Program-made: the position numbers and the translations under genes
Notes under the pieces: model-generated
Seen by the model: only the letters and a program-made list of their open reading frames with translations
Database searches by the model: none
Told to the model about the DNA's origin: nothing
IMG/VR virus record: IMGVR_UViG_2737471848_000011
Origin: a virus
Taxonomy: Duplodnaviria > Heunggongvirae > Uroviricota > Caudoviricetes
Direction: 5' to 3' (one strand)
Length of the DNA stretch: 6,707 nucleotides
Shown: piece after piece, positions 1 to 6,707 of the stretch
Position numbering within the stretch: position 1 is the first letter of the stretch
Layout of the letters: the number at the start of each line of letters is the position of its first letter

Positions 1-156
1 AGGACGGATAACCACATCGTAGCCGTTCCGTCATCTGCCTGGCTGCACGGCAGGGGGACAGCCATACTCGCCATCGTCATTTGTGTGCCCTTGCTGGTGG
101 TCTTTAACTGTGGGTCAGCCACCAGCCGCCCGTAAGCCGCTATCTGTGCTGTCATG
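1..156 (-). CDS. Hypothetical protein, N-terminal 52 codons only (gene runs off the left edge); possible OB-fold / SSB-like N-terminus
   Basis: ATG at 156..154 preceded by GGAGAGGTGG at a 4-nt spacer; open to the window edge. The ATG overlaps the TGA stop of the upstream 81-aa ORF (ATGA). N-terminus MTAQIAAYGRLVADPQLKTTSKGTQMTMASMAV loosely matches the first strands of SSB-type OB folds (G-x-L-x-x-D-P). The fold assignment is inference from pattern only. Confidence 0.4.
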
Positions 157-397
157 ATTCCACCTCTCCGGTTTTAACGTTGATGGTTGTTACCTGTTCC
201 GCTTCGGCAATCTCCCGTTCTGTCAGCGTGGCAAAGTTTGCAGCTGCCGTTGTCATGAATGCGCTAACCAGTTCGGGATGTGCTTTCGCATATCCTTCCC
301 CGGCGTTGCGGTCGATGATTTTTATCGACACCCTTAACCAGTGTTCCGTCAAATCAAGGGCGTGCGATTGTGATTTTTTTGTGTGCTTCGCTGTCAT
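152..397 (-). CDS. Hypothetical 81-aa protein downstream of the origin
   Basis: ORF in the six-frame track; ATG at 397..395 with only a weak Shine-Dalgarno; stop TGA overlaps the start of the next leftward gene (ATGA), suggesting translational coupling. No family recognised. Confidence 0.45.
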   Translation of the reverse strand: MTAKHTKKSQSHALDLTEHWLRVSIKIIDRNAGEGYAKAHPELVSAFMTTAAANFATLTEREIAEAEQVTTINVKTGEVES

Positions 398-443
398 AGG
401 CTTTATCTCACAGCAGTAAATTAAAATTTTTGCGTTTCAACCC

Positions 444-671
444 TTCACCTGTTCACCTTTTGATATTTTATCTTTTAATTCATAATGTTAAGGGGTGAAC
501 AGTTTCACAAAAACTATTCACCAACTGTTCACCACTGTTCACCCTTGAAGCTCAATAAACAATCAAAAAGGTGAACAGTGAATAGTTTGGTGAACAGTTC
601 ATAAATAACTGTTCACCATATAATATACTGATATAAAAGATATTTATGACAGGGTGAACAGTGATGAACAG
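444..671. repeat. Iteron array, putative replication origin (ori/crr-like), with AT-rich stretch
   Basis: Perfect octamer TGTTCACC or its complement GGTGAACA at 450-457, 494-501, 526-533, 536-543, 570-577, 589-596, 610-617, 653-660; degenerate copies at 444-449, 515-522, 577-584, 663-670; both orientations. AT-rich block at about 621-650. Sits directly 3' of the alpha-like gene. The octamer is the one I recall as the P4 alpha-binding type I iteron. Confidence 0.8.
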
Positions 672-684
672 TTATTCCATAAGT

Positions 685-2499
685 TTAATTTTTGCCATCG
701 TCATTTGTGACCGATGCACATGAGGGCATCCAGTCTTCTGAATCCTCTGTCAGTATCACGTTTGAACGCAAGCCATGCTTCGTTTTCCGTTTCATATACT
801 CCCTGCCGTATTCCGCCATTGCCCCTGGCATATCCTTACCGAAGCGTGTCAGTGTTACGGGCTTACCGAATCCGTGTGCCCTCATATACGCCAGATAGGC
901 GTGATAGAGATACCTGCGCGGGCTGAACGGAATAATTTCAGCATTACCCACTAACAGGCCATCGCACATTACCGACGACATGAGATAGCCGCAGAAGTCC
1001 ACCAGCGAATCGCCCTCGCGTTTTATCACCAGGGCTTCTTCTGATTTCTGCTGCTCATATAGCAGGCGTTTAGCTTCGTCCTGGTCAGAAAAGCGTGTAA
1101 GCAGGTGGCGAATCACTACCGCCAGCTCTCCTTCTATTTTTTCAGCCAGCATAGGGTCACGTTCGTTCTCCGGTACAACTTCCGAAAAATTGAATATTAC
1201 CCGACGACGTGATATCCCACCGCTGCGGTCACTGAATGACATGGCGTTATTGTTCACCGCCAGCACGACCGCCTGAATGCGTGTTGAGTAGGGGGCTTTA
1301 TGTTTCGGGTCGATTGCCACCTTATCACCGCCTGTAATGGCCTTAATCCCTGCACCATCACCAGCGTAACGGGTCATATCCGGCATGATAATCAGCGAAA
1401 AGCCAACCACTAACGCACGTTCCCTGGCATCTTCCAGCGCCTTCATGCTTGCCGATACCGTGTTGGCCTTACCCGCCAGCATAGTGCAAATCTCCGCCAT
1501 TACGCTTTTACCGCTTCCACCCGGCCCCGTTACCTCAAGAAATAACTGCCAGTCGTACCGATTCGCCAGCACCATGAATAACGCCGCCAGTACGCGATCT
1601 GCCTTGCGGTCATTCTCAGCCACCGAACGGCGCAACCACTTCCAGAAATTCGGCGCATGTGTTGCCAGCGTTTCCCCCTCTGCTGGTGGGCTGAAAGGTA
1701 ATTCACTGGCAATTAACAACCAGTCGTTTTTGTTATGCTCCCGAAAATTACCAGTTCTGGTATCAAATACCCCGTTACTGAATCCAATCAGGTTACGGGC
1801 TGTATTCCCCATTACGGGCAAACTTAACTTCATGGTATCGACCGCCGATTTGATGGCGTTCTGCGAATAGCTGATTTCCGCATCAATAAAAATCTGCGCC
1901 ATAGTCCGCTGTAACTCTTTATCCTGTACCGGCTCCCATACAACACCGTTGTAGTGGTGAACGGTGTCAGAATCCGCATTGATTGCCAGTTCACCGCCAT
2001 AATGTGCCAGGAGAACTTCGCCGCGCTGGCTTGCTCCCATCTGGTTAAGTGCCAGTGGTGTCGCGCTGTCTTCTGTTTTTTTCTTTGCCGGAAACCGGAT
2101 AATCAGTCCGTCATCAATGTTTTTACGCTCACGGGCAAGGTATTCACGCCAGTTCTCACACTTCTGGCTGTGCATGCCATCAGGGTAATAATTCGCATTC
2201 TGTATACTTGCCGCCGCCAGCTTCTGACCAATTGCCTTAACCATTACAGGATCTAACTGTCCGGCTCTGAATATGCGCGCGGATGTGCGCCCATCAGGCA
2301 CTATTTGCAGATTTCCGATCTCTTTCAGTTGTTCATCAGCCAGCACAACAGGTGGCTCATTATCTCCAGCCATACGCGCATCGTGTTCCTGCCATTGTTT
2401 CGCGTGTGCCCAGGCATCACTACCCGCGAAAATAATTACCTCTGTGTCTTTGTGTTTTATTCCGCGTGGCTGTTTTTTTACGTTCGGTGCCAGTTTCAT
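685..2499 (-). CDS. P4 alpha-like replication protein (putative primase-associated SF3/D5-type helicase), 604 aa
   Basis: Long ORF with Walker A GPGGSGKS at aa 325-332, followed by a hydrophobic stretch then acidic residues (LVVGFSLIIMPDM) and an N-rich motif (VLAVNNNAM), as in SF3 helicases of phage/plasmid primases. Start ATG at 2499..2497 overlaps the stop of the upstream 80-aa gene (ATGA) and is preceded by a G6A6 tract. The iteron origin lies immediately downstream. Confidence 0.88.
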   Translation of the reverse strand: MKLAPNVKKQPRGIKHKDTEVIIFAGSDAWAHAKQWQEHDARMAGDNEPPVVLADEQLKEIGNLQIVPDGRTSARIFRAGQLDPVMVKAIGQKLAAASIQNANYYPDGMHSQKCENWREYLARERKNIDDGLIIRFPAKKKTEDSATPLALNQMGASQRGEVLLAHYGGELAINADSDTVHHYNGVVWEPVQDKELQRTMAQIFIDAEISYSQNAIKSAVDTMKLSLPVMGNTARNLIGFSNGVFDTRTGNFREHNKNDWLLIASELPFSPPAEGETLATHAPNFWKWLRRSVAENDRKADRVLAALFMVLANRYDWQLFLEVTGPGGSGKSVMAEICTMLAGKANTVSASMKALEDARERALVVGFSLIIMPDMTRYAGDGAGIKAITGGDKVAIDPKHKAPYSTRIQAVVLAVNNNAMSFSDRSGGISRRRVIFNFSEVVPENERDPMLAEKIEGELAVVIRHLLTRFSDQDEAKRLLYEQQKSEEALVIKREGDSLVDFCGYLMSSVMCDGLLVGNAEIIPFSPRRYLYHAYLAYMRAHGFGKPVTLTRFGKDMPGAMAEYGREYMKRKTKHGLRSNVILTEDSEDWMPSCASVTNDDGKN

Positions 2500-2738
2500 T
2501 TTTTCCCCCCTGCAACCAGCATTTCACGGATTTTGCGGATATAGCTTGCTGCACGTTTTTGATTTACGGCTTTATAATGGTCCACCAGCGTAAAATCACG
2601 GCGGTAGGTGATATTGCCTGGCGTAACGTGACGAATAACCACTCGTCCCCCACGTCTGGTGTCGCGGTAAATATCTCCGAGTCTGATTTCAGGCCGAGAG
2701 AGACCGCTGGCAGTAAAGCCAGAATTTTTCTTTTTCAT
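2496..2738 (-). CDS. Hypothetical small basic protein (80 aa), translationally coupled to the replication gene
   Basis: ATG at 2738..2736 preceded by AGGAAA; ends GGG GGG AAA AAA TGA with the TGA overlapping the alpha-like ATG. Basic composition (many R/K). This position is typical of small accessory proteins upstream of primases in P4-like elements; the family is not confirmed. Confidence 0.55.
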   Translation of the reverse strand: MKKKNSGFTASGLSRPEIRLGDIYRDTRRGGRVVIRHVTPGNITYRRDFTLVDHYKAVNQKRAASYIRKIREMLVAGGKK

Positions 2739-2768
2739 AGTTTTATTTTCCTGTCAGCAGTTCCGGTT

Positions 2769-2942
2769 TTATTTCCGCACGAATACAGAGTTCAGAAAAA
2801 ATTCAGGAGAACCAACAATCTCATTACTTTTCAGTCGGCATTGTGATTTCACTTTCCCTTTATCCAGGTAAACCAGTACGCGTCCGGTGAAATCATCTGG
2901 CACATTAAGCACTACGGGTACATGCGCTTCATGATTATGCAT
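2769..2942 (-). CDS. Putative small protein, 57 aa (MHNHEAHVPVVLNVPDDFTGRVLVYLDKGKVKSQCRLKSNEIVGSPEFFLNSVFVRK), not in the ORF track
   Basis: Hand-translated. ATG at 2942..2940 preceded by GGAGGA at about 8 nt; the start overlaps the TAA stop of the 197-aa gene with the same ATGCATAA junction seen at the 74-aa/197-aa boundary; stop TAA at 2771..2769. Fills an otherwise empty 196-bp gap in the operon. Confidence 0.45.
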   Translation of the reverse strand: MHNHEAHVPVVLNVPDDFTGRVLVYLDKGKVKSQCRLKSNEIVGSPEFFLNSVFVRK

Positions 2943-3528
2943 GGCTTACATCCTCCGTGAATTTTCTTCTGTAACGCGTCTCTGCCACATATTCCGCATA
3001 GTCCGACGCAATACTAAGAATCATTTCACCCTCTGACTTGTAGCCACTGGTATTGATAAGAAAATATGCAGCTTTCATCATGTCAGCAACGCTCAACAAT
3101 GCGCCCGCTGCATCTTCCGGTGCGCCATCAAATTCCCGTTTCAGGGAATTAAAACGATCATCACGCATGTTTACCCCCCCCTGAATGACCTGATAACCGC
3201 AACTGGTCAGCAATTCGATAAATTCCGGCAGTGTGCCGAAACAGCAATCATCACGCAGACGTTCGCGGGATACTTCAACGCCGTTTTCGTAGTGACTCAC
3301 CATGCGTCCGGTAAAATGCAGATCATCATCGTGATGGCACGTTGACGGCTTAATCAGTCGCGCACGTTCCGCCAGTTCCAGCAATGCTTCAACGCTTCCG
3401 GCAATTGCACCATCCGGCAGGTGATAATTACTTACCACGCGTCCATTCTCCACGTTGACCAGTAGCTGCCCGGAAAATATCTCGTCAAACTGAATGCTGT
3501 TAAGGTCAGAAATTGACAGGTTATGCAT
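2935..3528 (-). CDS. Hypothetical protein Z, 197 aa (unknown function; Cys/His-rich patches CHHDDD and DDCCFG)
   Basis: Start chosen at ATG 3528..3526 (MHNLSISDL...) because AGGAGG lies 6 nt upstream; the track ORF begins 6 codons earlier with no SD. The start overlaps the stop of the upstream 74-aa gene (ATGCATAA). Contains a G8 homopolymer at 3174-3181. Confidence 0.7.
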   Translation of the reverse strand: MHNLSISDLNSIQFDEIFSGQLLVNVENGRVVSNYHLPDGAIAGSVEALLELAERARLIKPSTCHHDDDLHFTGRMVSHYENGVEVSRERLRDDCCFGTLPEFIELLTSCGYQVIQGGVNMRDDRFNSLKREFDGAPEDAAGALLSVADMMKAAYFLINTSGYKSEGEMILSIASDYAEYVAETRYRRKFTEDVSHA

Positions 3529-3745
3529 GGTGCACCTCCTGCACATCAGCCATGATAATTTTTCCGGCCTTATCCAGTGCCTGATCGGCTTTTAGCTGCA
3601 CAAATGCTAAATAATGGAAGATGCATTCTGATTCTCTGGCTGCGTGTTTATGCGCCACACCAGCGATAGCAGAAATCTCAATAAGTGAATCCATCAGCGT
3701 TTTGATAGCGTCTACCGCTGCATCAGGCCATGTTGCATTACACAT
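3521..3745 (-). CDS. Hypothetical protein Y, 74 aa
   Basis: The track ORF starts at a GTG (3787); the internal ATG at 3745..3743 has GGGGGTGG upstream and overlaps the stop of gene X by 8 nt (ATGTGTAA), so I call the shorter form. Stop TAA at 3523..3521 overlaps the Z start. Confidence 0.5.
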   Translation of the reverse strand: MCNATWPDAAVDAIKTLMDSLIEISAIAGVAHKHAARESECIFHYLAFVQLKADQALDKAGKIIMADVQEVHHA

Positions 3746-3935
3746 GTTCCACCCCCTGACGAATACGGGCGGCGAATACAGCAACACAACCTGACGGGCA
3801 ACGGCTACGCGCTTCGCGTTCCGTCCAGGCGGTTACGTGGATGATTTGAGATTCTCCGGCACTCAGTGCCAGAAAACGCCACACAAAGGCCGTTTGTGTG
3901 TGTACAAGGTGTGGTATATGATTTACAGCAACCAT
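3738..3935 (-). CDS. Hypothetical protein X, 65 aa, first gene of the leftward operon
   Basis: ATG at 3935..3933 with AGGAG 5 nt upstream; the track ORF extends upstream to 4010 without an SD. Lies downstream of a predicted leftward sigma70 promoter. Confidence 0.5.
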   Translation of the reverse strand: MVAVNHIPHLVHTQTAFVWRFLALSAGESQIIHVTAWTEREARSRCPSGCVAVFAARIRQGVEHV

Positions 3936-3963
3936 AACGGCTCCTAGTTTACGTTGTTGGTTA

Positions 3964-4008
3964 GAAGCCCTGCGAGTGGTAACGACACTTGCGGGGCTTT
4001 GTCTTTTC
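3964..4008 (+). other. Plus-strand-specific hairpin followed by a U-rich tract (terminator-like), within the leader region of the leftward operon
   Basis: Arms AGCCCTGCGAGT (3966-3977) and ACTTGCGGGGCT (3987-3998) pair over 12 bp with two G-U wobbles on the plus-strand RNA, loop 9 nt, then TTGTCTTTTC. On the minus-strand RNA the two wobbles become C-A mismatches, so the structure is asymmetric. Confidence 0.35.
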
Positions 4009-4026
4009 ATCGATTACCTTGATAAA

Positions 4027-4115
4027 GGTGTCAGCCACTATATTAGTAACAGGTGTCAGCCACGTCAATAGTGTTTTTCCGTTTTCTTGTGTGTATACTG
4101 TCAGCCACCTAATAA
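4027..4115. promoter_or_regulatory. Divergent promoter/operator region with three direct repeats of TGTCAGCCAC
   Basis: Repeats at 4029-4038, 4054-4063, 4099-4108 (the first two extend to GGTGTCAGCCAC). Leftward promoter on the minus strand: -35 TTGACG (4068..4063), 17-nt spacer, -10 TAATAT (4045..4040); repeat 2 fills the spacer and repeat 1 covers the predicted transcription start. Rightward candidates: -10 TATACT (4094-4099) or -35 TTGTGT (4087-4092) with -10 TAATAA (4110-4115), either overlapping repeat 3. Confidence 0.5.
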
Positions 4116-4129
4116 CGAGGAAATCAGAT

Positions 4130-4309
4130 ATGGCAACAAAAGCAGTTAATGCAAAATCCAAAAAGCTTGAGGCTCGAGTACCACACGCAATAGCTGATGC
4201 TGTAGAAAATTTAAAGGAAGATGGCGAAAGTACAGGGCAATTTATCGTTTCGGCACTTGAAGGCGAGATCAAACGCCGCCAGCGTCGCAAGGCCAAAGAG
4301 CAGGAATAG
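4130..4309 (+). CDS. Small ribbon-helix-helix-like DNA-binding protein (59 aa), putative repressor of the switch
   Basis: ATG at 4130 with GAGG about 9 nt upstream; the longer track ORF (from 3989) has no SD and overlaps the promoter region. MATKAVNAKSKKLEARVPHAIADAVENLKEDGESTGQFIVSALEGEIKRRQRRKAKEQE fits a beta-strand (KKLEARV), helix A, G-x-S/T turn, helix B pattern with a basic tail. It is the only plus-strand gene and is followed by an intrinsic terminator. Confidence 0.6.
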   Translation: MATKAVNAKSKKLEARVPHAIADAVENLKEDGESTGQFIVSALEGEIKRRQRRKAKEQE

Positions 4310-4397
4310 CCCACCAGCAAGCCAGCACACTGATCACATTGCCCACCAGCCAACAAATCGCTATGATGTTTGGGCTTATGTTTAGTGTTTTCCCATT

Positions 4398-4431
4398 GGC
4401 GACCTCTGATCCGGGTCGCCTTTGTTTTGTC
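4398..4431 (+). terminator. Rho-independent terminator of the RHH gene
   Basis: GGCGACC (4398-4404) / GGTCGCC (4414-4420) 7-bp GC-rich stem, 9-nt loop, followed by TTTGTTTTGTC. The reverse complement has no U-tract, so it is plus-strand specific. Confidence 0.6.
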
Positions 4432-5008
4432 ACTGAATGCGGTTGCCAAAGTAAAACTCAGGCTGATATTCACGTATCAGCCTTTTTTCTTCTTCCTCCA
4501 GCTCACGCTTTTTGCGCTTACATGCCTGTAGCTCCCTCCCCTTCTGACTAGCACTTAACTGATATTGCTCTTTACGGCGAGAAAAGTCCTGTAATGCGCC
4601 CCACGGGATACCATAAGCCCCCGTTTTTCTGATTCCTGGTATCACATTCCTGAATACCCAGTTACTGAAACGATGGGCGAATGTGCCTTGCGTCGTTGCT
4701 TTGCGGCTACGGGCTATTAGTTTGTAGAAACCTGACTCAGAGATAATGCTCATATTCTGATTTCCTCCTGGGGTGTAAGTTAAATTTACTCCCTTTTCAT
4801 CATCATCAAGCATCTGCAACGCCGTACGCGAATTGGTCAGTTCCAGCGCAGCGCAGACATCCTTTGCAACAAACCACGGATCGCCGTTCAGATACACCAC
4901 GCGAACGTTCACACTATCAAAGCGCAGAACGACCAGATCACGAAAATCACAGATTTTTTTTACATGACGTGCGTCACCCTTGCCCGTCACGGCAATATTT
5001 TTATTCAT
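4430..5008 (-). CDS. BRO-N domain protein (phage antirepressor-like), 192 aa
   Basis: Sequence DPWFVAKDVCAALELTNSRTALQMLDDDEKG...IISESGFYKLIARSRKATTQGTFAHRFSNWVFRNVIPGIRKTGAYG matches the conserved Bro-N pattern (PWFVAKDV, DEDEK, SGLY-LI-SRK, W-VLP-IRKTG-Y). C-terminal about 50 aa is charged and coiled-coil-like. ATG at 5008..5006 with GAGGT upstream; contains an A8 tract at codons 16-19. Confidence 0.8.
   Translation of the reverse strand: MNKNIAVTGKGDARHVKKICDFRDLVVLRFDSVNVRVVYLNGDPWFVAKDVCAALELTNSRTALQMLDDDEKGVNLTYTPGGNQNMSIISESGFYKLIARSRKATTQGTFAHRFSNWVFRNVIPGIRKTGAYGIPWGALQDFSRRKEQYQLSASQKGRELQACKRKKRELEEEEKRLIREYQPEFYFGNRIQ
4459..4490 (+). terminator. Second hairpin plus T6 tract (backup terminator) embedded in the 3' end of the BRO-N coding region
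   Basis: GGCTGATA (4461-4468) / TATCAGCC (4475-4482) perfect 8-bp stem, 6-nt loop, then TTTTTT (4483-4488). Confidence 0.4.
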
Positions 5009-5028
5009 TTCTTTTTTACCTCACATAC

Positions 5029-5053
5029 AAAAAACCCCGCATTGCACGCGGGG
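5029..5053 (-). terminator. Rho-independent terminator downstream of the alpA-like gene
   Basis: On the minus strand: CCCCGC, 7-nt loop, GCGGGG (plus 5035-5053) followed by TTTTTT (plus A-run 5029-5034). On the plus strand the stem is followed by tatgaaag, so it acts only on leftward transcripts. Confidence 0.6.
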
Positions 5054-5067
5054 TATGAAAGATATTA

Positions 5068-5292
5068 TTAGTGGGGATTGGCTTGTTCTCGTTGTTTATC
5101 TAACCATGCTTCTACATCTCTACGGTGCCAGGTATGTCGTCGTCCAATTCTGAACGGCTGAGGAAAACCATTATTCTCATCTTTCCAGAAATTGATGAAT
5201 GCACTCATTGCTCCATATCGCAAGATTTTCATTACGTCTTTAGTAAATAAAATATCTTCATTGGTATTCATTTGCTGAACCTCCTCAACCAT
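5068..5292 (-). CDS. alpA: AlpA/Vis-like small DNA-binding regulator (excisionase/activator family), 74 aa
   Basis: Small ORF immediately downstream of, and overlapping, the integrase (ATGGTTGA junction). Helix-turn-helix-like core ILFTKDVMKILRYGAMSAFINFWKDENNGFPQPFRIGRRHTWHRRDVEAWL resembles AlpA-family proteins paired with P4-type integrases. Confidence 0.75.
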   Translation of the reverse strand: MVEEVQQMNTNEDILFTKDVMKILRYGAMSAFINFWKDENNGFPQPFRIGRRHTWHRRDVEAWLDKQREQANPH

Positions 5293-6523
5293 TTACTACT
5301 CTTAAACCTTTCATACCACCGGATCTATTAATTACCCCTTTTCTCGCATCATCAAAAAAATCACCGACCCATTGCATCATGATCTTACGCTGTTCTAGAT
5401 AAATAGTTCTATTATAAATATCTCTTATTTTATCACCACTTTTATGCGCCAATGCAGCCTCGATTACATCGGGGTTAAATCCCTCCTCATTTAAAAGCGT
5501 ACTCCACATTGAACGAAAACCATGTAACGTTACAATCCCTTTGAACTTACTGGCAGCAATTGGGGTCTTGATAGTATTCCTCCCCATAGGCGCATCTTTT
5601 GTTCTGGAGGAAAAAAACACATAACGCCCTCTTTTTATTTCCTGCATTGTTCTGAGGATACTAATAGCCTGTGATGACAAGGGAACAACATGTTCACGAT
5701 GGCATTTCATTTTATGCGCGGGGATAATCCACAAGCCAGAATCAAAATCAATCTCTGACCACTCTGCTTTAATCGCCTCACCTGGCCTGACCATTGTCAA
5801 TATCTGGAATAAAAGTGCATTATGAGCTATTTGATAGGTATGAGGCACACTATCCCACCAGCTCAGAAATTCAGGCAATCTTTCAACAGGTAGTGCTGCT
5901 AATGATTTATTTTTCTTTCCTGTGAATGCAGTCTTTATCTTAAGTAATGGATTTGCTTTCAATGCTCCACAATTTACAGCATAATTCATAATTTCATTTA
6001 ATCTTGATATTAATTTTTTTTGCAACGCATTCTTATCGGATACGGCATCCAGAGCATTAATAGCTACTGGTGCTGTAATTTTTTCTATACTGTACTTACC
6101 AAAGAAAGGAACAAGATATTTGTATACTTCATATTCGATATTATACAGCGTAGGTTTCCGCAATTCAGATCCCTTTTTAAAAGCGAACCATGCATTAGCA
6201 ACAGCTTCAAATGTCTGTAGATTTTTTAGTGACATCTCAATTTTACGATTTTTCTTCTCCGTCACTGGATCAACTCCACGTGCAATCATTCGCCGAAGTT
6301 CATCACGTACTTCCCGTGCTTCCGCGAGTGAGAATTCAGGAAAACGTCCTATCGTGTATGTCTGCCGTTTCTTCGTTATCGGATGGCTATAACGGAAACG
6401 CCACACTTTCCCACCGGCTTTACTCACATTCAGCAATAAACCGAACCCATCATAAACGGCATAGTCCTTTTCACGTGGTTTCATCCCCTTAACTTCAGTC
6501 ACGGTTAATGGCTTTACCGACAT
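5285..6523 (-). CDS. int: Tyrosine recombinase, P4-family integrase, 412 aa
   Basis: N-terminus MSVKPLTVTEVKGMKPREKDYAVYDGFGLLLNVSKAGGKVWRFRY matches the P4-type integrase arm-binding domain; C-terminal catalytic signatures HGFRSMWSTLLNE (HxxR) and a tyrosine region DIYNRTIYLEQR. ATG at 6523..6521 with GAGGG upstream. Confidence 0.93.
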   Translation of the reverse strand: MSVKPLTVTEVKGMKPREKDYAVYDGFGLLLNVSKAGGKVWRFRYSHPITKKRQTYTIGRFPEFSLAEAREVRDELRRMIARGVDPVTEKKNRKIEMSLKNLQTFEAVANAWFAFKKGSELRKPTLYNIEYEVYKYLVPFFGKYSIEKITAPVAINALDAVSDKNALQKKLISRLNEIMNYAVNCGALKANPLLKIKTAFTGKKNKSLAALPVERLPEFLSWWDSVPHTYQIAHNALLFQILTMVRPGEAIKAEWSEIDFDSGLWIIPAHKMKCHREHVVPLSSQAISILRTMQEIKRGRYVFFSSRTKDAPMGRNTIKTPIAASKFKGIVTLHGFRSMWSTLLNEEGFNPDVIEAALAHKSGDKIRDIYNRTIYLEQRKIMMQWVGDFFDDARKGVINRSGGMKGLRVVNG

Positions 6524-6707
6524 CTATCGCCCTCATTTTTTAGTCCGTCATGTAGTCCATTCAAGCCAATAACAAGCGATAAACTAACTCATTATCAAGC
6601 AAAGAGAGGAAACTCATAAAATCACAACTCATTGAAAAGACTATGAAACGACACCAGAACATACAAACAGGTAAGAAATGTACCCTACATCCAAAATGAC
6701 GCAATCC

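Follow-up and report, generated by a model that had tools for sequence, protein, structure and literature searches.

The window, i.e., the whole stretch of 6,707 nucleotides of viral DNA that was analysed, carries a replication gene (rep, also annotated "pri-rep"), a predicted origin directly 3' of it and, upstream, genes for an AlpA-like regulator and a tyrosine integrase, and it ends at the junction of an island of about 10.4 kb with the prophage that surrounds it (Table 1). The start codon of rep and the stop codon of the DUF4222 gene upstream of it overlap in the sequence ATGA, and the AlpA-like protein also matches the family phrog_66, "excisionase and transcriptional regulator" (E 1.7e-7). 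Next after the 81-aa ORF, outside the window, stands an SSB gene whose product is 71% identical to the SSB of EcCICFT073, the prototype Gram-negative PICI, and the ORF and the SSB gene together are conserved neighbours of the replication zone on its downstream side.

Table 1. Genes, protein domains and origin features of the window (positions in nucleotides; aa, residues of the encoded protein).
Feature	Position	Strand	Basis or remark
81-aa ORF just past the origin	152..397	-	phrog_1231, E 8.5e-50; 87% identical to its EcCICFT073 counterpart
Iteron array, predicted origin of replication	442..670	both	12 copies of (A)AC-TGTTCACC, 8 perfect
Perfect copies of TGTTCACC	450, 526, 536, 610	+	
Perfect copies of TGTTCACC	494, 570, 589, 653	-	
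One-mismatch iterons	515, 663		TATTCACC at 515; TGTTCATC at 663
Two-mismatch iterons	442, 577		
A+T-rich block 1, candidate unwinding site	458..493		83% A+T; bracketed by convergent iterons 450(+) and 494(-)
A+T-rich block 2, candidate unwinding site	618..652		83% A+T; bracketed by convergent iterons 610(+) and 653(-)/663(-)
rep gene, alpha-like SF3 replication initiator/helicase, 604 aa	685..2499	-	ORF, Pfam, P4 alpha homology
C-terminal origin-binding domain (aa 495-592)	724..1017	-	PDB 1KA8 match; Pfam Pox_D5, E 9.2e-13
SF3 helicase ATPase core (aa 324-432)	1204..1530	-	Pfam DUF5906, E 6.6e-11
Walker A, GPGGSGKS (aa 325-332)	1504-1527	-	identical in P4 alpha
D5_N domain (aa 161-290)	1630..2019	-	Pfam PF08706, E 5.4e-13; 36% identity to alpha 313-486
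N-terminal ~125-aa module (aa 1-125)	2125..2499	-	replaces the zinc ribbon and Toprim primase of P4 alpha
DUF4222 gene	2496..2738	-	ORF, Pfam; homologue in the same EcCICFT073 position
ylcI/ynfO	4130-4309		sole divergent gene, as in EcCICFT073
alpA-like HTH regulator/excisionase gene, downstream of int	5068..5292	-	weak Pfam HTH_17; RefSeq HTH regulator
Tyrosine integrase gene (P4-int type), upstream island end	5285..6523	-	ORF, RefSeq annotation
Island/prophage junction, where the 5' fragment of the interrupted terminase large-subunit (gpA) gene begins	6688..6707	-	runs off the window

The iteron array fills the 287-bp gap (398-684) that lies 3' of rep, where the A+T content is 67.6%, compared with 54.1% window-wide. 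The octamer TGTTCACC occurs nine times without mismatch in the whole window, against a chance expectation of 0.23, and a count of at least nine was reached in none of 200 shuffles; eight of the nine copies fall inside 450-660, and in most copies a conserved AC precedes the octamer. An earlier note on this DNA, made from the letters alone, had counted at least eight perfect and about four degenerate iterons in both orientations and had called them P4-type; the count is borne out, with two copies of one mismatch and two of two mismatches making up the degenerate ones, and the octamer is identical to the "ori type 1 repeat" annotated in the genome of satellite phage P4 (NC_001609). The A+T richness that the note described at the iterons is likewise real, but it is divided between two blocks instead of forming a single one. 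Across the entire island there is only one cluster of TGTTCACC, the remaining perfect octamers being lone singletons. A promoter and terminator scan of positions 100-800 returned zero sites around the predicted origin, and nothing corresponding to the t-alpha terminator of P4 separates rep from the iterons; an Rfam scan of the whole window (E <= 0.1) gave no matches, hence no P4 CI/C4 or isrK RNA. In a full-text literature search the octamer was met in unrelated primer sequences only.

As judged from its sequence, Rep is a true homologue of the P4 alpha protein. Residues 125-599 of Rep align with alpha 304-776 at 50% identity (E 3e-163), and identity is 64% between Rep aa 311-485 and alpha 487-660. 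The structure of the P4 alpha C-terminal domain (PDB 1KA8) matches Rep aa 496-592 with an E-value of 1.6e-23, nearly the same stretch that is covered by Pox_D5 (aa 495-590), and the primase-helicase structure 7OLA is matched with an E-value of 2.6e-10; the family model TIGR01613 scores 97 bits, under its cutoff of 108.7. The earlier note was therefore right to place a 604-aa helicase-type replication gene 5' of the iterons and to regard it as alpha-like, and the alignment with alpha and the D5 family that it proposed as a check finds the homology throughout D5_N, the helicase core and the origin-binding domain. It had also remarked that the first 320 or so residues show no primase motif of the EGYATA type, which agrees with our motif search and with the Pfam comparison to P4 alpha. 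In alpha, EGYATA stands at 214, the pair CPVC/CNQC at 35 and 57, and Pfam assigns Zn_Ribbon_Prim to 30-66 and Toprim_3 to 210-299, whereas in Rep neither EGYATA nor a CxxC pair is present and neither the zinc ribbon nor Toprim was detected.

What occupies this place in Rep is the N-terminal module, for which nothing credible was obtained in Pfam (E <= 10), in a PDB-sequence profile search or by hhalign against the alpha N-terminus. The module also occurs on initiators with other helicase cores, being common to PICI initiators of four unrelated core types, and in every case it is fused to a replicative helicase core. Because no primase domain is detectable, the annotation "DNA primase family protein" or "Pri-Rep" reflects association only. 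Primers for DNA synthesis would be supplied by the host DnaG primase, by the helper phage or by the N-terminal module, and priming by an external primase that Rep recruits is probably the case. The opposite view, that the module is itself an active and highly divergent primase and the RefSeq name literally correct, draws on its position where P4 alpha has its primase, on the constant fusion to a helicase core, and on Foldseek searches against PDB and BFVD, whose matches are all sub-threshold, with DnaG-type primase/Toprim structures leading in PDB and prominent among the top matches in the viral library; we regard it as improbable. The module, which is conserved, is a small and defined target for learning how PICI satellites prime DNA synthesis.

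Turning to the island as a whole, we consider it to be of the EcCICFT073 type, and with a probability of roughly 0.85 we read the region as the replication zone of such a Gram-negative PICI embedded in a prophage terminase gene. The two elements are collinear, with 10 of 15 proteins homologous in the same order: int, alpA, the divergent ylcI, an icd-like gene, small ORFs, DUF4222, pri-rep, an iteron-filled gap of ~288 bp, and then a small ORF, ssb and late genes. The general layout of Gram-negative PICIs is also found here, since int lies at one end and is followed by a co-oriented regulator of the alpA type, nearly all genes are on the minus strand, the size of ~10.4 kb falls within the range of about 10-20 kb, lysis and tail genes are lacking, and iterons flank A+T-rich DNA directly 3' of pri-rep. 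This fits the PICI-like arrangement that the earlier note had seen in int and alpA upstream of, and co-oriented with, rep. The origin architecture of PICIs has been described as pri-rep followed directly 3' by iteron sets flanking A+T-rich DNA, and in EcCICFT073 the pri-rep-ori segment sustained plasmid maintenance, which was lost on deleting rep or ori (Fillol-Salom et al., 2018, PMC6092414). The iterons of EcCICFT073 are likewise 8 bp long and in both orientations, and they occupy the corresponding gap, 288 bp in length, from pri-rep to hyp-ssb, but their sequence is TGTCTACC and not TGTTCACC. Its Pri-Rep has the same domain set and is 51% identical to Rep overall; the N-terminal module reaches 79%, while identity in the helicase and DNA-binding parts is no more than 36-55%. 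Further differences concern the integrase (22% identity), the integration site, which is roxA(ycfD)-phoQ in EcCICFT073 and the prophage terminase gene here, and the late zone, where EcCICFT073 has capsid and decoration genes and the island a ClpP-protease/capsid fusion gene.

We infer the following course of events from homologous systems, namely P4 alpha and the replicons of EcCICFT073 and the SaPIs, which have been tested. Induction of the helper prophage would lead to transcription of an operon running from int and alpA to rep; the C-terminal domain of Rep would bind the iterons, and Rep would assemble into hexamers, melt the A+T-rich DNA and load itself as the replicative helicase, while the island-encoded SSB would coat the unwound strands. 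The excised island could then replicate autonomously and proceed to packaging.

The island (~8282-18688 of L001) contains int, alpA, a Bro-N gene, small ORFs, rep, ssb, one capsid-protease gene and one small ORF. Its ends were placed by translating both terminase fragments: the N-terminal fragment ends with RIASFWM before a stop codon, the C-terminal one restarts with SSWMEGP about 10.4 kb away, and they share a core of only about 7 nt, roughly CATCCAA. No exact direct repeats of at least 12 nt that could represent att sites were found at the island ends. The terminase split is seen in two unrelated strains, O157:H7 F3113 having the same configuration. The island is thus inside a late gene of a prophage and on the same strand as terminase, with int and rep on that strand too, as in the helper-embedded PICIs, which insert in late genes in this co-oriented manner and of which 491 cases have been mapped, with integrases that form a single clade (Tommasini, Mageeney and Williams, 2023, PMC10111431). 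The four zones of that class can be recognized, namely integration (int, alpA), Bro (Bro-N), replication (primase, SSB) and late, the last consisting of a captured capsid-protease gene. The island is a helper-embedded PICI and belongs to a class that has already been described. Literature searches on "Pri-Rep" with "helicase" and on satellites inside terminase genes returned nothing.

The island could be partly defective, since a frameshift is annotated in one small ORF and the late zone is reduced to the single capsid-protease gene. It has to be asked, therefore, whether the replication module is an inactive relic, left in a decaying island that became fixed in a defective prophage and lost its replication, a reading that might also appeal to the pseudogene label on the interrupted terminase. 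We hold this to be doubtful, and more so than a primase in the N-terminal module. In helper-embedded PICIs a split terminase gene is to be expected, and excision restores it (PMC10111431); rep has an intact reading frame, and several unrelated E. coli lineages have an identical protein, annotated as WP_000761774.1; eight iterons are perfect, and copies of the origin at least 90% identical were found in 594 of 5,426 complete E. coli genomes (about 11%), with a primase-family gene adjoining it in 29 of the 30 records listed. The replication module, that of a common PICI satellite of E. coli, represents a known kind and is unexceptional within it.

Another alternative is that the iteron cluster serves as an auxiliary or copy-control site, acting as an enhancer or handcuffing site for Rep, and that the true origin lies elsewhere. 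The model for this is P4, in which crr (4291-4590), an auxiliary cis site with type 1 repeats in mixed orientation, adjoins alpha (4636-6969, minus strand) on its 3' side and ori is 4.5 kb away; moreover, window positions 444-499, comprising block 1 with iterons, match the P4 crr repeat at 87% identity over 54 nt. The P4 ori, however, also aligns with the iteron region (85% over 72 nt), and the likeness to crr is for this reason not specific; a homology of the array to crr in particular was dropped, as ori and crr align similarly and largely through the iterons. While P4 uses the paired sites ori and distant crr, neither the window nor the remainder of the island has a second cluster of TGTTCACC. 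Two A+T-rich blocks flanked by iterons are the published PICI ori architecture, and the equivalent segment of EcCICFT073 is necessary and, together with rep, sufficient for replication (PMC6092414), so that an auxiliary role with an origin elsewhere is very unlikely. The position of crr bears on another point as well: the earlier note took iterons directly 3' of an alpha-like gene for a non-P4 gene order, which does not stand because P4 has the same mixed-orientation type 1 repeats at the same place.

The island is otherwise far from P4. At E <= 1e-3 the only P4 homologues in it are Int (33% identity) and Rep, apart from which the two elements are unrelated, and of the core set of P4-like satellites, given as int, psu, delta, sid, alpA, epsilon (ash) and alpha (de Sousa et al., 2023, PMC10085698), psu, delta, sid and epsilon have no homologue anywhere in the island; membership in that class was rejected on gene content. 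That the element is a P4-like satellite, or one descended from them by degeneration, and the region a rearranged P4 replicon is hardly tenable, for although the octamer, the origin-binding domain, the 50% identical helicase, the P4-type integrase and an Icd/Kil-like ORF upstream recall P4, those four genes, the primase half of alpha and any Rfam match to C4 or isrK (the P4 CI RNA) are missing, and it is EcCICFT073 that matches in gene order and in 10 of 15 proteins. Nor is the island a P4/PICI mosaic, as the earlier note had suggested, being a standard Gram-negative PICI; in sequence terms, mosaicism is real within the rep gene, at the level of domains.

The architecture, position and function of such replicons have already been established for EcCICFT073 and the SaPIs, and prophage-embedded PICIs have also been described. 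The SaPIs of Staphylococcus aureus carry Pri/Rep-ori replicons whose initiator is a self-loading helicase, in a Gram-positive host and with Pri and Rep as separate proteins. SaPI Rep and the island Rep are not known to be related in sequence past the helicase class.

What the comparison adds is an allelic class of PICI initiators that has both the DNA-recognition domain and the exact iteron in common with P4 alpha. P4 has the same octamer in both orientations, a cluster of it directly 3' of alpha, and homologous D5_N, helicase and origin-binding domains; the iteron type co-varies with the DNA-binding domain, as the window, vB_KppS-Ant and P4 share TGTTCACC and have domains 49-78% identical, whereas EcCICFT073, whose domain is only 36% identical, has a different octamer. 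At the replicon level the P4 and PICI families are thus tied closer than the "distant homology" of the literature, and cross-talk between them is testable: since the octamer is shared and the binding domains are homologous, a P4-like satellite and an island of this PICI family that occupy one cell might activate, or compete for, the origin of the other. That such cross-activation or competition takes place, or else that the N-terminal module is an unrecognised priming or primase-recruiting domain, such as a degenerate Toprim that makes primers or docks DnaG, is put forward tentatively, the two being rather unlikely even when taken jointly.

A close relative of the replicon is found in vB_KppS-Ant (LR881103), a 16.5-kb element from an induced lysate that has terminase, portal, capsid and connector genes of its own and in this resembles a capsid-forming PICI. 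Its primase-family protein is 74% identical to Rep, with 78-93% over aa 136-604 and only 41% in the N-terminal module. Directly 3' of the primase gene it has eight perfect copies of TGTTCACC in an origin 80.6% identical to that of the island, and between the two origins the iteron columns are conserved at 77% and the spacers at 59% (p 0.003).

The octamer TGTTCACC occurs in nine perfect copies in the window, where 0.23 would be expected, and this count was approached by none of 200 dinucleotide-preserving shuffles. Eight of the copies, four per strand, lie within 450-660 together with one-mismatch copies at 515 and 663 and two-mismatch copies at 442 and 577, in agreement with the eight perfect and about four degenerate octamers in both orientations described in an earlier note, and most copies share the extended form (A)AC-TGTTCACC. 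The same note was right about A+T richness and wrong about its number, since two blocks were found instead of one (458-493 and 618-652; 83% A+T each vs 54% for the window), each bracketed by convergent iterons. The isolated ninth perfect copy (1251-1258) falls within the part of rep that encodes the ATPase core, and could be due to chance or serve as an autoregulatory Rep site.

The 604-aa Rep carries the Pfam domains D5_N (161-290), DUF5906 (324-432) and Pox_D5 (495-590), with Walker A at aa 325-332. The proposed kinship with the alpha protein of satellite phage P4 proved correct: aa 125-599 are 50% identical to P4 alpha 304-776 (E 3e-163), and aa 496-592 match the solved origin-binding C-terminal domain of alpha (1KA8, E 1.6e-23). 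Both the EGYATA motif, whose apparent lack from the N-terminal part had been noted, and zinc-finger cysteines are missing from the 604 residues. P4 alpha has the extra domains Zn_Ribbon_Prim (30-66) and Toprim_3 (210-299), and domain comparison found neither in Rep nor in its counterparts from EcCICFT073, the prototype Gram-negative PICI, and vB_KppS-Ant (Ant). Because the helicase and 1KA8 homology is present and these two domains are not, Rep is the helicase and origin-binding half of alpha fused to a different N-terminus.

This N-terminal module has no match in Pfam, PDB sequences or alpha, and just 81 relatives turned up when 1.84 billion representatives were searched exhaustively with HMMER. 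It stands N-terminal to a replicative-helicase protein in 10/10 full-length relatives scanned, on four helicase cores (D5_N/DUF5906/Pox_D5, DUF927, AAA_25 and VapE). AlphaFold2 models it as a four-fold beta-alpha domain (core pLDDT 80-92); invariant residues are A4, P5, E20, I23, A25, G26, A29, P50, L53, L58, G80 and L94, the Toprim Glu and DxD not being among them, and strand 1 is followed by FAGSD vs AEGYATA in alpha. It is possibly a degenerate Toprim-like domain, its putative fold weakly Toprim-like and devoid of the catalytic residues. An active primase, as the annotation of Rep suggests, is unlikely; it would concern a sub-step and be compatible with the main explanation. It is of interest that a protein annotated as primase holds no recognisable primase and has a small conserved N-terminal module instead, which, as a modest upside, might turn out to be a novel device for priming or recruiting.

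Rep is itself a composite. Over aa 1-135 its identity is 79% with EcCICFT073 Pri-Rep vs 41% with Ant, and over aa 136-604 it is 78-93% with Ant vs 36-55% with EcCICFT073, which places a recombination boundary near aa 135. This switch and the four cores on one module together show domain shuffling among PICI initiators, which agrees with the "allelic variants" of Pri-Rep to which Fillol-Salom et al. refer (PMC6092414). Ant, a 16.5-kb element (LR881103; locus 9938-11949) deposited as a phage, shares the rep type and TGTTCACC origin of the window and in addition has terminase, portal, capsid and connector genes of its own. In appearance it is a capsid-forming PICI and not a phage.

Gram-negative PICIs have their origin directly 3' of the initiator gene, as an A+T-rich region between two iteron sets, and the EcCICFT073 pri-rep-ori segment maintained a temperature-sensitive plasmid unless rep or ori was deleted (Fillol-Salom et al., 2018, PMC6092414). 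EcCICFT073 iterons, TGTCTACC in both orientations, occupy the equivalent 288-bp gap between its pri-rep and hyp-ssb genes. The window, Ant and P4 have TGTTCACC in common and binding domains 49-78% identical; in EcCICFT073 the domain is only 36% identical and the octamer differs at two positions, so iteron and binding domain co-vary. The window and Ant origins are 80.6% identical overall, with stronger conservation in iteron columns (77%) than in spacers (59%; Fisher p 0.003). Copies of the origin that are at least 90% identical recur in 594 of 5,426 complete E. coli genomes; of the 30 records listed, 29 have a primase-family gene beside it. Based on the EcCICFT073 equivalence, the co-variation, the iteron conservation and this recurrence beside primase-family genes, the array is the predicted origin of replication; that the module is an inactive relic we regard as improbable.

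P4 (NC_001609) has the identical octamer annotated as "ori type 1 repeat" in its ori (9310-9413) as well as its crr (4291-4590). Local alignments of the array reach 87% over 54 nt with crr and 85% over 72 nt with ori, far exceeding shuffled controls. As crr lies directly 3' of alpha, the position of the iterons is P4-like, and not foreign to P4 as the earlier note had it. The island differs from P4 in having a single iteron cluster rather than both ori and crr, and a merely auxiliary crr-like role for the array is very improbable. Domain content, iteron array and array position are observed; by homology, replication would follow helper induction and AlpA-dependent transcription: the Rep C-terminal domain would bind the iterons, Rep would hexamerise, melt an A+T-rich block and self-load as an SF3 helicase, and the island SSB would coat the single strands. 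The feature is an ordinary, widespread example of a replicon kind already characterised by experiment. Its P4-identical iteron specificity inside a PICI is of interest, with cross-talk between P4 and PICI replicons as a modest upside if true.

Features of the island (window coordinates unless L001, the genomic record with the entire island, is named)
Feature	Coordinates	Strand
Terminase gpA halves	6688-6707; L001 7151-8281 and 18689-19693	co-oriented with island
Integrase	6523..5285	-
alpA-like HTH gene	5292..5068	-
Bro-N gene	5008..4430	-
ylcI/ynfO gene	4130-4309	divergent
Icd-like (P4 Kil/CI-region-like) ORF	4010..3738	-
DUF4222 gene	2738..2496	-
rep, 604 aa	2499..685	-
N-terminal module (Rep aa 1-~125)	2125-2499	-
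287-bp gap, iteron-bearing	398-684	
81-aa ORF	397..152	-

The window comes from the E. coli chromosome (100% matches in several complete genomes), and in strains 2014C-4423 and O157:H7 F3113 the island, of ~10.4 kb, splits a terminase large-subunit gene that belongs to a lambdoid prophage. The gpA halves (...RIASFWM* and SSWMEGP..., N- and C-terminal) are on the strand of int and rep and share a core of ~7 nt, CATCCAA. This matches the published configuration of helper-embedded PICIs, whose integration, Bro, replication and late zones and captured late gene (Tommasini et al., 2023, PMC10111431) are all present here. What looks like the captured gene, beyond the window, is a ClpP-like prohead protease/major capsid fusion (L001 9186-11075), 52% identical to the helper prophage copy (L001 3471-5450), which might redirect capsid assembly. 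Nearly all window genes are on the minus strand; int and alpA lie upstream of rep and co-oriented with it, the PICI-like order already recognised, the rep start codon overlaps the DUF4222 stop codon, and an SSB gene follows the 81-aa ORF just beyond the window end. Collinear with EcCICFT073 (homologues in like order for 10/15 proteins), the island qualifies as a PICI and is no mosaic satellite as a whole, the suspected mosaicism being confined to rep. Membership of the P4 family is hardly credible: Rep and Int are the only island proteins with P4 homologues, and, as it lacks psu, delta, sid and epsilon, the island falls outside the P4-like satellite definition.

No Rfam match was found for a C4/isrK immunity RNA, such RNAs being reported for some PICIs. 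The Icd-like ORF and ylcI/ynfO (3738-4309) form a divergent pair arranged as in EcCICFT073. Several small ORFs lie between the Icd-like ORF and the DUF4222 gene, and their region (2769-3546), where two ORFs contain repeated phrog_340 segments, differs from strain to strain: a 203-aa ORF (2935-3546) is unbroken in the window and O157:H7 F3113 and annotated as two ORFs in 2014C-4423, and both matching genomes list ORF 2769-2942 as a pseudogene with a frameshift.

Follow-up and report, generated by a model that had tools for sequence, protein, structure and literature searches.

A predicted sar-like cis-antisense RNA at the Icd-like gene of Escherichia coli phage satellites

What would a terminator-like hairpin terminate if no gene leads into it? 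Such a hairpin, followed by a U-rich tract, occupies positions 3964-4008 on the plus strand of a 6,707-nt Caudoviricetes sequence (IMG/VR record IMGVR_UViG_2737471848_000011; the whole analyzed stretch is called the window). The first-pass annotation of this sequence proposed that the hairpin ends a plus-strand transcript, possibly a cis-antisense regulatory RNA, or acts as an insulator, and remarked that no plus-strand gene lies upstream. The remark is correct: the annotated genes between 685 and 3935 are all on the minus strand, and the hairpin is located 29 nt upstream of the start codon of one of them, an Icd-like gene, on the opposite strand. The reading that we favor, with a probability of about 0.65, is that the hairpin is the Rho-independent terminator of an ~80-nt sar-like antisense RNA, which would lie over the Icd-like ribosome-binding site and damp the replication operon.

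The hairpin and its covariation

On the plus strand, positions 3964-4008 read GAAGCCCTGCGAGTG-GTAACGA-CACTTGCGGGGCTTT and then GTCTTTTC. Folding of the plus-strand RNA with ViennaRNA gave a stem of 15 bp (3964-3978 with 3986-4000), eight of them G-C pairs, closed by the 7-nt loop GUAACGA. The 12-bp stem with two plus-strand-only G-U wobbles that had been described earlier was recovered as the G+C core of this longer stem (3967-3978 with 3986-3997; wobbles U3971.G3993 and G3974.U3990), and a third wobble, G3964.U4000, is found at the stem base. The U-rich tract said to follow the stem was confirmed as well: read from the final three stem bases (UUU), the tail is UUUGUCUUUUC, in which 8 of 11 nucleotides are U. 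The plus-strand fold has a free energy of -26.8 kcal/mol (z = -5.3), and none of 200 shuffled sequences was equally stable. The minus-strand fold has -16.3 kcal/mol (z = -3.4) and three internal mismatches, and there the stem is followed by CUAACCAAC, the U-rich tract being present on the plus strand only. The differences in fold energy and in mismatches indicate that the strand asymmetry is real. The locus combines a stable G+C-rich stem-loop with a U-rich tract directly 3' of it on one strand only, as expected of an intrinsic terminator, and it is the top plus-strand terminator-like site of the window in a terminator scan. It should be noted that terminator-like sites are only mildly over-represented in the window as a class (10 observed versus 6.4 +/- 2.5 expected); therefore, the case against chance rests on stability and on conservation with covariation.

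Homologous regions were taken from 96 IMG/VR loci, retrieved via the Icd-like protein, from loci of more distant Icd-like proteins (63-64% identity), and from several E. coli genomes. These sources were used because a search of genome contigs gave a single locus, in E. albertii, with a P4-type leader; BLAST of 3700-4140 against phage records gave no match, and the whole window matched one primase gene only. When 32 distinct hairpins were aligned with their structure taken into account, pairing was seen in 96.7% of cells on the plus strand, and two-sided changes were found at 6 of the 15 pairs (34 cells); the 12 cells left unpaired at one position reflect a one-base shift of a bulge and are an artefact of the alignment. 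The covariation score was 0.333, compared to 0.159 in shuffles, and was reached by none of 500 shuffles, and slid registers paired in only 36-54% of cells. Read as the minus strand, the same columns paired in 81.9% of cells with no G.U pair at all: each of the 67 wobble cells, which fall at 8 of the 15 positions, is a plus-strand G.U that turns into A.C when read on the other strand. The first-pass annotation had staked its reading on compensatory covariation of the stem, and such covariation is present and strand-specific. Most of the homologues belong to Escherichia elements that are close relatives of one another, so the cells cannot be counted as independent events; a safer measure is the number of distinct stem types and of the positions involved. 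There are at least nine terminator-stem types, for example, GAAGCCCUGCGAGUG/CACUUGCGGGGCUUU, GACGCCCCGUAUGUG/CACUGCGGGGCGUU, GAAGCCCGGUUAGUG/CACUGCCGGGUUUC and GAAGCCUGUGGGUG/CACCUACGGGCUUC.

The tail is conserved in composition, and its sequence varies: the T fraction in the 10 nt past the stem is 0.56 (27 distinct tails), compared to 0.29 window-wide, and some variants have a weak U-tract, e.g., GUCGUUUCAA. The similarity between elements usually ends at ~4007-4008, which is the end of the T-tract; to the right of ~4008 are repeats and a regulator gene that are specific to each element. Taken together, the hairpin is very probably a selected plus-strand RNA structure with terminator features.

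The conserved cassette, its predicted target and its distribution

A conserved cassette (3894-4008), of which the hairpin forms the 3' half, consists of (i) a promoter-like element, (ii) a 5' hairpin, and (iii) the predicted terminator (Table 1). The -10 hexamer is invariant at positions 1, 2, 3 and 6 across 60 distinct modules, and it lies at a fixed 35-38 nt upstream of the conserved TGGTTAGA. TTGTGT with a 17-nt spacer is found in 51 of the 60 modules, and of the 9 without it, 8 have a TGn extended -10, which brings the modules with a -35 or an extended -10 to 59. Having one or the other is the pattern of real sigma-70 promoters. The predicted promoter lies inside codons 5-14 of the Icd-like gene, with the -35-like hexamer within the codons for HTQT. 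Because the hexamers are within the Icd-like coding sequence, their conservation is confounded and can be explained in part by the protein. At A3918, the third base of a His codon, the codon is always CAT and never CAC, apart from TAT in one element (L111), where His is changed to Tyr and the -10 is retained as TATAGT. The match to the promoter consensus is modest (8/12), and the site was not listed by a generic promoter scan.

Table 1. Window coordinates of the cassette and of the neighboring features
Feature	Position	Strand	Details
-35-like hexamer TTGTGT	3894..3899	+	17 nt upstream of the -10; from sequence, 51/60 modules
-10 hexamer TATGAT	3917..3922	+	TATGAT/TATGCT/TATAGT in 60/60 distinct modules
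Predicted cis-antisense RNA, ~80 nt	3929..4008	+	5' end inferred from the -10, 3' end from the U-tract
5' hairpin	3930..3962	+	stems 3930-3939 x 3952-3956 and 3958-3962; plus-strand-biased in all variants
Predicted terminator stem-loop	3964..4000	+	15-bp stem, 7-nt loop, three G.U pairs; from fold and covariation
U-rich tail GUCUUUUC	4001..4008	+	extends stem-base UUU; T-rich in homologues
Icd-like gene, 65 aa (target)	3738..3935	-	RefSeq 'host cell division inhibitor Icd-like protein'; NCBIfam NF033153, E = 5.8e-18
Leftward promoter-like site TTGACG-17-TAATAT	4040..4068	-	promoter scan; inferred start near 4033
Three copies of TGTCAGCCAC	4029, 4054, 4099 (4029..4108)		probably operators
YlcI/YnfO-family gene	4130..4309	+	divergent from the leftward operon; candidate element-specific regulator

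Transcription starting ~7 nt downstream of the -10 and ending at the U-tract would produce an ~80-nt RNA (3929-4008) that is predicted to fold into two hairpins with -35.5 kcal/mol (z = -5.5). This RNA would cover the ATG (3935-3933) and the Shine-Dalgarno (SD) sequence (3946-3942) of the Icd-like gene and would be fully complementary to the start codon, the ribosome-binding site and most of the 5' leader. The 5' hairpin pairs the complement of the start-codon region with an invariant UGGUU and exposes a 12-nt loop, GCUCCUAGUUUA (3940-3951), which contains the anti-SD CUCCU at 3942-3946. Two plus-strand hairpins were obtained in every variant folded; the anti-SD is in the loop of the 5' hairpin in most variants and in its stem in the most distant group (L094-L111). 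For the 5' hairpin, the plus-strand fold is better than the minus-strand fold in 21 of 21 distinct variants. Its outer stem has only one-sided changes, all of them to G.U on the plus strand, and its inner stems are wholly different between types with pairing retained. The locus has two properties of a cis-antisense small RNA, a conserved structure on the antisense strand with covariation and an overlap of the predicted RNA with the translation initiation region of the target. The earlier proposal of a plus-strand terminator at the 3' end of a cis-antisense RNA is supported by the strand-specific covariation, the kept T-tail, the upstream promoter-like element and the anti-SD hairpin, with the RNA itself predicted; judging from these sequence features, the hairpin likely ends a dedicated small antisense RNA. 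A 9-codon plus-strand ORF has its ATG at 3919, upstream of the predicted RNA start.

An E. coli chromosomal island contains a stretch identical to the window; the minus-strand genes of this island include, according to the RefSeq annotation, an integrase, an AlpA-family regulator and a BRO-family protein. The Icd-like gene, with the SD sequence AGGAG ahead of its ATG at 3935, is the first gene of a long leftward operon that continues with small ORFs, a DUF4222 gene and a primase gene (685-2499). Beyond the window, the island contains genes for SSB and for a prohead-protease/capsid fusion protein (RefSeq), and its layout is that of a capsid-forming PICI. In O157:H7 strains, the equivalent island is called Sp7 in Sakai and is the prototype EcCIEDL933 in EDL933 (bioRxiv 10.1101/2022.09.08.507074). 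With the start inferred for the leftward promoter-like site, the Icd-like mRNA would have the hairpin region within its 5' leader; the CGTCAA motif of this site recurs in the otherwise unrelated right-hand modules of three other elements (L107, L108 and L111). Two of the TGTCAGCCAC copies flank the leftward promoter and the third overlaps a putative ylcI-like promoter, and other elements have the same layout with different repeats at that place. The copies are probably operators. Because these repeats flank the leftward promoter, overlap the ylcI-like one and are element-specific elsewhere, the arrangement suggests that the YlcI-like protein may be an element-specific repressor of the leftward promoter.

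Of 5,426 complete E. coli genomes, 783 contain a match to an 84-nt region of the cassette, and a single genome has as many as four copies; in these genomes the matches are always at an Icd-like (or 'ash') annotation and are never annotated as RNA. Second copies of the cassette adjoin truncated Icd-like remnants. A covariance model (R1) built from 41 variants gave one strong match per element (59-93 bits), always antisense to the Icd-like start, compared to 16-17 bits on the opposite strand; for the window RNA the scores were 88 bits on the plus strand versus 16.5 bits on the minus strand. If transcribed, the RNA would represent an undescribed small RNA family, carried by roughly one complete E. 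coli genome in seven and, among others, by the prototype cf-PICI of EDL933 and by Sp7 of Sakai.

Published transcript lists were searched for this locus. The Sakai locus (Sp7, ~1,597,428-1,597,507) is absent from the Hfq-bound orphan small RNAs of Tree 2014; the entries EcOnc33, EcOnc61 and EcOnc48 of that list represent unrelated loci, and no EcOnc entry is located in Sp7. The cassette sequence is also not among the 150 novel ncRNAs from EDL933 RNA-seq (Neuhaus 2017). These two EHEC lists lower our estimate and do not refute the RNA, because they are non-exhaustive and a weakly expressed or Hfq-independent RNA would escape them. Esr41 is located in SpLE1 and belongs to a different Rfam family. 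The Pas small RNA paper does not mention the locus or this type of element, the ProQ paper contains no relevant text, the cf-PICI paper (bioRxiv 10.1101/2022.09.08.507074) mentions no antisense RNA, and literature searches for an antisense RNA at satellite Icd-like genes found nothing. Among the gene transcription start sites from Cappable-seq of uninduced EDL933 (PMC10469882), int, alpA, the capsid gene and terL are listed and the Icd-like gene has none, which is consistent with a silent leftward operon.

Relation to sar, C4/CI and other RNA regulators

No Rfam family matched the locus at E <= 10, either in the whole window or in 3860-4130; thus, membership in C4, IsrK, sar, Esr41 and the other curated families was ruled out. 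The closest relative is the sar RNA of phage P22 (RF00262), which passages in PMC2629481 and PMC13397905, citing Liao 1987, Wu 1987, and Schaefer & McClure 1997, present as an experimentally established antisense repressor of ant translation. Unexpectedly, R1 gave a weak match (22 bits) in an EDL933 prophage, which Rfam identifies as a true sar gene (66.7 bits) in the arc-ant region. Both RNAs are small and cis-antisense (68-69 nt for sar, ~80 nt predicted here), and from a promoter, predicted in the case of the window, near the start of the target gene the RNA runs back across the ribosome-binding site of the target. The architecture is shared as well: a 5' hairpin whose loop holds a CUCC-type anti-SD is joined by a short linker to a G+C hairpin at the 3' side (GAAGCCCUG...GGGGCUUC), so that the two-hairpin design of sar (anti-SD in the 5' loop, 3' hairpin GAAGCCC...GGGCUUC) is present in the window RNA. 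A local sequence, TTGTTG.T.A.GAAGCCC...GGGGCTTC, is common to the two, and the local-alignment z-score against sar is 8.8 for the best variant and 4.9 for the window RNA, with a median over variants of only 1.8. Both loci belong to the immunity or early-control region of a temperate element.

The differences are also clear. The Rfam sar model (gathering score 43 bits) misses the window even at E <= 10; the target here is the Icd-like gene rather than ant, arc and mnt are lacking, and no ant gene adjoins it; the host is not a P22-like phage but a phage satellite of the capsid-forming PICI type, to which P4-like elements are related; and the stem is longer (15 versus 14 bp) with a clearer U-run. 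Because the family model misses the window and the target differs, the window RNA is not a member of the Rfam sar family. It would work like sar and is probably a distant relative.

The first-pass annotation pointed to the RNA-based immunity of P4-like elements; this needs correcting in that the P4-type C4/CI RNA is absent from the window, in which Rfam finds none. In P4, the sense strand upstream of the Icd-like ORF carries a C4/CI RNA, an IsrK-like element and an a1b1 target, with Rfam scores of 74.9, 44.1 and 60.8 bits for the C4, c4-a1b1 and isrK models, respectively, compared to none in the window. The resemblance to the C4 RNA of P1/P7 and the CI RNA of P4 (RF01695) is one of context: these small RNAs control operons whose first gene is icd or Icd-like; P4 and related E. 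coli elements carry them at the corresponding place, in the leader that precedes the Icd-like gene; and the presumed logic, an RNA that holds the early/replication operon off, is the same. However, C4/CI is a sense-strand RNA that is processed from the leader transcript and acts via short complementary boxes, whereas the structure in the window is on the opposite strand, with its own predicted promoter and terminator. The P4-type leader is also present in E. albertii and with the commonest Icd-like variant of E. coli. Because the P4-type leaders carry C4/CI and R1 matches nothing in these loci, two unrelated RNA modules alternate before Icd-like genes, and the module type does not track the similarity of the Icd-like proteins: proteins of ~64% identity carry either.

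Two further systems share single properties with the predicted RNA. In type I toxin-antitoxin modules (Sok/hok, SymR/symE), a cis-antisense RNA likewise covers the translation start of a small, potentially harmful protein; the Icd protein of P1 reportedly inhibits cell division. The Icd-like gene differs in that it heads a long operon rather than a two-gene module and in that its toxicity is hypothetical, and neither hok/sok nor other Rfam antitoxin families matched the window. The OOP RNA of lambdoid phages, likewise short and antisense, is made constitutively, has a strong terminator hairpin and reduces the expression of a regulatory gene in a temperate element. However, OOP overlaps the 3' end of cII and acts via RNase III cleavage, whereas the predicted RNA would overlap the 5' leader and the ribosome-binding site.

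At the level of sequence, these comparisons support a cis-antisense RNA of the sar kind whose target, in E. coli phage satellites, would now be the Icd-like gene; this predicted RNA is widespread and unannotated. If it is made, the P22 sar design would have spread beyond ant genes, Icd-type early operons would be repeatedly under small-RNA control, and unrelated solutions, a sense processed C4/CI RNA versus an antisense sar-like RNA, would be swapped at one position. At least nine terminator-stem types and five 5'-hairpin types reassort freely. A broader reading, which we regard as possible and rather doubtful, is that the cassette is an exchangeable RNA 'immunity' module of E. coli satellites, in which a sar-derived antisense RNA replaces the P4-type C4/CI-IsrK, the variable hairpins are specificity determinants, and the RNA acts as a second, post-transcriptional lock on PICI/cf-PICI induction beside the AlpA switch. 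If so, up to four satellites residing in one genome would each be controlled solely by their own RNA.

Proposed action of the RNA and competing explanations

In the mechanism that we propose, transcription would start from the sigma-70 promoter TTGTGT-17-TATGAT within the Icd-like gene, on the opposite strand, cross the start codon, the SD sequence and most of the 5' leader, and stop ~25 nt short of the leftward promoter. The RNA would pair with the Icd-like mRNA leader, probably from the loop, and the pairing would block ribosome binding; the downstream replication operon may then be lowered via translational coupling, polarity or RNase III cleavage. Leaky transcription would in this way fail to activate the satellite, and strong leftward transcription would yield more mRNA than there is antisense RNA and would also traverse the antisense promoter. 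The one-way terminator might also shield the operator/promoter region from antisense transcription. By analogy with sar and from the geometry of the locus, we lean toward repression of Icd-like translation by this RNA and thereby a damped replication operon, and the predicted RNA probably helps to keep the satellite silent. If it is made, it would add a post-transcriptional layer to the control of PICI/P4-like satellites, which is now described only via AlpA and helper-phage induction.

The main rival explanation is that the terminator is an insulator only, which stops pervasive or read-through antisense transcription from the long minus-strand operon before it reaches the operator/promoter region and the divergent regulator gene, with no functional dedicated small RNA. 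In favor of it, the conserved operon module meets the variable regulatory module precisely at the hairpin, the promoter-like site is a weak match inside a coding sequence, and a small RNA at this locus is unreported in the two EHEC data sets. Against it stand a -10 at a fixed distance and invariant at key positions, including a synonymous site, the compensatory pattern of -35 and extended -10, and a second plus-strand-biased hairpin with the anti-SD in its loop; moreover, the architecture matches that of sar, a dedicated antisense RNA. We therefore regard the insulator as unlikely on its own.

Quite improbable is a structure of the sense mRNA leader (a stabilizer, a processing site or a translational operator), for which the appearance of a plus-strand terminator would be incidental. 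The predicted 5' leader does include the hairpin, ~25-70 nt from the leftward start inferred above, a minus-strand fold of z = -3.4 is retained, and P4-type relatives have sense-strand RNA elements at this position. Against this reading stands the direction of the wobbles: each of the 67 is G.U only as plus-strand RNA and becomes A.C on the other strand, with none reversed. In addition, the minus-strand fold is ~5-20 kcal/mol weaker in every variant, and the conserved T-tail has no minus-strand role, with CUAACCAAC following the stem there.

An element acting at the level of DNA, i.e., a protein-bound inverted repeat or a recombination hot-spot at the boundary of exchangeable modules, has a very small chance of being the explanation. 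Mosaic breakpoints coincide with the 3' end of the hairpin, and the second cassette copies near truncated Icd-like remnants point to recombination in the region; such breakpoints would in any case be expected where a transcription unit ends. The arm sequences, however, vary with compensation of the kind seen in RNA helices, the imperfect positions are always G.T on one strand, and the lengths of both loop and arms vary.

Finally, the view that 3936-4010 encodes an N-terminal extension of the Icd-like protein (90-aa ORF, 3738-4010) and that the hairpin is incidental was rejected as having next to no likelihood: an ATG-initiated ORF does span the hairpin, and some records annotate longer 'ash family' proteins here, but related hairpins of 37, 36 and 35 nt differ by 1-2 nt, which breaks the frame, the 90-aa ORF has no Pfam match, the Ash (PF10554) matches are translations of the unrelated C4/CI-type leader, and a good SD precedes the ATG at 3935. 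If the sar-like antisense RNA is real, its cassette would explain the spurious extended ORFs that some annotation pipelines call at this position.

Conserved elements of the proposed antisense cassette

We found that the octamer TGGTTAGA, which lies between the two hairpins of the cassette, is unchanged in nearly all of the 60 distinct cassette versions (modules), amid variable surroundings, the variant TGGTTATA being present in 2 of the 60. Base pairing accounts for the UGGUU portion of the octamer and leaves UAGA unexplained; the octamer could be a binding site for a protein or a site of RNase action. The perfect hairpin CACACAAACGGCCTTTGTGTG at 3880-3900, on the minus strand, is located within the Icd-like coding sequence and is nearly invariant among homologues, and its 3' arm provides, on the plus strand, the -35 element TTGTGT of the predicted antisense promoter.

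A second whole cassette, comprising the promoter, both hairpins and the T-tail, is found about 750 nt from the first in loci L039, L045, L060, L064, L068, L080 and L100. In these second copies, the -35 element, the 17-nt spacer and the -10 element are retained despite different codons. The second cassette precedes what looks like a truncated Icd-like remnant starting MAIKEHSLLFIHTQT, and at the corresponding place in the O157 strain JEONG-1266, an incomplete Icd-like pseudogene is annotated in RefSeq.

Features of the cassette region and of the remainder of the window (window coordinates, unless a locus is named)
Feature	Coordinates	Strand	Remarks
Inter-hairpin octamer TGGTTAGA	3957-3964		
Exact repeat TGTCAGCCAC, n=3	4029-4038, 4054-4063, 4099-4108		
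Perfect 8-bp hairpin CACACAAACGGCCTTTGTGTG, then GCGTTTTCTG	3880-3900	minus	scored terminator-like on this strand
Terminator-like hairpin	4398-4420	plus	intergenic (YlcI-like/BRO, convergent)
Terminator-like hairpin, symmetric, T-runs on each side	4460-4483	both	intergenic (YlcI-like/BRO, convergent)
Terminator-like hairpin	5034-5054	minus	intergenic (AlpA/BRO); coincides with a weak Rfam match to the Trp leader
Small ORF	2769-2942	minus	flanked by the DUF4222 gene and the 203-aa ORF; RefSeq record of identical sequence annotates it as a pseudogene with a frameshift
Region with a second cassette copy	4190-4783 (O157 locus L084)		

Over-long Icd-like reading frames and the Ash family

Where Icd-like ORFs are over-long, their N-terminal extensions match the Pfam family PF10554 (‘Ash protein family’), as in two proteins of related elements (P0042 and P0049). 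The extensions look like translated sequence of the C4/CI-type RNA leader, the sense-strand element that precedes Icd-like genes in P4 and its relatives; therefore, PF10554 may be founded, in part, on non-coding RNA sequence. In this they resemble an older ORF, labelled ‘cI gene product’ in the record of P4 (locus L083, 669-1085).

Repeat arrays and the insertion site

Two of the three copies of TGTCAGCCAC flank the -10 and -35 elements of the leftward promoter-like site, and the remaining copy lies partly over the YlcI/YnfO-family gene's putative promoter. Other repeat sequences occupy the equivalent positions in related elements, a pattern that would be expected of element-specific operators.

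At least 10 copies of a 10-12-mer of the GGTGAACAGT type, in both orientations, are present at 447-682, an A+T-rich stretch directly 3' of the primase gene, and the island probably has its iteron-type replication origin here. The repeat array also explains the spurious miRNA-like Rfam matches to this stretch.

In strain UTME-3 (locus L001, 9089-10093, just past the integrase end), the island adjoins a truncated gene for the phage terminase large subunit, followed by lysis genes; therefore, insertion of this satellite into a resident prophage seems indicated, whereas the O157:H7 island is integrated at roxA.

Follow-up and report, generated by a model that had tools for sequence, protein, structure and literature searches.

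Which protein, if any, represses a Gram-negative phage-inducible chromosomal island (PICI)? In the founding paper on EcCICFT073 the global repressor in these islands "is unclear"; AlpA was described there as an activator, required in Gram-negative PICIs, and induction, packaging and transfer of EcCICFT073 by helper phage were shown (PMC6092414). Later surveys describe PICI genes as essentially unidirectional, and for control they mention immunity RNAs in the Bro zone only (PMC10111431). The locus analysed here raises the question again. In a stretch of 6,707 nt (the window, meaning the whole stretch of DNA analysed), one 10-mer is repeated three times between a leftward operon and a rightward gene for a 59-aa protein. 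What are these sites, which protein would bind them, and what would they control?

Three copies of one 10-mer are embedded in predicted divergent promoter regions

The sequence TGTCAGCCAC is found exactly three times on the + strand of the 6,707-nt window (4029-4038, 4054-4063 and 4099-4108), with start-to-start distances of 25 and 45 nt, and no fourth exact copy is present in the rest of the window. Such clustering was evaluated with 1000 dinucleotide-preserving shuffles of the window, in which we looked for any 10-mer occurring three times within 100 nt. No shuffle (0/1000) produced one, and in the real window such triples are limited to TGTCAGCCAC and to the origin iterons at 494-660. A longer match, AGGTGTCAGCCAC, is common to copies 1 and 2. 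The relatives described below suggest a functional unit of 11 bp with a near-palindromic frame, GTG-N5-CAC; the window site can be written as the dyad GTGtC-A-GcCAC. The features of the region are the following.

3964..4000, - strand: conserved leader hairpin of the P_L transcript; a CTAACCA motif, also conserved, comes next on the - strand
4028..4038: putative operator O1, GTGTCAGCCAC, exact copy, extending from about -5 to +6 relative to the leftward start predicted for P_L
4040..4068, - strand: predicted leftward sigma-70-type promoter P_L (TTGACG at 4068..4063, 17-nt spacer, TAATAT at 4045..4040)
4053..4063: putative operator O2, GTGTCAGCCAC, exact copy, inside the 17-nt spacer of P_L
4094..4099, + strand: -10-like hexamer TATACT, after a T-rich tract, of the putative promoter P_R, which would read rightward (expected start near 4106) and has no clear -35
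4098..4108: putative operator O3, CTGTCAGCCAC, containing the exact 10-mer, over the last 2 nt of TATACT
4117-4120, + strand: GAGG ribosome-binding site of ylcI
4130..4309, + strand: ylcI-like gene, encoding the 59-aa predicted ribbon-helix-helix protein, the proposed repressor
4398..4420, + strand: terminator-like hairpin with a T-run after it, located downstream of ylcI

P_L matches the consensus at 9/12 positions in a promoter scan, with a predicted start near 4033. O2 occupies the -35-proximal part of its spacer, base 4063 being common to O2 and the -35 hexamer, and O1 starts 2 nt downstream of the -10 hexamer. Promoter-like hits are no commoner in the whole window than in shuffles (11 found, 10.5 expected), so that the support for P_L comes from conservation and not from the scan alone. 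In 70 distinct relatives the -35 hexamer reads TTGACG, TTGAAG or TTGAGG and directly abuts O2, and a TAnnnT hexamer is present between O1 and O2. An earlier note, made from the letters of this DNA, had placed copies of the 10-mer at defined positions, within the 17-nt spacer of a leftward promoter and over its predicted start. The three exact copies and this placement relative to TTGACG-17-TAATAT are both borne out, and the -35/-10 pair is conserved in EcCICFT073 as well as in the 70 relatives.

The note had also proposed a rightward promoter for the small gene, and here the outcome is mixed. A -10-like hexamer (TATACT, CATACT, TATATT, TATCAT, TATTAT or TATGAT) and a T-tract are conserved in the 70 distinct relatives at a fixed distance from the ATG, overlapping O3; in the window, the TATACT/O3 junction is located 31 nt upstream of the ylcI ATG at 4130. 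However, P_R has no recognisable -35 hexamer, and the scanner made no call for a rightward promoter. Similarly, the description of the sites as direct repeats is correct for the three same-strand copies seen here but does not extend to the relatives: each site is near-palindromic, and in several lineages O1 has the opposite orientation to O2 and O3. The sites are thus individual dyad-like operators and not obligate direct repeats.

A search for additional operators across the 24.5-kb locus formed by the element and its helper returned a single site with 1 mismatch, inside the SSB gene, which is probably there by chance. The top of the leader hairpin (GTG-N6/7-CAC) was considered as a fourth operator and rejected, since it has another spacing and does not follow the operator class. 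The hairpin itself comprises 12 pairs, 8 of which show compensatory changes among 27 sequences. It corresponds to no Rfam family, and is also present in a PICI without ylcI (L099).

The element has the gene content of a helper-embedded PICI

Judged by its genes, the element is a Gram-negative PICI, that is, a phage satellite. These islands are recognised by int, alpA, a primase/replication gene with an origin downstream of it and a mostly unidirectional gene order over ~10-20 kb, a capsid gene being a frequent addition, and the element displays these features. On the opposite strand there is a single gene, that of the 59-aa protein. The other features of the window are listed below.

5285-6523, - strand: integrase
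5068-5271, - strand: alpA (AlpA annotation), in the upstream leftward gene group that is convergent with ylcI
5054..5034, - strand: intrinsic terminator directly after alpA
4430-5008, - strand: Bro-N protein of anti-repressor type, in the same convergent group (Pfam Bro-N, E 5.6e-20; PHROG 2593 anti-repressor, E 4e-86)
3738..3935, - strand: opening gene of the P_L operon, for an Icd-like inhibitor of host cell division (NCBIfam NF033153, E 1.1e-17)
3521-3745, 2935-3528 and 2743-2942, - strand: small ORFs of the P_L operon
2496-2738, - strand: DUF4222 gene of the P_L operon
685-2499, - strand: D5_N/P4-type primase-helicase of the P_L operon
420-680: iteron-rich origin, containing a GGTGAACAGT unit superficially similar to the operators

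After the Icd-like gene, the P_L operon occupies 685..3745 (- strand) of the window. The suggestion that the leftward promoter heads a replication operon agrees with these genes, since the Icd-like gene, the small ORFs, the DUF4222 gene and the D5/P4-type primase gene all lie downstream of it.

E. coli UTME-3 harbours a copy of the element with 100% identity (L001), in which the Icd-like gene carries the same PGAP annotation and which continues with an SSB gene and a protease/capsid fusion gene. There, the element splits the terminase large-subunit gene of a lambdoid prophage into two parts (3252-4382 and 14789-15793) and has the same orientation as that gene, these genes all being on one strand. 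This is the helper-embedded configuration defined by Tommasini et al. 2023 (PMC10111431), and from its insertion in L001 we classify the element as a helper-embedded PICI. In Rfam searches no C4 (RF01695), isrK (RF01394), c4-a1b1 or CI-type RNA was found in the window at E up to 1, nor in the satellite parts of L001, L002 and L099 at the gathering score. Hits of the C4/isrK type are confined to the helper prophage (L001, 22742-22940).

The 59-aa protein is a predicted ribbon-helix-helix protein

The product of the rightward gene is a member of the YlcI/YnfO family (NCBIfam NF041551; 60.6 bits for a cut-off of 30, E 1.1e-16, residues 9-50), and the identical RefSeq protein, WP_000201455.1, carries this family name. 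It also matches PHROG 949, labelled "unknown function". Pfam returned no family at E up to 0.1, DUF3950 (PF13132) included, a profile search of PDB sequences gave no relevant chain, and none of 50,697 phage genomes searched by tblastn matched at E up to 0.01, the YlcI/YnfO relatives in prophages being too diverged (20% identity to K-12 YlcI). Among 1.84 billion 50%-identity representatives, a profile search retrieved 104 at E up to 0.001, and in a 90%-identity database the family comprises 908 clusters, essentially all from Enterobacterales. One relative bears the source name HicB-family antitoxin. A literature search for a function of YlcI/YnfO, or for a ribbon-helix-helix repressor in PICIs, found no paper in the library searched; one survey lists YlcI/YnfO in capsid-forming PICIs, merely as a "prophage-associated protein".

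A single-sequence AlphaFold model, all-helical and of low confidence, was replaced by a model based on an alignment of 75 sequences (pLDDT 88.6). The latter has an extended segment at residues 1-18 and helices at 19-28 and 35-58, which corresponds to the strand and two helices within ~45 residues of a ribbon-helix-helix protein. Foldseek against the PDB gave nothing at E up to 0.001. The best structural match of the protein is CopA_SO, an antitoxin DNA-binding domain, and further ribbon-helix-helix matches include AmrZ, SvtR, ORF56, omega, HicB and Arc, then MazE, NikR, TacA, TraM, ParD, PutA and TraY. The sequence hallmarks point in the same direction. The G-x-S/T/N turn between the helices is present (G32-E33-S34 in the window), with G32 in 68/75 sequences, E33 invariant and S/T at position 34 in 75/75. 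In the predicted strand, polar positions 12, 14 and 16 (an invariant Arg) alternate with hydrophobic positions 13 (L/V/I), 15 (A/V/T/S) and 17 (V/A/F/L/I). S10, R16 and P18 are invariant in the 75 sequences and positions 12 (2.0 bits) and 14 (2.5 bits) are among the most variable of the protein. The C-terminal segment E-I-K-R-R-Q-R is also invariant. The protein is thus predicted to belong to the ribbon-helix-helix superfamily from its modelled structure and motifs, and not from a curated sequence model, in agreement with the RHH-like character first ascribed to it.

Cores of the putative operators change together with the predicted DNA-contacting residues

We then compared 96 loci encoding relatives of the protein, from species-representative genomes and IMG/VR. 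Of these, 91 have the same architecture, in which the leader hairpin and the leftward promoter are accompanied by three sites, at about -102, -77 and -32 with respect to the ATG. An O1-type site is located 98-112 nt upstream of the ylcI ATG in 89/91 loci, in either orientation and with 0-1 mismatch to O2. O2 itself, at -76 to -78, always abuts (N)TCAA, the complement of the -35. O3 lies at -32 in all classes but one, with a class-specific core, and differs from O2 by at most 2 nt in 88/91 loci; the recurrent difference is at base 1, which also belongs to the -10 hexamer. In the exception, the QTVAA class of E. coli, the third site is at -61, adjoining the leftward -35 hexamer; the number of sites is therefore kept while their geometry changes. 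The full set of sites is absent in two relatives (L006 and L010). The O1-O2 spacing varies from 22 to 35 bp among relatives, and cooperative binding is for this reason not evident.

About 12 classes can be distinguished: the N5 cores of the three sites of a locus differ between lineages but change together. The operator of a foreign class is never found in the same region with fewer than 2 mismatches, and usually has 3-4. Classes and residues pair one-to-one: to each class belongs a single combination at positions 11, 12 and 14 of the predicted DNA-contacting strand, as in the following pairs.

Residues K, K, E: core TCAGC (window, other E. coli, Xenorhabdus and Pectobacterium polonicum)
Residues K, K, D: core TCAGA
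Residues K, R, D: core TCGGA
Residues Q, T, A: core TTGAA
Residues Q, S, T: core TCTTA
Residues Q, M, T: core AAATA
Residues Q, A, K: core TGGCC
Residues Q, Q, N: core AATCG
Residues L, Q, S: core AACAC

Every other island protein assorts independently of operator class, and only the predicted DNA-facing residues of YlcI track the core. In three loci of a different class (L063, L066 and L084), identity to the window proteins is 99% for AlpA, 93-94% for the integrase and 83-95% for Bro. The class also differs in L073 and L075, where the products of the small ORFs, the DUF4222 protein and the primase are 99-100% identical to those of the window, and in L096, where the Icd-like protein is 100% identical. 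Conversely, the Xenorhabdus loci have in common with the window only YlcI (75-79% identity) and an identical operator. Sliding identity plots place the mosaic breakpoints on either side of a segment made of the operators and the 5' part of ylcI.

Since the operators are located within 100 bp of codons 11-14, co-inheritance of class and strand residues would be expected from linkage alone. The functional argument consequently rests on two other observations, the identity of the three sites within a locus and the variation at the predicted DNA-facing residues. From linkage one would not expect three separated sites to stay identical while the spacers diverge, nor variation of the protein to be concentrated at these positions.

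The same module is present in EcCICFT073

EcCICFT073 (NC_004431.1), the prototype and model of these islands, has this module too, located after alpA and before the replication operon. Its YlcI protein, WP_000190587.1 (C_RS30120), is of class QALKA, and two GTGTGGCCCAC sites lie on a TTGACG-18-TATAGT promoter (10/12 consensus matches). TATACT followed by GTCCCCCAC is found, and the hairpin and an Icd-like gene are there too. Both small genes, ylcI and the Icd-like gene, have recent locus tags, and Bro is only a remnant. The module is present as well in a tRNA-Pro PICI of O157:H7. AlpA overexpression alone triggers replication of EcCICFT073 (PMC6092414), so that YlcI, if it is a real repressor, would not be the only or dominant control.

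A proposed repressor/operator switch and its alternatives

We propose that the locus is an immunity switch in which a YlcI-type repressor, acting on the three operators, controls the Icd-like/primase operon and its own gene. This is in essence what the note had suggested, an immunity or maintenance switch with autoregulation, and each part of it that could be examined by computation is supported. We assign a probability of roughly three in four to this reading; the repression mechanism is deduced from the geometry of the sites and from the established behaviour of Arc, CopG and omega. The 59-aa protein would most likely bind as a dimer, each 11-bp GTG-N5-CAC site being recognised by a two-stranded sheet made of residues ~11-17. 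Residues 12 and 14, aided by 11, would read the variable N5 core, and the invariant Arg16 would probably read the outer GTG/CAC. Occupancy of O2 in the spacer and of O1 at the start would exclude RNA polymerase from P_L, and silencing of P_L would keep satellite replication and late functions off while the element is integrated. By binding O3, over the -10/start region of P_R, the protein would regulate its own synthesis negatively.

Repression may be lifted when leftward transcription, starting at alpA or in the helper late operon, extends across ylcI, in antisense, and then across the operators. The route via alpA would require antitermination, because the intrinsic terminator at 5054..5034 directly follows alpA. 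Lambdoid Q has antitermination activity. Such activity has also been described for Pseudomonas AlpA (PMC7969949, PMC9371919). The Bro-N protein may provide another route, as an anti-repressor, but this seems less likely to be general. The idea that it is an obligatory anti-repressor is weakened by its independent assortment and by EcCICFT073, which contains a mere remnant of Bro and is still inducible (PMC6092414).

If the 59-aa gene were a bystander, the sites would be bound by another product of the island. AlpA, a homologue of P4 Vis, could be considered, AlpA and Vis proteins being regulators of satellite promoters (PMC6092414); so could the Bro-N protein, as Bro-N proteins can be repressors (PMC10111431), and the Icd-like protein, whose relatives are labelled "transcriptional repressor" in PHROGs. 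However, copies of each of these proteins with 93-100% identity adjoin a different operator class, the Xenorhabdus loci harbour the identical operator without any detectable AlpA, Bro-N or Icd-like homologue, and the core is tracked only by the N-terminal strand of YlcI. We regard binding by one of these proteins as very improbable. The chance that the repeats bind no protein at all appears slimmer still. The separate origin at 420-680, with its superficially similar GGTGAACAGT unit, could suggest replication iterons, and the fact that O1 and O2 belong to a 22-nt unit that is 82% repeated could suggest remnants of a local duplication; chance in AT-poor promoter cores may also be invoked. Against these readings stand the shuffles, none of which gave a triple, and the independent assortment of the primase/Rep protein. 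In addition, the three sites remain identical within a locus while the intervening sequence diverges, change together in ~12 classes, and preserve their sequence through orientation flips.

The 59-aa protein could also bind the sites and have another main role, as an antitoxin, as a centromere-binding adaptor of the ParG/omega type or as an activator, which we consider unlikely. Its best structural match is the CopA_SO antitoxin, with ParD, MazE, TacA, HicB and omega among the others; an antitoxin role would fit the HicB-family name given to one relative and an operon that begins with a predicted toxic cell-division inhibitor. Nevertheless, there is no credible + strand ORF in the window between ylcI and the terminator at 4398-4420, and the lack of a partner gene argues against the antitoxin of a toxin-antitoxin pair. 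(In one relative, a 69-aa gene without a Pfam match follows ylcI.) A partition adaptor is disfavoured because no ParA- or ParF-type gene was found, and the element is integrative. Finally, with O2 in the promoter spacer and O1 over the start, the geometry is that of repression and not of activation.

Comparison with known systems

The proposed repressor/operator switch resembles several characterised systems in part. The Arc and Mnt repressors of the P22 immI region are alike in fold and in having promoter-embedded operators, and they act on the divergent, overlapping promoters Pant and Pmnt. They have no detectable sequence family relationship with the window protein; moreover, they bind as tetramers to one operator of 21 bp (Arc) or 17 bp (Mnt), whereas three separate 11-bp sites are present here, and the P22 target is ant instead of a satellite replication operon. 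The plasmid copy-control repressors CopG (pMV158) and omega (pSM19035) likewise have the same fold and promoter-embedded operators. In contrast with their contiguous sites, the 11-bp sites are here 22-45 bp apart, and CopG and omega are co-transcribed with their target while ylcI is divergent from the target operon.

Among satellites, P4 has a related gene order (int, alpA/vis, a Bro/eta zone, an Icd/kil-like gene and the primase) and a similar logic, with the strong, constitutive early promoter of the replication operon, P_LE, held off in the integrated state and an upstream unit, read from the late promoter P_LL and including vis, bypassing this control (PMC10111431). The P4 factor is the CI RNA, which acts on P_LE transcripts and causes premature termination, whereas a divergently encoded protein would here block initiation. 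The Stl (Rpr) repressor of SaPIs and Gram-positive PICIs is comparable in being encoded by a gene divergent from the replication operon, with a proposed role in quiescence, but it is a larger helix-turn-helix protein, inactivated by a helper-phage protein, and not a predicted ribbon-helix-helix protein. Within the family, K-12 YlcI (DLP12) and YnfO (Qin), both DUF3950 proteins, have NF041551 in common with the window protein, and an N-terminal strand, a proline and two helices can be recognised by inspection in K-12 YlcI. The identity between K-12 YlcI and the window protein is only 20%, DUF3950 is detected in K-12 YlcI (72.8 bits) but not in the window protein, and the K-12 gene belongs to a lambdoid prophage, where it adjoins cos and nohD, instead of to a satellite switch.

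Implications for satellite control

A ribbon-helix-helix repressor acting on promoter-embedded operators is a classical mechanism; what is new is a candidate repressor for Gram-negative PICIs. A broader interpretation, in which YlcI-type proteins would fill the vacant place of master or immunity repressor in a large share of these islands, is put forward tentatively, and we give it somewhat less than an even chance as a whole. It would cover EcCICFT073, helper-embedded islands and capsid-encoding islands. If true, at least a dozen hetero-immune specificity groups would exist, and recombination would swap the recognition strand together with its three operators, as one cassette. Control would follow a P4-like two-promoter logic in which a protein replaces the CI RNA, and induction would result from AlpA-dependent or helper late transcription antisense across ylcI and the operators. 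In SaPIs, loss of Stl leads to helper-independent replication. Loss of ylcI would, on the same broad interpretation, lead to helper-independent replication together with Icd-type toxicity.

The analysis names a candidate repressor and its operators for the uncharacterised YlcI/YnfO family (PHROG 949), with a likely residue-to-base specificity code. The same module, previously unnoticed, is available in the experimentally tractable EcCICFT073, an island without an identified repressor so far. If correct, these predictions would supply the repressor half of a satellite switch and a naturally available collection of some twelve small, mutually orthogonal repressor/operator pairs, and would define immunity groups among co-resident satellites.

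Arrangement of the predicted operators in related elements

The predicted operators, 11-bp GTG-N5-CAC sites upstream of ylcI, belong to a module (ylcI, operators and Icd-like gene) that is shared with EcCICFT073, the model Gram-negative PICI, where it occupies NC_004431.1 1380473-1381052 (L104 8474-9053) and where the operator core is TGGCC. Both small genes of the EcCICFT073 module bear new-style locus tags, and neither is discussed in the papers characterising the regulation of that island.

The third operator is displaced in the E. coli class carrying the QTVAA residues (L049-L071 and similar loci). It lies at -61 from the ylcI ATG instead of -32, and directly adjoins the leftward -35 hexamer rather than covering the ylcI promoter at its -10 region. 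The geometry of the presumed autoregulation is different in this class. Two relatives break the pattern, both in Xenorhabdus. The ylcI relative of X. littoralis is 79% identical, its upstream sequence is unrelated and lacks operators, and a deletion in X. japonica leaves a single hybrid site, GGTGCCAGCCACC.

The C-terminal segment of YlcI

At the end of helix 2, the sequence E-I-K-R-R-Q-R (YlcI residues 46-52, window 4265-4285) shows little or no variation among 75 family members, a degree of conservation that would seem to exceed the apparent need of the predicted fold. Among E. coli proteins of differing operator classes, the tail RRQRRKAKEQE and the downstream DNA are identical. Taken together, these sequence comparisons point to either a recombination breakpoint within ylcI or a conserved contact with a partner or with the DNA backbone.

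Predicted RNA and replication signals in the window

Several additional elements were located in the window:

420-680: putative iteron-rich origin, downstream of the primase gene
3900..3880, minus strand: terminator-like hairpin inside the Icd-like gene, in its 5′ part
3964-4000, minus-strand RNA: conserved hairpin in the leader between the leftward promoter P_L and the Icd-like start codon
4309 and 4341: two copies of GCCCACCAGC, 3′ of ylcI
4310-4430: non-coding stretch 3′ of ylcI
4339-4367: promoter-like site TTGCCC-17-TATGAT in this stretch
4398-4420: terminator hairpin in this stretch
5034-5054, minus strand: strong intrinsic terminator, ACCCCGCGTGCAATGCGGGGT then TTTTTTG, between alpA and the Bro-N gene, which are 60 nt apart

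The leader hairpin comprises 12 pairs, eight of which show compensatory changes in the 27 sequences compared. A conserved motif, CTAACCA(C/A), comes after it on the minus strand. The hairpin matched no Rfam family and, read in the sense direction, is not a canonical terminator. The hairpin is also present in a PICI without ylcI (L099, about 3065-3101), where a Bro/ash-like gene has it at its 3′ end; in two other loci (L101 and L102) it is spanned by the PGAP annotation 'ash family protein, incomplete'.

Given the terminator predicted beside alpA, leftward transcription past this gene would need antitermination; a terminator of equal strength was not found 3′ of alpA in EcCICFT073. Many E. coli genomes with no matches to the remaining query do match parts of the stretch following ylcI (about 4330-4428), and in L101 an additional gene of 69 aa lies between ylcI and this stretch. 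A shared terminator module is one possible identity for the stretch, a small RNA another.

The origin iterons, GGTGAACAGT and the complement ACTGTTCACC, occur in both orientations, with at least six repeats. These inverted repeats account for two weak microRNA matches to Rfam in the same region, which are artefacts. The small ORF at 2743-2942 is frameshifted according to PGAP in the identical copy.

Insertion site and helper prophage

In E. coli UTME-3 (L001), the identical element interrupts a lambdoid prophage gene, that of the terminase large subunit, and has the same orientation as this gene, an arrangement that agrees with the published helper-embedded PICI configuration (PMC10111431).

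L001 3252-4382 and 14789-15793: the two parts of the terminase gene (window right end, about 6688-6707)
L001 21566-21821: STnc100 and AgvB small RNAs, near the following elements
L001 22742-22940: isrK, C4 and c4-a1b1 RNA elements, in the helper prophage and not in the satellite

The isrK, C4 and c4-a1b1 elements adjoin a fragment of an ORF6N anti-repressor-type gene.

The ylcI gene of E. coli K-12 (DUF3950), the namesake of the family, is carried by the DLP12 prophage. It is divergent from nohD, a terminase small-subunit homologue, with the cos region of the lambdoid prophage between them (L100 6252-6834, ylcI to nohD). The K-12 gene is preceded by CACGTCAA and by repeated CATCTAC. Its placement in a lambdoid prophage indicates that helper-type phages carry distant relatives of the proposed repressor of the satellite, beside their packaging site.

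Follow-up and report, generated by a model that had tools for sequence, protein, structure and literature searches.

[quoted passage not shown] The same portions already propose that late transcription of the helper continues into satellites embedded in it (PMC10111431). In EcCICFT073, expression of AlpA alone gives excision and replication (PMC6092414), and antitermination of the AlpA type has precedent in P. aeruginosa (PMC7969949, PMC9371919). Here, we describe bro, a Bro-N gene in a 6,707-nucleotide stretch of viral DNA (the window, by which this whole stretch is meant), and conclude that it is a genuine Bro-zone gene of a helper-embedded PICI, under selection yet dispensable. To our knowledge, AlpA is the sole Gram-negative PICI regulator tested so far, and helper sensing by such satellites is only partly understood.

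The satellite element and its helper prophage

The window represents a Gram-negative PICI satellite of E. coli that interrupts a prophage's lambda-type terminase gene (gpA), which makes it a helper-embedded PICI (Table 1). An earlier note, made from the letters of the window, had called it a satellite-type element, and the int, alpA, YlcI, Icd-like and P4-alpha-type primase genes found here bear this out in fitting a Gram-negative PICI. The gene order on the minus strand is int, alpA, bro, switch and primase, with bro, which opens the Bro zone, co-oriented with int-alpA and with the primase gene, and small ORFs and DUF4222 come after the Icd-like gene. For the AlpA-like protein, Pfam HTH_17 reaches 17.5 bits, below its cutoff, and a PDB sequence search gave only a non-significant match to lambda Xis, with no P. 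aeruginosa AlpA chain among the matches listed. An Rfam scan of the whole window returned no P4 CI/seqA-type, P1 C4 or IsrK RNA at E <= 1, and only two chance matches to miRNA models, in the ori repeats.

Table 1. Features of the window, listed from integrase to primase, with positions counted from its first letter
Feature	Position	Strand	Basis or remark
Tyrosine integrase	5285..6523	-	Pfam Arm-DNA-bind_3, Phage_int_M, Phage_integrase
alpA-like excisionase/regulator	5068..5292	-	PHROG 66, E 1.7e-7; annotated HTH regulator; PGAP start at 5271
Intrinsic terminator between alpA and bro (hairpin and T6)	5028..5054	-	Structure scan, folding
bro leader with GAGG ribosome-binding site (5022-5019)	5009..5027	-	Sequence; conserved from T-run to ATG
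bro CDS (192 aa, ATG start)	4430..5008	-	ORF, Pfam, PHROG, RefSeq WP_001038673.1
Bro-N domain, residues 34-124	4637..4909	-	Pfam PF02498
Hypervariable cassette-like patch, residues 56-92	4733..4843	-	Alignments, dN/dS, megablast breakpoint
C-terminal helical hairpin, residues 136-181 (conserved, highly charged; predicted)	4466..4603	-	AF2 helices, homologue alignment
ylcI transcript terminator, 10 nt away from the bro stop	4398..4420	+	Terminator scan
YlcI/YnfO-family 59-aa gene, convergent with bro	4130..4309	+	NCBIfam NF041551, E 1.1e-16; PHROG 949
Switch: three direct repeats TGTCAGCCAC at 4029, 4054 and 4099	4029..4108	+	Repeats, promoter-like site
Icd-like first gene of the replication operon	3738..3935	-	NCBIfam NF033153, E 5.8e-18; PHROG 1743/6196
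D5/P4-alpha-type primase-helicase	2499-685	-	50% identical to P4 alpha over residues 125-594

E. coli chromosomes carry identical copies of the element. The copy in strain 2014C-4423 is surrounded by the tail, head and lysis genes of a lambdoid prophage, whose terminase large subunit is split between GpA_ATPase and GpA_nuclease, the two halves flanking the element on the same strand. The element is oriented like the prophage late genes, no minus-strand terminator was found between the terminase fragment and alpA, and the helper prophage encodes a Q-type antiterminator (Phage_antitermQ, 35 bits). The late operon of the helper also carries a P22_AR_N+ORF11CD3 gene, and the satellite has a protease-capsid fusion gene of its own.

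The bro gene, its protein and its distribution

The ORF, Pfam, PHROG and RefSeq evidence agrees on a 192-aa Bro-N gene between alpA and the divergent switch, as had been read from the sequence alone, and the identical protein in RefSeq carries the annotation "BRO-N domain-containing protein". The Bro-N similarity proved not to be spurious, since the Pfam profile matches over positions 1-96 of its 96 with 72.2 bits (cutoff 25.6) and E 5.6e-20; PHROG 2593 covers residues 1-190 with E 4e-86. NCBIfam and PADLOC searches returned no family for Bro and no match to a defence-system profile, and a PDB sequence search with Bro gave no significant match. In an AF2 model built on 46 homologues (mean pLDDT 69.7), the Bro-N core spans residues 25-129 at pLDDT 80-90 and has a fold of the Bro-N/KilA-N/APSES type. 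Bro is thus modelled with the APSES/Dachshund-like Bro-N fold, which is of a DNA-binding type in characterised relatives, and DNA binding is predicted here.

The charged C-terminus pointed out in the earlier note corresponds to two predicted helices (residues 136-155 and 157-181, pLDDT about 70-77), with 16 of the 25 residues in 157-181 charged when counted on the translation. This predicted hairpin ranks among the best-conserved parts of Bro in 46 Enterobacterales homologues, in which A153, S154, G157, L160, Q161, L170, E173, E174, L177, Q182 and P183 are invariant, and it has no family match in Pfam, NCBIfam or PADLOC. A search of 1.8 billion cluster representatives found the Bro-N domain in 24,730 clusters, only about four of which cover the C-terminal tail, and the full Bro architecture is therefore that of a narrow enterobacterial family.

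Among 10 E. coli alleles, all with an intact reading frame, the mean dN/dS of bro is 0.19. The ratio is 0.19 for residues 1-55, 0.63 for residues 56-92 (dN 0.28), 0.07 for residues 93-135 and 0.10 from residue 136 to the end, hairpin included, and by these substitution rates bro is under purifying selection apart from the patch at residues 56-92. Three to four cassette-like sequence types of this patch occur among the aligned E. coli alleles, and megablast places a recombination breakpoint at window position 4841, which is codon 56 of bro. The patch type showed no covariation with the integration site, the switch operator repeats or the YlcI allele, and it did not track helper cI in the four helpers compared, a weak test at this number. 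The repressors of the two helpers with T2-patch elements are only 43% identical, and that of a helper with a T1 element is very dissimilar; a second T1 element encodes an identical Bro, and the prophage around it is a remnant without a repressor, its early region destroyed by IS elements.

Of 5,426 complete E. coli genomes, 182 have full-length bro, about 1,355 match the Icd/YlcI switch region and 84 carry the alpA type of the window element. The window's alpA type appears always to occur with bro, because adding alpA left the set of 298 genomes matched by bro no larger. Shiga-toxin-producing E. coli commonly carry such elements (O157, O145, O121, O111 and O103 strains are among the matches), so effects on prophage behaviour could matter in practice.

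Fifteen bro+ E. coli loci were inspected individually. All but one lie inside prophage packaging genes, namely a lambda-type terminase, a Terminase_1-type terminase or a lambda-family portal (14/15), and the single chromosomal off-target copy adjoins pgrR and is frameshifted. One embedded copy is frameshifted as well and one more is split by IS100, and with two of the 15 sampled copies frameshifted and one split by an IS element we consider bro dispensable. Bro is 95-96% identical across elements with ~24% identical integrases, and the AlpA-like proteins of the three integration modules (lambda-type terminase, Terminase_1-type and portal) are at most 30% identical or do not match. Because Bro is near-identical on unrelated integration modules, the unit formed by terminator, RBS and bro must have moved by recombination.

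The chromosomal relatives L058 and L059 are without bro. Homology to L059 stops at window position 4428, just past the ylcI terminator and two bases short of the bro stop codon, so the terminator-RBS-bro unit (4430-5067) behaves as a clean insertion or deletion. The slot between alpA and ylcI is empty in L059 and holds small plus-strand ORFs in L058, and EcCICFT073 retains a 105-bp bro fragment within an unannotated chimeric ORF. Embedded satellites at the capsid E site and at the ClpP-protease site (one of each inspected) have no bro, with different opposite-strand genes of no known function in the slot; the capsid E junction sequence is present in 175 genomes. On account of these two satellites, bro was rejected as a general mark of the helper-embedded lifestyle, for which it is not required, and the link between bro and embedding is one-directional.

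Outside E. coli, 12 orthologue loci were compared, from Providencia, Erwinia, Leclercia, Yersinia, Serratia, Raoultella, Klebsiella and Proteus. In these genera, the gene order is AlpA, (orf131), Bro, an Ash-family protein with an Icd-like segment, and primase. A terminator upstream of bro is absent in all 12, bro lies -4 to 19 nt from the preceding ORF in nine, and a tRNA gene stands just upstream of the integrase in seven.

Expression of bro and the role of its product

The earlier note had described a terminator upstream of bro and no obvious promoter in the 60 bp between that terminator and the start codon. The intrinsic terminator is real and strong, with a stem at 5054-5034 (minus strand) of nine pairs, six of them G-C, followed by TTTTTTG (dG -19.6 kcal/mol, z -2.6). 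The promoterless character of the region also stood, in that a simple consensus scan of the minus strand from 5008 to 5300 (bro to mid-alpA), of a kind that could miss a non-canonical or activator-dependent promoter, found no sigma-70-like site, but the distance did not: 59 nt is the whole gap from the alpA stop to the bro start, and the T-run stops roughly 20 nt short of the ATG, with GAGG 10 nt upstream of the ATG. No LexA box was found near bro. Each of the 10 bro+ E. coli loci that were aligned has a G+C-rich hairpin, a T5-6 run and an RBS leader ahead of bro. Three distinct stems occur among their terminators, so that the structure of the terminator, not its sequence, is conserved. The leader from T-run to ATG is conserved across elements with unrelated alpA genes, and the sequence further upstream differs completely. 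Dependence of bro on read-through, which had been raised as a question, is probable because hairpin, T-run and RBS are kept in 10/10 loci with three stems.

Our best reading, which we hold tentatively and at a little less than an even chance, is that Bro regulates the induction phase in an accessory capacity and is produced only if the transcription that gets past alpA is very strong or resists the terminator. While the satellite is embedded, the likely source would be the Q-antiterminated late transcript of the helper, entering from the interrupted terminase gene; after excision, it would likely be AlpA-driven transcription. By analogy with lambda biology, helper late transcription would reach int and alpA anyway, and bro efficiently only if it were terminator-resistant. 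Antitermination by AlpA is speculative here, because the AlpA-like protein has no detectable similarity to solved AlpA chains and its HTH_17 match is sub-threshold. So expressed, Bro would be neither a lysogeny gene nor a trigger of helper induction. Most likely, Bro would act by binding DNA in oligomeric form or by using the hairpin to contact a partner. The variable patch would determine its specificity, and late in the cycle Bro would tune transcription of the satellite or the helper.

This could be taken further, with the terminator-RBS-bro unit acting as a cis-acting sensor of the late phase: ordinary transcription would stop after int-alpA and only Q-modified polymerase would reach bro, so that Bro would signal true helper late growth and retune late transcription of helper or satellite with allele-specific targets, and recombination would have carried the unit between satellites that disrupt packaging genes (portal and two terminase families) in spite of their unrelated integrases. 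We regard this extended form as quite improbable.

Bro might instead act on the satellite's own switch, a role that the earlier note had also allowed, by antagonising the YlcI/YnfO-type protein or binding the TGTCAGCCAC repeats and so opening the Icd-primase operon once alpA is on. Such a role would suit the position of bro between alpA and the switch, convergent with ylcI, the membership of Bro orthologues of other genera in an early operon leading to the primase, and the three operator-like repeats, which overlap a leftward promoter-like site (4068-4040) and whose observed count was reached in 0/200 shuffles. These repeats, however, do not differ between bro+ and bro- elements or between patch types, the same YlcI protein occurs in the bro-less L058 and L059 and with different Bro patch types, and EcCICFT073, with its bro remnant only, excises and replicates on AlpA alone (PMC6092414); action on the switch thus found no support, and we think it unlikely. 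The terminator, for its part, may merely end the int-alpA operon, with bro expressed from an unrecognised promoter independently of read-through. The consensus scan is crude and weak -10-like hexamers occur in the A/T-rich end of alpA, but with so short a distance from T-run to ATG any upstream start would transcribe the hairpin, and it is the leader that is conserved while the sequence before it changes with the alpA type; a promoter of its own is very unlikely.

A true antirepressor would inactivate the repressor of the helper, or of another resident prophage, as P4 epsilon does with P2 C or P22 Ant with c2, and the satellite would thereby force helper induction. Homologues of Bro are named "anti-repressor" in PHROG and GenBank, Bro-network relatives such as P22 Ant are genuinely antirepressors, and the hypervariable patch is a possible sign of tracking diverse repressors. 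The names, however, are transferred annotation, with no tested close homologue found, and Pfam finds Bro-N alone in Bro, with no ANT/KilAC, P22_AR, AntA or Ash domain. An Ash (epsilon-family) gene stands beside the Bro orthologues, and the patch type is independent of helper cI in the four cases above, one of them repressorless. The helper repressors retrieved are also LexA/S24-type, and repressors of this type in lambda-like phages are inactivated through SOS-induced self-cleavage. A terminator and no promoter would place bro expression after activation, not before, and no LexA box, C4/isrK control or Arc/Mnt-type immI control was detected. The P4-epsilon-like antirepressor suggested in the earlier note found no support in this evidence, and we judge it distinctly unlikely. 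We are still more reserved about bro as accessory interference or exclusion cargo that represses a helper or competitor gene, as PLE CapR does, and has no part in the satellite's regulatory cascade. The varying contents of the alpA-to-ylcI slot (in L059, L058 and the capsid- and protease-site elements), the travel of bro as a unit between unrelated integration modules and the satellite's own protease-capsid fusion gene would fit cargo. Cargo for defence usually has a promoter of its own and is active in the lysogen, whereas bro lies behind a terminator without one; PADLOC has no match, and in other genera bro is an in-operon gene of conserved position, which leaves cargo a highly doubtful explanation.

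For the favoured reading of Bro as an accessory induction-phase regulator, bro is a compact test case, with one conserved unit on unrelated modules, a clear specificity patch and a predicted dependence on helper antitermination. If that dependence is true, the cis-regulatory coupling that has been proposed for helper-embedded satellites would gain a concrete mechanism; if false, bro would be an ordinary, dispensable accessory gene of the Bro family.

Comparison with known systems

P4 epsilon/Ash resembles Bro as a small satellite protein from an early operon, downstream of an AlpA/Vis-like gene, but it has no sequence or Pfam relationship to Bro, which lacks a Phage_ASH domain. Bro is not the equivalent of P4 epsilon, because a separate Ash (epsilon-family) gene directly follows the Bro orthologues; bro takes the eta/kil position of P4, not the epsilon position. 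No Bro homologue was found in the P4 genome by tblastn, and in contrast to P4 eta/kil-CI RNA immunity the Rfam scan found no CI/seqA-type RNA in or near bro. P22 Ant and P1 Ant (P22_AR_N/P22_AR_C, ANT/KilAC) are, like Bro, phage regulators of the loosely knit, domain-shuffled "Bro network" but fall into different Pfam families, and Bro has no similarity to the P22_AR_N protein of the helper. SPC32H Ant was considered as an experimentally proven relative and rejected, being an unrelated 86-aa protein.

Baculovirus BRO, the N-terminal domain of CpGV Orf22, fungal APSES (Mbp1) and the Dachshund/Ski DHD share only 8-17% sequence identity with Bro and have no counterpart of its C-terminal hairpin. 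The Vibrio PLE protein CapR, which is encoded by a satellite, binds DNA and tunes late (capsid) expression of the helper. CapR may be a functional analogue of Bro, but is related to T5orf172/GIY-YIG homing endonucleases, not to Bro-N. Literature searches turned up no functional work on Bro-N proteins of satellites.

The closest match is the Bro zone itself, which agrees with the bro of the window in position, orientation and Bro-N Pfam membership, as far as the accessible portions of its description go (PMC10111431). The segment MNKNIAVTGKGDARHVKK... (Bro residues 1-33) is near-identical to b1.56-b1.63 in the Bro segment file of that study, and two of the loci compared here, L064 and L060, are Eco33.15.A_Terminase_1_246 and Eco4623.11.B_Phage_portal_2_241 in its catalogue, each as far as these are accessible (PMC10111431). 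Because of this match, the kind and position of bro can be taken as already described. The accessible portions mention no function for the Bro zone, no terminator-RBS-bro unit and no variable patch, and a lambda gpA-type terminase was not found as a satellite target in the accessible part of the supplement (PMC10111431). Relative to these portions, three points may be new: the terminator-RBS-bro unit common to unrelated integration modules, the variable patch, and the lambda gpA-type terminase as an integration site.

Integration site and other genes of satellite and helper

The satellite interrupts a terminase large subunit gene of the lambda gpA type, with the break falling between the ATPase and nuclease domains. 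The available part of the supplement to PMC10111431, the paper describing helper-embedded PICIs, gives Terminase_1, portal, ClpP, U35 and capsid E as target sites and has no occurrence of "GpA", and the lambda gpA-type terminase may be a target site not yet catalogued. The satellite has, outside the window, a ClpP-protease/major-capsid fusion gene of its own; a helper gene with the same RefSeq product type lies a few kb off. The fusion gene may have a role in capsid redirection, or may be a captured late gene. A P22_AR_N+ORF11CD3 gene, a member of the Bro network, sits in the late operon of the helper, with the lysis genes on one side and Nu1 on the other. No similarity between its protein and the satellite Bro was detectable. 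The 203-aa ORF is intact in the window and annotated as two ORFs in strain 2014C-4423 because of a one-base difference, and the small ORF beside it is frameshifted by annotation in several genomes.

Coordinates of features in the window and in related loci (L001, E. coli 2014C-4423; L002, E. coli CFT073; L076, E. coli RM10410; L079 and L080, embedded satellites without bro)
Feature	Window	Related locus	Spacing
Split terminase / satellite junction	6689-6707 and beyond	L001 7151-8281 and 18689-19693	
Satellite protease/capsid fusion gene		L001 9186-11075	
Helper gene of same product type		L001 3471-5450	
P22_AR_N+ORF11CD3 gene		L001 21202-21771	
203-aa ORF (PHROG 2512/340)	2935-3546	L001 14935-15529	
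Small ORF beside it	about 2743-2942		
Iteron array	447-677		
Direct repeat TGTCAGCCAC, three exact copies	4029-4108		25 and 45 nt
Leftward promoter-like site	4068-4040		
Direct repeat ATAGCCCACCAGC / ATTGCCCACCAGC	4306-4350		32 nt
Chimeric ORF		L002 9001-9250 (- strand)	
Frameshifted bro		L076 2699-3276	
178-aa gene		L079 6921-7457	
236-aa gene		L080 6906-7616	

Repeats at the switch and downstream of the primase gene

The TGTCAGCCAC repeats lie upstream of ylcI, overlap the leftward promoter-like site, and look like operators. They are kept in elements with the same YlcI type, with and without bro alike. Another direct repeat sits directly past the ylcI stop codon, and its second copy, ATTGCCCACCAG, is found also in L059, a bro-less chromosomal relative. 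A 9-10 nt iteron (CTGTTCACC/GGTGAACAG) occurs at least 10 times, in one orientation or the other, within an A+T-rich stretch directly downstream of the primase gene, presumably the satellite replication origin. Two Rfam miRNA matches that came from this stretch were rejected as spurious.

The alpA-to-switch slot and bro remnants in other elements

Two other embedded satellites have an oppositely oriented gene and no bro in the slot between alpA and the switch, encoding 178 aa in L079 (capsid E gene site) and 236 aa in L080 (ClpP protease gene site). L080 has a HicB antitoxin gene in place of ylcI, and its host element is a PICI in its own right. Decay of bro is seen in E. coli RM10410. In an off-target chromosomal copy of the window's satellite type there, which adjoins pgrR and has the same integrase, bro is frameshifted and the ylcI region is duplicated. 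Downstream of alpA in the model PICI EcCICFT073, an unannotated chimeric ORF has a b1-like N-terminus fused with a 105-bp Bro-N fragment that shares 81% identity with Bro residues 57-98; a G+C-rich hairpin follows. Remnants of this EcCICFT073 type explain most of the ~116 genomes without a full-length bro match.
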